From assembly GCA_947494155.1 (NCBI GenBank), contig CANLTW010000001.1, forward strand, positions 96,001-160,000: DNA of 64,000 bases, in the 5' to 3' direction. Shown here one piece after another: positions 1 to 64,000 of this stretch. Position 1 is the first letter of the stretch; the number at the start of each line of letters is the position of its first letter. The notes beneath the pieces were generated by a model that searched no databases, was not told where the DNA came from, and saw only the letters and a list, made by a program, of their open reading frames with translations. Source of the DNA: Chlamydiota bacterium. Its GTDB lineage: Bacteria > Chlamydiota > Chlamydiia > Chlamydiales > RGXB01. The position numbers were made by a program, and so were the translations under genes.

Positions 1-90
1 CAAAACTTGCCAACCACAAGATAACACATGGGCTTGTTGAACAGCCAAAAGGGAAAGTAAAACAGAAGAGGGCATAACCTTTTTTAAAAA

Positions 91-306
91 TCATACAGCG
101 ATAAAACAAAAATGAAGCGGTCCGTTCCATCGCGCTTTTTTGTATTGATCTGTTCTTTGGTTTAAAAGGTATAGGCTTTGACCCTTCTGGGAAGATCGGT
201 TTTTAAGAATTAAAGTCATAAAAGCCGATAGGGGTCGGCCTTGATGGGCGAACCCTTCCCCCTTTTTTGCCTCTCTACTTTCTATTAGAGTCTTCAAAAT
301 CTCCAT
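91..306 (-). CDS. short hypothetical protein (doubtful)
   Basis: 71-aa ORF with ATG and a purine-rich AGAGG just upstream; no recognisable motif. Confidence 0.25.
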   Translation of the reverse strand: MEILKTLIESREAKKGEGFAHQGRPLSAFMTLILKNRSSQKGQSLYLLNQRTDQYKKARWNGPLHFCFIAV

Positions 307-370
307 TTCCTCTACATCTCTTTCTTAAAAAAAATTCCTGGAGGACAACAGGTATAGTTTACAATTAAGC

Positions 371-399
371 TGGACAAAACTTTTTTGGGAACCTAAAAT
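371..399 (+). promoter_or_regulatory. sigma66/sigma70-type promoter, predicted start at the nitroreductase ATG
   Basis: TGGACA-N17-TAAAAT, 6 nt before ATG 406; no Shine-Dalgarno. Confidence 0.5.
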
Positions 400-405
400 G
401 GTCTC

Positions 406-1023
406 ATGGATATTTTAGAAACCATTTATGCGCGCCGATCTATTAAGCTTTTTGAGCCCACACACTCTATGCCTAAAGAGATTTACGAAAAGCTAATCGA
501 GGCGGCCCGTCAAGCCCCCTCCTCTTACAACCTGCAGCATACTCGGCTTGTTCACGTTAAAGAACAAAAAATCAAAGAGGCTATCTCAAAAGCAGCCTAC
601 AATCAGCCCCAAATTTTAAGCTCCTGTGTGTTTTTTGTCATTACAGCGGATACAAAAGCTTGGACAAAAAACCCTGAGCGCTGCTGGCAAAATGCCCCGC
701 AGGAAGTACAAGATTATATCCTTAAATCTATTCCCCCTTTTCATAAAGCTAGACCTTATATAGAAAGAGATGAGGCGATCCGCTCAGGAGCTCTCACGGC
801 GATGACACTGATGTTAGCTGCAAAAGGATTAGGTTATGATTCTTGTCCCATGATCGGGTTTGAAGAACCCAAAGTCCGCGAGCTGATTCGACTCCCCGAT
901 GATCATGTTGTGGTAATGCTTTTACCCATAGGCAAAGGGGTAAAGCCACCCCTCCCTAAACCGGGCTTTATCCCGATGGAAGAATTCCTCTATACCGACT
1001 CTTTTCCCGTAGAACAACGCTAA
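406..1023 (+). CDS. nitroreductase family protein
   Basis: RRSIK, APSSYNLQ, LMLAAKGLGYDSCPMIGF motifs. Confidence 0.92.
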   Translation: MDILETIYARRSIKLFEPTHSMPKEIYEKLIEAARQAPSSYNLQHTRLVHVKEQKIKEAISKAAYNQPQILSSCVFFVITADTKAWTKNPERCWQNAPQEVQDYILKSIPPFHKARPYIERDEAIRSGALTAMTLMLAAKGLGYDSCPMIGFEEPKVRELIRLPDDHVVVMLLPIGKGVKPPLPKPGFIPMEEFLYTDSFPVEQR

Positions 1024-1043
1024 TTTTTAAATGGAAACCAGCG

Positions 1044-1904
1044 ATGCCTTTTTTTATACCTCGAATATTTAAAACATGTTTTTTTTTCATTCTATTTTCT
1101 CTACTCCCTATCGAGTTAGGGGCTAAAATCTATGATGGTTTTACCTTCTTTAATGAATTAGAACTCCTCGAATTGCGTTTACATCAGCATGCTCCGTTTG
1201 TAGATGCCTTTATTTTAGTGGAGGCAAAAGAGACCTTTCGAGGCGATCCCAAACCACTTTACTACGAGGAAAACAAAGAGCGTTTCCGAAAATTTCACGA
1301 TAAAATTATCCATATTGTTGTGGATAAAATTCCTGCAGATGGGTACCAGGGGGCCAGCGCTTTTTGGCATAGGGAAGCCATACAAAGAAATTCTATTTTT
1401 GAGGGCTTAAAATCGGCCGATTTAACAGATACAGTTATCATCTCTGACGCGGATGAGATTCTGCATGAGAAAATTTTTCGCTTTCTACTGAAAAGATCAT
1501 CCTCTAAAAAAAGAGGGATCAAATCTGTAGAGCAGAATCTTTTTTTGTATCATATGAACCATCAAAGCAAAGAGGGCTGGGTTGGACCGGTAATCTGCCA
1601 GAAAAAAGATCTCTTAGTAGAAACCGCCCATGAATTAAGAAATCGTCGCAACAGCTTTACACGGATTCATGGAGGCTGGCATTTTAGCTACTTGGGGGGG
1701 GGCGAAAGAATCCAAAAAAAAGTGGGAGCTTTTAGCGAAGTCGTCTTTGATAATCTACTCAAGTTAGACCCCAAAGCTGCAGCTCAATGGATCTATGAAA
1801 CAAATAAGGATTCCTGTTTCTTTAGAGAAATAGACGAACATTTTCCAAAATATCTGCTTGAAAATAGAAGCTACTATGAAAAAATAGGCTTCATTCACCC
1901 CTAA
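1044..1904 (+). CDS. glycosyltransferase family 17-like (GnT-III-like) protein with N-terminal signal/anchor
   Basis: IYDGFTFFNELELLELRL, FILVEA-TF-G-PKPL, ISDADEI (DxD), GGWHFSY motifs. Confidence 0.82.
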   Translation: MPFFIPRIFKTCFFFILFSLLPIELGAKIYDGFTFFNELELLELRLHQHAPFVDAFILVEAKETFRGDPKPLYYEENKERFRKFHDKIIHIVVDKIPADGYQGASAFWHREAIQRNSIFEGLKSADLTDTVIISDADEILHEKIFRFLLKRSSSKKRGIKSVEQNLFLYHMNHQSKEGWVGPVICQKKDLLVETAHELRNRRNSFTRIHGGWHFSYLGGGERIQKKVGAFSEVVFDNLLKLDPKAAAQWIYETNKDSCFFREIDEHFPKYLLENRSYYEKIGFIHP

Positions 1905-1915
1905 GAGTCCCTTAC

Positions 1916-1938
1916 CTCCCCCATCCTATTTGGGGGAG
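1916..1938. terminator. hairpin between convergent genes, probable terminator
   Basis: CTCCCCCA-N7-TGGGGGAG perfect 8-bp stem. Confidence 0.6.
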
Positions 1939-1953
1939 TTTAAAAGAATCTTA

Positions 1954-3291
1954 TTAAAGACTCTTCAAGTAGGCTATTAAAGACTCCAGTTGCCCTTTTT
2001 CTTGCCTTTGCTCTTTAAGTATTCTGTAATTGAGAACCGCAGTTTCAATCTCTTCGCTATTGGCTATCACAACAACCTCAAACCCTTTCCGATCTGCGTA
2101 CTTGATCTGGTTGGGCAACGGTTTATCTTGCAGATACACCTCAGCACCATACCCGCGGGCCCGAATTTTTTCCGCTAATTCGATGTAGTAGGGTAAATAA
2201 TCCCGATTTTGGACGGTAACTAATACCTTCGCATTCGTCTCTTTGGAGGATTCAATAAGGCCCCTCTCCAACATTTTTGGAATTAGACGGGAGACGCCTA
2301 TTGAGATACCCACACCGGGTAGCACTTTTCTTGTGAAGGTAGCAGCTAAGTTTTGATAGCGACCCCCGGCACAAATCGTGCCAATCTCCAAACAGTCGAG
2401 CCACTTTGTCTCATAAATAGTTCCAGTATAGTAATTGAGTCCACGCGCTAATGTGGGGTCAATCTCCAGGATTGTTTCAGGGACACCATAGGCTTTTGCC
2501 AGCGCCAGAACCTCTTGGAGCTCTTTGAGCCCCTCCTCAAGTAGGGTTTTGTGTGGAAAGCTTGAAAGATATTCCATCATCTCGTTGTTAGTCCCCTTTT
2601 TTTCCAAAAAGAGGAGAACTTTATCTACTGTCGATTGCTCAAGTCCAAGATCCGATAACCCTAAAGCCATCGAAGCCTGATCGACTTTTTCTTTTTTATC
2701 AATTTGTCTGATTGCGGCCTCAAGGTGCTCGTTAGGTACGCCAAACACCTCCATTAATCCCATCAAAATTTTTCGGTTATTCAGCTTAACAATATAATTT
2801 TTTAGGCCAATAGATTGAAAAATTTTATGGATAATTCCTAAAAGCTCTGCGTCGTAGGCAAGCGACAGCTCATTTTCGCCAATGATATCAATATCACATT
2901 GAATAAATTGCCGGTATCTGCCGGCTTGCGCCCTTTCTCCCCTCCACACCGGCGCTATATGATATCGCTTATAGGGGAAGTGAAGCTGACCGTAATGTTC
3001 TGCAACATACCTTGCCAGCGGAACTGTGAGATCAAATCTTAGGCCCAGGTCTTTCTTGCTCTCTTCCTCAGCAGTCAGGCGGCACAACCCGTAGATTTCA
3101 CTGTCATTTCCTTTAGAAAGTAATGTTGATGCTTTTTCTACAGCCGGGGTATCCATCGGAGAAAAGCCAAACGATTCAAATTGCTTGCGTATCGTATCAA
3201 TACATGTATTAAAAGCTATTTGATCCTTAGGCAAAAACTCCGGAAATCCCGAAATCGATCCCACCAGAATCCCTTTTGATGATTTTGACAT
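1954..3291 (-). CDS. hisS: histidine--tRNA ligase
   Basis: LRFDLTVPLARY, VWRGER-GRYRQF-QCDIDIIG, LARGLNYYTG, AGGRY, GVGISIGVSRL. Confidence 0.96.
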   Translation of the reverse strand: MSKSSKGILVGSISGFPEFLPKDQIAFNTCIDTIRKQFESFGFSPMDTPAVEKASTLLSKGNDSEIYGLCRLTAEEESKKDLGLRFDLTVPLARYVAEHYGQLHFPYKRYHIAPVWRGERAQAGRYRQFIQCDIDIIGENELSLAYDAELLGIIHKIFQSIGLKNYIVKLNNRKILMGLMEVFGVPNEHLEAAIRQIDKKEKVDQASMALGLSDLGLEQSTVDKVLLFLEKKGTNNEMMEYLSSFPHKTLLEEGLKELQEVLALAKAYGVPETILEIDPTLARGLNYYTGTIYETKWLDCLEIGTICAGGRYQNLAATFTRKVLPGVGISIGVSRLIPKMLERGLIESSKETNAKVLVTVQNRDYLPYYIELAEKIRARGYGAEVYLQDKPLPNQIKYADRKGFEVVVIANSEEIETAVLNYRILKEQRQEKGQLESLIAYLKSL

Positions 3292-3439
3292 GAAATAAAC
3301 CTCTTCTCAAAAGCCCCGATATAGGAAATCGAATCTGGGCTTTAACCTTAAAAAACAGGTTTTGTATTCTAGCTTTTTTTAAAATTAACCATCTATCGAT
3401 TTCCTAGGTAGAGGGCTAACCCTTTTTAAAGGTCCCCTT

Positions 3440-4039
3440 CTAAAGAGAGGCCACCTCTTTTTCTACAGACGAAGAAAAAACTTTGAACGCGCTTTGGGGA
3501 CCGCCTGCGCTTAAATGCCCGATAACAAAAGGGCCCGGCGCCGTTGGGGGCTTTATTTTGGGGATATCTATGAGGATAAGATTGCCTGTCCTTTTGACAT
3601 GGGAAAGAGGAGGTTGAGTTTTCTTACGGGCCAACTCAGCCGTTGTAGTCACGATTAAACGACCCCAGGTATGGCAAACAGCTTTTTGTGGAGATTTATC
3701 TATTACCCATTTCTTCAATTTAATCTGTGGCTCCAAAAGACCAAGAAGAGAAACCGACAAAACCTCAGAGCAATGACTCTTGAGCTGGTTTGTTACCAGA
3801 TGGTGTATAAGCTCGACACTGGAGAGCTTTTCTCGGAAAAAGCGACTTTTCCCCTCCTCCGTAGTCAACTGGTCGAAGTGAACCGGTTCAAGCCAAAAAT
3901 TTTCTTGCGACTCGCGTAATCTTACATACGGGTATTCTTTTGAGGGGGAGATCAGAGCCTCCAAAGCTAAAATAGTGGGTTCAATGTTCCATGCTTTAGC
4001 CGCAAGCCAATTTCCTGGTTGCATACCACCTGAAATCAT
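3440..4039 (-). CDS. hypothetical protein
   Basis: 199-aa ORF filling the gap, GAGG upstream of ATG; no motif recognised. Confidence 0.6.
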   Translation of the reverse strand: MISGGMQPGNWLAAKAWNIEPTILALEALISPSKEYPYVRLRESQENFWLEPVHFDQLTTEEGKSRFFREKLSSVELIHHLVTNQLKSHCSEVLSVSLLGLLEPQIKLKKWVIDKSPQKAVCHTWGRLIVTTTAELARKKTQPPLSHVKRTGNLILIDIPKIKPPTAPGPFVIGHLSAGGPQSAFKVFSSSVEKEVASL

Positions 4040-4140
4040 ACTATTCCTCTGATTTTCCTAGTTAAAAAGGGTTTTTCAAAAGAGTGTACTAAATGTAATT
4101 TTTTTTAGAAATAAAAATTTCCCTTTTTATGAGCCTTTCT

Positions 4141-5070
4141 CTAAAGAGTATTTAGAGAGGCATTCGGGTCTTCACTCATTTTCATTCCCTCTTCATACCG
4201 AAAATGAACAGACTCCCTATATCCCGGGGGATTAGGCCAACTGGTTGCGCTCTTTAGAGCCTCCTCGGGGGTGATTTTTAAGTGGTATTTTTCCAGCAGA
4301 CTTTTCAGTTTTTGTTTGGCATGTAGTAGAAAAAGGCCGTGGCGATCTGCGCGAAATTCGACATGTCTTTCCTGTACATGCTTTACATACAAACAACCAA
4401 GAATAGGCAAAAAACGGCGCGCCAGTAGAGAAAGAGTTGGCGTCTCAGGGTCATCTATCGTCAATAAAAGTTTAAATAACTGATAAACGGTCATCCCGTT
4501 AGACAAAATTGTTGTTACGTGAGATTTCAAAATATCCTCATTGATGGAGTGCCCCAGCTCGTGGCCCAAAAAAAACAGGGCATCCGTCTTATCTGCAATA
4601 TGGTCTAAATTCAAAGTGATTTTTTTAGGGCAGATACCGGAACTTGTGGCTGCTATTTTCGACTTCTCAAGGTTAACTTTAATCTCCTCTTGAAAATCGA
4701 GAACCTCTTTGGCTTCTGTCAAAATTTGTGTTAATGACAACCCCTTTTTAGCAAATTCTTCCTGCGCCTCTCTCTCCAGGGCTTCGCTCTCGTCCGATCC
4801 AAAATGGCTCTCTTTTCCAAGTGGCAACCATTTTTTCAGAGGATTTACAACCGAGATATCGAGAACCTTTTCCCAAATAAAAAAAATTTTAGAGTCTATC
4901 CCATCCCGCATTTTTTTTAAGGAATACTCCATTGGTTCTTCCGTCATAAAAGAACTATGAACAAAAGAGGCTAGCGCAGTAATGCCAACTAAAGCTATAG
5001 CGCTCGACAAAATGGGTCGCTCTAGAAATCCCTCTCGCACTGAAGGTGTCAAAAACTGTCCCACAACCAT
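4141..5070 (-). CDS. M48-like zinc metalloprotease, membrane associated
   Basis: FFLGHELGH (HExxH) plus downstream EFRAD; hydrophobic segments. Confidence 0.65.
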   Translation of the reverse strand: MVVGQFLTPSVREGFLERPILSSAIALVGITALASFVHSSFMTEEPMEYSLKKMRDGIDSKIFFIWEKVLDISVVNPLKKWLPLGKESHFGSDESEALEREAQEEFAKKGLSLTQILTEAKEVLDFQEEIKVNLEKSKIAATSSGICPKKITLNLDHIADKTDALFFLGHELGHSINEDILKSHVTTILSNGMTVYQLFKLLLTIDDPETPTLSLLARRFLPILGCLYVKHVQERHVEFRADRHGLFLLHAKQKLKSLLEKYHLKITPEEALKSATSWPNPPGYRESVHFRYEEGMKMSEDPNASLNTL

Positions 5071-5232
5071 ATCAAGATCCGATTTTTATTCCTGCTATCT
5101 TTATATTTATTTTAAAATTTGCGCAATATTTTTTTAGAAAACGATCCAAAAGTGATTGAAGAACCCCTTTTTCTAACACGATTATTTTTCATGGGAAAAT
5201 TTTCCCAGATACCCTATATTCTGAACTTAGCT

Positions 5233-6723
5233 ATGGAAATGACTATCAAAGAAAAACCTTTAGAAAAAAAAGGGAAAGATTTTTCAAAAAGCAAAATAAG
5301 GGTTCCTCCCCAATCTAAAGAGGCTGAAAAGCTTGTTTTGGGGATGATGTTTTCTTCTGTCAACGCATTAAACGTTGCAGCCGACACTCTATTGCCCGAA
5401 GATTTTTATTTCAAAGAGCATCAGCTTGTTTTCCATGTCCTGCAGGAGGCCTACCGCAACGACCGCCCGGCGGACGTACATCTGGTTAATGAAGAGCTCA
5501 AACGCAGGGACGAGCTTAAAGAAGTTGGCGGAATTGTAGCTTTGACCGAAATTGCGCATTATGCGGGCACCTCAGCATATATCGAAGAATATGTGAATGT
5601 GGTTAAAGATAAGGCGCTTTTACGGCGCATGATTTCTACCGCTAGTGAGATGGAAAAAAAAGCGCAACAAGAACCCTCCGACGTCCTCTCTTTTCTTGAT
5701 GAATGCCAGTCTAAACTCTACACGATTTCACAGGAAAAATCGGCCAAAGAGGGCTTTTTGCTTCGTGATATTCTATCGGGTGTACGCGCTTCAACAAAAC
5801 TCCCTTTTTTAAAAGAGCTACAAGATCGGCAAGAGGAGTTTCTTACCAAAGGACCCAACCAAGCCCATTTTACCGGCCTTTCGAGCCACTTTTTAGATGT
5901 CGATAAAATGATCAATGGTCTTTGCCCCTCACAGCTTTTGATTTTAGCTGCACGCCCCTCAATGGGGAAAACAGCTTTGGCTTTGAATATCGCACAAAAT
6001 GTTGCCTTTCGTACTAAAGAGCCTGTGGGGATCTTTTCTTTGGAAATGAACTCCGAAGAGCTACTTCACCGTTTGATCTGCTCGGAGAGCGAGGTGGAAT
6101 CGGAAAAAATCAAAAACGGCTCCTTGACAGGCAGTGAGTATCAAAAAGTTGTTGCCGCTGTAAATGAGATGCAAAAGCACACGATGATTATCGACGATCA
6201 GCCCGGTCTGAAAATCTCCGATTTACGCTCACGAGCTCGTCGCATGAAAGAGATGTTCAATATCAAGCTTTTAGTAATTGACTATTTGCAGCTTCTAAGC
6301 GGACCTAAAGCCAGCTACAACTCAGACAACCGGCAAAATGAGATCTCCGAAATTTCCAGAATGTTAAAAAACCTTGCCAGAGAGCTGAATATCCCCGTGA
6401 TATGCCTATCTCAGCTATCTCGTAAAGTTGAAGAGCGGCAAGGGCATCGCCCGATGCTCTCAGACCTAAGAGAGTCGGGATCGATTGAGCAGGATGCCGA
6501 TATTGTGATGTTTTTATTCAGACGTGAGTATTACAATCCCCAAGACAAACCGGGTACTGCCGAGCTTATTGTAGCGAAAAACCGCCATGGAAAAGTGGGG
6601 GACATCCAGCTTGTATACAAAAAATCTTTAGCCCTTTTCCAAAATTTTGTAGCCCCCGTGCAAGAGGCCCCCCTGGCTCAGCAGTTCAACCCCGCTGCCT
6701 TCTCAGCCTTTCAGCCAAAATAG
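5233..6723 (+). CDS. dnaB: replicative DNA helicase
   Basis: PPQS-EAE, AARPSMGKT, FSLEM, IDYLQL, LSQLSR, LRESGSIEQDAD; start moved from TTG 5119 to ATG 5233 (5239 also possible). Confidence 0.97.
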   Translation: MEMTIKEKPLEKKGKDFSKSKIRVPPQSKEAEKLVLGMMFSSVNALNVAADTLLPEDFYFKEHQLVFHVLQEAYRNDRPADVHLVNEELKRRDELKEVGGIVALTEIAHYAGTSAYIEEYVNVVKDKALLRRMISTASEMEKKAQQEPSDVLSFLDECQSKLYTISQEKSAKEGFLLRDILSGVRASTKLPFLKELQDRQEEFLTKGPNQAHFTGLSSHFLDVDKMINGLCPSQLLILAARPSMGKTALALNIAQNVAFRTKEPVGIFSLEMNSEELLHRLICSESEVESEKIKNGSLTGSEYQKVVAAVNEMQKHTMIIDDQPGLKISDLRSRARRMKEMFNIKLLVIDYLQLLSGPKASYNSDNRQNEISEISRMLKNLARELNIPVICLSQLSRKVEERQGHRPMLSDLRESGSIEQDADIVMFLFRREYYNPQDKPGTAELIVAKNRHGKVGDIQLVYKKSLALFQNFVAPVQEAPLAQQFNPAAFSAFQPK

Positions 6724-7010
6724 CTTTTAAGAGGGGGATGCGCAACTTTGCCCCTTCTTGGCTATACACTTTTCTCTAAGGATAAAAAATTTTTACCCCT
6801 AACCTTTACACCCATTAAGCTCCCCTAAAAAGGGATTTTTTTAGGTCTCACATTTTTTAAAAAGAGGTTAAGAGACTCGGCGGGAGTCGGTTAAACTCGA
6901 GTGGATCTCACCCCATAAAAATTTATTGCCCCTTTCTAGAAAAACCCTCGCTTCCCCCTTTACGGTAAAACGTAAACGGAGTATGCTTCTTGAATCAAAT
7001 TGGAGTCAAA

Positions 7011-7103
7011 ATGGCCTCTGTTAAAAAGAAGCGCAAGGCGAAGATGAATCGCCACAAGTTGAAAAAATTGCGTAAACTCAACAGACACAAGAACAGCCCA
7101 TAG
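7011..7103 (+). CDS. small basic ribosomal protein bS22 / AURKAIP1-COX24 family (30 aa), not in the ORF track
   Basis: Translates to MASVKKKRKAKMNRHKLKKLRKLNRHKNSP; GGAG 5 nt upstream; fits the SVxKKRxxKMxxHKxxKL pattern. Confidence 0.85.
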   Translation: MASVKKKRKAKMNRHKLKKLRKLNRHKNSP

Positions 7104-7112
7104 TTCTATTTT

Positions 7113-8996
7113 ATGTGGACCTTCGAGACGTTTTACGATGTTCTCGTCGTCGGAGCCGGCCATGCCGGCTGTGAAGCTGCGCATGCGGCTGCAAAGATGG
7201 GGGCGAGGACACTTTTAGTTACCATGAACTTGGACACCATCGCCAAGATGAGCTGCAATCCTGCGGTCGGGGGGACCGGCAAAGGGCAAATTGTACGTGA
7301 AATCGACGCGATGGGTGGCATCATGGGGCAAATCATTGACCAGACTGCAATACAGTTTCGGATGTTGAATCGCTCCAAGGGCCCTGCAGTTTGGTCTCCG
7401 CGAGCCCAAGCTGACAAGCACCTCTATGCCCAAAAGATGAAAGAGACTTTGGAGACAATCCCCAATCTTTTCCTCATGCAGGGCACCATCGAAGATCTCC
7501 TGGTAGAAAACGGTCGAGTGGTAGGAATATCCACAAAAGAGGGTATTGCGTTTCGCTCTTCGACAGTCATCCTCTCCTCGGGGACCTTCATGCAAGGAAA
7601 AATCCACATCGGCTCTACCCAATTTTCCGGGGGCAGAGCGGGTGACCCCCCTTCAGTCGGACTTTCGCATAGTTTAGCGCATCTTGGTTTTAAACTGGGT
7701 CGTCTTAAAACTGGCACACCCTGTAGAATTCACAAAAGATCGGTCGATTTCTCAAAATGTGAAAGACAAGATGGAGAAGAAGATGTCCGTTTTTCCTTTA
7801 GAAAAGAGTTTGAGCGCCTCCCACAAGTCCCCTGTTACATCACCTACACTTCGTCTGAAAGTCAAAGAATCGTAGAGGAAAACCTCTCGAAATCAGCCGG
7901 CTACTCTAAAAAAATGGTTGGACCCCGCTACTGCCCTTCCATCGAGGACAAAATTGTGCGTTTCAGCGACAAAGAGCGTCACCAAATTTTTATTGAGCCA
8001 GAAGGCTTAACCACACAAGAGCTTTATCTAAATGGTATTTCGACTTCGCTGCCGTTTGATGTGCAAGTCTCCCTAATCCGCTCGATCACAGGATTAGAAA
8101 ATGCCGAAATTTTAAGACCTGCGTACGCGATCGAGTATGATTACGTCAGAAGCGGCCAGCTCAAACTCTCTTTAGAAACAAAACTCATCGAGGGGCTTTT
8201 TCTTGCTGGGCAAATCAATGGAACAACGGGTTACGAGGAGGCGGCGGGTCAAGGTTTTATTGCTGGGGTGAATGCTGCCTTAAAAGTCCAGAATCGCCCC
8301 CCCTTTATCCTGAGTCCACAAGAATCCTACTTAGGGGTAATGATTGAGGATATCGTATCGATGGAGCTTACCGAGCCCTATAGAATGTTTACCAGCCGCG
8401 CTTCAGCTAGACTTCTACTGCGTCAAGATAACGCCGACTTAAGACTGAGCCACTATGGTTTTTATCTAGGCGGGCTGATCAATAAAGCCGAAATGGAGTC
8501 TATCGAGGCGAAAAAAGAGAGCATTTCCTCCACAATTTCGGCTCTAAAAAGACATGTGCAAGTGGAAGATAGAAGCTATACTCTTCAGCAAATGGTTGCA
8601 AGGCCCGATATGAGTTATGAAGGGGTACAAAAAAGCTACCCTCATCTTGTCCCGAATATTGATAAAGAGACCCGTTTTCAAGTAGAGCTTGAACTGAAAT
8701 ATGCAGGCTACATTAAAAGACAAGAAGAGGATAATCTTAAGCTCAAGGATCTCGACGTAATTGCTATCCCCGATGGATTGGATTTTGCCCAGGTGAAAGG
8801 TTTAAGGAATGAGGCAAGAGAGACTTTAAAAAGGGTGCAGCCTATCCACTTGGGTCAAATCGGTCGATTGCCAGGGATTACCCCAGCTGACCTGAATATT
8901 CTTTTTGTAGCAATCAAAGGATTTCGTCATCAATTTGCCCTTTCAAAAAATCGCCTCGAAAAAGAGGATCTTTCTTTTTGTCAAATAAAGACTTAA
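7113..8996 (+). CDS. mnmG: tRNA uridine-5-carboxymethylaminomethyl synthesis enzyme MnmG (GidA)
   Basis: GAGHAGCEAA, MSCNPAVGG, GPRYCPSIEDK, AGQINGTTGYEEAA. Confidence 0.97.
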   Translation: MWTFETFYDVLVVGAGHAGCEAAHAAAKMGARTLLVTMNLDTIAKMSCNPAVGGTGKGQIVREIDAMGGIMGQIIDQTAIQFRMLNRSKGPAVWSPRAQADKHLYAQKMKETLETIPNLFLMQGTIEDLLVENGRVVGISTKEGIAFRSSTVILSSGTFMQGKIHIGSTQFSGGRAGDPPSVGLSHSLAHLGFKLGRLKTGTPCRIHKRSVDFSKCERQDGEEDVRFSFRKEFERLPQVPCYITYTSSESQRIVEENLSKSAGYSKKMVGPRYCPSIEDKIVRFSDKERHQIFIEPEGLTTQELYLNGISTSLPFDVQVSLIRSITGLENAEILRPAYAIEYDYVRSGQLKLSLETKLIEGLFLAGQINGTTGYEEAAGQGFIAGVNAALKVQNRPPFILSPQESYLGVMIEDIVSMELTEPYRMFTSRASARLLLRQDNADLRLSHYGFYLGGLINKAEMESIEAKKESISSTISALKRHVQVEDRSYTLQQMVARPDMSYEGVQKSYPHLVPNIDKETRFQVELELKYAGYIKRQEEDNLKLKDLDVIAIPDGLDFAQVKGLRNEARETLKRVQPIHLGQIGRLPGITPADLNILFVAIKGFRHQFALSKNRLEKEDLSFCQIKT

Positions 8997-9042
8997 AAAT
9001 AGAATTGATGGTAGAAGATCTTTAAATGAGGTTCTTTTTGTC

Positions 9043-9732
9043 ATGAATACTATTCGCGTCGTTCAATTAAAAAAAATGCCTATCTTTCAGATGCTTGCAC
9101 TTGAAGAGTTTCTTCTTGACCAGCCCTGTGAAAATTTTCTTTTGATTAACTATGGGACACCTGATGCGATTGTTTTGGGAAAATCGAACGACCGCCATTC
9201 CCTCATCGAAAGCAAAACAGAGGTACCCCTTATACGTAGATTTTCGGGGGGCGGAACCGTCTATGTCGATCAATCGACTCTTTTCATTACCTGGATTTTA
9301 TCCAAAGAGCTTTCTGAGGCTAAATGTGTAGACACTCTTTTTGACTGGACCGTTGACACCCTTCAAAAGGCGCACCCTAATCTTAAGTTAAAGAGAGTAG
9401 AGACGGACTACGTGATTGGGGACAAGAAGGTGGGGGGTACGGCTCAGTATGTAAAAAAAGATCGCATTCTACACCACACAAGCTTTCTATTCGATTATTC
9501 TCAAGAGAAGCTCCAAACCTTAAAGCACCCTCTTAAAGCACCTAAGTATCGAGATGGGCGAAGCCATGAGGATTTTTTAACCACCCTCAATTCCCACTTC
9601 ACTACTATGGAGGAGTTTATCAACCCTTATGTAGAGGTATTACAAGGGGATTTTTCCTTACAAGCAACCTCAATGCTCGAAATTTTAATCCATTTGCAAT
9701 CGCCTAAGCAGACGGTAATTCTCGAGAGCTAG
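9043..9732 (+). CDS. lplA: lipoate--protein ligase family protein
   Basis: IRRFSGGGTVY, KKVGGTAQ, HHTSFL; follows mnmG as in chlamydiae. Confidence 0.85.
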   Translation: MNTIRVVQLKKMPIFQMLALEEFLLDQPCENFLLINYGTPDAIVLGKSNDRHSLIESKTEVPLIRRFSGGGTVYVDQSTLFITWILSKELSEAKCVDTLFDWTVDTLQKAHPNLKLKRVETDYVIGDKKVGGTAQYVKKDRILHHTSFLFDYSQEKLQTLKHPLKAPKYRDGRSHEDFLTTLNSHFTTMEEFINPYVEVLQGDFSLQATSMLEILIHLQSPKQTVILES

Positions 9733-9855
9733 AAATTTACTAATCCTAGAGCAAGAATCCCCCTTTCCAAGCTAGAGACTAAAATAGCAACTGTAGCGAA
9801 AAAAAGGGTGGGATTTTTTGGTTTTCTTAGGGATAAGTACTCTAGAAGAAACGAC

Positions 9856-10623
9856 CTACTCTTCTGGGTTGTTAGAACCGAAAAACTCTTTTACCGCATG
9901 AACTGTAACCTGACCACCCATTTCAGCAATCGCCTCAACCAGATCGATTTTCTTAGGGCAAACCTGGACGCAATTTTGCGCTTTGCTGCACTCATGCAGC
10001 CCCCCTTTGCCCATTAAACTATCCAAGCGCTCCTCTTTGTTGGATTTGCCATGAGGATGCAAATTAAAAAGGCGAGCTTGTCCCACCACGGCTGCCCCCA
10101 CAAATTGGGTGGTTTTTGTATAGTTTGGGCAGGCCACAAGGCAGCAACCACAACTCATACATGTTGAAAGCTCGTACATGACCTCATGGTTTTTAGGGAG
10201 AATTTTTGGGCCAAAATCTTTACTTCGGCTCCCATCAACCTCACTCCAGCCCTGGATTCTTTTCAAATCTTGAAAAATTCTGGAACGATCGATCACTAGG
10301 TCTCGAATCAAGGGATAAGAGTTAAAAGGGGCTAAATAGATTGTATCGGATCCACTCTCCTCCAATATGGGTTGAATCATCGCTGTACAGGACTGGCGGG
10401 GAATTCCGTTGATAAGCATGGAACAAGAGCCGCAAACCTCCTCAAGACAGGCTTGCTCCCATACAACCGGAGTCGTAAGCTCCCCTTTTTTATTGATAGG
10501 GCGTCTTTGAATCTCCATTAATGCGGTGATCACGTTCATCAAAGGGGTGAGCTCTAATTCAAATTCCTCCAAAAACTGATTCCCTTCAGTCCCACGAAGA
10601 ATTTGCAAAGTGAAAGATTTCAT
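9856..10623 (-). CDS. sdhB: succinate dehydrogenase iron-sulfur subunit
   Basis: CLEEVCGSC, CMSCGCCLVACP, CSKAQNCVQVCP clusters. Confidence 0.96.
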   Translation of the reverse strand: MKSFTLQILRGTEGNQFLEEFELELTPLMNVITALMEIQRRPINKKGELTTPVVWEQACLEEVCGSCSMLINGIPRQSCTAMIQPILEESGSDTIYLAPFNSYPLIRDLVIDRSRIFQDLKRIQGWSEVDGSRSKDFGPKILPKNHEVMYELSTCMSCGCCLVACPNYTKTTQFVGAAVVGQARLFNLHPHGKSNKEERLDSLMGKGGLHECSKAQNCVQVCPKKIDLVEAIAEMGGQVTVHAVKEFFGSNNPEE

Positions 10624-10632
10624 CTAATGGCC

Positions 10633-12522
10633 TCACACGTATGCAGGGTAATGTGTTGGGATCTTTGAGAGATCCAGACTCTCCAAGGTCACCTTTTTCT
10701 TATAATCCCGTTTTGCCACAGAAAAGTATCTTGCGTCAACATCTCTAAAACTCATAACCGGCTCTGTTTCTTTAGGATCAAAAACCGCAATCGTGTGCTT
10801 TAAAAAGTTGTGATCATCACGCTCCGGAAATTCGGGCTTAAAATGGCCTCCACGAGATTCATCCCGCAACAAAGCCCCTTTTGCAATCGCTAAAGCAATC
10901 TCCAGCATCCCTTTAAATTGGTTTGCAAAAATGAACGTCTGATTCAAATCGTTTGAGGTATCATCCAGCTTGATATTCTTGTAACGCTCCCGAATCCGCT
11001 TGATCCCCTCAATCGCTTTTTTTAATCCTTCGTTATGACGCACAACAGTACAGTCCCTAACCAAAATCTCTGATAGCTCCTCGTGCAACTGGTGGATATT
11101 CTCGGTCCCTTTTTTTGCCATGAGCTCATGCTTTAAAGCCTGCTCTTTTGCAAGTGCCTTTTCAAATACCTCATCAGATATCTCCTGATAATCCCGTTTA
11201 AGCTTTTTAAGATAGCTCACCATCTCATCCCCCACAACAAGCCCATCAAAAATACACGAAATCAACGAGTTTCCACCTAAACGGTTTGCCCCATGAATCC
11301 CATATTGAGATTCCCCCACATTAAAACAGCCCGTAAGATTTGTCATGTATTTGTATCGCAAGTGCCGATCCCCGTCCTCCTCAGCCGGATAATCCACATA
11401 AGCTCCCCCCATCGTGTAATGGACTCCCGGGTAGATTTTCATCGGTTTTTCCCGAGGATCTTCCCCTGTGAATTTTTGGTAGATCTCAAAAACGGAATAG
11501 AATTTTTTCACCAGCGCTTCATCAAAACCGGTACAATCTAAGTAGACCTGTTTTCTCCCCTCCACTCCTAGACCCAATTCGCAGACTTGATGGATCGCTC
11601 TAGCAGCAATATCTCTTGGAACTAAATTCCCCAAAAGCTTGTACATGTCCTCAAGAAAATACCAGCGCTCCCCCGTTTTTCCACACTCTATCCACTGCCC
11701 GTTTTCGTCTTTGATTTGTTTTGTTTCATCCCCATACACCCAAACACGGGCAAACCCGCGCAAAGTCTCGGTCATTAAACGCAGTTTATCATGCCCCGGA
11801 ATCGATGTGGGGTGGATTTGGATGAACTCCCCGTTGGCATACTCCATCCCCTGCATAAAAAGACGGCCGTTCGCAGCTCCGGTGCAAATGGTGGAATTCG
11901 TGCTTTTTTTAAATAAAAATCCCAGCCCGCCTGAGCCAACAATAACGGCATTAGCCTTTAAAATTTCGAGTTTTAGATTGTAGTGGTCCATTAAAACAAT
12001 ACCACAAGCAACCCCCTCCTCATCTTGTATGAGCCGCATGAATTCATGGTGCTCATATTTTTTTATAAGCCCCTTTACCTCATAACGTCGCACCTGCTCG
12101 TCAAGTGCATAAAGCAGCTGCTGGCCAGTTGAAGAGCCGCAATAGACCGTCCGATTGAATGTTGTCCCACCAAAGCGCCGCACATCGAGACCACCCTCTT
12201 GATTGCGATTGAAGGTGCAGCCAAACCGATCCAGCATCTTGATAATATTGGGAGCGGCTAAACACATCTCAACCACTTGGGGTTGATTGGCTAAAAAATC
12301 GCCCCCTTTGATGGTCTCATACGCATGTATATAAGGGGAATCCCCCTCATTTTTGAGATTGACCGCAGCGTTTATCCCCCCTTGTGCACAAACCGAATGG
12401 CTCCTTTTTACCTTTGTCAAAGAGACAAGATGAACCATAATCCCGTGCTCTGCAAGGCGCATAGCAGCCGATAGACCCGCTAAACCACCGCCAACTACAA
12501 TTACCTCATTTTGTATTGCCAT
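10633..12522 (-). CDS. sdhA: succinate dehydrogenase flavoprotein subunit
   Basis: GGGLAG, RSHSVCAQGG, QIHPT, HYTMGG, HGANRLGGNSL, ESRGGH. Confidence 0.97.
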   Translation of the reverse strand: MAIQNEVIVVGGGLAGLSAAMRLAEHGIMVHLVSLTKVKRSHSVCAQGGINAAVNLKNEGDSPYIHAYETIKGGDFLANQPQVVEMCLAAPNIIKMLDRFGCTFNRNQEGGLDVRRFGGTTFNRTVYCGSSTGQQLLYALDEQVRRYEVKGLIKKYEHHEFMRLIQDEEGVACGIVLMDHYNLKLEILKANAVIVGSGGLGFLFKKSTNSTICTGAANGRLFMQGMEYANGEFIQIHPTSIPGHDKLRLMTETLRGFARVWVYGDETKQIKDENGQWIECGKTGERWYFLEDMYKLLGNLVPRDIAARAIHQVCELGLGVEGRKQVYLDCTGFDEALVKKFYSVFEIYQKFTGEDPREKPMKIYPGVHYTMGGAYVDYPAEEDGDRHLRYKYMTNLTGCFNVGESQYGIHGANRLGGNSLISCIFDGLVVGDEMVSYLKKLKRDYQEISDEVFEKALAKEQALKHELMAKKGTENIHQLHEELSEILVRDCTVVRHNEGLKKAIEGIKRIRERYKNIKLDDTSNDLNQTFIFANQFKGMLEIALAIAKGALLRDESRGGHFKPEFPERDDHNFLKHTIAVFDPKETEPVMSFRDVDARYFSVAKRDYKKKVTLESLDLSKIPTHYPAYV

Positions 12523-12526
12523 AGGT

Positions 12527-13528
12527 CTAGCTCCTCAAATTAATCCAGTAGGTGCCCCAAACAGAACTCAGGCCCATAAAACCGAGTAAAAACATCAACC
12601 CTACACAAATTTTTAACATTCTTCTTTGCGATATCTGTTTGACAACAAGACCCCATGTAATAGTGAAAGCCCAAAGACCATTAAATCCATGAAAAACCGC
12701 CGCAAGGACAAATATGGTGTATAAGATAGCTTTAATCGGGCTTTTGAACACATCGCGCACGTTCATCAATTGGGATGTACCAAAAGAGGAGGTAACAAGA
12801 ATCACTTGATCCTCCTGGAGCTCCCTTTTTGTGAGACCAGAATAAAAATCTTCCATCTCCATCGCTTTGAGTTTTTCCTTTCCAAGCTCAGAGGCCTCAA
12901 GGTTGTACTGGGTCCCATTGGCATCCACTTCTTTCAAACGCTGATCTACAAGTGCCTGTTGAGCCATCTCTTTATCAAGAGATTGCTTATACTCCTCGAT
13001 CTGTCCCGAATTGTACAGACTAAATCCTAATCTATCCTGCAGTGTGTAGAGCCCTTTGTCAAAATAGACTCTAGTAAAAAAAAGGCGCTTATTCCCCTCC
13101 TTAGCCTCCGCTGGATAGAGGTAAAATCTAAAGTTGGCGACGTGCAGAATGATTCCGATCAAAAGAATCCATGCGGTCCAGCGCTGGTAAGTGTAGGCGC
13201 GACTACGGGTGTAGGGCATGTAGGGTTTTGTCCCTTCTATTGAACCAAAAGAATTGGAGCGCCCATAAATCGCTTTTCGGATTCCGATCACCGCATGATA
13301 GGCGATTGGCACCCCGATAAAGGTGAGTTCAATCACTTGCAAATAGGGCAGATCATGAATGAAATTTACCATCCTTACGAAACCGGCACCATCATCACCG
13401 AAAAATAGTGCAGCCTGCGAGTTAGTAAGCAGGTGTTCAAAAAGGAAAATGACTATCAGTAAACCGGTTAAAGAGTGTAGCCGAGAATAGATAAATTCTT
13501 TGGGAAGATTATTTTTACGAGGATCCAT
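12527..13528 (-). CDS. sdhC: succinate dehydrogenase cytochrome b558 subunit
   Basis: RLHSLTGL-FLFEHL, heme-ligand histidines, FHGFNGLW; first gene of sdhCAB. Confidence 0.92.
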   Translation of the reverse strand: MDPRKNNLPKEFIYSRLHSLTGLLIVIFLFEHLLTNSQAALFFGDDGAGFVRMVNFIHDLPYLQVIELTFIGVPIAYHAVIGIRKAIYGRSNSFGSIEGTKPYMPYTRSRAYTYQRWTAWILLIGIILHVANFRFYLYPAEAKEGNKRLFFTRVYFDKGLYTLQDRLGFSLYNSGQIEEYKQSLDKEMAQQALVDQRLKEVDANGTQYNLEASELGKEKLKAMEMEDFYSGLTKRELQEDQVILVTSSFGTSQLMNVRDVFKSPIKAILYTIFVLAAVFHGFNGLWAFTITWGLVVKQISQRRMLKICVGLMFLLGFMGLSSVWGTYWINLRS

Positions 13529-13730
13529 CGCGTCTCATCTAAGTTAAAGTATCCAGTGCCCCTAAAAACATTTTCGCTAAAACCTTAAGAGCATAGGAGC
13601 TCACTATCAAAAGAGAGGTAAGTTTTCAGATAGCGAGCTCCTAGTCTTGTATTAAACGCTGTTTAAACGTTTTTTTGAAGTAAAATCCTCGTTAATGTGC
13701 ACTTTAAAATTTAAAAAGAAAAAAGGGCTG

Positions 13731-14471
13731 CTATAACCTAAAAAGCTCTTGGGCATTCCTATAGATCGCCTCCTGAATTACTTGCACCGGCTTTTTTTGC
13801 AACGCGGCCACCTTATCCACTATGTAAGGGATATAGGAGGGCTCATTTGTTTTTCCTCGAAAAGGCTCTGGGGCAAGCCAAGGGGCGTCGGTCTCTACAA
13901 GCATCTGAGATAGGGGGGTTGTGGAGGCGATCATTTGCATTTCTATCGCATTTTTGAATGTCACAACACCACTGAAAGAGAGGGTGAAACCCGCATCCAA
14001 GGCCCATGTTGCAATCTCTTTTGGGCCTGCAAAACAGTGTAAAATGCCCCTTTTAATCGGGTGTTTTTCCACAAATTCTTTAAGCTCATTATAGGCGTTT
14101 CGGCAGTGGATAGAGAGGGCTAAATCTAAATCATTTGCCAGCTCGATGTGCTTTTTGAAAAACTCTTTTTGTATCTCAAGGTGGTCTTTTGAATGGTGAA
14201 GATCCAAACCGGTCTCCCCTATCGCGACGATCTTTTTTTCTTCAGCCAACCGGACGATCTGCTCAAAGTGGTTGGCCTCCACCTCATGGGCATGGCAGGG
14301 ATGGATACCTGCTACCATCGGTGCTGAGGGAAACTCTTTTACAATTTTTTGCCCCCGTTCGATATCGCTAGGGTGGATACAGATATTGATGACGTGGTGC
14401 ACCCCTTTTGAAAAGGCTCTTTGTAATACCTCTTTGTAATCGTCCCCTAAATGGCAGTGTGTATCAATCAT
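13731..14471 (-). CDS. tatD: TatD family hydrolase
   Basis: MIDTHCHL, GIHP, IGETGLD, IHCR, LHCF, ETDAPWL; start moved to ATG 14471. Confidence 0.93.
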   Translation of the reverse strand: MIDTHCHLGDDYKEVLQRAFSKGVHHVINICIHPSDIERGQKIVKEFPSAPMVAGIHPCHAHEVEANHFEQIVRLAEEKKIVAIGETGLDLHHSKDHLEIQKEFFKKHIELANDLDLALSIHCRNAYNELKEFVEKHPIKRGILHCFAGPKEIATWALDAGFTLSFSGVVTFKNAIEMQMIASTTPLSQMLVETDAPWLAPEPFRGKTNEPSYIPYIVDKVAALQKKPVQVIQEAIYRNAQELFRL

Positions 14472-14584
14472 GTCTCTTGAATATTTTTTTACGGGACTAG
14501 TGTAATAGTTGAAAGGATTAAACAAGAGAGGTTTTTTGGAGGTGCATGGAGATCTTAAAAGGGATTTCAAGAAAAAGAGGTCTA

Positions 14585-14613
14585 TTGACAACTACCCAGC
14601 TAAAGAATAAGGT
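14585..14613 (+). promoter_or_regulatory. sigma66-type promoter of the tol-pal operon
   Basis: TTGACA-N17-TAAGGT, 40 nt upstream of ATG 14654. Confidence 0.55.
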
Positions 14614-14653
14614 TTACTAAAAAACTTTTTCACCGCCCTTCTAGAGAAAAATT

Positions 14654-15352
14654 ATGACATCCATTTACATTTTTGTAAGCGCTTTCAAAGACTCAGACGG
14701 TTTTGGAAAAATCATCTTCCTTCTCCTTTTTTCTGTCTCTTTCCTCTCCTGGTTCATGCTGATTTTTAAAGCACGCCAGTTTTTTTCGATAGAAAAACAG
14801 ATGCATCTTTTTCTGGAAAACTTCCAAAAAAAAGAGCAATCCATTCTTGAAAAGACCTTCTTGGAGAGCTTGACGTGTAGCCCCCTTTTTCACCTCTATA
14901 AAAACTTCAAAAAGTGCACTATAGACCTTATGGATCGCAATAGAAAACTCGACGGGGTGGATATCCATTTTCTTAGCCGCTCTGACGTGGAGATGTTAAG
15001 TAGTTTTTTGGATCAAAAAGTTCTTAAAGAGAGTAAAAGCCTCGAAAAAAATCTTTTCATCCTCTCCACCTCGATCTCTTTGGCCCCTTTTTTAGGGATT
15101 CTAGGGACTGTTTGGGGGCTTCTGGTGAGCCTAACAGGTCTAGGAAAAGGGGTCTCTGCTTTATCGAATCAGGTGGTGATGAGCGGTTTATCTACAGCAT
15201 TAGCCACCACAGTCATCGGTCTTTTGATCGCCATTCCCGCTCTCATAGGGTATAACTACTTGCGCGCTAAAGCAAAGGAAATGACCCAATCCATGCTCGG
15301 GTTTTCTGCTCTTTTAGTGCACGAAGTGGAAATGGGTTTTAGACGAGACTAG
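14654..15352 (+). CDS. tolQ: MotA/TolQ/ExbB proton channel
   Basis: APFLGILGTVWG, ALATT-GL-AIPA; tol-pal context. Confidence 0.9.
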   Translation: MTSIYIFVSAFKDSDGFGKIIFLLLFSVSFLSWFMLIFKARQFFSIEKQMHLFLENFQKKEQSILEKTFLESLTCSPLFHLYKNFKKCTIDLMDRNRKLDGVDIHFLSRSDVEMLSSFLDQKVLKESKSLEKNLFILSTSISLAPFLGILGTVWGLLVSLTGLGKGVSALSNQVVMSGLSTALATTVIGLLIAIPALIGYNYLRAKAKEMTQSMLGFSALLVHEVEMGFRRD

Positions 15353-15358
15353 CTTTAT

Positions 15359-15769
15359 ATGAGACGACGCTTTTTTGATGAGGCAACCGAGGACTTGGAA
15401 TTGATCAATCTCACCCCTTTGATTGATGTTCTTTTCACCGTTTTGGTTCTTTTCATCGTGATCTCCCCTTTTTTGGATATCGAGTCGATCCAATTGGGGC
15501 AAAAAGGGGCAGAGGCTGTGGGGCAAAGAGCGAAAAGAAAAATCCGTATTTTTGTCCAAAAAAATGAGCAGATCAAAATAAACGATACCCCAGTAACGAT
15601 CAAACAGCTCCCGGTAGTTTTACAAGAATTAAAAAAAACATTTCACGAAGATACCGTTGAGCTCTACCAAGATAAAAAATCCCCTTTTGGAACCTATTTA
15701 CAGATAAAACATGCGCTGGAACAAGCAGGCTTTGAAGAAATGGATCTTGTGGTCCAATCCGAAGGATAG
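15359..15769 (+). CDS. tolR: TolR/ExbD family protein
   Basis: INLTPLIDVLF motif. Confidence 0.9.
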   Translation: MRRRFFDEATEDLELINLTPLIDVLFTVLVLFIVISPFLDIESIQLGQKGAEAVGQRAKRKIRIFVQKNEQIKINDTPVTIKQLPVVLQELKKTFHEDTVELYQDKKSPFGTYLQIKHALEQAGFEEMDLVVQSEG

Positions 15770-16418
15770 TGCCGAAAAAATCGCTTTAAAAAGGGCCCTT
15801 CAGGTACACCTGGTACTCTTTTTATTGTTTTCTGCCAACTCATCCCCTAGCTTTTTTGGCAAACCCAAACAAAAACTGCATGTGCAAACAACCTATCTGG
15901 AAATCAAAAAAGGGGCTTTAGCAAAAGAAAAAAGTGCTTTAAATACCACCAAAAAAACCAGCCAGCCCCCCCCTTTACAAACAAAAAAGAGAGCCGAGAC
16001 AAAACAAGAGGCGAGCGTCGCAAAACACCCCCAAAAACCCAAACTTAAAAACCCCTCCCCTCAAAAGCGGATAGAGGAGCTAGAAAAAAACCTCAAAAAA
16101 ATTGAAACTTCCCAAAATGAGCCACCAAAAGAGCTTTATGTTGCTGTAGAGGCCTCACATGAGGTGAAAGAGACCCTCCCCTACGAAAGCCTTGTAGTGC
16201 ATCTTTTGCAAAAATCTCTCAAACTCATTGACCCTGAGAGTGTCGACGTGCATATCTTTGTCAACCCAAACGGAATTGTTGATAAAATACTAGAAATTGA
16301 TTCACAAAGCGCCCTGAACGCGAAAATAGTCGAGGCATCACTGGAAAAAATGGTCTTTCCCGGTTTTGAGAGTTCAGAACCTATCGAACTCCATTTGCAT
16401 CTTTGTACTGGAAACTAA
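15711..16418 (+). CDS. TolA/TonB-like energy transducer (start uncertain)
   Basis: TM helix with His (LQVHLVLF), Lys/Pro-rich linker, C-terminal domain; lies between tolR and tolB. Confidence 0.7.
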   Translation: MRWNKQALKKWILWSNPKDSAEKIALKRALQVHLVLFLLFSANSSPSFFGKPKQKLHVQTTYLEIKKGALAKEKSALNTTKKTSQPPPLQTKKRAETKQEASVAKHPQKPKLKNPSPQKRIEELEKNLKKIETSQNEPPKELYVAVEASHEVKETLPYESLVVHLLQKSLKLIDPESVDVHIFVNPNGIVDKILEIDSQSALNAKIVEASLEKMVFPGFESSEPIELHLHLCTGN

Positions 16419-16446
16419 GGTAGAATTCCTCTACTCTTTTTTGTAA

Positions 16447-17829
16447 ATGCAACGAATAGTAAACACCCTCTCTTTATCCCTTTTGAAAAAGAGCGTTTCT
16501 TTTTTATTTTTTCTTGCACCGTTATTTCTTTTTGCCAAAACCTCCACAAGCACGATTGTGATCCCTTTAGAGGTGGTAAAATCGCTACCCACAATTTATT
16601 TTTCTGACAGCCCCTCAAGCGGAGAATTCAGTGCAGCCTACAAAGACAGCCTTTATGAGGTTCTCAAAGAGGATATCGAGGAGTCCTACCATTTTGATTT
16701 GACCCTAGGGAAAATCGATATGGAGCCTCTGGTAACAGGGCCGTTAAAAACCGCTTCAAAGGAGTTAGTGGCATTCACCGCCGATTTTGTTCTTTTACCA
16801 AAAATGGAGGGGAAAAATTGCACCTTAAAAATTTATGAACCCCGTTTTCACCAAACCTCAACCGTGGCCAGCACCCCTTTAACGGGGAATTTTGAAGAGG
16901 ATCGGCAAAAAATCCACACCCTTTTTGACCAGCTCCATCTCAAAGTATTCCATCAAGAGGGGATCGCAAGCTCAAAAATCCTTTTTTGCAAAAAAACCGA
17001 GGAGATCGAAGGAGAATGGATTTCCGATATCTATGAGGTTCAACAGGATGGTACACACCTAAAGAAGATCACCTCATCGCAAAATTATCTTATCACTCCG
17101 CTAATGATTCCCAAAACGCGAAAACAAAATAGCTACGACTATCTTTTCGTGTCCTACGAAAAAGGGCAGCCTAAAATTTATAAAGCAAACTCCTCCTCAA
17201 GCGCCTCTATACCTTTACTACCATTAAGGGGTAATCAGCTACTACCCGCTTTGAGCGCTGTAGCAGATAAGATCGCTTTTATTTGCGATGCATCGGGTCG
17301 CACCGATCTTTTCTTGCAACAATTCCATCCGCAAAAGGGGGCTATAGGAAAACCGATTCAGCTTTTTTCAAAAGGCAATTCCACCCAGGCTTCTCCCTCT
17401 TTTTCGCCCTGTGGCTCCAAGCTTGCTTTTGTCTCCGACAAAGATGGTTGCCCGAAAATTTATGTACTCGACATCATCGACGCTATTCGTTCCCAAAAAA
17501 CCCCTCTGGTGCGTCTTTTAACTGTGAACCACAAAGAGTCGACATGCCCCAGCTGGTCACCCGACGGAAAAAAAATTGCTTTTAGTGCTATGAGCGAAGG
17601 GTATCGTCAAATATGGGTGATGGATCTGGATAAAAAAATAGAGATGCCTATCACTAGCGGCCCGATAGATAAGGAAAATCCCTCCTGGGCACCCGACAGT
17701 ATCCATTTGGTATACAATACCACCGGAAAAGAATCGCAAATATATACTATTGATATTGTAAAGCAAAAACCTGTAAAAATACCTACAGGGGACGGGATCT
17801 CCCATTTCCCCTCATGGGAACAAAGATGA
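16447..17829 (+). CDS. tolB: Tol-Pal beta-propeller protein TolB
   Basis: PD40-like repeats PSFSPCG, PSWSPDG, PSWAPD. Confidence 0.9.
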   Translation: MQRIVNTLSLSLLKKSVSFLFFLAPLFLFAKTSTSTIVIPLEVVKSLPTIYFSDSPSSGEFSAAYKDSLYEVLKEDIEESYHFDLTLGKIDMEPLVTGPLKTASKELVAFTADFVLLPKMEGKNCTLKIYEPRFHQTSTVASTPLTGNFEEDRQKIHTLFDQLHLKVFHQEGIASSKILFCKKTEEIEGEWISDIYEVQQDGTHLKKITSSQNYLITPLMIPKTRKQNSYDYLFVSYEKGQPKIYKANSSSSASIPLLPLRGNQLLPALSAVADKIAFICDASGRTDLFLQQFHPQKGAIGKPIQLFSKGNSTQASPSFSPCGSKLAFVSDKDGCPKIYVLDIIDAIRSQKTPLVRLLTVNHKESTCPSWSPDGKKIAFSAMSEGYRQIWVMDLDKKIEMPITSGPIDKENPSWAPDSIHLVYNTTGKESQIYTIDIVKQKPVKIPTGDGISHFPSWEQR

Positions 17830-18512
17830 GAAACCATATGAAAAAATTCACTCCGCTCGTTTTTTTCGTACTTGCGAGCTGCACCAGCACCGTTTATGAT
17901 GCATGGGAAGAGACGAAAATGGCGACAAGATCCTTTACAAAACAGGGTCTAGCTTATTTAGGTTTAATTGAAGAAGAGTCTCGTATTGTAGCTACTTCTC
18001 AAGAGATCTACCAATCCTCCGAAGAAGAATTTGTCCCTTTAAGGGATCAGGATTTGTCGAGCCAATACATGGATGAGTCCTATTCCCAGCCTAAAGAGAC
18101 AAAGGCACCTGCCAGAAAAGGGATGCATGCAACAGAACAATTCTCAAAACCCTCTTCAACCCTCTCCTCTATCTTCTCGACAGTGTACTTCAATACAGAC
18201 GAGCATGTGCTCTCGCAAAAAGAGTATTACCAGGTAATCAACAGAATCGCCTCCTACATGAAAAAAAATCCCCATGTCTATTTGAGTGTAGAGGGTCATT
18301 GTGACCAAAGAGCCTCTGAAGCCTACAATCTTGCCCTAGGGACTAGAAGAGCTCAATTCATCCGTAGCCTTTTAGTAAAAGCGGGAGTCGAATCAGACCA
18401 GATTAATACCGTCTCTTTTGGAAAAGAGCGCCCTATCTCGAAAGGAAACACAAAAGAGTCATTAGCTAAAAATCGTCGTGTTGAATTCAAAATATTCCAG
18501 CAGAGGTCCTAA
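17826..18512 (+). CDS. pal: peptidoglycan-associated lipoprotein (start may be 17838)
   Basis: lipobox LASC, VEGHCDQRAS-YN-LG-RRA, SFGKERP, NRRVEF. Confidence 0.92.
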   Translation: MRNHMKKFTPLVFFVLASCTSTVYDAWEETKMATRSFTKQGLAYLGLIEEESRIVATSQEIYQSSEEEFVPLRDQDLSSQYMDESYSQPKETKAPARKGMHATEQFSKPSSTLSSIFSTVYFNTDEHVLSQKEYYQVINRIASYMKKNPHVYLSVEGHCDQRASEAYNLALGTRRAQFIRSLLVKAGVESDQINTVSFGKERPISKGNTKESLAKNRRVEFKIFQQRS

Positions 18513-19142
18513 ATGAAATCTCTCACTCCCCTACTTGCTCTTTTAGTCTCTTGCTCCAACCTTGTTGTATCCCAAAGATCTGATAAACAACAAATGGAGT
18601 TCAGCGTCCAAAAACTCAAGAATGAGATTGAAGATCTGAAGCAGGAGATGAAAGCCCACCAAATTGAGGTGGGTATTTTAGAGGGTAAAATCATGAACCA
18701 TGAAGAGGATCTAGGCTACCTTCAAGCCCAGGACCTACCCGGAAAAACCGGGGGGCGCTTTTTAGACTCCTCTACCCTCATGGAAAAAAAGATCCTCGAA
18801 ATCGAGAGGACTCTAGAGTTGATTGTGAAGCGTTTTGACCGAATCGAAATAGAATCGAGAGAGATCGCTAAATCCTATGGGATTTATAAGCAACGCTTCC
18901 AAGACTATGAGAAATTTTTGCAGTCTCAAAATGAGTCTATGCAAGAGCTCGCTAAAACTAAAAAATCTTTTAAAGAAAAAAGCGAGGATCTGCTAGAAAC
19001 CAGCGCTTATCGTGTGCGCGCAGGCGATTCGATCGAAAAAATTGCCCGCCAATTTGGGACAACCCCAGAGCAGCTGAAAAAAATCAACCAGCTCCATAAT
19101 GATCTCATTCTTGTTGGCCAAGAAATCCGAGTTCCGAAATGA
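18513..19142 (+). CDS. coiled-coil lipoprotein with C-terminal LysM domain
   Basis: lipobox LVSC; YRVRAGDSIEKIARQF-LKKIN-ILVGQEI. Confidence 0.88.
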   Translation: MKSLTPLLALLVSCSNLVVSQRSDKQQMEFSVQKLKNEIEDLKQEMKAHQIEVGILEGKIMNHEEDLGYLQAQDLPGKTGGRFLDSSTLMEKKILEIERTLELIVKRFDRIEIESREIAKSYGIYKQRFQDYEKFLQSQNESMQELAKTKKSFKEKSEDLLETSAYRVRAGDSIEKIARQFGTTPEQLKKINQLHNDLILVGQEIRVPK

Positions 19143-19879
19143 TCTGCCTTATCGATTCGGGCATAGGTGGTCTGTTAGTCTATAAAGAGCTCAAAAAAAT
19201 CCGCCCTGAATTGCGAGTCATCTATGTTGCAGACAATAAGAACTTCCCCTACGGGATAAAATCTCCTGAAGAGATTTTAGATGCGATTAAAGATATCGAA
19301 AAAGGGCTTAAAACATTTTGTTTGGAAAAAATCACGATTGCCTGTCACACAGCTTCCATTGTACTTGAAAATTCCCCTTCAAACTTTAGTCTAATCACTA
19401 CGACCACAAAAAAACTGATCAACCAGCTCAATGAGAGGGGCTCGGTTGCTATTTTAGGGAGTAGAGCTACAATTGAAAGTGGCTACTACCAAAAGCTGTT
19501 TTTTGAAAAAGGGTTTGAAAAAATCCAAGGGTTTCCCCTGCAAGATCTCATAGGTCTTATCGAAAATCAAATCACAGAGGAGTCACTTTTAATAAAAGCA
19601 TTAGAACCTTTAATCGCCTTTTCGCCAGAAATCCTCCTTTTAGGATCGACACACTACCCCTACCTGGAGACACTTTTGGTCAAACTTTTCCCCTTCTCGA
19701 AAATTGTAAACCCCTCCAGCCAGTTTGCTTTAGAAATTTCTGCTAACGTTTTAAGCCCCTCAAAAAATGACCTAGATGAAGATCTTTTCATCACAACTAA
19801 ACACGATCCGGGATTTCTGCGTAGATTGCAAAAAAATCCAATAAATAATCTTTTAAAAAAAGATGTCAAGCGTGTATAA
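19139..19879 (+). CDS. murI: glutamate racemase-like protein with atypical active site
   Basis: DSGIGGL, D-NFPYG-K, IACHTA, LGSTHYP (canonical: ACNTA and LGCTHYP). Confidence 0.8.
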   Translation: MICLIDSGIGGLLVYKELKKIRPELRVIYVADNKNFPYGIKSPEEILDAIKDIEKGLKTFCLEKITIACHTASIVLENSPSNFSLITTTTKKLINQLNERGSVAILGSRATIESGYYQKLFFEKGFEKIQGFPLQDLIGLIENQITEESLLIKALEPLIAFSPEILLLGSTHYPYLETLLVKLFPFSKIVNPSSQFALEISANVLSPSKNDLDEDLFITTKHDPGFLRRLQKNPINNLLKKDVKRV

Positions 19880-20110
19880 TCTTCTTTAAACTTGAAAAAG
19901 AAAAAGCCGTAATTGCTAGGTTATATAGACTATTAAAAACCCCTTTATTCTTCTTTATTTATGCATAAGAAATGCGTGCTTATTTTTGGTATGAACTACT
20001 GAATTCTAAAAAAGCGAACCCCTTTCTTTATTGCATCCAATTTTGAAGACTGTAAGTAAAAGGCTTTTTTTGTTTAAATATACGTTTAAGACTAAGAAGA
20101 AAGGATTCAC

Positions 20111-20866
20111 ATGAGTCAGAAGAAACGCATTCTACTGATCGAGGATGAAGAGGATATCGCAGCTCTGATCAAACTCCAAGCTGAGCTCTCGGGATTTAAA
20201 CTTCACGTTGAGGTGGATGGGATAAATGGATTCCGCGCAGTAGAACGGGAAAAACCCGATCTAGTTTTGCTTGATATCATGCTTCCTGGCCAAAACGGGT
20301 ACGATGTTTGTCGCAAAATCAAGAGCACCCCCGAGCTCAAATCGATACCTGTTATCATCCTCACTGCAAAAGATGAAGAACTAGACATCCTTTTGGGTCT
20401 AGAACTCGGCGCCGACGACTACATTCTTAAGCCTTTTTCCCCTAAAGTTCTGATGTCCCGCATCCGTGCGGTGCTTAGAAGGGGGAAAGAGAACGAAAAA
20501 GCTCCTAAGACCCTCTGTTTTGGAGAATTCACTTTAGAGGTAGATCGCTACCTTCTTCGTAAAAAAGATAAAGTGATCACGATTACCCTATCTGAATTTG
20601 GAATCCTCAAAAGACTCTTGCTTAACCGCGGTAAAGTCCTTACACGAAACCAACTTCTTGATGATATTCATAATGATGACTCTTTTGTTGTCGACCGCAA
20701 TATCGATGTCCACATTGCAGCTCTTCGCCGCAAACTAGGTCCAAATTTTAAATGGATCGATACGGTAAGAGGAGTTGGCTATCGGTTTAAGGGAGATGCT
20801 AACGAGACGTATGATGATGAGAGCGAGTCCTATGATCTTGAGGAGATGGAAGAGGCTCTGGTCTAA
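20111..20866 (+). CDS. OmpR/PhoB family response regulator (ChxR-like orphan)
   Basis: LIEDE, LLDIMLP, LTAK, KPF, winged helix DVHIAALRRKL-TVRGVGY. Confidence 0.92.
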   Translation: MSQKKRILLIEDEEDIAALIKLQAELSGFKLHVEVDGINGFRAVEREKPDLVLLDIMLPGQNGYDVCRKIKSTPELKSIPVIILTAKDEELDILLGLELGADDYILKPFSPKVLMSRIRAVLRRGKENEKAPKTLCFGEFTLEVDRYLLRKKDKVITITLSEFGILKRLLLNRGKVLTRNQLLDDIHNDDSFVVDRNIDVHIAALRRKLGPNFKWIDTVRGVGYRFKGDANETYDDESESYDLEEMEEALV

Positions 20867-20877
20867 AAAAACCTAAA

Positions 20878-20903
20878 AAAAGAGGGGCTCCAGCCCCTCT
20901 TTT
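20878..20903 (+). terminator. intrinsic terminator
   Basis: AAAAGAGGGGC-TCCA-GCCCCTCTTTT just after the stop codon. Confidence 0.8.
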
Positions 20904-21001
20904 GCTTTTAAAAACCCTCTATTTTTGCCAATCTCTCTTAACAAGTTTAAAATAAATCCCCTATCGTTTAAGAAACAGGCAAAAGACACCATAGGTTTTT
21001 T

Positions 21002-21451
21002 ATGCAAAAAACGTTAGTAACTTCTCTTATAGCCCTATCCCTTATCTCTTGCTCTACAAACACCGGAACCGGTGCTTTGGTTGGAGGGGGTGGTGGCGCC
21101 CTGATTGGAGGCTTGGCAGGTGGCTGGGAAGGGGCGGCAATCGGTGGTGCTGCCGGTGCTATTTTAGGGGGGCTGATTGGGAATGCAGCAGACCAAAAAG
21201 AAAAACAGCAACAAATTGATAACCAATACCCTGGTCTCTCCCAAAAACTGATCAATAATGAGCCTTTAAATGTTCAAGATGTGATCAATTTATCCAAACA
21301 GAATGTTCCGGCTGAGCAAATTATCCGCTACCTTAAGGATTCGGATAGTCAATTCTCGCTTACAACCCAGGATTGTAAAACTCTTTGTAGAAAAGGGGTT
21401 GACGATTCGGTCGTCAGATATATGAGCCAAGGGCAGTGTGGTTGCAACTGA
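21002..21451 (+). CDS. glycine-zipper lipoprotein
   Basis: lipobox LISC; TGALVGGGGGALIGG-GAAIGGAAGAILGGLIG. Confidence 0.85.
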   Translation: MQKTLVTSLIALSLISCSTNTGTGALVGGGGGALIGGLAGGWEGAAIGGAAGAILGGLIGNAADQKEKQQQIDNQYPGLSQKLINNEPLNVQDVINLSKQNVPAEQIIRYLKDSDSQFSLTTQDCKTLCRKGVDDSVVRYMSQGQCGCN

Positions 21452-21585
21452 TCTTTACGTGGTATTAATAGTATATTTACTAATTATTTTATCTCGAAAA
21501 ATCGGGTGTTTTTCTATGCAAAATTTGATTGATTTTTAAAATATATATGCGATAAACAAATGGTTCTAAACTTTAAAAAAACGTC

Positions 21586-22602
21586 ATGGCACTAGCGACC
21601 TCCTACACCCCGTACAACGAACCTCACCAGCTTTTGGATCCAATCCATCAGCTTCAGGAGGAGAGCGTTTTTTGTGAACGTTTTGAAAAACTATCGAGCT
21701 TTCATCTCGTCTTTCACTTCTCCTGCCTAACTCTTTTGAGTCTACAAACTCTGGCGTTTGTGTATCTTCTTGTGATGAACACCCGATCTCCCTATGTTGC
21801 GGCTCTCCTTTTTTCGGGTATTTTGACTCTATTCTCCTACTTGATCCTCCTTTTTTACTACCAAGCGAAAAAACCGCAGGATTTCCAGGATCTAAGACGC
21901 TTTTTCATCCAGGCATGCCGTAAAGAGATCGCTGAGAGTCGACCCAACCAAGAGGAGCACCTCTTTTTAGCAAAAGCTGCAGAAAGTTTGACAAGCAAGC
22001 TGGCTAAAAACCAGTTCTATCTAAACAATCTGGGGACACTCTCCTCTCTAATACGTCTAGTACGTTTCAAAGATGTGGAGAAAATGCAGGAGCTTTTAAT
22101 GTATGCTGCTATTCAAGAGCACATCGAAAAGATCAAAAAAGATCCCCTCAATTCCCAAACGCATTTATCGCTAGCGAAATCCTATCTCAACATGTACAGG
22201 CTCTACCAGTCACCGCTTAAAGAGCCCCTTAGCCGGTTTTGGATCGTCAAAAAAATCATCCAAACTGAGAAGAGGCAAAAAAGGGTAGATGCCTCTTTAC
22301 TACTAGCGATGGAGGAGCTAAGAATTGGTTTAGCATCTCAAAATGAGGAACCCTGGGCTCTTTTGGAACTTGCAAATTGTTACGAGGCTCTTCAAGATAA
22401 GCAACTAGAACTTCATACACTAAAACAGCTTCAAGAGATTCGCCCCCTTGACGAGTCTTTGCTTTTACGCATAGGAAAAATCTACTTTTTCCTCGGTATG
22501 ACCTCGCATGGTCTCGAGATTTTTTCCACATTAAAAAACATCAATGTGCACCTCTCGTTTGAACTAATCGATTCTTACAACGCCTACCTTAAAAAGATCT
22601 AG
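21586..22602 (+). CDS. two-TM membrane protein with C-terminal TPR-like repeats
   Basis: two N-terminal hydrophobic helices; helical repeats WALLELANCY, LLRIGKIYF. Confidence 0.7.
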   Translation: MALATSYTPYNEPHQLLDPIHQLQEESVFCERFEKLSSFHLVFHFSCLTLLSLQTLAFVYLLVMNTRSPYVAALLFSGILTLFSYLILLFYYQAKKPQDFQDLRRFFIQACRKEIAESRPNQEEHLFLAKAAESLTSKLAKNQFYLNNLGTLSSLIRLVRFKDVEKMQELLMYAAIQEHIEKIKKDPLNSQTHLSLAKSYLNMYRLYQSPLKEPLSRFWIVKKIIQTEKRQKRVDASLLLAMEELRIGLASQNEEPWALLELANCYEALQDKQLELHTLKQLQEIRPLDESLLLRIGKIYFFLGMTSHGLEIFSTLKNINVHLSFELIDSYNAYLKKI

Positions 22603-22614
22603 AAAAAGATCTAG
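22591..22614 (+). repeat. 12-bp tandem duplication covering a stop codon
   Basis: AAAAAGATCTAG twice in succession. Confidence 0.8.
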
Positions 22615-22718
22615 CCAACCCCCTTTCCCTTTTTTTTCTCTTTCAAGTAATTTTTTTATTTAAATTTTTTTCTTAAACGATTAGAAATCAAGTAAGTATA
22701 GCTATAAAGGGATGCAGA

Positions 22719-25508
22719 ATGAAACGAGGGCTCTTTTTGGGTGCGGTTGTGTCACATTTAGCCTTGTTTTCACAAGGAATTTCTACAGATTCTCTCGACA
22801 AAGAAGAAGCATTCATGGTCAGAAGGATCACAGAATTCTGGAAAGACCAGGATTTTGCCCTAGTGGAGAGACAAATATTTGTTTTTTTAGAAAAGTATCC
22901 CGATTCGACTCTTAAAGATTATCTCAAAGGAATTTTGGGGGATATTTATCTTAAAGATCGAAACTTTGAAAAAGCGATTGACACCTACTTATCGATTCAA
23001 GACTCTGACGTCGAAGAGAAGGTTCTAGTGAATGCATTACAAGCGATGTACGAGCTTAGCCGTTACAACGACTTGTATATGACAGGCGGCAAGTATTTAG
23101 CCCATCCGGAGATTTTTGAAGATCGCAAAGAGGAATTTCTTTTCCTTGTTGCCGAGGGTTTTTTTCGCAGCTCGCTAGATCAAGAGGAGGCTAGTGCACT
23201 CCCCCTTTTACAAGAGGCTAAAAAACTCTATGAAAAACTGGTCAAAACAAGTTACGGTGATCCTGCTCAATTTGCTTTAGCTGAAATCTACAAAAAGACG
23301 AATGAGCCCCAAAAATCGGCAGAACTTTTTAAAAAGCTTGCCTCTAAGTATAAGGATAAAAAAGAGGAGCTCCTCTTTCATGCAGGTCTCGCTGAATCCT
23401 CTTACAATCCTAAAGGGGCGATCGATACGTTTAGCGAAGTGGTCGAAATGCGCGGAAGCAGACTCTTTACCAGCGCGTTTAATCGTCTTGTACTCATGTT
23501 TCAACTAGAAGCTTATGATTCTGTTATCGACTCCATCGATGTTGTTTTAGCCAACGCTGATCAACAAAGCCTGCCCGTTGTCCTCTATATGTACTCACGC
23601 TCTTTATTTGGGGCAAAAATGTATGATAAAGCACTTGAAATTCTTGATAAGCTTGAGGCGAGAAGCGCTTTAGACGAAGCCCAAAAGAAAAATCTCTACC
23701 TGATTGAGCTTGGATCGAGCCAGCAGCTTAAAGCCCTTGAGCGGTACGAAAAAGCGCTTAAAAAGTTTGAGTCGGCCTTTCCTCAAGATAAAGAGATCCC
23801 TAAAGCAATTTTTATCCACGCACTACTTTTGAAAGAGCAGCTTAAAACACAAGAGGCGCAGTGTCAGCTGGAAAAAATCCTAAAACAATTCAGTGATTTT
23901 GAGAGTGCCGATTCGCTTTTGCTCGAATATGGGCTTGTAACTTACGACAATGAGCAGTATGAGCTTTCCCGTACGAGTTTGAAAAGTTTTATCGACACCT
24001 TCCCCTCTTCAGATCAGATCCATCTCGCCTGGCGTTATTACCTCTCGGGAACACTACAGCTTTACGATCTGATCCAAAGAGAAGAGCACACCGTAGAGGA
24101 ATTCTCAAAAATTCAATTCTTTAGTGATTTGAGTTGGGTGTTGTCTAATGCCAAGGGGTTGTCTGATAAAGAGATTCAAGAGAGCCGATTCTTGCAGGCA
24201 AAAGTCGGTTTTGATTTAGGGTATACACAGGAATCCTTGCAAAAGCTTGTGACCTATATCCAAGACTACTCCAAACATAGCTCTATCTCGGATGCCCACC
24301 TCCTTGTTGCTCTCTGCTATGACCGTATGCGCACCAACTACGAGAACTTTATTGAACATGCCGATAAATCGATCCAGTTAGCGCAGAAACAAGATCACCT
24401 CAGCTCGATGCACATCCAAATCTTTAATGCCCTACTTCGCTATAAAGAATCTTTAGAATCTCACCCTAATTTAACACAATTGCAATCTAAACGGCTTAAA
24501 GAGATCCAAGAAAAAGCATCCCAACACCTCTATGCGGCATTCATTCGTGAGGACCTCGATATCCGAAAAGAGAATCTTTTATGGTTATCGAATATTTTCT
24601 ATGACCAATCTCCGCTACACTTAAGTGTTTATGAGAGGGTAGAAGGGGCAGAATCTCCCCTTCCCGACAACTTATCCAAGGCCAAAAAAATCCTACAAAG
24701 AATTTTGGTGTCGGGCAAAGAGACCTTCCTTAATCAGATCCAGAGTGCTCCAACTCTTGAGTGGGATATGATGCGACTTGTACGTATTGCCCATAAAGAG
24801 GGGAATTTGCGCCAAAAACAATCCTACCTAGAGATCCTTACGGAGTCCTATAGAAAGTGTGCCCATACATGGAGCCAAAGGCAAGAGGCTCTTATCGAAC
24901 TCTCCAAAATTTATGAGGTGCAAGGGAATAAAAAAATGGCTCTGGAAACTCTTAAAGAGGCCGTAGCTGTCTCGGGGTCCCACAGAACAATGGGTTCAGA
25001 GTATGCGCGCATCCATAAAATACGCCTTGAGTGTGAGGATTTCGAAAATTTTAATCAGGCACAAATTGAGGAAAAGATCAACTACCTGAAAGGATTGCAA
25101 ATCCAAAAAGATGTGGGATCAGAGCCTCTGCACCTTGAAGCAAGCCTTGTCTATGCTGAAGCAAGAACCTATCTATCTGATGAGCTCGAAAAAGACTCCA
25201 AGCACCTCTTCTTTTTGAACCGGGTGAAGGAGGATTATAATAATCCTAAAGATCCCCAAATAGTCGCTTACAAATCGAGTCTGAATCAGAATCCAAAGCT
25301 TAAAGGGCTGTACGAAGAGTATATGCAGGTGTTGGATGCAGAGATGCTCCTTGCGAAATTCCGTCTAGAATCGGCAAATGGGGATTCCAGGGATGCTAAT
25401 GTCTACAAGCTCGAGGGGTTAAAACTCCTCTCAAAATTGAAAAAAGAGCCCTTAGTCTCCCACTATGTGAAAGTAAAAGTAGATGATCTTGAGAATCTTT
25501 TCGAATAG
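22719..25508 (+). CDS. large exported TPR-repeat protein
   Basis: signal-peptide-like N-terminus; many TPR-like units (LGDIY-FEKAI-Y, AQFALAEIY, FP-S). Confidence 0.8.
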   Translation: MKRGLFLGAVVSHLALFSQGISTDSLDKEEAFMVRRITEFWKDQDFALVERQIFVFLEKYPDSTLKDYLKGILGDIYLKDRNFEKAIDTYLSIQDSDVEEKVLVNALQAMYELSRYNDLYMTGGKYLAHPEIFEDRKEEFLFLVAEGFFRSSLDQEEASALPLLQEAKKLYEKLVKTSYGDPAQFALAEIYKKTNEPQKSAELFKKLASKYKDKKEELLFHAGLAESSYNPKGAIDTFSEVVEMRGSRLFTSAFNRLVLMFQLEAYDSVIDSIDVVLANADQQSLPVVLYMYSRSLFGAKMYDKALEILDKLEARSALDEAQKKNLYLIELGSSQQLKALERYEKALKKFESAFPQDKEIPKAIFIHALLLKEQLKTQEAQCQLEKILKQFSDFESADSLLLEYGLVTYDNEQYELSRTSLKSFIDTFPSSDQIHLAWRYYLSGTLQLYDLIQREEHTVEEFSKIQFFSDLSWVLSNAKGLSDKEIQESRFLQAKVGFDLGYTQESLQKLVTYIQDYSKHSSISDAHLLVALCYDRMRTNYENFIEHADKSIQLAQKQDHLSSMHIQIFNALLRYKESLESHPNLTQLQSKRLKEIQEKASQHLYAAFIREDLDIRKENLLWLSNIFYDQSPLHLSVYERVEGAESPLPDNLSKAKKILQRILVSGKETFLNQIQSAPTLEWDMMRLVRIAHKEGNLRQKQSYLEILTESYRKCAHTWSQRQEALIELSKIYEVQGNKKMALETLKEAVAVSGSHRTMGSEYARIHKIRLECEDFENFNQAQIEEKINYLKGLQIQKDVGSEPLHLEASLVYAEARTYLSDELEKDSKHLFFLNRVKEDYNNPKDPQIVAYKSSLNQNPKLKGLYEEYMQVLDAEMLLAKFRLESANGDSRDANVYKLEGLKLLSKLKKEPLVSHYVKVKVDDLENLFE

Positions 25509-25529
25509 GTAGGGCTAAGGTTTAAAACT

Positions 25530-28500
25530 GTGCGTATGACAAAAAAACCCTTTTTCACACTCTTTTGGATGAGTTCAGCACTTTTAGCTGCCTCGACAGA
25601 TATGTCACCCCTTTTGTTAGAGGGGCCAAGGGTGGAGCCCGCTTTTGAGCCGACAGAATATTACACCCCCAAATTTGAGAAAACCCGTCATACGAATCTT
25701 TTAGATAAACTTCCTGAAAAAGGGGAAATTCCCCTGGACGGAACCTCTTTAAAGAGAGAGGAGGTTTCTCGTGGAGATTGGAGTGTTACCTTCCATTCAA
25801 AACTCCTTTTTGAGGATACACACCTGCTCTCCAAAAAAAGGCACCCTTTTTTCTCCTCAAAAAAATTTGTCCCTTTCCAAATGCAAAAATCGGGGTATAT
25901 TTCTCTTCATCCTCACCTTCTTTTCATTGATAAACGCTATTCATCCTCCCATTTTTGTAAGCTCGACCCTTTTGTTGTTTCTCAAGCCGATATCCCCATA
26001 GAAAAAGAGACTGTGTTCATTTATGAGAATTTTTCCCCTCTGGTGGAAGAGGAATTGAATGACCTCTTTATACTGGAATCTGACTATAAATCAGAAAACC
26101 ATTCTTTGAAAAAAATCTCTCTTTCTCTTAAACATCTTGAGAAAAAAAATTCCCTGATCGAAGAATCAAACACCCCTTGTCACGCTATTATCAAGGGGAA
26201 AATCTTACCTCTCCCTTTACTTCCCGTCCATTTAGCCAAAGAAACCATTTTGCCATTAGGCAAAGAGGTCTGTCACCCAAAAGGTTTTGTTCTTGAAGAG
26301 GAATTAAGCCAAAAACACAAACAAATTTCCTTTAGGATTGCTAAAAATTTTAAAGTGCATTTTAGTCTTGAATTGAACCTAAAAGACCTAAAGGATACCC
26401 CTTTACCACTTTTAGAAGAATATTACAGCTACCTTGATGCGAGTGTCGATTCTGATGAGCCTCTTTTTATCGGAGATGAGGGGGAATACCCCTATTATGC
26501 TTTCATCGAACAGCCCCAAATAGCTGAAAACTCTAGCACCGCGATAAAGCACACCAATTTTTTTGAAACGGAACAGGAAAATCCACCCCAAGAGATCTCT
26601 ACACTGGAGCCGATCAGAGAAAATTCCTTAAATGCCTCTTTAATAATAGAGGAGACCGAGCCAAAAAGTATTCAGAACGAGGATCTTGAGCCGGTAACCA
26701 CTCAATTAGTCTCCAAAATCTCACCTATTAACCCACCTAATCTCCCCGTAAATCCCGTTGATGGGATCTGTAGTACGCCACATGGAATACAAGGGAATAA
26801 CAAAGCCTCGGTCGAGTCCTCTTTAGAGGATCATCCGTTTTCCCTTTTGGAAATCCCCCATCTTTTGCTCTACATGATAGCGAATAATACCGCCTCTAAC
26901 GAGAATTCCTTTTTTCCACAAACCGACAAAGGGGAAACGATCTTTTTCTTTAGATATCTTGAACCGAGCGATAAAACGCTTTTTCGATGGACAAATTTCA
27001 CATACCCGTTCCCGCTTAACCCTATTTTCCAACCGATCCATCTTTTTTGTGAGTACGTAGCAGATCTTTTTCATCCCTTCGAGGAGAAGCTAAACCGACT
27101 GTTTGACTATTTTGCTACAAAATACCCTCTCGAAAAAAGTCAATCGTTCTCACTATCGACAAAATCTTCACCAATCGATATGCATGGTCTTTCCAACACT
27201 TTGGAAAAATCGAGGCTATTTTCGACACCACTTCTATCTCTACCGTTGCCTAAGGTTGTGAGAAATTTTTGTCATGATTTCATTACCCAACCTCTAGTGG
27301 TCCTTCCCACTATACCTGAATTACACGATGAAAATGTGGTTTCAAACGAACCGCTTGAATTAGCTGATAAGCTCGAGAGTAATACACCTCTGATCTCCTC
27401 AAAGTTTGTCGTTTTTCATCACCCCCTTGGCCTCTCAACTACAGACCTGAACAGCGCCGAAAACAAGCTGCTTTTACCACAAAAAACTACAGGACTGGAG
27501 ACAAAAATTGCTTCAGGAATCCCTTTTTATAAGGAGCTGCCACCCCAACAGTCGCAACAAGAGATCCAAACCCTGTATTTGCCGCATAAGATCGATGAGG
27601 AAAAAAACCATCTAAAAGTGCTCTACTCGTCAGGGGTATTTTTGACTCATGTCAATATTTTGCACCCCGGATTTATCAAAATATCCACGCAAAAAGAGGC
27701 CCTGCTTGAGCTATTTGACGCCAAAACCGAGACCCTTATAGCAGATAAAGACCGTCTTGATTTACTCCCCGGGCAGAAATTTCGCACCTCCATCAGCCTT
27801 GAACACAAAAAAATGGTTTCGTTTGAGCCTGTTGCTAACGATTATGTAGAAAAAATCTCTATAGAGAAGATTGAAATAGCCGTACTGGATTCACCGCAGA
27901 GGAAAATTCTCAAGCATTTCTTGCAAAGTGAGATCTCTTTAAAAGAGATCCCTTTAACTTCTAAATCCTTGGCAATGATCACCGGAGCAAGAATGCTTAA
28001 TGAGCAGACAAGAAAGTTCTTTGCCTCTGTAGACTGTTTTCGAAATCTCCCCTACTTGGCGGAAGATGTAACAGAGCAGTTTTTCACAAAGGCCACAAGC
28101 GCCGCCCTCTCTTCAAAAGAGGGTTATGGGGTGGAGATCGAACTAGAACTTTCTGAGACAGCCAGACCCTCAATTTTAGACCAGGAAATTCTTTTTGTCC
28201 TTGATGGCTCCAAAAATACCCCGGTTGAACATTTTGCCATTTACAAGCAGGCGATCCTAAGGAGCTTAAAAAGCTTAAATACCGATACACGATTCAACAT
28301 CCTTGTAGTCGCAAAAACAGTGGAAAAACTCTTCGATTCTTCTGTTAGCGCAAGTCTCGATAAGCAAATACTTGCAAAAAGATTTTTAGAAAAAGTCGAA
28401 TCTTATCAAGGGTCTGAAACGGGGCTGCTGCTAAAGACCTGTGCAACCCTTGTCCCCTCTGAAGATGACAACACCCTCACAACCGTTGCCCTCATGGCCG

Positions 28501-29069
28501 ACTCAGTGAAGCCGCAAAAACAGCTTGTGTATCTGCAGGAGACTAAAAAAATTGTGGAAAAAAACCAGGGGAATTTCCAGCTTCTAACCTTCTCGCTTAC
28601 CTCTAAAGATCACCAAGATCTCCAATTTATCTCGATGATCGGGAGCGGAAAAAACCATATAATCACCTCTTCAACCTCTTTTGTGAGAAAATTCTGCTCG
28701 ATGATTCGCAAAATCAAATATCCTTTCCTTGCAAATCTCTCTATAACACCCTTAAGTGAGGGTGTAGAAATTCTCCCCCATAGTCAACTTATTGGCCCCA
28801 TTTTCTTAAATCAACCACTGAAATTCTATGCGGTCTGTGAAAAAAATACCCCGTTCTTCCTTCTGATCCAATCCATGTGCGACGGAAAAATCGTACGCAT
28901 CCTTAAAGAAATCAAACCCATAAGCAACGAAAGTATTCGCTCAAAAATGAAGGCAGAAATTCAGCTCAAACGGGCAGCTGACGCTTTCAGAGACTATGTC
29001 AAAAAAGAGAACCGTGCGAATCTTGAGGAAACCAATAAGCGCCTAGAACTTTTTGATATCCAGCTCTAA
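25530..29069 (+). CDS. large exported protein with C-terminal VWA-like domain (start may be 25536)
   Basis: signal-like N-terminus; EILFVLDGSKN, TRFNILV pattern near the C-terminus. Confidence 0.65.
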   Translation: MRMTKKPFFTLFWMSSALLAASTDMSPLLLEGPRVEPAFEPTEYYTPKFEKTRHTNLLDKLPEKGEIPLDGTSLKREEVSRGDWSVTFHSKLLFEDTHLLSKKRHPFFSSKKFVPFQMQKSGYISLHPHLLFIDKRYSSSHFCKLDPFVVSQADIPIEKETVFIYENFSPLVEEELNDLFILESDYKSENHSLKKISLSLKHLEKKNSLIEESNTPCHAIIKGKILPLPLLPVHLAKETILPLGKEVCHPKGFVLEEELSQKHKQISFRIAKNFKVHFSLELNLKDLKDTPLPLLEEYYSYLDASVDSDEPLFIGDEGEYPYYAFIEQPQIAENSSTAIKHTNFFETEQENPPQEISTLEPIRENSLNASLIIEETEPKSIQNEDLEPVTTQLVSKISPINPPNLPVNPVDGICSTPHGIQGNNKASVESSLEDHPFSLLEIPHLLLYMIANNTASNENSFFPQTDKGETIFFFRYLEPSDKTLFRWTNFTYPFPLNPIFQPIHLFCEYVADLFHPFEEKLNRLFDYFATKYPLEKSQSFSLSTKSSPIDMHGLSNTLEKSRLFSTPLLSLPLPKVVRNFCHDFITQPLVVLPTIPELHDENVVSNEPLELADKLESNTPLISSKFVVFHHPLGLSTTDLNSAENKLLLPQKTTGLETKIASGIPFYKELPPQQSQQEIQTLYLPHKIDEEKNHLKVLYSSGVFLTHVNILHPGFIKISTQKEALLELFDAKTETLIADKDRLDLLPGQKFRTSISLEHKKMVSFEPVANDYVEKISIEKIEIAVLDSPQRKILKHFLQSEISLKEIPLTSKSLAMITGARMLNEQTRKFFASVDCFRNLPYLAEDVTEQFFTKATSAALSSKEGYGVEIELELSETARPSILDQEILFVLDGSKNTPVEHFAIYKQAILRSLKSLNTDTRFNILVVAKTVEKLFDSSVSASLDKQILAKRFLEKVESYQGSETGLLLKTCATLVPSEDDNTLTTVALMADSVKPQKQLVYLQETKKIVEKNQGNFQLLTFSLTSKDHQDLQFISMIGSGKNHIITSSTSFVRKFCSMIRKIKYPFLANLSITPLSEGVEILPHSQLIGPIFLNQPLKFYAVCEKNTPFFLLIQSMCDGKIVRILKEIKPISNESIRSKMKAEIQLKRAADAFRDYVKKENRANLEETNKRLELFDIQL

Positions 29070-29158
29070 CCGATCTCTATTTATTTCCCCCTTTTTTCGA
29101 TTTTTTTAGATAACAACAGAAAAAAAGGGTAGAATTTTTATGACCATGTTGAGCGTTT

Positions 29159-29689
29159 ATGTACATTCTTGCCGGAACTAAAAAAGGGATGCGTCTTAAC
29201 GTCCCGAAAGAGGGGACAAGGCCCACAACTAATAAAATAAAAAAATCGCTATTTGATTCCATACAGTATTTAATCGAAGGGGCTTGTGTACTAGACCTAT
29301 TCGCTGGAAGCGGAAGCCTGGGACTTGAGGCCTTATCGAGAGGCGCTCAAACGGCTACGTTTGTGGAAAAAGATGCAGTTGCTATCGAATGCATCAAAAA
29401 AAATGTGGAAACCCTTGGTTTTTCTTCACAAACCACCCTTATCCCCTACCCTGTCGATCGTTCTATCTCTCACCTAAAAGAGTACGATCTGATTTTTGTC
29501 GACCCCCCATACGATTTAGACATCAAAAATTTGGTGGAGGAGGTACGATCGCATCTCAAAGAGGGGGGCCTAATGATCGTAGAACAGTCTAAAAGGACAA
29601 AATTTCTGGAAGATCTGCCGTTTAACAGGAAAAAAGAGTATGGAGATACTGTGAACTACTTTTTTGAAAAAATAGCGAGAAACAGCTAA
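29159..29689 (+). CDS. rsmD: 16S rRNA m2G966 methyltransferase
   Basis: TRPT, LDLFAGSGSLGLEALSRGA, IFVDPPY. Confidence 0.95.
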   Translation: MYILAGTKKGMRLNVPKEGTRPTTNKIKKSLFDSIQYLIEGACVLDLFAGSGSLGLEALSRGAQTATFVEKDAVAIECIKKNVETLGFSSQTTLIPYPVDRSISHLKEYDLIFVDPPYDLDIKNLVEEVRSHLKEGGLMIVEQSKRTKFLEDLPFNRKKEYGDTVNYFFEKIARNS

Positions 29690-30915
29690 GAAAGGGCCTT
29701 TTGGTCTGTCTGTACAGTTTGAGGTCTCAGCATCACCAAACTTCCGGCTATTGATAGCACCATCCCGTAAAAAATCGCCACATTAGGTTCAAATAGCTCG
29801 GTTAGCAAACCACCAAGCAAGGGCATCACCAAGCCTCGCAATCCCACCATGAAAACATTCACCATCGTATAGCGACTGCTATCCCCCTCCTGGGAAAAAT
29901 AGGGGCCCGAAAGGTTCCACAATAAATGGCTCCCTGCCTGCGCTATACCGTATACGAAATAGGCTCCAAAAAGAAATAGGACTCCCCATTTAAGAAAAAA
30001 AAGCAACCCTAGAAAAAAAGTGACAAAGATAAAGACTACACCCGATAAAAGTTCGTACCGGTACTTTTTCATAAAAAAGCCCCACAGTGGTGTCGCTAGA
30101 ATCATCCCCACCTCTTTTATAGCGCAATTAGAGGTGAATAGGGTGGTAAACTTAAACCCTAAGTTGGTCAATAAAACAGCAATCGCGGGCATAGCCAGCA
30201 TCAGCCCACCCCCGCAGAGAAAATATCCCAGCTGAAAACGGACAAACTGCCGATTATTTTTTAATAGATCCCAGCCTGTACGAATCGGCTCTAAAAAAGT
30301 GAATCTCTTTTTACTCCCCTCTTCCGTCCTTTCTAATGGGTTAATCTCTAGCCTGCTTTGGAAGATAAGCCCCACTAACCCTATCAGTGCATAGGCAGGA
30401 AATAAATAAATCCAACCCGATGCCATGTTTTCCACTATCCACCCTGTAAAAAAAGCAAGCCCTATCCCCTCTATGTATCCGGCTGTAGAAGCAAAAGAAA
30501 AACTTGACTCGCGACTCTTTTTGTCCAAATTACGGCGAATGATCTCTATAAGTGCCGGCGCCTCTGCTCTGTAAAAAAGGGTGAAAATTGCAGAGCTAAA
30601 AATTAAATACCCTATGTTAGGAAAAAGGGGGACAAAAAGAAAAGGGGTAAGAGACAAAGCATGGGCGCACATGAGATTAAAACGGAGAGATTTTGGATCC
30701 TCATGAATGAATGTTCCCCAGTAAAAAGATAAGAAACTGATCAGGGGGCGCAACATCATCAGGACCGAAATCTGCATCGCAGAGGCCTTAAGATAATTAC
30801 ATAAAATGAGCCCTAAAACCGAGTGGATCGATAAAAAGGGCTCTATAAGTAGGCAGTGGTAAAGGAGGGTCTTTTTAGTTTGTCGAGCGACCTCCTCTTT
30901 AAAGAGCGTGCTCAG
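29686..30915 (-). CDS. MFS transporter, probable CTG start at 30915
   Basis: multiple TM helices; frame open 46 codons upstream of ATG 30777, adding one hydrophobic helix; AAGGGG 7 nt before CTG. Confidence 0.8.
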   Translation of the reverse strand: MSTLFKEEVARQTKKTLLYHCLLIEPFLSIHSVLGLILCNYLKASAMQISVLMMLRPLISFLSFYWGTFIHEDPKSLRFNLMCAHALSLTPFLFVPLFPNIGYLIFSSAIFTLFYRAEAPALIEIIRRNLDKKSRESSFSFASTAGYIEGIGLAFFTGWIVENMASGWIYLFPAYALIGLVGLIFQSRLEINPLERTEEGSKKRFTFLEPIRTGWDLLKNNRQFVRFQLGYFLCGGGLMLAMPAIAVLLTNLGFKFTTLFTSNCAIKEVGMILATPLWGFFMKKYRYELLSGVVFIFVTFFLGLLFFLKWGVLFLFGAYFVYGIAQAGSHLLWNLSGPYFSQEGDSSRYTMVNVFMVGLRGLVMPLLGGLLTELFEPNVAIFYGMVLSIAGSLVMLRPQTVQTDQKALS

Positions 30916-33313
30916 TCACTTTCCCCTTTTCATCTACTGTTTTTTTAAGCACTAAGACATCGTTATCGAAGCGCTGCTCCAAACGGAGCTTCCCTTCATT
31001 GGTGTATTTATTGAAAAATCCCGATTTTTTTCCTTTGTCATACTCCCCCTCAAAGATTTTGATCCCCTCTTCAGAGTAGCTGACGCTGACCCCGTCAAGA
31101 ATCCCCTCTTTGTAAAAACAGCGGTTATACAAAGTGCCTGTTGGGTAGAACTCCTCGTGCGTCCCTTCAAGCTGATCGCATTTATAGTAGGATTTTTTCG
31201 CGATAATCCCCGACGGGAAGTATTGGACTAGCCGCCCCTCTTTTTTATCATTAGCATACTCCACAGTCATCAATACCTTCCCATGTTCCCCATACAAAGC
31301 GCTTAACCCCTCTTTTTTCCCCGCTTTATAGGTTGTCATGGCCACAAGATCTCCGTAGACATTGTATTCGCGCAACTCTCCATCAATCTTGGAATTTTTA
31401 AAAGTGCCCTCAACTGCACGCATTTTGATACCGTCCGGGGCATCTTTATGGTACACAAGATAGGGACCCTCTTTTTTATTTTCCACGTAGTGTAAAACGG
31501 TCTCTCTTCCCTCAGCATCTACAGAAAGATACGGACCATGCAGTTTCCCGTTTTCAAACCAGGCCTCCTCTATCTTACGCCCTTCAGCATCAAAAAGAAC
31601 CTTCAGCCCCTGTAAAACACCTGCGTCATAGTTGATAACACTAGCCATGATTCCATTCGGATGATAGGTTCTCTGTTCCCCATGGTAGACCCCCTCGGAA
31701 TCAAAACGGACAAGTCTGTGGACAAGAGGTTCTGCATTAAGGTCCACTTTTTCATAAAATTCTTTGTGCTCCCCAATCGGTTTGCCCTCCAAGAATTCTC
31801 TTTGAAACTTTACAGAACCATCCTGATAGAAACCTTTGAAAGTACCCTCATTTTTCCCCTCTTTGTAAAACCCGATTACGGAGGGTTTGCCATTCGGGTA
31901 AAACTCTTTATACTCTCCCACCAACTTATCCTCAGAGTAGACTACATCCATAAGCACCTGCCCGTTGTCAGCATACTGCTTGCAATTGCCACTCTTTTTC
32001 CCCTCAATATAGGTGATGTCCTGTTTTAGCTTTCCCCCCTCAAACCAACAGAGCCAGCGCCCGTGCGGCACGTCAGCTTTAAATTCGATATCGGCAATCT
32101 TATCCCCTTTCTCATTGAATTCGACATGACGCCCCTCTTTTTTCCCCTCATGGAAAAATCCTTGCGTATGGAGCTTCCCATTTTCAAAAAAGGTCTTAAG
32201 CTCAGCATCGGGTTTTCCGTATTTGTAGGATCCAACGATGCGCAAATTCCCGTTAGGGTACCAGGACTCGTACGGGCCATCGAACATATTTTGTGAGCGG
32301 CGAAATTTCCCAATGAGCTGCCCCTTGTCGGTATATTCATGGATAAAGCCCACAATAACTCCGTTATCATCGTAATCGGCAACAAAAGCTATTTGCCCAT
32401 TTTCATGTTTGAGATAGTGGTGACCATAGGGTACCCCCTCTCTAAACTGCGCCTCTCCAATCACCTTCCCATCAGAAGAGCGGGTCGTAATTTGCCCATC
32501 GATTTTCCCCTCTTTGAAGAAAATCCTTTGTCGCTCTTTCCCATTAGTATGGTATTGAATATGAAAATTGGTTGGGACCCCCTTTTGGAACTCCTGTATC
32601 TCCTTGATCCCTTTTTGCTCATGATAGATCACAACCGCCGGATTAGAGGCATCATTTTCTAAAAGATCCTCTGCATAGTGCAAAACGGCAGCCATCACCC
32701 CATTTTCGTACCACGAGGTCTCTTTCCCCTCTTTTTTTCCACTCTTCCATTGAATTGTTTTTGCTTTTCGTCCAGAAGGGTAGTACTGGATTGTCTCCCC
32801 CTCCTTTTTTCCTAAGACGAAATTGGATTCATCCAGCTTCGAACCATCTTCGAAGTATTGGGTAAAAGGCCCCTCTTCAAAACCATTTTTATACTCCCCC
32901 TCGAGTCTCACAGATCCGTTTGGAAATAGAACGCGCATTTTCCCATGTGCTTTTCCAAGTTCGTAGTGCATTATTGAATGAAGGTGCCCCTCTCTATCGA
33001 CTTGGACTTTGACTCCATGATAAACCGGTTTATGGTCAATCTCGGTTAAATCGGCCTCTTCACAGATTTGCCCATTTTCGAAGTAACTAATCTCTTTAAC
33101 GGCGATATCATCCTCAAAAAAACGGATTTTTGCGATCTGACCGCTAGGATGAGTAGCAAGAATAGTGTTCGTCCATTCAGGGTGTCGAGGTTTAAGAAGT
33201 ATCTGCTCTTGACGCGGCTTTTGGGACTGACCCAAAGTTTTGGGGGGCAAAGCGTGCATAACACCTGTGGTAAATGCTAAGTGCAAAATGAAAGCCCAAG
33301 AAAATCTGTCCAT
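30899..33313 (-). CDS. exported MORN-variant repeat protein (YwqK-like repeats)
   Basis: many Y/F-x-x-G(K)xxG-YYxNG repeats; signal peptide after ATG 33313, GAGG upstream. Confidence 0.85.
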   Translation of the reverse strand: MDRFSWAFILHLAFTTGVMHALPPKTLGQSQKPRQEQILLKPRHPEWTNTILATHPSGQIAKIRFFEDDIAVKEISYFENGQICEEADLTEIDHKPVYHGVKVQVDREGHLHSIMHYELGKAHGKMRVLFPNGSVRLEGEYKNGFEEGPFTQYFEDGSKLDESNFVLGKKEGETIQYYPSGRKAKTIQWKSGKKEGKETSWYENGVMAAVLHYAEDLLENDASNPAVVIYHEQKGIKEIQEFQKGVPTNFHIQYHTNGKERQRIFFKEGKIDGQITTRSSDGKVIGEAQFREGVPYGHHYLKHENGQIAFVADYDDNGVIVGFIHEYTDKGQLIGKFRRSQNMFDGPYESWYPNGNLRIVGSYKYGKPDAELKTFFENGKLHTQGFFHEGKKEGRHVEFNEKGDKIADIEFKADVPHGRWLCWFEGGKLKQDITYIEGKKSGNCKQYADNGQVLMDVVYSEDKLVGEYKEFYPNGKPSVIGFYKEGKNEGTFKGFYQDGSVKFQREFLEGKPIGEHKEFYEKVDLNAEPLVHRLVRFDSEGVYHGEQRTYHPNGIMASVINYDAGVLQGLKVLFDAEGRKIEEAWFENGKLHGPYLSVDAEGRETVLHYVENKKEGPYLVYHKDAPDGIKMRAVEGTFKNSKIDGELREYNVYGDLVAMTTYKAGKKEGLSALYGEHGKVLMTVEYANDKKEGRLVQYFPSGIIAKKSYYKCDQLEGTHEEFYPTGTLYNRCFYKEGILDGVSVSYSEEGIKIFEGEYDKGKKSGFFNKYTNEGKLRLEQRFDNDVLVLKKTVDEKGKVTEHAL

Positions 33314-33382
33314 GACGCCTCGAATCTTTGGTAAAATTGATCCGTTATTGTAATGAAGTGTCTGTTTTTGGCGCAATAGCTG

Positions 33383-34189
33383 TTACAACCTGTCTGGCTC
33401 TAGTAATCCCTCATAGGTAATTTGAAAAAGCTCTTGATGGATGATTTTTTCTAACCTGTATCGAAATACTGCATCCCCCTCGAGCTTGACCTGGAAAAGG
33501 AAGATCCCCTCATCCATCTGTTTTAGAACTTTCAAAGGGCGATGAAATTTATTTTCAAATCGATGCAAAAGGTGCCTCGTAATAGAGATATTTTGGGCAT
33601 CGAAAAATTGGGCAAGGGTTTGATTTTGCTCAAAGATATTTTTAGAGGCCCCCTCGACCAAGGAACTCTTATTTTTGAGGAGCAATTGCGCAAGATCTTT
33701 CGATAAAATCGTACATGCCCCCTCAAAAAAAAGGGGGGGGTTCTTGTCGAGTGGAGACAATTCTTGGTCTATAGAGGCTGTTTTTTGCAACGGGAGGTAA
33801 CTTAAAAATTTTAAAAGATCGGGAAAGACTAAAAAAGAGGAATGGCTGGGACAAATGATAAAATCATAAAGATCGAGCTGTGGACTAAAAACCTCTACTG
33901 CATCTAGGAGTTTACAGAGGGGTGTTCGGGATGTGGTTTGGGGTTTTTTTAGCCAAAGAACATCTTTTTCAAAAGAATACCATGGTAGATTTGGATGGGA
34001 TTTTACAAACCAGCACGTAAAATTATCGGGATACCTATGCATATAGCGACGCCAGGAGGTGGTATAGGCTTTATCCACGAGATCCTGATCTAAAACATCG
34101 ATAAGGACGAGATTTTTTTTAGTCCGTGCGCACTCATAAGCACACAGGGGCAAAACCAGCAGTAAGAAAATTGATCCAAGGGGTATCAT
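33383..34189 (-). CDS. exported hypothetical protein, possibly a degenerate galactosyltransferase (GT31-like) fold
   Basis: signal peptide; W-RYM, YDFII-SSF, F-G-ILSKDL pattern; no clear DxD. Confidence 0.5.
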   Translation of the reverse strand: MIPLGSIFLLLVLPLCAYECARTKKNLVLIDVLDQDLVDKAYTTSWRRYMHRYPDNFTCWFVKSHPNLPWYSFEKDVLWLKKPQTTSRTPLCKLLDAVEVFSPQLDLYDFIICPSHSSFLVFPDLLKFLSYLPLQKTASIDQELSPLDKNPPLFFEGACTILSKDLAQLLLKNKSSLVEGASKNIFEQNQTLAQFFDAQNISITRHLLHRFENKFHRPLKVLKQMDEGIFLFQVKLEGDAVFRYRLEKIIHQELFQITYEGLLEPDRL

Positions 34190-34560
34190 GAGGGGTGCTC
34201 TTCTAAAATTTTTGGCTTACCATCTTTTGCAAAAAGGACCTTTTTCTCTTTTATTTTTGCTGCAATCACAAACTTTTTACCACGAAAAAAACCGGGCTTT
34301 AGCCCTTCAATATTTTCCAAATCGACATATGTTTGCCCATTTTTTTGGATAAAATCGACTACAAATGGGGTCGATTCGAGTTTTGCGTACTCTGAGAGCA
34401 AAGAAAAAATTAAACTATGCTCTTCTTTGGCGCAGGCTTCCCGGTAAAGCCTCCAGTAGCTAAAACCTTTCGTGGAAACGACCCCCATCAAGGTACCAAG
34501 CAGAACCATCACAATCAACATCTCAAAAAGAGAAAAAGCTCTCCGTCTTTTAGGATTCAT
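34186..34560 (-). CDS. type II secretion minor pseudopilin
   Basis: RRRA/FSLFEML prepilin-like N-terminus. Confidence 0.8.
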   Translation of the reverse strand: MNPKRRRAFSLFEMLIVMVLLGTLMGVVSTKGFSYWRLYREACAKEEHSLIFSLLSEYAKLESTPFVVDFIQKNGQTYVDLENIEGLKPGFFRGKKFVIAAKIKEKKVLFAKDGKPKILEEHPS

Positions 34561-34569
34561 TCCTTAAAG

Positions 34570-35001
34570 TTAGCCTATTTTAGCTGGTGGAAACATCCAG
34601 GAGTATTTTTCTTTCAGGTCTTCATCAGAGATGTTTTTTTGTTTTTGGACGTAGGATAAAAATTTTTCGGAGCGGACAAAAACCTCGTCTTCTTGCGACA
34701 CCTCAATACGGTAAGGCACACCCCAGCCATCTTTGAGCATCGATTTGGGATCTTTGAACATTTTTGCGTTTTTTAGAACAAGCTCAGGCTCCTTTTGAAT
34801 AGATTCTGGATCGACCCCCATAGCAATCTGCATGGAAAAAATCTCCTGAATTTGTTGGGATGCTTGTTCGGTTTTAAAAGCTTTCCCCTCCTCAAGGCTC
34901 CCCTTCATATTGAACATAAACAGACCCGAAATTAGCCCTAAAATCAGCATAACAATCATGATCTCGATCAACGTAAGCGCTTTTTTTCCTTTCTTTTTCA
35001 C
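34570..35001 (-). CDS. gspG: type II secretion pseudopilin GspG
   Basis: KKA/LTLIEIMIV, KDGWGVPY motif. Confidence 0.85.
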   Translation of the reverse strand: MKKKGKKALTLIEIMIVMLILGLISGLFMFNMKGSLEEGKAFKTEQASQQIQEIFSMQIAMGVDPESIQKEPELVLKNAKMFKDPKSMLKDGWGVPYRIEVSQEDEVFVRSEKFLSYVQKQKNISDEDLKEKYSWMFPPAKIG

Positions 35002-36185
35002 GATGCCTCCATAAAAGATCTGATATCCGTCATTGGTAAAAGGGTACCTATCATAATCAATCCAACAATAAATCCGATAAAAATGATTAAAAAAGGTTGC
35101 AGAACTCCCACCATTTTTTTTAGAGAGGACTCAACATTCTGCTCGTAAAGCTCTCCAGCTTGAAATAAAACAGTTTTTAATTCTCCACTTTTTTCGGCCG
35201 TTTCTAACATGCGACAGAAAAGTGGAGAAATCAAAGGGGACTCCCTGAATGAGACCGAAATTGCATTCCCCTGATGGATAAGGAAAAGGGCTTTATCGAT
35301 TGTTTGAACAAAAAAACGGTTTTCCATGACCCCTTTGCAGAGCTCTAGAGCCTCTACTAAGGGTACATTAGCTGCTATAAGGGCATAAAGGGCGCGACAA
35401 AAACGGGCCATGAGGAGCTCTTTAAGAAAAGTCGATAACACAGGGATTTTTAGCACCGTTTCCCCTAAAAAAATGGAGACTCTCTCCATTTTTAAAAAAA
35501 AGCGCACTAAAAAAGGGGTCACTAAAAAAAAGGCCCCAAACAACAACCCATTTTCGGTGAAAATTTCTGAAGATTTCAATATCGCTCGCGTAAGAAGAGG
35601 GAGATTTTTTTCAGAAAAGAGCTCTTTGAGGGAGGGGACAAGAAAAGTCAGTAGGACAACTAAAATTAGTAATGCCAAAGAGAGCAAAAAAGCGGGATAG
35701 CTTACTGCAGAGAGGACTTGCTTTTTAAGGGCCTCTTTTTTTTTCAGCATCTCGGTAATTTCTTTTACCGTAACAGCTATTTGGCCGGAGGTCTCTGCCA
35801 TGCGGATCATCCCCACGATCACCGGATCGAACGCCTGGTTGGCTTCTTCCATCGACGAGGAGAAGCTTTTACCCCTTTTAAGGGATTCTTTTAGCCCTAA
35901 AAAAAGGGGGTACTGTTTCGTCCCCTCAAATTTTTGCTGTATAAGATCCAAAGCATCAAAAAGGACGATCCCTGCTTGCAAAAGCTGATACAAATCCTGA
36001 AAAAAAAGGATTGTTTCATGAAGACTCAGAAGCTCTTTTTTTGCACCCTTTTGGGGCAGAATTTCTGTAAACCAGATCTCCTCTTTGATCAAAAGCTCTT
36101 TTGCCCCCTCAAGCGAGTCTGCCCAAATCTCTTTTTTTAGTAGAGCACCGGAGGCATCCATCCCTTTATAGATAAAGATAGGCAT
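34998..36185 (-). CDS. gspF: type II secretion inner membrane protein GspF
   Basis: LLQAGI-DAL, AETSG, SYP, AEKSGEL, LQP. Confidence 0.93.
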   Translation of the reverse strand: MPIFIYKGMDASGALLKKEIWADSLEGAKELLIKEEIWFTEILPQKGAKKELLSLHETILFFQDLYQLLQAGIVLFDALDLIQQKFEGTKQYPLFLGLKESLKRGKSFSSSMEEANQAFDPVIVGMIRMAETSGQIAVTVKEITEMLKKKEALKKQVLSAVSYPAFLLSLALLILVVLLTFLVPSLKELFSEKNLPLLTRAILKSSEIFTENGLLFGAFFLVTPFLVRFFLKMERVSIFLGETVLKIPVLSTFLKELLMARFCRALYALIAANVPLVEALELCKGVMENRFFVQTIDKALFLIHQGNAISVSFRESPLISPLFCRMLETAEKSGELKTVLFQAGELYEQNVESSLKKMVGVLQPFLIIFIGFIVGLIMIGTLLPMTDIRSFMEAS

Positions 36186-36186
36186 A

Positions 36187-37719
36187 CTACACTGCCCCTT
36201 TACCTGTTACCCGCACAATCTCTTCGACTGTAGTGATCCCATTTAAAACTAGTCTAATCCCCTGTTCGCGCAAAGAGATGAATCCCTGATTTTTTGCAAA
36301 CGCCGCCCTTTTCACAGGATCCTGCTCTTCATGGTACACTGAGCGCATCGAGGGTGTCATTACAAGTAGCTCATAAATTCCCATCCGCCCTTTATATCCG
36401 AGCTCAAAGCATTGGGGGCATCCACGGGCACGATAGAGAGACGGCCTATCCCCCTCAAGACCAAGATCTTTACACTCCTCATCACTGGGAGAGTAGCGCT
36501 CTTTGCAGGAATGGCAAATCACACGCACCAGGCGTTGGGCTAGCACCCCGATAAGAGAGGATGAGATCAAAAAAGGTTCTATACCCATATCAATGAGTCG
36601 GGTTGGGGCGCTCAATGCATCGTTTGTGTGTAATGTGGACAATACCAGATGCCCAGTTAAAGAGGCCTGAATCGCAATCTCTGCTGTCTCTTTATCCCGA
36701 ATCTCTCCCACCATGATCACATCTGGATCCTGTCTTAAAATGTGTCTTAAGCCTGTGCTAAAGGTGAGATGTATCTTGGAGTTGACCCCGATCTGCGCCA
36801 TATGGGGCAACTTGTATTCCACCGGATCTTCAATCGTCATGATGTTGATTTGAGAGGAGTCCAATTCTTTCAAAGCGCTATATAAAGTTGTTGTTTTCCC
36901 ACTTCCCGTTGGACCGGTAACAAGAAGAATCCCCTGCGTTTTGGTTAAAAGGGTTTTTAGCTTTTCTAACAGCCCCTTTTCTAATCCAATCGCATCCAAC
37001 CCCAAATGGATATTTTTTTTATCCAATATCCTTAAAACAACCCTCTCCCCAAAAACGACCGGAACAGTCGACACGCGGAAATCGATCTGCCGCTCCCCTA
37101 GAGCGAGCTTCATCCTTCCGTCTTGGGGTAACCTGGACTCTGCAATGTCCAGCTTAGCCAAAACTTTCAAGCGTGTGATCAGCTCATTTTGCTGGGAACG
37201 CACCACGGTTTTTTTTTCGTGCAAAACACCATCAATTCGATAGCGCACAAGAAGAAAATTTTCCTGCGGCTCAAAATGGATATCGGACGCTTTTTGGCTA
37301 ATGGCCTCTAGAAGGATACGATCACATAAGTGGATCACCCCATTTTCTAAGCGCTCTTCCAAAAGATCATAATGCTCGACCGAGATCTCCTGCTGCGCTT
37401 GGGGGCTGTCCAACATCCTTGGACTATTTTTATGATAGCATAGCTCAATCGCCTGCTCGATCTCCTCCAGAGATTTTTGAACGGGGACAATCCGTTTTTT
37501 TGTCTTGAATCTAAGATCTTCAAGCGCTTCAAAGCAGAAAGGATCGTGAACCGCTACCTCGATTTTTTCCCCATTTTCAAAAAAGGGGATACACCGGTGT
37601 TTTTTTGCAAAAGCATAGGGAACTATCTGCGTCCCCTCGATCAAAAATCTGGATTGCAACCAATGGGTATTTTTTTCTAGCTCAAGCTCAGTAGCGGCAA
37701 GAGGGGTCTTTGTAGTCAT
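36187..37719 (-). CDS. gspE: type II secretion ATPase GspE
   Basis: ASDIHFEP, GPTGSGKTTTLY, TIEDPVEY, LRQDPD, GHLVLSTLHTN, CxxC pairs. Confidence 0.96.
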   Translation of the reverse strand: MTTKTPLAATELELEKNTHWLQSRFLIEGTQIVPYAFAKKHRCIPFFENGEKIEVAVHDPFCFEALEDLRFKTKKRIVPVQKSLEEIEQAIELCYHKNSPRMLDSPQAQQEISVEHYDLLEERLENGVIHLCDRILLEAISQKASDIHFEPQENFLLVRYRIDGVLHEKKTVVRSQQNELITRLKVLAKLDIAESRLPQDGRMKLALGERQIDFRVSTVPVVFGERVVLRILDKKNIHLGLDAIGLEKGLLEKLKTLLTKTQGILLVTGPTGSGKTTTLYSALKELDSSQINIMTIEDPVEYKLPHMAQIGVNSKIHLTFSTGLRHILRQDPDVIMVGEIRDKETAEIAIQASLTGHLVLSTLHTNDALSAPTRLIDMGIEPFLISSSLIGVLAQRLVRVICHSCKERYSPSDEECKDLGLEGDRPSLYRARGCPQCFELGYKGRMGIYELLVMTPSMRSVYHEEQDPVKRAAFAKNQGFISLREQGIRLVLNGITTVEEIVRVTGKGAV

Positions 37720-40024
37720 GGGTATTACCGGTCAAAAGCTTCATGCTTTGCTCGAAAAGCTTCCTTTTTTGTTTCATTTTTGCCTCTTTGCGACACTCAA
37801 GAAACGGAGGCAAATCTCCAGGTCTGCGGCAAAGCTCCTCTTGTCTGATCGCCTCTAAATCCGCATGGGTACTTTTTATTACTCTAGGGGTAATGAATAT
37901 GTACATATCGGTTAGTTGATCGGTCATTTGGGAGGCACCAAAAACTTTTGCTAAACCGGGGATCTCCCCCAAAAAAGGAAGCTTTTCTGTTTTATCAAGG
38001 GAATCTTTCCGTTTTAGCCCTCCCATGATGATCGTCTCCCCATCCAAAACCCGCACCTGGTTGATCACATGACGGCGATTGACATCGGGTTTGAAGGCTA
38101 TGTCATTTTTAATCGTATCAAACGTTACATCGGCATCAATAGTGATGTAGTTTCGTCGTTGGTCATCATCAGGCTCTGGTTCATGAACGGTAGGGGTCAT
38201 GACAAGAGTCACACCATACTGTGCCCGGGAGTAGGAGTCCTGGTATGAGATAGATCCGCCTGTGTTGTTTACTGCGGCGGCTCCATTGTTGATCGAAATC
38301 TCCTCAACGATAGCAATTGTTGCCGGCGTTTGGTTTATAGTGGTTACCGTAGGAGAGGAGTGGATCCGAATGTCCTCTTGATTCATCAAAAAATTATACG
38401 TTAGATCAAATGCGGGAAAGGCTTTGGATCTTGGGCGACTAAAGAAAAATTCGAGAATTCCCCTGTTGGGTTGTGCAGGCTGGTTCAAGAAATCCAGCCC
38501 ACCTGCAACTTGGCTTAAGGCATTTGTGCCGATCCTTAAGAGGTTGAGCCCCGAATTAGTCTGCATGTTGGTCCGCTTTTCACACAAAATCACCTCAAAA
38601 TGAACCATTTTTTTAGGCACATCGAGCATTTTCAAAAGATCTTTGATCCGATCCAACGTATCTTTGCGTACAACCATCATGATCCCCCCGGCTTTTCCAT
38701 AAGGGATGAAATTTTTCAGTTTTACCGTTTTCACCGGCCCTTGTGGATCGGGGGTTTGGACTTTTGGGGGGTTCACCAGCCCTCTAACTGCAGGATCAAT
38801 CGTATTATAAGCCCCCGGTGTTGGCTCATTGAGGAGAATCTCTTTTGAGGCTTGTTGCTCTTTTGTCTCTTTTTTATCAGCAGACTCCAAACCAAACTTC
38901 ATTAAAGAGGCGTAAACCTGCTCTAAAATCTCAGAGATATCATTCGGATCGCTGTGTCGGCAAACGTACCAGAAAACGGTCATTTCGGAGGGGTCGATTA
39001 ACTGATCCTCGGTTTGTTTCACGATTTCCATCGCCCGTTCGACGAGTTTTTTTGGCCCAACAAGGACAATCCCCGACTCTTGCACAAGCGGCAGAACAGA
39101 TAATTCGGTCGGATTTTTCCCCATCATACTCATATTTTCGGCAAGGCCGCCAAAAAAGGCCTTGAGGATATTCTTCATTTCCTCCGGCGAGAGCTTTTGT
39201 AGCGACATGACTCTCGTGATCCGTTCCGCCTCGTCATCAAAGGCTCCGTCATACATCTCTACAAGGCGCATAACATCCTCTTTTGTCCCCACAAGAGCAA
39301 TTTTAGCCCCAATCTGGTAGACAAATGTCCGTTTTGTATCCCGAAAGCGATCAAAGAAAAAGAAAGTGTTTTTGATATTTTCTACAGGCGCCTCAAAAAG
39401 ATGCATCACCCGGCTGGCGGGGGGAACAACGGCCAGATGCTCTTTTTTATAAGTGATGCGATTGCAGGTGATGAGATCTTGTTTTAAAAGAAAAAGCTGT
39501 CTTGCAAAAGGGTTAATCTCAATTACCCCGACTCCGTTGTATTGCAAAATAAGATCGATCATCTCCTGCCAGGAATCCCTAGGTATCGCAATCGCCGATT
39601 GCATCGAGATTTTTATAGTGGAGACCTCTTGAGGTAGAATATAGAGGAAATCTTTGGAGCCGTACTCGCTTATGAGTTGCCCAATGGTGGTCTCCTCCTG
39701 GTCAAAAAGGGCAAATTCCTCTTTTTTGGGGGCAAAAAGGTAGGAAAATCGACTCTTCCAATCTTTTTGTTTCTCCTCGAGGGCTTGTTTCTTTTCGTTG
39801 ATTCGCCCCAATAAATCTTGATACTCGTCTAACTGGGCATTAGCAGAAACCAAAGAACCGGCTTGTAAATAGAGTTCATCGATCTCTTTTCTCAATAAAG
39901 TGAGATCACTTTGCATTTGGGGAAGAATCTGCTTTTTTTCTTCCGCTAAAACTGGCCTCTCTTTTGCACATAGAGAGCTAAGTGTTAAACACACCCCAAA
40001 AGCTGAGAGGGCAAAAAATCTCAT
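37688..40024 (-). CDS. gspD: type II secretion secretin GspD
   Basis: secretin C-terminus VRVLDGETIIMGGL, KLPFLGEIPGL, IFITPRVI. Confidence 0.93.
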   Translation of the reverse strand: MRFFALSAFGVCLTLSSLCAKERPVLAEEKKQILPQMQSDLTLLRKEIDELYLQAGSLVSANAQLDEYQDLLGRINEKKQALEEKQKDWKSRFSYLFAPKKEEFALFDQEETTIGQLISEYGSKDFLYILPQEVSTIKISMQSAIAIPRDSWQEMIDLILQYNGVGVIEINPFARQLFLLKQDLITCNRITYKKEHLAVVPPASRVMHLFEAPVENIKNTFFFFDRFRDTKRTFVYQIGAKIALVGTKEDVMRLVEMYDGAFDDEAERITRVMSLQKLSPEEMKNILKAFFGGLAENMSMMGKNPTELSVLPLVQESGIVLVGPKKLVERAMEIVKQTEDQLIDPSEMTVFWYVCRHSDPNDISEILEQVYASLMKFGLESADKKETKEQQASKEILLNEPTPGAYNTIDPAVRGLVNPPKVQTPDPQGPVKTVKLKNFIPYGKAGGIMMVVRKDTLDRIKDLLKMLDVPKKMVHFEVILCEKRTNMQTNSGLNLLRIGTNALSQVAGGLDFLNQPAQPNRGILEFFFSRPRSKAFPAFDLTYNFLMNQEDIRIHSSPTVTTINQTPATIAIVEEISINNGAAAVNNTGGSISYQDSYSRAQYGVTLVMTPTVHEPEPDDDQRRNYITIDADVTFDTIKNDIAFKPDVNRRHVINQVRVLDGETIIMGGLKRKDSLDKTEKLPFLGEIPGLAKVFGASQMTDQLTDMYIFITPRVIKSTHADLEAIRQEELCRRPGDLPPFLECRKEAKMKQKRKLFEQSMKLLTGNTHDYKDPSCRY

Positions 40025-41313
40025 CAGAAATCCTCTAGTTCGTCGTCGAAATCATCCAGCATCGGGTCAACCGCAGGGGGAAAGTGGCGCATACCCTCTT
40101 TAGACTCCCCCTTTTTTTCCGTTTTAGCACCAGCCTTAGGAGGGTTTGGTGCCATTACTGATAATTTGGTATCTAATGTAACTCTTACTGTCTCTTTTTG
40201 TATATGAAGACCATCAAAAACCTCAAATTGGGCGACCCATTTACCCCCCTCTTTTTTCATGGAGGAAAAATGTAAGAGGCCAGCGTTAAACCTACCTTCA
40301 AACGCCTCCTCGAGCCTTGCTTTTTGCGCTCTTGTCCAGTCCCCATTCTCCTCAATCAGCCAGTCCCCCACGTATACCGCCATCCTGCTCCCTTTTTTAA
40401 GCCAAATCGCCTCATAACCAAAAGGCTTCGCCCCTTCTAAAAAAGTCTGCACTTTAGGGGCAAGCCTCTCAGGCTTTTCAAGGGGTATTCTTAGGGGCTC
40501 TTTTTGGAACCCTTTTTGATCCCAAACGACAAGCTCAATAAAGGTATCTTCTACGCTCTGTAATTTTGACAAAAAGCAATCGCCTCTTTGCCCTCTTTCT
40601 GCGGCAAAAAAAAGGCGCCCCTCTTTAAAATACAAAAGATCATTTTCTACGAGAACATATAGCCTTTGTTGGATAGGATCAAAAAGGCGTAACGTCTCTT
40701 TTCTCTCCCTTTTTAGGTATTCAGCCAAGGCGTCTTTCCCCAAAAATTTCAAGCGTCTGAGATGCTCTTTGAAAATACGTAGTTTTCCCGTCTCAGCTCC
40801 CCCCTTTTTTTCCTCCAAAGAGTGGGCAAAAAGCCGGTTTTTTTGTCCGTTCCAAGCAACGTATAGCTCCAGCCCATCATACTGGGCTTGGTATACCCCT
40901 GTGTTTTCGTCGGCAAAACAGAGCTGCCCCTCATTGTCGTATCCAAGGTAAAAGGGGGTTTTTAAAAACACCGTCTTTTCCTCATTTTTCCCCTTAATTC
41001 TTAAAAGGGCCTCGTCTGCTTCCCTATCGGGACGTGTATTGACCCCTAAAAGTTCCAGTTTTTCAAAAAAAAGGGGGCAAAGCTCATCGAGCTCTGTATA
41101 GGAGGTTTTGCACCAGTTAGGACTCCAATCGGGAAAAACAAACTGCTGAATTGATTTGCCCCCCTCTTGAGGATCAGCTAGAGGGGATTCAGGGAGTTTT
41201 TTAAGATAAAGCCCGTAAGTAAAGGGGATTATGGGTACCAAAACGGCCGCTGTGGTGATTGTGCTCACCCATCTTTGATAAAAGGGAATCCATCGGGAGA
41301 AATAGGACCACAT
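40024..41313 (-). CDS. hypothetical membrane-anchored protein heading the gsp operon
   Basis: N-terminal TM, NTRPD motif, stop overlaps gspD start. Confidence 0.75.
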   Translation of the reverse strand: MWSYFSRWIPFYQRWVSTITTAAVLVPIIPFTYGLYLKKLPESPLADPQEGGKSIQQFVFPDWSPNWCKTSYTELDELCPLFFEKLELLGVNTRPDREADEALLRIKGKNEEKTVFLKTPFYLGYDNEGQLCFADENTGVYQAQYDGLELYVAWNGQKNRLFAHSLEEKKGGAETGKLRIFKEHLRRLKFLGKDALAEYLKRERKETLRLFDPIQQRLYVLVENDLLYFKEGRLFFAAERGQRGDCFLSKLQSVEDTFIELVVWDQKGFQKEPLRIPLEKPERLAPKVQTFLEGAKPFGYEAIWLKKGSRMAVYVGDWLIEENGDWTRAQKARLEEAFEGRFNAGLLHFSSMKKEGGKWVAQFEVFDGLHIQKETVRVTLDTKLSVMAPNPPKAGAKTEKKGESKEGMRHFPPAVDPMLDDFDDELEDF

Positions 41314-41407
41314 GTGATAAGTATATAGAAACTAGGGTTTAACATCCATTTATTGAAAAATATTCATAAATGTTTATTGTGAAGAAATAAACAAGGAAAT
41401 CCATTTC

Positions 41408-41794
41408 ATGGCAAATAATGACCAAAATAGATCAAAGAAAGAGGGTGTTTCAGTAGAGGAAATGCAATCCTTTTTCAAAAATTACGGAGCTGAAATCAGT
41501 CTCTGTCTTATTTTTATTCTCTCAGCTATAAGTGCCCGTTACCTTTTTGGTATGGAAACGTGGTGCATCATCCTCTTAGGTATTGGCGGTGTTCTAGGCT
41601 GTTTATTACCTAGACCAATTAGACAAGGGGTGGAATCCGTAATGAGATTCAGTGTCGGATCCGGAAACAAATACAGTCAGCTCATCATAGCGATTGTAGC
41701 AATAGTGGTTTCGCTCGTTGCATCGCCTCTAACTTTCTTGATCTTTGGTCTAGTTGCAGGTGAAACACTTATCATGGCCAGAAAGGGGCATTAA
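41408..41794 (+). CDS. hypothetical membrane protein
   Basis: about 4 TM helices, AAGGA ribosome-binding site. Confidence 0.75.
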   Translation: MANNDQNRSKKEGVSVEEMQSFFKNYGAEISLCLIFILSAISARYLFGMETWCIILLGIGGVLGCLLPRPIRQGVESVMRFSVGSGNKYSQLIIAIVAIVVSLVASPLTFLIFGLVAGETLIMARKGH

Positions 41795-41813
41795 CCTTTC
41801 GACATCCACCCTG

Positions 41814-41860
41814 TTCAGCCCCCGATTTATGGGTTTTTTCGACCGATAATGGGGGTTGAA
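41814..41860. terminator. hairpin between convergent genes
   Basis: TTCAGCCCCC ... GGGGGTTGAA inverted repeat. Confidence 0.5.
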
Positions 41861-41868
41861 TGATCTTT

Positions 41869-42459
41869 TCATGAGTAGAGTGTTTCTACCGTAATATCCC
41901 CTATCTTATAAAAGTCGAGAACCTCCTCAACCTCTTGTGGAAAGGCGGCTTTTAACTCCTGCAACGATGCCAAGGTCTTTTGATGACTAGGGTTTTTAAG
42001 CGTCGATTCCAGAGCAAGAATCCTTAAAAGATTCAGACATTTCAAAGTGGGTGATTGCAGCTCTTCATGGTGTTTGAGAGATACATCCAAAGCCTCTTTA
42101 TATCTTTTTAAAGAGATCAGCCTGGTTGCCTGAGAAAATTGCGAAGAGACTTTTTTGGTTAGTTGCTCTACGATCACTGCATCATCAAGAAAAAATCTCC
42201 CCATCTCCCGCATCAAGTCCCGGTGTTTCACTAAAAAACGGCTCGCCTGCTTCTTTTCTTTAGTTGAGACAACCTCTTGTTCTTGCATATCCATCAGTGT
42301 CGAAAACACCTCCACCCCTTCTGTCCCATTTTTAGAACTTAACGCAGCAAAAACACTTAAAAAGAGTGCTATTGCAATCGCAACCGTGGCATAAACCCAG
42401 TATCGCTCAAGCCAGTTTTTTTTAACCCCGATAGCATCCGTGCGTAAAACCTCGATCAT
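41869..42459 (-). CDS. hypothetical protein with single N-terminal TM helix
   Basis: 196-aa ORF, one hydrophobic segment, AAGGA upstream. Confidence 0.7.
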   Translation of the reverse strand: MIEVLRTDAIGVKKNWLERYWVYATVAIAIALFLSVFAALSSKNGTEGVEVFSTLMDMQEQEVVSTKEKKQASRFLVKHRDLMREMGRFFLDDAVIVEQLTKKVSSQFSQATRLISLKRYKEALDVSLKHHEELQSPTLKCLNLLRILALESTLKNPSHQKTLASLQELKAAFPQEVEEVLDFYKIGDITVETLYS

Positions 42460-42621
42460 GATTGGTGATTTCCTTACTAAAACAGTCTTTGCATTCTACT
42501 GAAACAGAATCCCCCTTTTCAAGAAAAAACAACAAAGAGGAGATCACTATCCAAACATGAGGGTTGAAAAGAAATTTTTAATTTTTCAAGATGGGAAAAA
42601 ATCCCTTATTTTAGGACTTTT

Positions 42622-43128
42622 ATGAACTTTTCTTTAATAAAAGCGGCGATTGTGGCTGGCCTTGTTGTGTTTTTTGCAAACCATTTGATGTGGCAAGCCA
42701 CGCCGTTTCGAGCGTCTAGCTATTTTAAAAGCGATTGCGCCGTTAGAAAATGCCTCAATGAGAACACCAAAGAGAGCGGAATCTATTCGATTAGACCAGA
42801 CGGGAGCGAGGCTACACCAGTACGAGTGGTGGCTTTTATAGACAAATCGGTCTCTCATCATGAATGGGCTATTCGCCTAATCTCGATCTTGGAAAAAATC
42901 ATTGTGGCAGGACTCATCGGAGGAATCATGCTTGTATTAAGAGCCAATAACATCCCCGGCCGCATTGAAACCATCTTGATGATTAGCTTGATCATCACAA
43001 TTGGTGGTTTTGGATCGATGCTCTTGTGGTGCTCGGTCCCCTTTTCCATAAGTGCATTTGTTTTGGTTACGACATTTTTAAGCTGGACAATAGGCGGTCT
43101 TGTTGTAGCAAGAATGCTCAAGATCTAA
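42622..43128 (+). CDS. hypothetical membrane protein
   Basis: 4 hydrophobic segments, ESGIY loop motif, AGGA upstream. Confidence 0.7.
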   Translation: MNFSLIKAAIVAGLVVFFANHLMWQATPFRASSYFKSDCAVRKCLNENTKESGIYSIRPDGSEATPVRVVAFIDKSVSHHEWAIRLISILEKIIVAGLIGGIMLVLRANNIPGRIETILMISLIITIGGFGSMLLWCSVPFSISAFVLVTTFLSWTIGGLVVARMLKI

Positions 43129-43171
43129 CTAGAGATAGGCTTTTTAGCTTTTGATTCAGCTTACCCGTTTT

Positions 43172-44149
43172 TCAAGTGTTTAAAAAAGAGGCCAACTGGT
43201 GTAAAATTTTTCTATGTCCAGATGAAAACGGCCTCTTTAAGCACTCTTCGAGGGTGAAAAACTCTAAATCCTCCTTAAATGCATCGAGTTTTTTTATATT
43301 TGCTATCAGATGAAATCGATAAAAAGTAGCCGTTGCGGTTACCATTTTAAAAGGCCCTTGTTTGCAGAGGGCAAGAAATTCTTTTTCACTAATCTCTTCC
43401 TCTTCAAAAAGATAAAGATCTCTAAAAAGCTCCTTTTCTCCCTTTTTGCGTATACCGAAAAGATTCTTATGCTCATAAAGGTGCACCTCTTTATACACTT
43501 TTTGAGCCTCTTTCCTTTTTTTGGTGCTTAAAAAATTATCCACAGCTCCCCCTTTATACGCCTGGCAACCTTGAGCTAACGGGCATAGGGCACAGTCGGC
43601 CTTTTTTTTACAAATGGTTGCCCCAAGTTCAATAAGCGCTTCTGCTATTTCAAACGGACGATAAGAACTTAACTCCTCTTCTCCCCTTCTTTTGCACTCC
43701 TTAAGGTCAGTTGAGGCATAATACCTGGATAAAACCCTATCCACATTCGCATCTACTGCTATCACCTTTTTTTGGAAGGCAAAACTTAATAGGGCATCCG
43801 CTGTATAGGGGCCAATCCCTTTGATAGCAGTCAACGAATGGAAGTCCTCCGGAAATGTTTCAGAGAGTATCTCTGCAGCTTTGTGGATGTTTCTAGCTCT
43901 TGAATAGTATCCCAAGCCCTCCCAAGCTTTGAGCACCGTCTCTATGGGGGCTTTTTTTAAATCCTGTATTGTAGGAAAAAGTCTCATCCATCGGTTGAAA
44001 TACTCAACGACAACATCTGCCCGGGTTTGTTGGAGCATCACCTCCGAAATCCAAACTCTGTAAGGGGTGATCTCTTTTCTCCACGGAAACTCTCTCTTTG
44101 TTTCTAGGAACCATTTTCGTAAAGATTCTTGATCGGTTTTAAAAGACAT
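43172..44149 (-). CDS. mutY: A/G-specific adenine glycosylase
   Basis: PWR, PYRVWISEVMLQQT, WEGLGYYSRARN, HhH IKGIGPYTA, 4Fe-4S cysteines. Confidence 0.95.
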   Translation of the reverse strand: MSFKTDQESLRKWFLETKREFPWRKEITPYRVWISEVMLQQTRADVVVEYFNRWMRLFPTIQDLKKAPIETVLKAWEGLGYYSRARNIHKAAEILSETFPEDFHSLTAIKGIGPYTADALLSFAFQKKVIAVDANVDRVLSRYYASTDLKECKRRGEEELSSYRPFEIAEALIELGATICKKKADCALCPLAQGCQAYKGGAVDNFLSTKKRKEAQKVYKEVHLYEHKNLFGIRKKGEKELFRDLYLFEEEEISEKEFLALCKQGPFKMVTATATFYRFHLIANIKKLDAFKEDLEFFTLEECLKRPFSSGHRKILHQLASFLNT

Positions 44150-44165
44150 GGTAGGTAAAGGGTCT

Positions 44166-45143
44166 ATGGCATCAATAGGTTTAATCTACGGCAGCCGTTT
44201 TGAGGATATCGACCACATGGCTCCTTTAATGGAGATCTTAGGTCTCCCCTTATTTGTTACGGATGAAAAAATCTTGGAAATTATAAGGACTTTTTATCCT
44301 GCTGTCAATGTGCAAATCTACGCTCCTCCTCTCTTAGGCAAAGCCCTCCTTAAAGAGGGAAATACCCTCATCTCGTGCCTACTCACCACAAAAATTAGAC
44401 GCCTTTTTGGCCTTGAGGAGATGATGGAAAAAAGGGCTTTACATACCGTTTTTGTCCCTCACGGATATGCCCAAGAGGATCTTTCCAGGGGAATTTTGGG
44501 AGAAAAGCACATCCTTGTTCTGGGAAAAAAAATGGTGGATTTGCTCTATTCACTTACCACTATGTACAATTTTAAAACTCTTGTCAGCATCGGAAACTAT
44601 CGCTATCTGTATTTCAAAAAACACCAGACATTTATGGAAGAAAAGATCGAGCGCCCCTTTTCTTTTGCAAAAGAACACAAGGCTCTTTTTTTTCCAACAA
44701 ATCTGGAGGACCCTTCACACATCGCTTTTTTAAGGGATCATCTGAAAGAGGGTTGGAAACTGTTTGTTAAGTACCACGCAAAAACTTTCAATGATCTTTT
44801 CGATAGGGCGATCCATTCAGAGGAGAAATTAGACACCCCTTATGTCTACCCCTACTTAGAAAAAGGGTCTCTTTTTGTTGTTGAGGACTCTAATGCGGTT
44901 TACGATGCCCTATTCTTCAACACACCCACCTTTTTTTTCAAAGATCATCCAGAACTTGATACCCTGGGAATCCGATTTCAAGAGAATTTGGACAAGAGTT
45001 TGAAAAAAGTAGAAAATCTACAAATAAAGAAAAAAGAGATTCTCCCGTATGCATTTGATCAGTATAATTCTTTAGATGAGATCAAAATAAGAGTACTTGC
45101 TCTTTTAAAGGACATCAACGAAGGTGACGACACCATCTATTAG
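44166..45143 (+). CDS. CDP-glycerol glycerophosphotransferase-like protein (paralog 1)
   Basis: DHMAPL, VPHG, IGNYR, SNAVYDALFFNTP; start set at ATG 44166. Confidence 0.6.
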   Translation: MASIGLIYGSRFEDIDHMAPLMEILGLPLFVTDEKILEIIRTFYPAVNVQIYAPPLLGKALLKEGNTLISCLLTTKIRRLFGLEEMMEKRALHTVFVPHGYAQEDLSRGILGEKHILVLGKKMVDLLYSLTTMYNFKTLVSIGNYRYLYFKKHQTFMEEKIERPFSFAKEHKALFFPTNLEDPSHIAFLRDHLKEGWKLFVKYHAKTFNDLFDRAIHSEEKLDTPYVYPYLEKGSLFVVEDSNAVYDALFFNTPTFFFKDHPELDTLGIRFQENLDKSLKKVENLQIKKKEILPYAFDQYNSLDEIKIRVLALLKDINEGDDTIY

Positions 45144-45972
45144 GGGTATTCTAGCCTCTTTCCCCCACCACCTGGATCATTTAGCCCCCCTCTCTTTCTA
45201 CGAAAAGATCCCCCTTTTAGTGCGTAATAACGAAACTGAGGAGGCGCTCCTCGATTTTTACCCTTGGGTCCCCTACTATCGCCTAGAAAATTTCCCAAAA
45301 ATTCACGATCTGGACGCTTATATCAGCACCTCTACAAGCGAAACACCTTTGCGGGAGTTGCATCATGCGCTGTATGGTAAAAAACCCAAAATGGTCCGTT
45401 TTCACCACGGTTTCTCCGATAAATTTCAAGATTTTTCTCTTTATGACTCGGTGTTGTCTTATAAGGACTTCCCCAACCATCGACTCCGTTTCTATCATGA
45501 GTTTAAAAAAGAAATTTTTGAAAAAGCGAAACCTTTTTTACCAGTTCCTGAAACAGCTAAACCCCTTCTCGTAGCTTTAACCTGGGATTCGCCCAACATT
45601 GAAGAAAAATTAGTACAGCTTTGCCAGCACCCTTTCAAAAAGCGGTTTGTCTTTAGACTGCACCCCATTTTAGCCGAAAGAGAGCTTTTGCATATCCGAT
45701 TAGAGGCCAAATATTCTATCCAACTCCTTTCCCATACTTGCCCCTATATTTACCCTTTTTTGGAGCTACATAGCGGAGTTCTCACCGATAGGTCAAGCAT
45801 CGGATACGATACCCTCTATTTTCACAAGCCCCTTTTCGTAATGGATGAAGTCCCTTTAAAAAAATTCTCGTTTGATTCTATGGAGAATTGGGTAAAGGCC
45901 TGTGATCAAAATAGGGAATCACCCAACTTTCAACACGAGTACACTAAAATATTCGGCGCTTATCCCCATTGA
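45124..45972 (+). CDS. CDP-glycerol glycerophosphotransferase-like protein (paralog 2)
   Basis: DHLAPL, HHGFSDK, ALTW, RLHP, TDRSSIGYD-L-F-KP. Confidence 0.65.
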   Translation: MTTPSIRGILASFPHHLDHLAPLSFYEKIPLLVRNNETEEALLDFYPWVPYYRLENFPKIHDLDAYISTSTSETPLRELHHALYGKKPKMVRFHHGFSDKFQDFSLYDSVLSYKDFPNHRLRFYHEFKKEIFEKAKPFLPVPETAKPLLVALTWDSPNIEEKLVQLCQHPFKKRFVFRLHPILAERELLHIRLEAKYSIQLLSHTCPYIYPFLELHSGVLTDRSSIGYDTLYFHKPLFVMDEVPLKKFSFDSMENWVKACDQNRESPNFQHEYTKIFGAYPH

Positions 45973-46907
45973 GGGGGTAAAATCTGGACGTTATCCAGAT
46001 ATTGCAATTCATGGACCGAAGGGGTTGCCGAGAGCCCGTACGCGTATCCACCCTCTTTGAGAGGATCGATTTTTGTGACCACTCCCACATGTAGTCCTCT
46101 TGGAAAAATCCCATCTAAGCCCGTAGTGACCAGAAGGTCTCCCACCCGGATCAGGTGCTCTGTTCTTAAATCAAAGGGGCCACCCTCGCTATCTGCAAAA
46201 TCATAATTGAACCCGTAGCCACTTAAGGTGTCGTAAGCTACCCTCCAACCCGGATTTGCTACCCCTTGAATCACCCCTTTTGCTAAAAGCGCCCCCCTTA
46301 ATGGTCTCACCTTCTCCAATAAAACCTGAATCCAATCATTGGTGAGCTCTTTATGCTCCTGGTTTTTAAAGATCTCCTCCTCTTTTTCTAAAAGATTCTT
46401 AAGCTCATAAAGCCTCTCTTCAAGATAGATCCCTTTTTTCCCCCGGTCCACGCGCACAGCTATTTGTAATTTCGGGTCTGTAATTAGACGCACAAGGCTC
46501 TTTTTTTCTAGCACCTCCTCGATCACCCCCACTACCCCTTTACCTAAAACAACGGGGCTTTTTTTTGCGATGACTGTGGCCCCCAATCGTTTGTTATCCG
46601 CCTCTCCCCTGTCTACCCAAAGAAAGGAGCCGAAAGAGATATTTTCCCTAAAGATCACTTTAGCCTGTATCGCATCCCAGTCTTTTAGGTCGTAGTTAAG
46701 CTGGTTGCGTATTGCATCCAACTCATCCTTCAAAAGAAGATTTTCCAAACTTAGTAGCTCAAGTGTACTATCTCCCCCCGCTTGTGCCGAGCTAAAAAAC
46801 TTTTGCACGCTCGATCTTAGGCGGATCTCTTTCACAAAAGGGATTTGAAAAATCAAAAATAGGATCAGAGACAAAAATAAGAGTGTAGAACCTAGTTTTT
46901 TATCCAT
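45960..46907 (-). CDS. mreC: rod shape-determining protein MreC
   Basis: N-terminal TM, AKVIFR, GVVG-I-V, GDLLVTTGLDGIFPRGLHVG. Confidence 0.88.
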   Translation of the reverse strand: MDKKLGSTLLFLSLILFLIFQIPFVKEIRLRSSVQKFFSSAQAGGDSTLELLSLENLLLKDELDAIRNQLNYDLKDWDAIQAKVIFRENISFGSFLWVDRGEADNKRLGATVIAKKSPVVLGKGVVGVIEEVLEKKSLVRLITDPKLQIAVRVDRGKKGIYLEERLYELKNLLEKEEEIFKNQEHKELTNDWIQVLLEKVRPLRGALLAKGVIQGVANPGWRVAYDTLSGYGFNYDFADSEGGPFDLRTEHLIRVGDLLVTTGLDGIFPRGLHVGVVTKIDPLKEGGYAYGLSATPSVHELQYLDNVQILPPQWG

Positions 46908-48078
46908 GACGCAACCTTGAAAAAACCTGTTTAAGCCGCCCGATGTTTGCCGAGTTTACCCCTAAAACATTTAATCTCGAGTCATCGAGCAAATATATGC
47001 TCTCTTTTCTCAACTCCAGAACCGCATCTTTAGATATTCCCAGATAGGAAAAAAACCCTTTCGCCTCTTGGAACTCTTTTTTATGCTGAATCCAGCCCCC
47101 AAATTCTTTCAGTATTAGCTCTCTCATGGCACAGCTTCTCAGCCGGTGCTCCTCGAGCTCATCAAGCCAAAGTTTTTTTCTTTTTAAATCTGTTAATACT
47201 GTTTTGACAACCAGTGCACCATGCGCCGGTGGACTAGAATAATTGCGACGTATGATCTGTTTTATAGTGCTTTGCATCCCCTCATGAGTATGACTCCGAT
47301 TGACAATCATCAGCGCCCCAACCCTTTCCCTATAGAGATCCATAGTTTTTGAATAGGAGAAGGCAACGCACATCTCGATCCCGCTTTTAAAAAAGGTGTT
47401 GACTGCATACCGGTCTTCATCGATTCCATCTCCAAGCCCTAGATAAGCGATATCAAAGAGAGGTAAAAGCCCCTTTTTGAGACAACAATCTAAAATTAAA
47501 TCCCATTCACTGTGGGTAAAATCGATCCCGGTGGGGTTATGGCAACAGCCATGAAGCAAAAGAATGGATCCTTTCTCCAAACGGTGTAAAAAATCAAAAA
47601 ACTCGCCCTTTTTGGCCGTGTGTGTTGTCCGATCATAGTAGGGATAGGTTCTCACCTCAAGACCTGCAGCTTTGAACACACCGTGGTGGTTAGCCCATGT
47701 GGGGTCCGAGACATAGATGGGATGATTCCACTCCAATCTAAGATAATCGGCAAGCACCCTTAGAGCACCAGTCCCCCCTAAAGTCTGTGCTGCTGTAACC
47801 AGAGGAGCATTTTCTAAGAAAAGGAGTTTTTTCGTCTCCTCAAGAAAGTCATGATCCCCCTCGATAGGAAGGTAAGTTTTGGAGACCTCATTCTCGATTA
47901 AAAATTCTTCAGCCTCCTTTACCGCTTTTAAAACGGGGCACTTCCCCTTTTCATCAAGATAGATACCCATTCCCAAATTTATTTTTTCAGAGTTAGGATC
48001 TTTGGCCCACATTCTGCCTATCTCAAGCACCGGATCGACAGGTTGTGATCCCACATGTTCAAAAAAAAGATGCGTCAT
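46900..48078 (-). CDS. aspC: aspartate/aromatic aminotransferase (AspC/TyrB)
   Basis: KINLGMGIY, QTLGGTGAL, PTWANH, CCHNPTG, DIAY, SYSK-LYRERVG. Confidence 0.93.
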   Translation of the reverse strand: MTHLFFEHVGSQPVDPVLEIGRMWAKDPNSEKINLGMGIYLDEKGKCPVLKAVKEAEEFLIENEVSKTYLPIEGDHDFLEETKKLLFLENAPLVTAAQTLGGTGALRVLADYLRLEWNHPIYVSDPTWANHHGVFKAAGLEVRTYPYYDRTTHTAKKGEFFDFLHRLEKGSILLLHGCCHNPTGIDFTHSEWDLILDCCLKKGLLPLFDIAYLGLGDGIDEDRYAVNTFFKSGIEMCVAFSYSKTMDLYRERVGALMIVNRSHTHEGMQSTIKQIIRRNYSSPPAHGALVVKTVLTDLKRKKLWLDELEEHRLRSCAMRELILKEFGGWIQHKKEFQEAKGFFSYLGISKDAVLELRKESIYLLDDSRLNVLGVNSANIGRLKQVFSRLRHG

Positions 48079-48129
48079 AGAGCCCCTGAATCAAAAAAAG
48101 TTTTTTAAACTATTATCTAAAAGTTCACG

Positions 48130-48155
48130 AATAGAGACAACTAGAAAAGTTGTTT
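48130..48155 (-). terminator. conserved hairpin downstream of tRNA-Ala (copy A)
   Basis: AGACAAC-TAGAAAA-GTTGTTT; 26 nt identical to 49991-50016 while flanks have diverged. Confidence 0.5.
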
Positions 48156-48192
48156 ATTGGCATGTATTCTTGGAAGTAAAGAAGGGATGAAA

Positions 48193-48265
48193 TGGAGTAT
48201 AGCGGACTCGAACCGCTGACCCCAACGCTGCCAGCGTTGGGGTCTACCAACTGAGCTAATACCCC
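48193..48265 (-). tRNA. tRNA-Ala(GGC), aberrant copy with disrupted D-stem (possible pseudo-tRNA)
   Basis: G3:U70, GGC anticodon and T-loop intact; D-stem 3' side reads GACC-C instead of GAGC-A. Confidence 0.85.
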
Positions 48266-48272
48266 GTCAGAC

Positions 48273-49940
48273 TTATTCCTTACCCTCAACAGCCTCAAGG
48301 AAAGCTTGTAGCTGCTTGGATCGGGTGGGATGACGCATTTTTCTCAAAGCTTTGGCCTCAATTTGGCGCACCCTTTCACGAGTTACCTTAAATTGCACAC
48401 CTACCTCTTCAAGAGTTTTCGGTTTTCCGTCAAGTAAACCGAAACGTTCGATTAATACTGTACGCTCTCTGTCAGTTAATGTAGAGAGAACTTCGTTTAT
48501 TTTGTCTTTTAAAATTGAATAGCCGGTGGCATCCGCTGGCGATTCTGTAGCGGTATCCTCAAGAAAATCACCAAATTGGCTCTCTCCGCTGTCTCCCACT
48601 TCTGCTTGTAAAGAGATGGGGTGTTGAGCGATACGATAAATCTCACGCACGCGATCAGGTGTCAACCCAAGCTCTTTTGCCAGCTCTTCTGGAGTAGGCT
48701 CTTTACCTGTCTCCATCATGAGCTTTTTGGCCCCCCTTAATACACGATTGATTGTTTCAATCATGTGCACAGGGATACGGATCGTGCGGGCCTGATCGGC
48801 AATAGCTCGTGTTACTGCTTGTCGAATCCACCAGGTGGCATAAGTAGAAAATTTATAACCTCGGCGGTATTCAAACTTTTCCACAGCCTTCATTAGCCCC
48901 ATGTTCCCCTCTTCAATCAAATCCAAGAAAGAAAGGCCACGGTTAGTGTATTTTTTTGCAATCGAGATCACAAGGCGCAGGTTGGACTCTACCATTTCTC
49001 TTTTAGCTTCCTGGCTCTTGTCCATCCAGCGCTGCAACATGCGGACATCTTTTTTATATTCGTCCAATGTCCTTCCGGCAGCAAGCTCTCTTAAAAAAAG
49101 TCGGCGTCTGGCAGAAAAAAGTTTTTGCGCTGCAAAGCGATTTTTTTCAGCTCTAGGGGTAAGATCTTTGATCTCTTTTTCCAAATGCAAAAGTCTGTCG
49201 TAGCTTGAGAGGATTACTTCGCCGAAATCTTCGATCACCGAATATTTCAGGTGCATGCGTCGCAAGTAGGCTTGAGTTCTTATACGACTTTTTTCTATCG
49301 CCTCGAGAACTTTGATCCTTTCTGCCTTGTTGTTATCCACCTTTTTCATTTTCAAAAGCTGCGGCTCTAAAAAAGCATCCTCTTTAGAAAGGAGCTCCTC
49401 TAGCTTAGGCAACAATTGCATGAACTTAGCGCGGTCTTCCACCTCTTTTTCAGCAGCAATTTTATCAAAACGTTCTTTACCAGCGATAAGGTAACGGATT
49501 ATGGAGCAAGTCTCCCTTTCGGAATAGCGAAAGCGCATAATGATTCTTTCGATCTGCATTTGCGCTTTTTCAATCCTTTTGGAAATTTCGACCTCTTCCT
49601 CGCGAGTAAGAAGGGGAAAAGAACCCATCTCTTTGAGATACATCCTAACGGGATCATCTGCAGCTGCATCGGAGCGTTTTGGTAAGAGTTCTAATTCTTT
49701 AGCCTCTTTTTTACGCTCTTTTTGCTTCTCAATCTCTGCTTGATTGTAGATCTGGATATCCATCCCACTCAAGAAAATCAATACTTGATCGATCTCTTCC
49801 GCCGTGTCAAATGTCATCGGAAGGATATCATTGATCTCTTCGTAGGTGATGAATCCCTGTTCCTTAGCAACAGCGACCAGCTCCTCGATTTTTTGCTGAT
49901 ATTGAGGATCCGTGTGTTGGTTGTCGGATGGCTTGCTCAT
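48273..49940 (-). CDS. rpoD: RNA polymerase primary sigma factor (sigma66), downstream variant copy
   Basis: regions 1.1-4.2 all present, 555 aa from ATG 49940 with AAGGAG; DLIEEGN variant. Confidence 0.95.
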
Positions 49941-49990
49941 AGTCTCCTTTAGTGAAAAAAGGTTTTTTATCAACTACCTAGTCCAGTGAC

Positions 49991-50016
49991 AATAGAGACA
50001 ACTAGAAAAGTTGTTT
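49991..50016 (-). terminator. conserved hairpin downstream of tRNA-Ala (copy B)
   Basis: identical 26-nt block to 48130-48155. Confidence 0.5.
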
Positions 50017-50053
50017 CTTTACGTGTGTTTTTAGAATTAAAGAAAGGATTAAA

Positions 50054-50126
50054 TGGAGTATAGCGGACTCGAACCGCTGACCCCAACGCTGCCAGCGTTG
50101 TGCTCTACCAACTGAGCTAATACCCC
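50054..50126 (-). tRNA. tRNA-Ala(GGC), canonical, CCA not encoded
   Basis: GGGGTATTAGCTCAGTTGGTAGAGCACAACGCTGGCAGCGTTGGGGTCAGCGGTTCGAGTCCGCTATACTCCA folds as a full cloverleaf with G3:U70. Confidence 0.97.
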
Positions 50127-50133
50127 GTCAGAC

Positions 50134-51807
50134 TTATTCCTTCCCCTCAACAGCCTCAAGGAAAGCTTGTAGCTGCTTGGATCGGGTGGGATGACGCATT
50201 TTTCTCAAAGCTTTGGCCTCAATTTGGCGCACCCTTTCACGAGTTACCTTAAATTGCACACCTACCTCTTCGAGAGTTTTCGGTTTTCCGTCAAGTAAAC
50301 CGAAACGTTCGATTAATACTGTACGCTCTCTGTCAGTTAATGTCGAGAGAACTTCGTTCATTTTATCTTTTAGGATCGAATATCCTGTAGCATCTGCAGG
50401 GGACTCGGTAGCGGTATCCTCAAGGAAATCACCAAATTGACTCTCTCCGCTGTCTCCCACTTCTGCTTGCAAGGAGATCGGATGTTGAGCAATTCGATAA
50501 ATCTCACGCACCCTATCCGGAGTCAACCCAAGCTCTTTAGCAAGCTCCTCGGGCGTCGGCTCCTTACCTGTCTCCATCATGAGCTTTTTAGCGCCCCTTA
50601 ATACACGGTTGATAGTCTCAATCATGTGTACAGGGATACGGATCGTGCGAGCCTGATCGGCAATCGCTCGTGTTACTGCTTGTCGAATCCACCAGGTGGC
50701 ATAGGTAGAGAATTTATACCCGCGTCGGTATTCAAATTTTTCCACCGCCTTCATTAACCCCATGTTCCCCTCTTGGATCAGATCCAAGAAAGAAAGGCCA
50801 CGGTTCGTGTATTTTTTCGCAATCGAGATCACAAGGCGCAGGTTGGACTCTACCATCTCTCTTTTAGCTTCCTGGCTCTTGTCCATCCAGCGCTGCAACA
50901 TGCGGACATCTTTTTTATATTCGTCCAATGTCCTTCCGGCAGCAAGCTCTCTTAAAAATAGACGTCGTCTCGCCGAAAAAAGTTTTTGCGCTGCAAAGCG
51001 ATTTTTTTCTGCTCTTGGAATAAGATCTTTGATCTCTTTTTCCAAATGCAAAAGCCTGTCATAGCTTGAGAGGATTACTTCGCCGAAATCTTCAATTACC
51101 GAATATTTCAGGTGCATGCGTCGCAAGTAGGCTTGTGTTCTTATACGGCTTTTTTCTATCGCCTCAAGGACTTTGATCCTTTCAGCCTTATTATTTTCCA
51201 CCTCTTTCATTTTCAGAAGCTGCGGCTCTAAAAAAGCATCCTCTTTAGAAAGGAGCTCCTCTAGTTTAGGCAATAGTTGCATGAATTTGGCGCGGTCTTC
51301 CACCTCTTTTTCGGCAACAATTTTATCAAAGCGTTCTTTGCCGGAGATGAGATAACGGATGATTGAGCAGGTCTCTCTTTCAGAGTAACGGAAGCGCATG
51401 ATGATCCTTTCGATCTGCATTTGCGCTTTTTCGATCCTTTTGGAAATTTCGACCTCTTCTTCGCGAGTAAGAAGGGGGACAGAACCCATCTCTTTAAGAT
51501 ACATCCTAACGGGATCATCTGCAGCTGCATCAGAGCGTTTTGGCAAGAGTTCTAATTCTTTAGCCTCTTTTTTACGCTCTTTTTGCTTCTCAATCTCTGC
51601 TTGATTGTAGATCTGGATATCCATCCCACTTAAGAAAATCAATACTTGATCGATCTCTTCCGCAGTGTCAAATGTCATCGGAAGGATATCATTGATCTCT
51701 TCGTAGGTGATGAATCCCTGTTCCTTAGCAACAGCGACCAGCTCCTCGATTTTTTGCTGATATTGAGGATCCGTGTGTTGGTTTTCGGATGGTTTGCTCA
51801 TATTCAT
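50134..51807 (-). CDS. rpoD: RNA polymerase primary sigma factor (sigma66), canonical copy (start may be 51801)
   Basis: [45 protein letters not shown]. Confidence 0.97.
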
Positions 51808-51810
51808 GAT

Positions 51811-51839
51811 ATTGTTATATGAATATCACTTAATGTCAA
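51811..51839 (-). promoter_or_regulatory. candidate rpoD promoter with very short leader
   Basis: TTGACA-N17-AACAAT on the minus strand, 9 nt before ATG 51801; no Shine-Dalgarno. Confidence 0.45.
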
Positions 51840-51913
51840 GTTTTGAACAGTCCACCTCCGCTAGCCCTCATAAAAGAAAAAAAAGGGGGGAGCCTTCTGA
51901 CGCCCGTTTTCGT

Positions 51914-52345
51914 ATGGCCAAAAGCTCCTTGCATAGAGACATTCAGCTTTTTTTATGCAACTACTACTCCGGTGAAGATCTTTTAATGGAAAAAAAATTC
52001 CCCTCAATTAAAAGGACGGCAGACCTGGTTTTACTCAAACAAAAAAAGGTCTTTGAGGTGCAGACCTCTTTAATAGGGATTAAAGAGCTTTTAGAGCGCG
52101 AAAGGGATTACCGCTCACTAGGGTATGAAATTACCTGGCTCCTTTACGATAAAATTTTTTACTGTGAACCGCCGCTTCTAGTCACACGTGTTTTTTCTTC
52201 CAAAAACACCTATTATTTCTCGTTTCACAACGAGAAGCTCTTTTTATTTCGTAATCTAGACCTCGAGCCAGTCCCGGTCGATTTGTTTTTTCAACCCGAT
52301 CCATTTTACAAAAAATGTTTGCGATTTTTTAAAGGTTTTCTTTAG
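51914..52345 (+). CDS. CoiA-like nuclease-fold protein
   Basis: RTADLV-VFEVQTS-ERE-Y-LGY-WL; start moved to ATG 51914. Confidence 0.7.
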   Translation: MAKSSLHRDIQLFLCNYYSGEDLLMEKKFPSIKRTADLVLLKQKKVFEVQTSLIGIKELLERERDYRSLGYEITWLLYDKIFYCEPPLLVTRVFSSKNTYYFSFHNEKLFLFRNLDLEPVPVDLFFQPDPFYKKCLRFFKGFL

Positions 52346-52770
52346 CGGCTATCTTTGGTAAAAGAGAATCTATGCGAGTAGGCATACAACCAGATAAAAT
52401 AGATGCTGACGGCCAAAGCCAATCCAAAATGGACCAACTCTTTCATCGGAAAATATTTTTGCAGACTAAACGAGCTGTCATAGGAGTTTTTATACACCGT
52501 CCAGCTCTCTTTTCGCATTTCCTCCATCGCCTCTTGCGCAACGAATTCATTTAAAAATCTTTCTTTAAACCTGTAATCGACCTGTCTATCGCCAACTTGG
52601 AATGCAGCCTCTAAAAAAAAGGTCCCTTTAGGTCCGGGTTGGATATCAAAGTGGGCGATCTCCACTTGTTCAACCGGATACTGACAAGAATATTCAAAAA
52701 ATTTTATTACAAAATTTGCGCCTAAATAAAGATTACTTGCTAAAATAAGAAAAAATAGCCCCTGCCACAT
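52342..52770 (-). CDS. hypothetical two-TM membrane protein
   Basis: TM - beta-rich domain - TM; SLQKYFP motif. Confidence 0.7.
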   Translation of the reverse strand: MWQGLFFLILASNLYLGANFVIKFFEYSCQYPVEQVEIAHFDIQPGPKGTFFLEAAFQVGDRQVDYRFKERFLNEFVAQEAMEEMRKESWTVYKNSYDSSFSLQKYFPMKELVHFGLALAVSIYFIWLYAYSHRFSFTKDSR

Positions 52771-52840
52771 GAAAATCCTTTATGCAAAACGACCACCCTG
52801 TTATAGTTGGAACAGTAGTTTTTAGGAAAGTACAATATCT

Positions 52841-53119
52841 ATGGCCGAAAAGAAACCAAAAGGTCCTCAAAAGCGTCCAAGCGCTCTCAAAAGAGACGAC
52901 CAAGCTGAAAAGCGCCGCTTGAGAAACAGATCCCGCAAAGCTCAAATCTTTACTGAACGCAAAAAATTAGAGGCGGCTTCTGCTGACAAAAAATCTGCTC
53001 AACTCAGTACTGTCGTAAGCCTTTTAGATAAAGCTGCGAAAAAAGGGACTATTCACCCAAACAAAGCCAGCCGTCTGAAGTCCCGTCTAGCGTTACGCAC
53101 AAATAAAGCTTTAGCTTAA
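52841..53119 (+). CDS. rpsT: 30S ribosomal protein S20
   Basis: SALKR-Q-EKRRLRN, LDKAAKKG-IH-NKASRLKSRL. Confidence 0.96.
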   Translation: MAEKKPKGPQKRPSALKRDDQAEKRRLRNRSRKAQIFTERKKLEAASADKKSAQLSTVVSLLDKAAKKGTIHPNKASRLKSRLALRTNKALA

Positions 53120-53146
53120 GATCTTTTTTCAAAAAATTGATGGATC

Positions 53147-53177
53147 AAGGGGCCCTTAATGGGACCCCTTTTTTTTT
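53147..53177 (+). terminator. intrinsic terminator after rpsT
   Basis: AAGGGGCCC-TTAAT-GGGACCCC followed by a T run. Confidence 0.75.
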
Positions 53178-54905
53178 CTATCTCGCTACTACCCTGCTGG
53201 GAAGTTGAGGCAAGAAGGTCACCTCATACTTTTTCGACTCTAGTTTTTTATAGACTGCCCGAAGGATTTCGACATTGATTTTAAGATTCTGCATCAGCTT
53301 TCTAAAAAAGAGGCTCTCTTTGAAATCTTCAAGCGATTTGCGCGAGGTGAAAATCAAAAATGGGCATCTCTCCTCTTTCATGATCGCCAGCTGAAATTGA
53401 TCCAATGAATTTTTTGAAGTGTAGATGTGTACATTTGCAAATAGGTTCAAAAAATGGTCCACTATCCCTTTTTTCTCCTTTATAAAGTAGAAATGGATGT
53501 TGGGGCTATAGGTGGTTAATAGGGCCAAATCCATCCAGGTGCGCGGGATAAACATATACATCCGTTTGCGCATCGATTCCTCTAGTTCGGGCTCGACAAG
53601 ATCCACTCTGTATATCCGTCCGATTGTGGAGCGCAAAAGATAGTGCATGGATCTAGCGGACAATCGACTGAACACATAGGCAAAAAAGGCAAGGGTAACA
53701 AAAGCAATAAAGAAAAAGCCGGTTTTTGGACTGTCGAACAAGGAGATTGCTAAAGAGGCGATTGCTACCCCTAAAAAACTCAAGAAATTGGTTGCAGCAA
53801 CTACTTGCCCCCGCCTCTCCAAAGGGGTATTAGTCTGGTAGAAGGCATCAAACGGGACAATATACATCCCCCCCGTAAGCCCTAAAATAAAGAGACATAC
53901 AGCTGTAGACCAGTAAAACGGGATGATAGGCATCAAAAGTAGCGCCAGACCCGATATAAGCCCTGCAAGTGCCGATAGACCAATTTCGGCCTCTTTGCGC
54001 GACAATTTACCAGCAACCCAGCCCCCGATCGAAATCCCCACGGCGGCGGCCACAAACACATTCCCCCCATCCTCTTTCGTCAGCCCCAGCGATTCGATTG
54101 CATAGGGAACCATGTTCATTTGCACAAAAGCAGCCACAAATAAAAAGAAGGTTGAACCAAAAATTGAGGTGAGCAGAAAGGGGGTTTTTTGACAGAATTT
54201 CAGCGTCTCGTACACCTCTTTTACAAAGAAAGGGGAGGCTTTACAATCGTTGGCAACAGCAGGGGTTGGCCTCACACACAACGAGGCGAAACATCCTATC
54301 AAAGCAGCCCAGAGGCAAAAAGTCGATGCAAACGTGTAGTCCCCCCCTGAATAGGTAGACAATACCCCCCCCATCACCATCCCCACAATCACTGCAAGGT
54401 AAGTCGAAGCGGTGATTAACCCATTTGCTCTGGGAATCTCTTCTTTTGTCACCAATTCAGCTATGATGCTGTATTTGGGCGGCCCCATCAAGGCGGCTAC
54501 AACAGAGAGCATAAAAAGGAGTGCATAGCAGGCTAAAGCGCTTTGACAATAGAAAGCTAATATCCCCACTAATGTGACCACCACCTCGCCACACTTCAGG
54601 GCCGTCATGAATTTTTGTTTGCTAATTTTATCCGCAAGCTTTCCTGCAAAAGAGGAGAAAAGCAAAAACGGTAACACGTACACAATTCCCACCGTTGACA
54701 TGATTTCGGCAGACCCTTTGTCGCCCTGGATGGAGATTAACAAAAATATCGTTAAAAACTTAAAAAGGTTATCCACAAGAGCCGAGGTAAATTGGGAAAT
54801 ATTGTGAAACATCAAGGAATTTTTAAAAAAAGGGTTCCCCTCTCTGTAAAAAGAAAAATTTGAAAGATGGGCTCGTTGAAACGGAGTTTTCGATTTAATC
54901 CTCAT
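53178..54905 (-). CDS. LplT/Aas-type MFS transporter with degenerate C-terminal domain
   Basis: QF-A-DNLFK, LPFLLFS-AG-LADK, GPPKYSII-EL, ANG; start set at ATG 54905. Confidence 0.85.
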   Translation of the reverse strand: MRIKSKTPFQRAHLSNFSFYREGNPFFKNSLMFHNISQFTSALVDNLFKFLTIFLLISIQGDKGSAEIMSTVGIVYVLPFLLFSSFAGKLADKISKQKFMTALKCGEVVVTLVGILAFYCQSALACYALLFMLSVVAALMGPPKYSIIAELVTKEEIPRANGLITASTYLAVIVGMVMGGVLSTYSGGDYTFASTFCLWAALIGCFASLCVRPTPAVANDCKASPFFVKEVYETLKFCQKTPFLLTSIFGSTFFLFVAAFVQMNMVPYAIESLGLTKEDGGNVFVAAAVGISIGGWVAGKLSRKEAEIGLSALAGLISGLALLLMPIIPFYWSTAVCLFILGLTGGMYIVPFDAFYQTNTPLERRGQVVAATNFLSFLGVAIASLAISLFDSPKTGFFFIAFVTLAFFAYVFSRLSARSMHYLLRSTIGRIYRVDLVEPELEESMRKRMYMFIPRTWMDLALLTTYSPNIHFYFIKEKKGIVDHFLNLFANVHIYTSKNSLDQFQLAIMKEERCPFLIFTSRKSLEDFKESLFFRKLMQNLKINVEILRAVYKKLESKKYEVTFLPQLPSRVVAR

Positions 54906-54925
54906 CGGATATCCTCTTTTATACG

Positions 54926-56692
54926 ATGACTTTACCACATTTAACCCAATCGAGCAAAGACCTTTTCGCCCCGGCGAACCTAGGTACAATCCTCCAAAGC
55001 AATCACCTTCAACATCTTATTGAAGAATTAAAAAAAAGGCTAACATCCGATTCTTTGAAAAAAACCTCTGTACTAGTGGAAACCTCATCTATCAAAAATT
55101 ATTTGAAAACAGAGCTTGGCAGCTTTGCCGGGGTCGATTTTGTCGAACCCGCTCAATTTGACCCTTTTTTGCGCTATAGAATCGATAAAGAGCTTGCCGA
55201 TGTTTTCCATCTCTACGCCAAATTCGGGGGTGATGCCCTAGAAAATTGGCTTAAAATACCCTCTTTGGAGGCCGATACTTACCGCCAGCACGTACGTCGC
55301 AGCGTCCCGGTGCGCGCTTTTGAGCTACACATCTTCCACCCCACCTACCTCCCCAAATGGTATCTCGACGCTCTCCTGAGGCACTCCCCTAAGGTAAAAT
55401 ATTTTTTTTACATTCTGTCCCCTTCCCCCTTTTTCCTTATGGATCTTGTCCAAGAAAAACACCTGGTATCGGATGCTTTAGAACGTGTTTATGTAGAGGA
55501 CCAATTCAGGCTTTTAGCCAACCTCATCCCCTACAAACTTTCATTGTTCAAAACGCTGGAAAAATATGCCTTGGACTCTATTGATCTTTTTCAGGAACCC
55601 TTAGGAAATTCGAGCCTTCAAAAGCTCAAAAGAAACCTCTTTAGCCAAAGAGCCGAGCCCATTGATCCCGACGCCTCGCTTAATGTGATACCTAGCCTTA
55701 ACCCCCTTGATGAGGTGAAAAACTGCTTTACTCATCTCTATACTCTTTTAGACTGCAACCCAAACTTAATACCTAGCGACATCACTATTTTTGCCGATCT
55801 TAAAAAATACGGCCCCCTTTTGGAGCTGGTTTTTGCCGACAAACTTGCTCTTCAAATCGATCAGGTTCCCCTTATCCGTTTTGACCCTGAGGTAAAACAA
55901 TTTTATCGTCTTTTTCAATTGATCGATGGCCCATGGAATTTAAGAACTCTTAAATCCCTGTTTTTCTCAGAAGAGCTTGCAGATTGGCTTGAGCATGTGG
56001 GATTCCACTCAGGATTCCATCCTGCGCACCAGAAAAGCTCGTGCGGTGTAAAAGAGGAGCTGGGGAAATCTTTTGTAGAGTGTTTTGAACAACTCATCGA
56101 TCGGATGGTATTTGCTGAAAATGGGCTCTTACCCCCTTTTCCACTCTCTTTAGGTCTATCTCTTTTAGAAACCTACGATCGGCTCGAATCTCTATACAAA
56201 GAGACTGTTTTTCTTAAGAATTTTCAAGCTCCGCTCGATGCTTGGCTTGAGCGGTTGCGAGATTTTTTTTTAAACCACCTCAACGTCTCCCCTTCCCATG
56301 ACTTTTTCAAAGAATGGGCAAATTATCAGCCGTTGGTGACGCAAGAAGAGTGTGATTTTTCTTTTCTTAGACAAATCTTTTATGATCTTTTTGAGTCGCT
56401 AAAAGGGCCCCTGCTTCTGAATGAGGGTGATAGGATTCGCGCAAGCAATCTCAAAGAGGGGGCGATACTTCCGAATAAGATTCTTTTTGTCCTTGGAATG
56501 GGGATTGAAGATTTTCCCGGCTATAGGCACCTCTCGATGCTTTATCGACTAGAAAAGTACCCCCCGCCCCAGGGAATGGTGGATCGTTACAAATTTCTAG
56601 AAGTCCTTTTAGCGGCCGAGGAGCGACTCCTCTTCAGCTACTCTACAAAAGCCCCTTCGACCCTTTTAGAGGAGATCTTCCGTCCTGTATGA
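54926..56692 (+). CDS. recC: exodeoxyribonuclease V gamma, N-terminal part (split RecC; start uncertain)
   Basis: SNHLQHL, ILSPS-F-D, DEV, PSDI, VLGM-FP, DRYKFLEVLLAA-RL-SY, PSTLLEE. Confidence 0.8.
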   Translation: MTLPHLTQSSKDLFAPANLGTILQSNHLQHLIEELKKRLTSDSLKKTSVLVETSSIKNYLKTELGSFAGVDFVEPAQFDPFLRYRIDKELADVFHLYAKFGGDALENWLKIPSLEADTYRQHVRRSVPVRAFELHIFHPTYLPKWYLDALLRHSPKVKYFFYILSPSPFFLMDLVQEKHLVSDALERVYVEDQFRLLANLIPYKLSLFKTLEKYALDSIDLFQEPLGNSSLQKLKRNLFSQRAEPIDPDASLNVIPSLNPLDEVKNCFTHLYTLLDCNPNLIPSDITIFADLKKYGPLLELVFADKLALQIDQVPLIRFDPEVKQFYRLFQLIDGPWNLRTLKSLFFSEELADWLEHVGFHSGFHPAHQKSSCGVKEELGKSFVECFEQLIDRMVFAENGLLPPFPLSLGLSLLETYDRLESLYKETVFLKNFQAPLDAWLERLRDFFLNHLNVSPSHDFFKEWANYQPLVTQEECDFSFLRQIFYDLFESLKGPLLLNEGDRIRASNLKEGAILPNKILFVLGMGIEDFPGYRHLSMLYRLEKYPPPQGMVDRYKFLEVLLAAEERLLFSYSTKAPSTLLEEIFRPV

Positions 56693-57435
56693 AAAACCTT
56701 AAAGAGTTAAAAACTCTCCTTTGCGATCCTTTAAAATTTTTCTACGATGTAGGGCATAAAATTGCCGCTCCTTACACAGAAGACCCTTTAAAAGAGCGCC
56801 TTAATCATCCAAAATACCTAGTACAATCCATAAAACAGTCTCTGTACTTTTTTGATCTAGACCAGCTCTCTTTTTATGGGGAGTCGCTCTCAAAAATGGC
56901 TCGAGCCGAACTTTTAGCCGATCTTGAGGAGGAAGATAGGTGCATTATCCAACAGTTAAAAATGCACCAATTGACCAAAGATGCCCTTTTCAGCATAGAT
57001 ATTCTAGACCATATCAAAGAGCCCTATTCCAGACAAAACGTCCGTTTTATCCCGAAAACCACTTTGACAGGACACATCGGTGTCGTTGCAGAAAAAGGGA
57101 TTCTAGTGAATCAAAAAAGGGAGAAGAATTCGGAGTTTTTTAAGGCTCTTTTGCCCCCCCTTCTCCTTTTATCCACTATAGACACGAACATCCCTTTAAA
57201 AATGCTCCTTTTTAACGGTGAAGATTTTTCTATGACAAAAAACGAAGCGTCGGAACTTTTGGACTGCTTATTACACTTGTATCCGATTGCGCTCAAGCAA
57301 CCCCTTGAGCCCCTTACAAACCTTTCCGATAAGTTTGGAGCATACAGCCCGATCGCCCCTTTTTTCGAGGAGATAGACACCCCTTTAGTAACTACCCTCA
57401 ACACTCTAGTCAAGGGGCTGTATGAGAGGTTTTGA
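56689..57435 (+). CDS. probable RecC C-terminal domain as a separate ORF
   Basis: begins LKELKTLLCDPLKFFY, like the start of the RecC C-terminal domain; ATGA overlap; lies between recC and recB. Confidence 0.6.
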   Translation: MKNLKELKTLLCDPLKFFYDVGHKIAAPYTEDPLKERLNHPKYLVQSIKQSLYFFDLDQLSFYGESLSKMARAELLADLEEEDRCIIQQLKMHQLTKDALFSIDILDHIKEPYSRQNVRFIPKTTLTGHIGVVAEKGILVNQKREKNSEFFKALLPPLLLLSTIDTNIPLKMLLFNGEDFSMTKNEASELLDCLLHLYPIALKQPLEPLTNLSDKFGAYSPIAPFFEEIDTPLVTTLNTLVKGLYERF

Positions 57436-60166
57436 CGTCTTAGATAAAAATCAATCGATTCTGGGAAGCCTCCTCATCGAGGCATCCGCGGGCACGGGGA
57501 AAACTTTTACTATCGAGCACACCGTTCTACGGCTTGTTAAAGAGGAAAAAATCCCTCTCCACAAAATACTTCTTTTAACCTTCACTGAAGCTAGCCAAAA
57601 GGATCTAATGGTGCGCGTCCTTGGCCGCCTAAAAAAAGAGAATTTTTTCGGCTTCTTAGAGGAGATGCCGATCCTTACATTCCAAAAGTTTATCCACCGC
57701 TTTTTGAACAAACCCCAAGAGTCAACCCACTCCCCTAGTTTACATCAGGAATTGGAAACCTTTATACGCACGCTGGATCCTTATAAAGAATTTGGTCCAA
57801 AACAGCTAAAAAAGCTCCTTTTCGCCCCCCGGTCTGATACCCATAAAGGGTTGAAAGAGCTTACCGACAAGCCCCCCTTTAGAGGGGATTTAATCCGCTT
57901 TGACGAGACTAATGAGAAGATCCACTCTATTTTAGAGCACTATGGAAAAGACCCTTTTTTTGCTCTGCTAAATAATTTTAGCCGCATCGAAAAAGAGGAC
58001 TTAGAGCTTTTTACCCTCTTTTTTTCAAACCCGCAACAAGCTTTAGACCAACAGCTCAGCAAAAAAAAATATGGCTTCCCTAAAATTATCCCTAAACACA
58101 TTAAATCTAACAAAACAGTTGTGATCCCAGTCGAAATCGCCATGATTTCCTCATTGATAGAGAAACTAGCCGATAGTGGGATGCAATGGACGTTTTTAAA
58201 ACAGCTTTTTGAAGCAAAAAGAAATCAGCAAATCGGGAGTTTTTCGCTCGATTTTGATCTTTTTTTACAAAAGCTCGAAGACCCCCTTTTTGTAGAACAG
58301 GTTTCACAAAAATTTGCAGCGGTAATTGTGGACGAATTCCAAGATACCGATCCGAGGCAGTGGGAGATCCTATCGAGGCTTTTTTTCAAAAAACCCCATA
58401 TCAAAACATTTATGGTCGTGGGCGATCCAAAACAGTCGATCTACAGGTTTAGAAACGCCGATTACGCCTCTTTTTATGCCGCCAAAAAAGCGTTGGGAAA
58501 AGAGGAGATTTTCCATTTGACCACCTCATACCGCTCCTCAGTTCGTCTTACAAATGCGACGAATGCCCTTTTTGAAATAGCACCACGCCCCTTTGATCCG
58601 ATCGATTACACTAGTGTTTTGAATGGCCGGCATGAAGAGGGGCTTGAGGTTCCTGTTGAGCTGGTAGTTTTTGAAAACCTCCCTAAAAATAAAGAGAAAA
58701 TCAATGAGATTCTCCACCCTTGGATTCTCTCGATTTTGTGCCAACAAAACATCGAGCTCGATCGCACAGCTATTTTAGTCAATCATCGCTATGAAGCTAC
58801 CGCTTTGGAGCAATTTTTACGAAAGCACTCCGTCCCGGTGAAACGAGTCGACAAAACACCCCTCAAAGATCGACTCTGTTTTCAGGAGTTTATTCAGCTT
58901 ATAAAGCTACTTAAAGACCCTTTCGACAAAAGAGCTCTACGCACCTACCATTTTCTTGTGACCCAAGAGATATTAACTGATGCTGAGGAGATCTTTTCTT
59001 CGTCTTATCATGGTACTATAAATACTTTACGAGAGATGAGGCAAAAAGCTTTTGAAAATGACTTTTCACTCTTTGTTAAGTCGTTTGAAAAAACCCCCCT
59101 GTTTCCCCTCCTATTAGAAAACCCACTCACCTCAATGGTCGATTTAGAGGAGCTTTTTGAAAAAATCTTCTATCATAGTGAAACACTCAAAGACTACGAC
59201 GAAAAAATAGATGGGGTCGAAATCATCACCACTTTTTCCTCAAAAGGGCTGGAATACGACACGGTGATTGCGCTGTCTCTGGCTACCGACGAGCGCAGAG
59301 AAGAGCTCAGTGGGGAGGACATCCAGGAAAAAATGCGCCTTTTGTATGTAGGATGTACCCGTTCGAAAGAGAAATTGATCCTTCCAGTTCTTTTGTCCAG
59401 GAAAAGTACTATCTGCTATTTTTTAGAAAAAGCCTGCCCGCAGCTATCTTTAGAAAACCTGAAAAAGTTGTTTCAAAATACCTTGGTACATGTTTCTGAG
59501 CCTAGTATTCAGGGAGCTAAAAAGAGTTTTAGCCCGATTCAGCAAGAGGATTTTCCCTATCCGGAAAAACCCAAATTTTATCCTAAAAAAGAGGCGCCCC
59601 TCTCTTTTAGCTCCATGGATTTTGAGGATTTAGCCATTGAAAAGGCGGTTCAGGGAGAATATGAGCTTCCGCTTGGGATCGAGTCGGGGGTATTCATCCA
59701 CAAAATCTTAGAAAGGATTTTCTCAGACCAGAGCAAAGAACTCTCAAAAGAGGTGGTGGAACCCATAGTTGAAAAATCCCTTTTTTTAACCCCTTATGCC
59801 CCTTTTAAAGACTATATTTTGCGCAAAGTCGAGTTTGTTTTGGACTATAAAATTGAGGGAGTTTCTTTAAAGCATATCCCCCCGCAGCAACGTCTTGCTG
59901 AGTCCCCTTTTTCTTTTTTTAGACAGAGCCAGCGTGTAGAAGGGGTCTATGACCTTCTCATCTTACTTAAAGATAGGATTCACATCATCGATTACAAGTT
60001 GACCCACCCAAGGAGTTTATCCACAAAAGAGCTCATAGAGGCATTTCACTATGATGAGCAGGGCAAGCTCTATAAAGAGGCGATACAAACTTTGTACCCG
60101 CTGATGAAGGATAAAGTAGAAATGCATTTTATTTTCTTACGCAACGAGGTGCACTATGTCCTCTAA
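57422..60166 (+). CDS. recB: exodeoxyribonuclease V beta (helicase/nuclease), shortened
   Basis: IEASAGTGKTFTI, LTFT, VDEFQDTD, GDPKQSIYRFR, SKGLEY, RLLYV-TR, G-YDL-IIDYK. Confidence 0.93.
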   Translation: MRGFDVLDKNQSILGSLLIEASAGTGKTFTIEHTVLRLVKEEKIPLHKILLLTFTEASQKDLMVRVLGRLKKENFFGFLEEMPILTFQKFIHRFLNKPQESTHSPSLHQELETFIRTLDPYKEFGPKQLKKLLFAPRSDTHKGLKELTDKPPFRGDLIRFDETNEKIHSILEHYGKDPFFALLNNFSRIEKEDLELFTLFFSNPQQALDQQLSKKKYGFPKIIPKHIKSNKTVVIPVEIAMISSLIEKLADSGMQWTFLKQLFEAKRNQQIGSFSLDFDLFLQKLEDPLFVEQVSQKFAAVIVDEFQDTDPRQWEILSRLFFKKPHIKTFMVVGDPKQSIYRFRNADYASFYAAKKALGKEEIFHLTTSYRSSVRLTNATNALFEIAPRPFDPIDYTSVLNGRHEEGLEVPVELVVFENLPKNKEKINEILHPWILSILCQQNIELDRTAILVNHRYEATALEQFLRKHSVPVKRVDKTPLKDRLCFQEFIQLIKLLKDPFDKRALRTYHFLVTQEILTDAEEIFSSSYHGTINTLREMRQKAFENDFSLFVKSFEKTPLFPLLLENPLTSMVDLEELFEKIFYHSETLKDYDEKIDGVEIITTFSSKGLEYDTVIALSLATDERREELSGEDIQEKMRLLYVGCTRSKEKLILPVLLSRKSTICYFLEKACPQLSLENLKKLFQNTLVHVSEPSIQGAKKSFSPIQQEDFPYPEKPKFYPKKEAPLSFSSMDFEDLAIEKAVQGEYELPLGIESGVFIHKILERIFSDQSKELSKEVVEPIVEKSLFLTPYAPFKDYILRKVEFVLDYKIEGVSLKHIPPQQRLAESPFSFFRQSQRVEGVYDLLILLKDRIHIIDYKLTHPRSLSTKELIEAFHYDEQGKLYKEAIQTLYPLMKDKVEMHFIFLRNEVHYVL

Positions 60167-61475
60167 ATGGAATTCTTTTAACCGCCCCCTACTGGAGTCT
60201 TTAATACGCAAAACAAGTTCCGGAGCATATGGGATGCCAGAGGATGAAAATCTTGTTTTCCCCAACCCTTCTAGGGGTTTTGTTTTAGATAAAGGCGTTC
60301 TGTATCTGGAGCGTTTTTACACTCAACAAAAACAATTGGAGCATCTCCTTCTTAAACGCATTTCCGAAACCACCTCCTGCATACCTATTTTAGGGGAGCT
60401 GGATGATCGACTTAACGAAGGGCAAAAAGAGGCTGTCAAAGCGATTTTTGAGACACATACACTCTTGCTCCAGGGGGGGCCGGGCTCAGGGAAAACCTTT
60501 ACTATCTCCCGATTGATTCCCCTTTTTTATGCCTCTTTTGAAAAGGCTATGCTGGTTAAGCCCCGTATTCTCCTTGCCTCTCAAACGGCAAAAGCGGTGC
60601 ACCACTTGGCTAAACAGCTCCCCAAAGAGCTAATTGAGGTCATTCAAGTGGAGACTTTGCATAAAGTTTTACACCTATCTAAAGAGCTTAAAGCTGTTTC
60701 CCCTACTCTCATAGATCACGATCTGGTGATTATCGATGAGTGCTCCATGATTGATGGGGCGATGATGAATCTTTTTTTGTTATCGCTAAAACCAACGACT
60801 AGGGTCATATTTGTTGGAGATCCTCAACAGCTACCCCCTATCGAAGGTGGGGCTCCGTTTAAATGGATGCTCGCAAGCAAAAAAATTAAGACCTGCTTTC
60901 TTGAGGGATCGCATCGTGCAGAAAATAGACATCTAATTGATGAGGCGAATGCCCTATTTAGAGGAGAAAAGCCTAAAACTCAGCCTTTAGATTCTTTCAA
61001 GATTGAGGATGTGCTCCCCCGCTTTTTTCAGCCAACACAGACAAAACCTGAACCCTCTTTTTTGACAAAATACAAGATTCTCTCCTCCTTGCGAGTTGGC
61101 CTTTACGGCTCGCTTGAGCTCTCAAATCAAATCTTTAACTCCCTAAAAGAACAAAAAGGGCGCTATCTTCTAGTCCCCATAATGATTACCCAAAATAGTG
61201 ATCCGATGCGGCTGTACAATGGCCAGGAGGGGGTGCATATTTTCGATAAAAAAGAAAAGGAACAGCTCGCCTATTTTCCTCACCTGGAGAACCCTATTCC
61301 ATTAGCACTCTTGCCCCCTTTCGAGATCAGTTACGCGATCTCTATCCATAAAAGCCAGGGCTCTGAGTACGAGGAGGTGGATATTTTACTCCCCTCCTCC
61401 AAAGAACCCCTTTTAACCGAACACCTTTATACAGCTATGACCCGGGCAAAAAAAGGTTTTCGCCTTTTTGCCTAG
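60156..61475 (+). CDS. recD: exodeoxyribonuclease V alpha (helicase), shortened
   Basis: GGPGSGKT, IIDECSM, VGDPQQLP, NG-G, IHKSQGSEY, LYTAMTRAK. Confidence 0.92.
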   Translation: MSSKWNSFNRPLLESLIRKTSSGAYGMPEDENLVFPNPSRGFVLDKGVLYLERFYTQQKQLEHLLLKRISETTSCIPILGELDDRLNEGQKEAVKAIFETHTLLLQGGPGSGKTFTISRLIPLFYASFEKAMLVKPRILLASQTAKAVHHLAKQLPKELIEVIQVETLHKVLHLSKELKAVSPTLIDHDLVIIDECSMIDGAMMNLFLLSLKPTTRVIFVGDPQQLPPIEGGAPFKWMLASKKIKTCFLEGSHRAENRHLIDEANALFRGEKPKTQPLDSFKIEDVLPRFFQPTQTKPEPSFLTKYKILSSLRVGLYGSLELSNQIFNSLKEQKGRYLLVPIMITQNSDPMRLYNGQEGVHIFDKKEKEQLAYFPHLENPIPLALLPPFEISYAISIHKSQGSEYEEVDILLPSSKEPLLTEHLYTAMTRAKKGFRLFA

Positions 61476-61665
61476 AGCTGCCTGAATCGTGAGTAGAATG
61501 TTTCACTGTTGTTTTTTTCGTTAAAAAATTTTTTGTTGCCCATGGGAGTTGCCTTTAAAGGCTTTAAAACGACAGTTTGAAATTTTTTTAAGTTTTCAAA
61601 CTTCAGAGGAGCTTTTTTGTTTTTACCCTTTTATTTTATCCGAATCTTTCCAAAAGGAGTAAACC

Positions 61666-61694
61666 TTGAGAAATTAAGCAAAAGAGCTTAATCT
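61666..61694 (+). promoter_or_regulatory. sigma66-type promoter, predicted start at or next to the prfC ATG
   Basis: TTGAGA-N17-TAATCT, 7 nt before ATG 61702; no Shine-Dalgarno. Confidence 0.5.
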
Positions 61695-61701
61695 TATCCT
61701 C

Positions 61702-63297
61702 ATGATCACTCAAAATCACCTAGAATCAGAGATCCTGAAAAGAAGGACTTTTGCCATCATATCCCATCCGGATGCTGGAAAAACTACGCTTACCGAAAAA
61801 CTCCTTCTCTATTCAGACGTACTCAACACCGCCGGAATGGTCGCTGGGAGAAAGGGGAGAAAAGGGGCCCACTCTGACTGGATGAGCATGGAAAGGGAAA
61901 GGGGTATTTCGATCACCGCCTCGGCTATGCAATTTCACTACAAGGACAAAGTGATCAATATTCTCGATACCCCGGGACATGAGGACTTTTCTGTCGATAC
62001 GTATCGCACGCTTACCGCCGCCGATTGCGCCATCATGGTGATTGATGCAGCAAAAGGGGTCGAAAAGCAAACGATTAAGCTTTTTGAAGCTTGCCGCCTC
62101 AGAAAAATCCCGGTGATGACTTTTGTGAATAAAATGGATATGCCCGGATTGGACCCAATCGATCTACTCAACGAGGTGGAAAAAGTTTTAGGTATTTTAG
62201 CCACCCCGATGAATTGGCCAATTGGAGGGGGGAAAGAATTCAAGGGTGTTTTTGACCGGAAAGAAAACAAGCTCATCGTTTTTGAAAAAACCGCTGCAGG
62301 TGGCGCCAAAAAAGCTTTAATGCATAAAGCTTCGAAAGAACAGCTTGATACGCACCTGACTCCACAAGAGATCTCTCAACTCGAATCGGACCTCGAGCTT
62401 TTGGATATGGCAGGCAACCCCTTTTCTTTAGAGCAATTCCTGCAAGCTAAACTCTCCCCCGTTTTTTTTGGGTCAGCCCTCACCAATTTTGGTGTGGAGC
62501 CTTTTTTCGATGCCTTTATCGCATTAGCTCCCTCTCCGAAACCCTACGAAGCGCTTGACAATGCAGGTGGACCCGTGTTTATCGATCCGACTCAATCCCC
62601 TTTCAGTGCCTATTGTTTTAAATTACAAGCAAACCTGGATAAACACCACCGCGGTGTCACCGCCTTTTTCCGAATTGTATCGGGTCTTTTTGAAAAAGAT
62701 ATGCTTGTTTTGAATCACCGATTAAAGACATCTTCCCGTATTTCCAGACCAAGCCAACTCAGCGGAAGCGATCAGGTAACTATAGAATCGGCTGTAGCTG
62801 GTGATATCATCGGTATTGCATCCAACGGCTCTTTTCAGATTAACGATACGATCTCGACCACAAAAGGGGGCTTTCGCTTCAAACCCCTTCCCCAGTTCCA
62901 ACCCGAATTTTTTGCAAGAATTCGTCCAAAAGAGGTCTCGGGCCGTAAGTCTTTTGATAAAGGGTGCGAACAGCTTTCGCATGAGGGGGCTATTTTACTT
63001 CTTAAAGAGGAAAACTCCCCCGATCCTATCTTTGCTGCGGTGGGTCGACTGCAATTTGAGGTGCTTGAGTGGCGTTTAAAGGATGAATACAATGTCGAAA
63101 CATCCATCACTCCCCTCTCCTTCCAATGCTCTGCATGGCTTGTGGGGGATCTGAAAACTTTCAAAAAAAATACGACGGCAATTATCGCTTTTGACCTCGA
63201 AAAACGACCTATCGTCCTCTTTCAGAGCACATGGGAAAAAGAGTATGCAATCAAACAAAATCCTCACCATAAGCTTGTAGATATCCTAGAATCTTAG
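61702..63297 (+). CDS. prfC: peptide chain release factor 3
   Basis: RRTFAIISHPDAGKTTLTEKLL, SDWM-E-ERGIS, DTPGHEDFS, NKMD, VG-LQFEV. Confidence 0.96.
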   Translation: MITQNHLESEILKRRTFAIISHPDAGKTTLTEKLLLYSDVLNTAGMVAGRKGRKGAHSDWMSMERERGISITASAMQFHYKDKVINILDTPGHEDFSVDTYRTLTAADCAIMVIDAAKGVEKQTIKLFEACRLRKIPVMTFVNKMDMPGLDPIDLLNEVEKVLGILATPMNWPIGGGKEFKGVFDRKENKLIVFEKTAAGGAKKALMHKASKEQLDTHLTPQEISQLESDLELLDMAGNPFSLEQFLQAKLSPVFFGSALTNFGVEPFFDAFIALAPSPKPYEALDNAGGPVFIDPTQSPFSAYCFKLQANLDKHHRGVTAFFRIVSGLFEKDMLVLNHRLKTSSRISRPSQLSGSDQVTIESAVAGDIIGIASNGSFQINDTISTTKGGFRFKPLPQFQPEFFARIRPKEVSGRKSFDKGCEQLSHEGAILLLKEENSPDPIFAAVGRLQFEVLEWRLKDEYNVETSITPLSFQCSAWLVGDLKTFKKNTTAIIAFDLEKRPIVLFQSTWEKEYAIKQNPHHKLVDILES

Positions 63298-63998
63298 ATT
63301 CTTTGCCAAAGCCTTGGTGTTGTGTACGGTCCGCCGTATTGGAAAGGTCTTGTATATACCGTAAAGACCTCTTTTCCATCATAGAGGTGGATCCATTCCA
63401 ACATCGGGAAGATGTAGGAGCCATCGATTGTGCGACGGAATACCCCTATCTCCATAGTTTTAGGATCTAGTTGGAACGCTAAATATATTGGCTTTTGATC
63501 CGCTGTTTCCCAGTTTGAATCTCCAAAAATTACAAAAGGGCATCTTGCATGGAAACGGGAAAAAAAAGCCTCATAGGCTTTCTGTAAACCAAATGTCTTC
63601 TCTAATGCAGCAAATACATGCACCTCTTTTTCTAAACTCTTTTTACTTGGCTGAATTAAATGATCCCTCACCCAGGTGTAGCTAAACCCCGGATCCTCCC
63701 ACCCCTCCCGAAATGTTTCTGCTCCCGGAATAAGGGCAAACGCATGCGTTGGAAAAAGCGCTAGAAGGCGTTTTGCCGGAGTATTTTGGAAAAGTGCTAG
63801 AGTATCTCCCGAAAGAGATTTTATGAGGTCCAAGTAAAAAACTAATAGGTCTTGTGGGTTTTCAGGGTTGGATTCCTCTTTTTGAAAAGGGCCCTTTGTT
63901 TCAAAATACCCTTCCAAAAGGGTCTCCAAAGAACCCCCGGAAGGGTATGCCCAAGGTTGTTTACTCTCTATACGCCGACGAAAAGGGATCGATTGTAA
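63294..63998 (-). CDS. hypothetical protein, 5' end outside the window
   Basis: frame stays open from TTG 63929 to the window edge (LQSIPFRRRIESKQPWAYPSGGS...). Confidence 0.75.
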   Translation of the reverse strand, partial: LQSIPFRRRIESKQPWAYPSGGSLETLLEGYFETKGPFQKEESNPENPQDLLVFYLDLIKSLSGDTLALFQNTPAKRLLALFPTHAFALIPGAETFREGWEDPGFSYTWVRDHLIQPSKKSLEKEVHVFAALEKTFGLQKAYEAFFSRFHARCPFVIFGDSNWETADQKPIYLAFQLDPKTMEIGVFRRTIDGSYIFPMLEWIHLYDGKEVFTVYTRPFQYGGPYTTPRLWQRI

Positions 63999-64000
63999 CA

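Follow-up and report, generated by a model that had tools for sequence, protein, structure and literature searches.

An uncultured lake or freshwater member of the Chlamydiota carries two intact copies of rpoD, the gene for the primary sigma factor sigma66, in direct tandem. The pair is a genuine tandem arrangement of two allele lineages of one gene, and we propose, with about as much confidence as doubt, that the second copy is a working sigma66 isoform that would serve sigma66 supply. The analyzed window, the whole stretch of 64,000 nucleotides, belongs to contig C1 (215,970 nt) of a metagenome bin of 24 contigs with an estimated contamination of 0.03%. The genome holding the pair is designated G000, and G005 and G006 are congeneric species with a single rpoD. 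The copies are called c1 (48273-49940) and c2 (50134-51801), c1 being second in transcription order.

A repeat search found a single direct-repeat family in the window, with a spacing of 1861, in agreement with the repeat of about 1861 bp described in the original prediction. Identity at this offset is 0.76 to 1.00 from about 48150 to 49950 and drops to 0.14 to 0.42 outside. Two 1.86-kb units are arranged head to tail, each consisting of rpoD (555 aa), tRNA-Ala(GGC), and a spacer, with the following features:

51811..51839, minus strand: promoter-like site TTGACA-17-AACAAT upstream of c2 (consensus scan, 10/12 matches)
49941-51801: unit 2, made up of rpoD c2, tRNA-Ala(GGC) copy a, and spacer_a (base-by-base alignment)
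50134..51801, minus strand: rpoD c2, 555 aa from MSKPS, five Sigma70 domains, an orthodox sigma66
50054..50126, minus strand: tRNA-Ala(GGC) copy a (ARAGORN; Rfam RF00005, 65.9 bits), with the sequence typical of the genus
49941..50053, minus strand: junction spacer_a, 113 nt, ending AAGGAG-ACT-ATG into c1
48079-49940: unit 1, made up of rpoD c1, tRNA-Ala(GGC) copy b, and spacer_b (base-by-base alignment)
48273..49940, minus strand: rpoD c1, 555 aa, intact, all five domains
48193..48265, minus strand: tRNA-Ala(GGC) copy b (ARAGORN; Rfam, 51.8 bits)
48079..48192, minus strand: spacer_b, 114 nt, preceding the aminotransferase gene
48140-48112, minus strand: promoter-like site TTGTCT-17-GATAAT in spacer_b (consensus scan)
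46900..48078, minus strand: class I/II aminotransferase gene (PF00155, 4.7e-52), the next gene downstream

As predicted, both frames are open over 555 aa from MSKPS, with no stops in either translation, and ARAGORN and Rfam place a tRNA-Ala 7 nt past each rpoD stop. An in-frame ATG two codons upstream of the c2 start, at 51807, would extend that protein to 557 aa beginning MNMSKPS. The far end of the repeat is the start codon of the aminotransferase gene; the unit thus extends from the rpoD ATG to just before the aminotransferase ATG, with an overlap of only about TATG at the join. Because the join links one start codon to the other, c1 is without the rpoD promoter and has the aminotransferase leader: an aminotransferase-type spacer with an AAGGAG Shine-Dalgarno motif lies upstream of it instead of the conserved rpoD promoter.

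The junction between the units is real DNA, and in this respect the original prediction of a true duplication stands. The adjacency of spacer_a and the c1 ATG cannot occur in a single-copy genome, and a 494-nt contig from the lake metagenome of an independent study (X2, record 19) spans it, covering 49587-50080 with 4 other letters. The junction at 49940, which would have looked like a joining of two strains had nothing spanned it, is thus bridged by the X2 contig, and the structure is a head-to-tail direct repeat with a novel junction. The pair is present in at least two data sets of different studies, with sequence differences; X2, for example, has V108, not F108. A single-copy form was found in run X3 (record 25), where the c2 3' end and tRNA (49991-50695, 0 other letters) are joined to the aminotransferase start, which indicates that c2 sits at the ancestral position. 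A 25-nt word across the junction had 0 exact matches in the JGI metagenome contigs, an exact-word search being a weak test; an 18-nt junction word hit eight JGI loci, which were dismissed as chance matches because none resembles the region by blastn. Contig depth in the sequencing runs was unusable as a measure of copy number. It is very improbable that the assembler strung together two co-occurring strains or species with one rpoD each. Such an error might be suspected given a 24-contig metagenome bin, the resemblance of c1 and c2 to different species, the bad fragmentation of the runs' Logan contigs across both copies, and a second tandem pair of similar divergence in the same bin. However, the join of spacer_a to the rpoD ATG is found in no single-copy arrangement, the roughly 4 nt it has in common with alternative joins are far under any assembler's word length, a different assembler working on a run from a different study produced a contig across it, the estimated contamination is minute, and a second, longer contig (293,206 nt) also encodes the exact c1 protein.

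At the nucleotide level, c1 and c2 differ at 114 of 1668 positions, distributed as 10, 2, and 102 over codon positions 1, 2, and 3. This amounts to 100 synonymous and 9 non-synonymous codon differences, confirming the reported third-position excess, and the nine residue changes (positions 6, 108, 153, 162, 200, 202, 261, 343, and 481) are exactly those listed beforehand (E/D, V/F, S/A, V/A, E/K, E/D, I/T, Q/E, and M/I). The proteins are 98.4% identical. Judged against the consensus of 11 sequences, c2 conforms at 8 of the 9 differing positions, and eight of the nine derived residues are found in c1 (F108, A153, A162, K200, D202, T261, E343, and I481), two of them at sites that are nearly or fully invariant (position 343 is Q in 80/80 chlamydial loci and position 108 is V in 79/80). 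Both copies match PF03979, PF00140, PF04542, PF04539, and PF04545 above the curated cut-offs, corresponding to regions 1.1, 1.2, 2, 3, and 4; for region 2, the scores are 80.0 bits (c1) and 84.1 bits (c2). Orthology extends over the full length, the six congeners being 96 to 98% identical over residues 1-555 and 34 other genomes of the order 52 to 83% identical. Among solved structures, RpoD/SigA chains match best (E of 1e-115 and weaker), and RpoS follows at E about 1e-64. The DNA-reading regions 2.3-2.4 and 4.2 contain none of the nine changes and are invariant in the alignment, so c1 and c2 should recognize the same promoters. One difference does fall at the interface with core polymerase: chlamydial residue 343 corresponds to E. 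coli Q406 (ungapped offset of 63), and one study names D403, Q406, E407, and N409 as core-binding residues of region 2.2 (bioRxiv 10.1101/2020.09.07.285775). At these four positions c2 reads D-Q-E-N and c1 reads D-E-E-N. E343 also occurs in P0010, a protein apparently from the native locus, and the Q343E change may be tolerated at this core-binding position.

Two intact side-by-side sigma66 genes are rare in the Chlamydiota. Within the genus, 1 of 7 species (G000 only) has two rpoD copies and the other 6/6 are single-copy; each of 40 relatives gave one rpoD match; and in the phylum search, 13 of 400 scored genomes had two or more matches. Of the other 12 multi-match genomes, 10 were examined; the remaining two, G232 and G348, had weak best E-values. 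Three (G150, G291, and G292) were rejected as two-copy genomes, being cases of one gene split over contig ends, as was G155, whose additional match lies on a small contig and is only a 54% partial. The other six examined all belong to one genus, g153, and contain a true rpoD pair. The expectation that chlamydiae normally have one sigma66 thus holds among the genomes searched, that is, the 40 relatives and the 400 of the phylum, and among papers on duplication or paralogy of chlamydial rpoD (sigma66), as judged by title and the opening of the abstract, none describes such a case.

The two copies have different nearest relatives, c1 being closest to the rpoD of G005 (94.2% nt identity) and c2 to that of G006 (95.6%). 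Pairwise dS is 0.27 for c1-G005, 0.24 for c2-G006, and 0.37 for c1-c2. Among quartet-informative sites, 55 group c1 with G005 and c2 with G006, 2 group c1 with c2, and 6 support the third split; the copies are therefore not each other's closest relatives, and the site counts (2 versus 55) reject a recent duplication in place since G000 and G006 diverged. All 52 cleanly counted codon changes on the inner branch of the quartet are synonymous. Given this and the 55-site split, most of the synonymous divergence lies between two allele lineages, each the sole rpoD elsewhere; on these alignments, it could have built up before the tandem arrangement. Polarizing the 55 sites, a noisy exercise with four saturated outgroups, made 25 derived in c2 and G006 and 16 in c1 and G005, with 14 undecided. 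The second tandem duplication in the same genome, that of an amino-acid permease on contig C9, consists of copies that are mutually nearest relatives, so plain in-situ duplication does happen in G000.

Several signs of exchange with relatives surround the locus. The genes flanking rpoD in G005 have dS values of 1.0 to 3.0, yet G005 rpoD itself has 0.27 to 0.49. In G006, dS is 0.36 to 0.58 in nine other flanking genes versus 0.13 in the aminotransferase gene, which lies in a tract (about 47000-48400) with 95 to 99% identity to G006, the background being about 90%. P0010, encoded on a 1,966-nt contig of another metagenome, combines a G005-type background with E343, I481, and A153 and has the N terminus MNMSKPS, which only the native promoter context provides; the E343 allele thus apparently also sits at the normal position elsewhere. 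Since A153, E343, and I481, three of the eight derived residues of c1, are common to P0010, their presence does not require a loosening of constraint following tandem formation.

The pattern of change is asymmetric. The c1 branch has 5 (clean count) to 8 non-synonymous and 13 synonymous changes, with an omega of about 0.10-0.17 versus about 0.011 on the other branches. The difference is significant (5N/13S on the c1 branch versus 6N/142S on all others pooled; Fisher p = 0.0026), and so is the departure of c1 from neutrality (binomial p 5e-6 to 6e-5). By these counts, c1 is evidently less constrained than the other branches, yet not neutral, which could mean that it has been kept by selection. 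Across the c1-c2 divergence as a whole, omega is 0.02-0.04, compared with 0.19-0.28 for the C9 permease pair at similar nucleotide identity. The evolutionary argument of the original prediction therefore survives only in part. The duplication is real; that it is "not very recent" does not follow, because the divergence could predate the tandem, nor does the synonymous excess imply that selection kept the second protein, being mostly inherited from two allele lineages. That argument would hold if the duplication predates the split of G000 and G006 and G006 lost a copy. A dN/dS near 1 for the second copy, named in advance as evidence against its retention, is not what the c1 branch exhibits.

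The surroundings of the two genes also differ. The sequence TTGACA-17-AACAAT is conserved upstream of rpoD in 6/6 congeners; at c2, 9 nt separate its end from the MSKPS ATG, and this copy is without a Shine-Dalgarno motif. Promoter calls are consensus matches only, with 6 sites found versus 5.3 expected in shuffles. Spacer_a is a paralogue of the spacer that precedes the aminotransferase gene, and its 3' half resembles the G005 spacer, whereas spacer_b is almost identical to the G006 spacer; the two are only about 68 to 80% alike, near the synonymous divergence. The -10-like hexamer GATAAT of spacer_b and G005 reads GGTAGT in spacer_a. ARAGORN found only two tRNAs in the window, both tRNA-Ala(GGC) on the minus strand, and they are the only tRNA-Ala genes among the 34 tRNAs of the 24 contigs. 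Both exceed the Rfam gathering score of 29 and have a cloverleaf and GGC anticodon. Copy a has a D-arm identical to that of the six congeners; copy b has two substitutions absent from all congeners, one of which gives a non-standard D-stem pair. The minus strand at 47900-52200 yielded no terminator call (4 in total versus a shuffle mean of 4.9), a weak indication that read-through from c2 into c1 is likely. In the metatranscriptome X15, one contig on c2 and tRNA copy a matches 50060-50397 with 0 other letters, and another, at 50404-51424, differs at 29 letters plus 1 gap and so comes from a relative. On c1 there are only 32-41-nt pieces at 48760-48800; these are contigs, possibly of DNA, and are uninformative on c1 silence.

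In the scenario that we favor, rpoD is exchanged by recombination among species of the genus, and c1 and c2 represent two distinct allele lineages of it. Here, c2 is the resident orthologue, with the native promoter and a sister relationship to the G006 gene, and c1 belongs to the lineage also found in G005-like genomes, most likely brought or kept beside c2 via recombination with a relative, with a homologous anchor on one side and a microhomology join on the other. In the process, c1 would have lost the rpoD promoter and gained the aminotransferase leader with its strong Shine-Dalgarno motif, and later patches from G006-like DNA would have overwritten parts of the locus. Transcription of c1 would proceed by read-through from the c2 promoter across tRNA copy a, perhaps also from a weakened spacer promoter, and translation from its own ribosome-binding site would yield a working sigma66 isoform. 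Such a protein would add to or buffer sigma66 supply, possibly with an altered grip on core polymerase (Q343E), and would have no new regulon.

Possible but doubtful is an old in-situ duplication that predated the split of G000 and G006, both copies being kept by selection as a true two-sigma66 system, with one copy lost in G006 and the single-copy forms by recombination between the repeats and c1-type sequence passed to G005-like genomes by homologous recombination. Alleles may have moved either way between the lineages, and most of these observations suit this reading as well; it requires no unsampled donor lineage. The c1-c2 dS and low omega with both frames intact, set against the higher omega of the permease pair, are in its favor, as are the divergence of the spacers at close to the synonymous level, the far from neutral c1 branch, and the long retention of tandem rpoD pairs in g153 (both copies at omega of about 0.02-0.1). 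However, the pair occurs in only 1/7 species, run X3 contains a single-copy form whose sequence is identical to c2, and the G005 spacer and rpoD center resemble spacer_a and c1 despite saturated flanks, so several extra transfer and loss events would be needed. The degraded look of tRNA copy b and of the -10-like hexamer in spacer_a, and the E343/I481 allele that P0010 puts in native promoter context, also argue against it. We consider it improbable that c1 is instead redundant, silent or barely expressed, and heading for loss, its frame intact only for lack of time. That would suit a gene without its own promoter, copied with a spacer hexamer changed from GATAAT to GGTAGT, carrying 8/9 of the derived residues, including those at positions 343 and 108, and accompanied by a tRNA that is down 14 bits and one D-stem pair; tandem repeats are also readily deleted, and 6/6 congeners are single-copy. 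Yet the 555-codon frame is open behind a strong Shine-Dalgarno motif, the lack of a called minus-strand terminator-like site between c2 and c1 makes read-through likely, the N/S ratio of the c1 branch is well under neutral, an allele apparently at the native locus shares E343 and I481, and the pair recurs in data sets of different studies that differ at residue 108.

The pair in genus g153 (family f33, of the same order) offers a comparison. A tandem rpoD pair is present in 6/6 sampled species, with both genes full-length, on the same strand, and 90 to 330 nt apart. These paralogues are 74 to 77% identical, with saturated dS, and the g153 copies form their own clade (100/99 support), so the pair arose independently of that in G000. 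Both pairs consist of same-strand, full-length rpoD genes and are asymmetric, with one conservative and one fast copy; the g153 pair is much older. Its fast copy lies upstream, and the conservative copy lies downstream and alone is followed by a tRNA. In region 2.4, the fast copy has undergone T-to-Q and A-to-S substitutions at the equivalents of E. coli T440 and A444, the former a residue that reads the upstream end of the -10 element. It is a conjecture that we would sooner doubt than endorse that environmental chlamydiae repeatedly gain an extra primary-type sigma factor via tandem rpoD duplication, with g153 as a mature case and G000 at the earliest stage. If true, g153 would possess a fourth chlamydial sigma factor with an altered -10 preference, and c1, with its different leader and core-binding change, would compete with c2 differently for core polymerase.

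The textbook chlamydial set of sigma factors is minimal (sigma66, sigma28, and sigma54), and the developmental cycle is thought to hinge on control of sigma66 availability. One account likewise gives three sigma factors for Chlamydia (PMC10597470). Like chlamydial sigma66, c1 and c2 are full-length group 1 proteins with regions 1.1, 1.2, 2, 3, and 4; they are 73 to 84% identical to the rpoD products of other Chlamydiota, including Chlamydia species, and the order of rpoD followed by tRNA-Ala(GGC) is common to c1, c2, the congeners, and other genera of the order. Unlike the single chlamydial sigma66, there are two copies here, one with E in place of the otherwise invariant Q. Group 2 sigma factors (RpoS, cyanobacterial SigB-E, and Streptomyces HrdA/C/D) are primary-like and dispensable; each is a paralogue that has diverged from the primary sigma and is regulated separately or prefers promoters of its own. 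The c1 protein resembles them as a paralogue that coexists with the primary sigma and would read similar promoters, and changes at the region 2.2 core interface also mark sigma38 relative to sigma70 (PMC5389655). In contrast to group 2, c1 is nearly identical to c2, retains region 1.1, and has unchanged DNA-reading regions; with separate translation signals and no sign of a separate regulon, it may at most be a first step toward a group 2 sigma.

Homology-facilitated illegitimate recombination and microhomology-mediated tandem duplication are known concepts, and the locus resembles such events in having about 4 shared bases on one side and long homology on the other, together with abundant homologous exchange with relatives around rpoD; ordinary slipped or unequal-crossover duplication yields the same final structure. 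The immediate weight of these findings is limited, the organisms being uncultured and the function of the second copy only putative. Two intact sigma66 genes in one lineage and an old pair in a whole genus nevertheless indicate that the chlamydial sigma set is not fixed, and both pairs are natural cases for how a primary sigma factor begins to split in two. In addition, the locus clearly documents that species of an intracellular group have exchanged an essential gene by homologous recombination, which bears on the extent of recombination in environmental chlamydiae.

The window sits in a 215,970-nt contig (CANLTW010000001.1) of G000, a 1.41-Mb genome in 24 contigs with an estimated completeness of 97.6% and contamination of 0.03%. 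The congeners of G000 are metagenome bins from lakes and freshwater, and the sequencing runs containing the stretch are likewise freshwater or lake metagenomes. Within the window, two rpoD copies, denoted c1 and c2, lie in two repeat units arranged head to tail at a spacing of 1861 nt, and every gene of the repeat locus is on the minus strand.

Features of the rpoD repeat locus (the two repeat units, then the elements in transcription order)
48079-49940: repeat unit 1
49941-51801: repeat unit 2
51839-51811, minus strand: promoter-like site TTGACA-17-AACAAT
51801-50134, minus strand: rpoD copy c2
50126-50054, minus strand: tRNA-Ala(GGC) gene, tRNA-a
Between tRNA-a and c1: spacer_a, 113 nt
49940-48273, minus strand: rpoD copy c1
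48265-48193, minus strand: second tRNA-Ala(GGC) gene, tRNA-b
Between tRNA-b and the aminotransferase gene: spacer_b, 114 nt
48078-46900, minus strand: class I/II aminotransferase gene, followed by mreC

Both rpoD frames are intact, as originally predicted, each being open over 555 codons, and both products contain five Sigma70 domains and belong to the primary sigma family. The copies are 93.2% identical, with 114 differences in 1,668 nucleotides (102 fall at third codon positions) and nine in the protein, the same residues that had been listed from the sequence alone (pairwise dN, 0.0077; dS, 0.37; omega, 0.02 by NG86 or 0.04 by YN00). The two tRNA-Ala genes are the only ones found in the G000 assembly. 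Divergent from c2 is a 190-aa ORF (51773-52345, plus strand), with its called start overlapping the 5' end of c2, that matches the CoiA competence protein nuclease-like domain (PF06054; 4.7e-09); a CoiA-type domain related to DNA uptake adjoins a locus rich in recombination tracts.

It is very improbable that the tandem pair is a product of assembly. At the repeat junction, the end of the spacer directly abuts the c1 ATG, whereas in all single-copy relatives the spacer leads into the start codon (ATG) of the aminotransferase gene and the conserved promoter stands before rpoD. The two arrangements have only about TATG in common at the join, so that no assembler could build the junction from single-copy strains. 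Furthermore, a 494-nt contig from a different study and another pipeline (run X2, record 19) spans 49587-50080 with four other letters and therefore bridges the join, bearing out the prediction that the pair is no assembly artefact. Two of these variant letters change c1 codon 108 from F to V, indicating that another population, with variants of its own, also has the pair. A further contig, of 293,206 nt, is recorded as encoding exactly the c1 protein.

The original expectation that chlamydiae normally have one sigma66 gene holds: each of 40 relatives, six of them from the same genus, yielded a single rpoD match, and of 400 scored genomes of the phylum, 391 were matched, 13 of them at least twice. 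Ten of the twelve other multi-match genomes were inspected (all but G232 and G348). In three of these, one gene is broken across contig ends, and in one, G155, the additional match is not a second full-length rpoD: it is a partial sigma-70-type match (54% identity to residues 288-551) on a small contig (C91, 101-889), in addition to a normal rpoD; this could be a diverged sigma factor or contamination. The remaining six are all the sampled species of g153, a genus of family f33 in the same order, and have a true rpoD pair. The G000 pair is genuine and, for this phylum, rare.

The g153 pair, found in this analysis, is the nearest parallel to that of G000, as it also comprises two full-length rpoD genes in tandem. 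Among the papers listed in literature searches, none describes a duplicated sigma66 in Chlamydiae, judging by titles and the openings of abstracts. The g153 copies lie on one contig in five species (the second copy in G400 is cut by the contig end) and on two contigs in G274.

Tandem rpoD pairs of g153 on single contigs (from loci L025-L033 and L036)
G263:C2 111537-114928
G276:C5 71475-74866
G307:C13 65975-69380
G357:C3 2279-5659
G400:C109 12805-15827

The g153 paralogues are 74-77% identical, both with five Sigma70 domains, and show omega values of 0.02-0.11 where dS could be estimated. They form one clade (support, 100/99), and the duplication is therefore independent of that in G000. A tRNA-Ala(GGC) gene follows only the conservative copy, which is the downstream one of the two; in the upstream copy, which evolves fast, region 2.4 shows T-to-Q and A-to-S replacements at the sites equivalent to E. 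coli T440 and A444.

The two G000 copies are not twins that arose in the G000 lineage. The nearest relative of c1 is the single rpoD of the congener G005 (94.2% nucleotide identity; dS, 0.27), and that of c2 is the single rpoD of G006 (95.6%; dS, 0.24), to which c2 shows only 13 differences over its first 750 nt. Among the quartet sites, 55 group c1 with G005 and c2 with G006, 2 group c1 with c2, and 6 support the third split. Flanking genes of G000 and G005 have dS values of 1.0-3.0, compared with 0.27-0.49 for rpoD (G005:C4 9452-11116; L023/L004). The G005 rpoD is thus much closer to the G000 copies than the flanks are, implying that an essential gene has been exchanged between species of the genus; this calibration against neighboring genes shows rpoD to move between species. 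Nine flanking genes of G000 and G006 have dS values of 0.36-0.58, compared with 0.13 for the aminotransferase gene. The latter lies, with spacer_b, tRNA-b, and the c1 3' end, in a tract (approximately 47000-48400) that is 95-99% identical to G006 against a background of ∼90% and that looks like a recent homologous import.

These comparisons indicate that c2 is the resident orthologue and that the c1 lineage diverged before the separation of G000 and G006. In run X3, a single-copy form is identical to c2 over 705 nt (no other letters), through the tRNA and into a diverged aminotransferase start. Capture of c1 from a relative by recombination is slightly favored over an old duplication, after which G006 would have lost one copy and G005-like genomes would have imported c1-type sequence. 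The preference comes from P0010, an rpoD protein on a 1,966-nt contig of a JGI metagenome, which combines a G005-type background with E343, I481, and A153 of c1 and starts with MNMSKPS, an N terminus found only where rpoD keeps its native promoter context. Outgroup polarization of the 55 sites, although noisy, assigned 25 derived states to c2 and G006 and 16 to c1 and G005, with 14 undecided, and suggests that the former pair shares derived states more often. Unlike the rpoD pair, a second tandem duplication in G000 (C9 24383-28555; L127; unit of 2.09 kb, 91.6% identity) looks like a plain, lineage-specific duplication in situ. It encodes a 463-aa amino acid permease whose copies (92.4% amino acid identity; omega, 0.19-0.28) are mutually nearest and less similar to G006 (84-87%) or G005 (73-75%); five of six congeners have one such gene, and that of G006 is broken up by contig ends.

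The excess of synonymous differences had been taken to suggest that selection kept the second protein. Every one of the 52 codon changes that could be counted cleanly on the inner branch separating the two rpoD allele lineages is synonymous. Because both lineages also occur as the only rpoD gene of other species, this constraint does not have to reflect selection on a second copy.

Codon changes on the terminal branches
c1: 5 nonsynonymous (8 counting codons where others also vary), 13 synonymous
c2: 1 nonsynonymous, 12 synonymous
G005: 4 nonsynonymous, 44 synonymous
G006: 1 nonsynonymous, 34 synonymous

The c1 branch differs from the rest (Fisher P = 0.0026), with an omega of ∼0.10-0.17 compared with 0.011 on other branches. 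It is nevertheless far below neutrality (binomial P, 5e-6 to 6e-5). Part of this branch may predate the tandem.

At eight of the nine differing positions, c2 agrees with the ten other sequences in the comparison and c1 has a derived residue. For example, V108F and Q343E of c1 affect positions occupied by V in 79 of 80 chlamydial loci and by Q in all 80, respectively. Position 343 corresponds to E. coli Q406 (the alignment to the 613-residue chain is ungapped, with an offset of 63), which is placed among the region 2.2 core-binding residues in a preprint (bioRxiv 10.1101/2020.09.07.285775); sigma38 likewise differs from sigma70 in region 2.2, according to PMC5389655. Given the native-context start of P0010, the Q-to-E change at this core-binding position also exists outside the tandem. 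The remaining c1 changes lie immediately ahead of region 4 or in the variable segment that separates regions 1.2 and 2, and none of the nine differences is in regions 2.3-2.4 or 4.2. In none of the senses tested does c1 fit the group 2 sigma factors. The tRNA-b gene carries two substitutions that no congener shares; one of them breaks a D-stem pair, and the gene scores 51.8 bits against Rfam, compared with 65.9 bits for tRNA-a.

The expression signals of the copies also differ. The genus-conserved promoter-like site before c2 (51801-51839) has a -10 hexamer that ends 9 nt before the rpoD ATG, leaving almost no leader and no Shine-Dalgarno motif, so that transcripts of the native rpoD may have next to no leader across the genus. 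Conversely, c1 is preceded by a copy of the aminotransferase leader with a strong AAGGAG motif, in which the -10-like hexamer is GGTAGT rather than the GATAAT of spacer_b and G005. A short inverted repeat (ACAACT, 5 nt, AGTTGT) at 48125-48150 and 49986-50011, within the two spacers, coincides in part with the -35-like hexamer that precedes the aminotransferase gene; the repeat is kept in all four spacer versions (both spacers, G005, and G006) while its surroundings diverge, and may be an operator. No terminator-like site was called between c2 and c1. We infer that c1 would be cotranscribed with c2 and the tRNA, translated from its own signals, and yield a sigma66 isoform of the same promoter specificity, perhaps with altered affinity for the core polymerase. 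The two-sigma66 system of the original prediction is not yet demonstrated; what the locus documents well is recombination at an essential gene.
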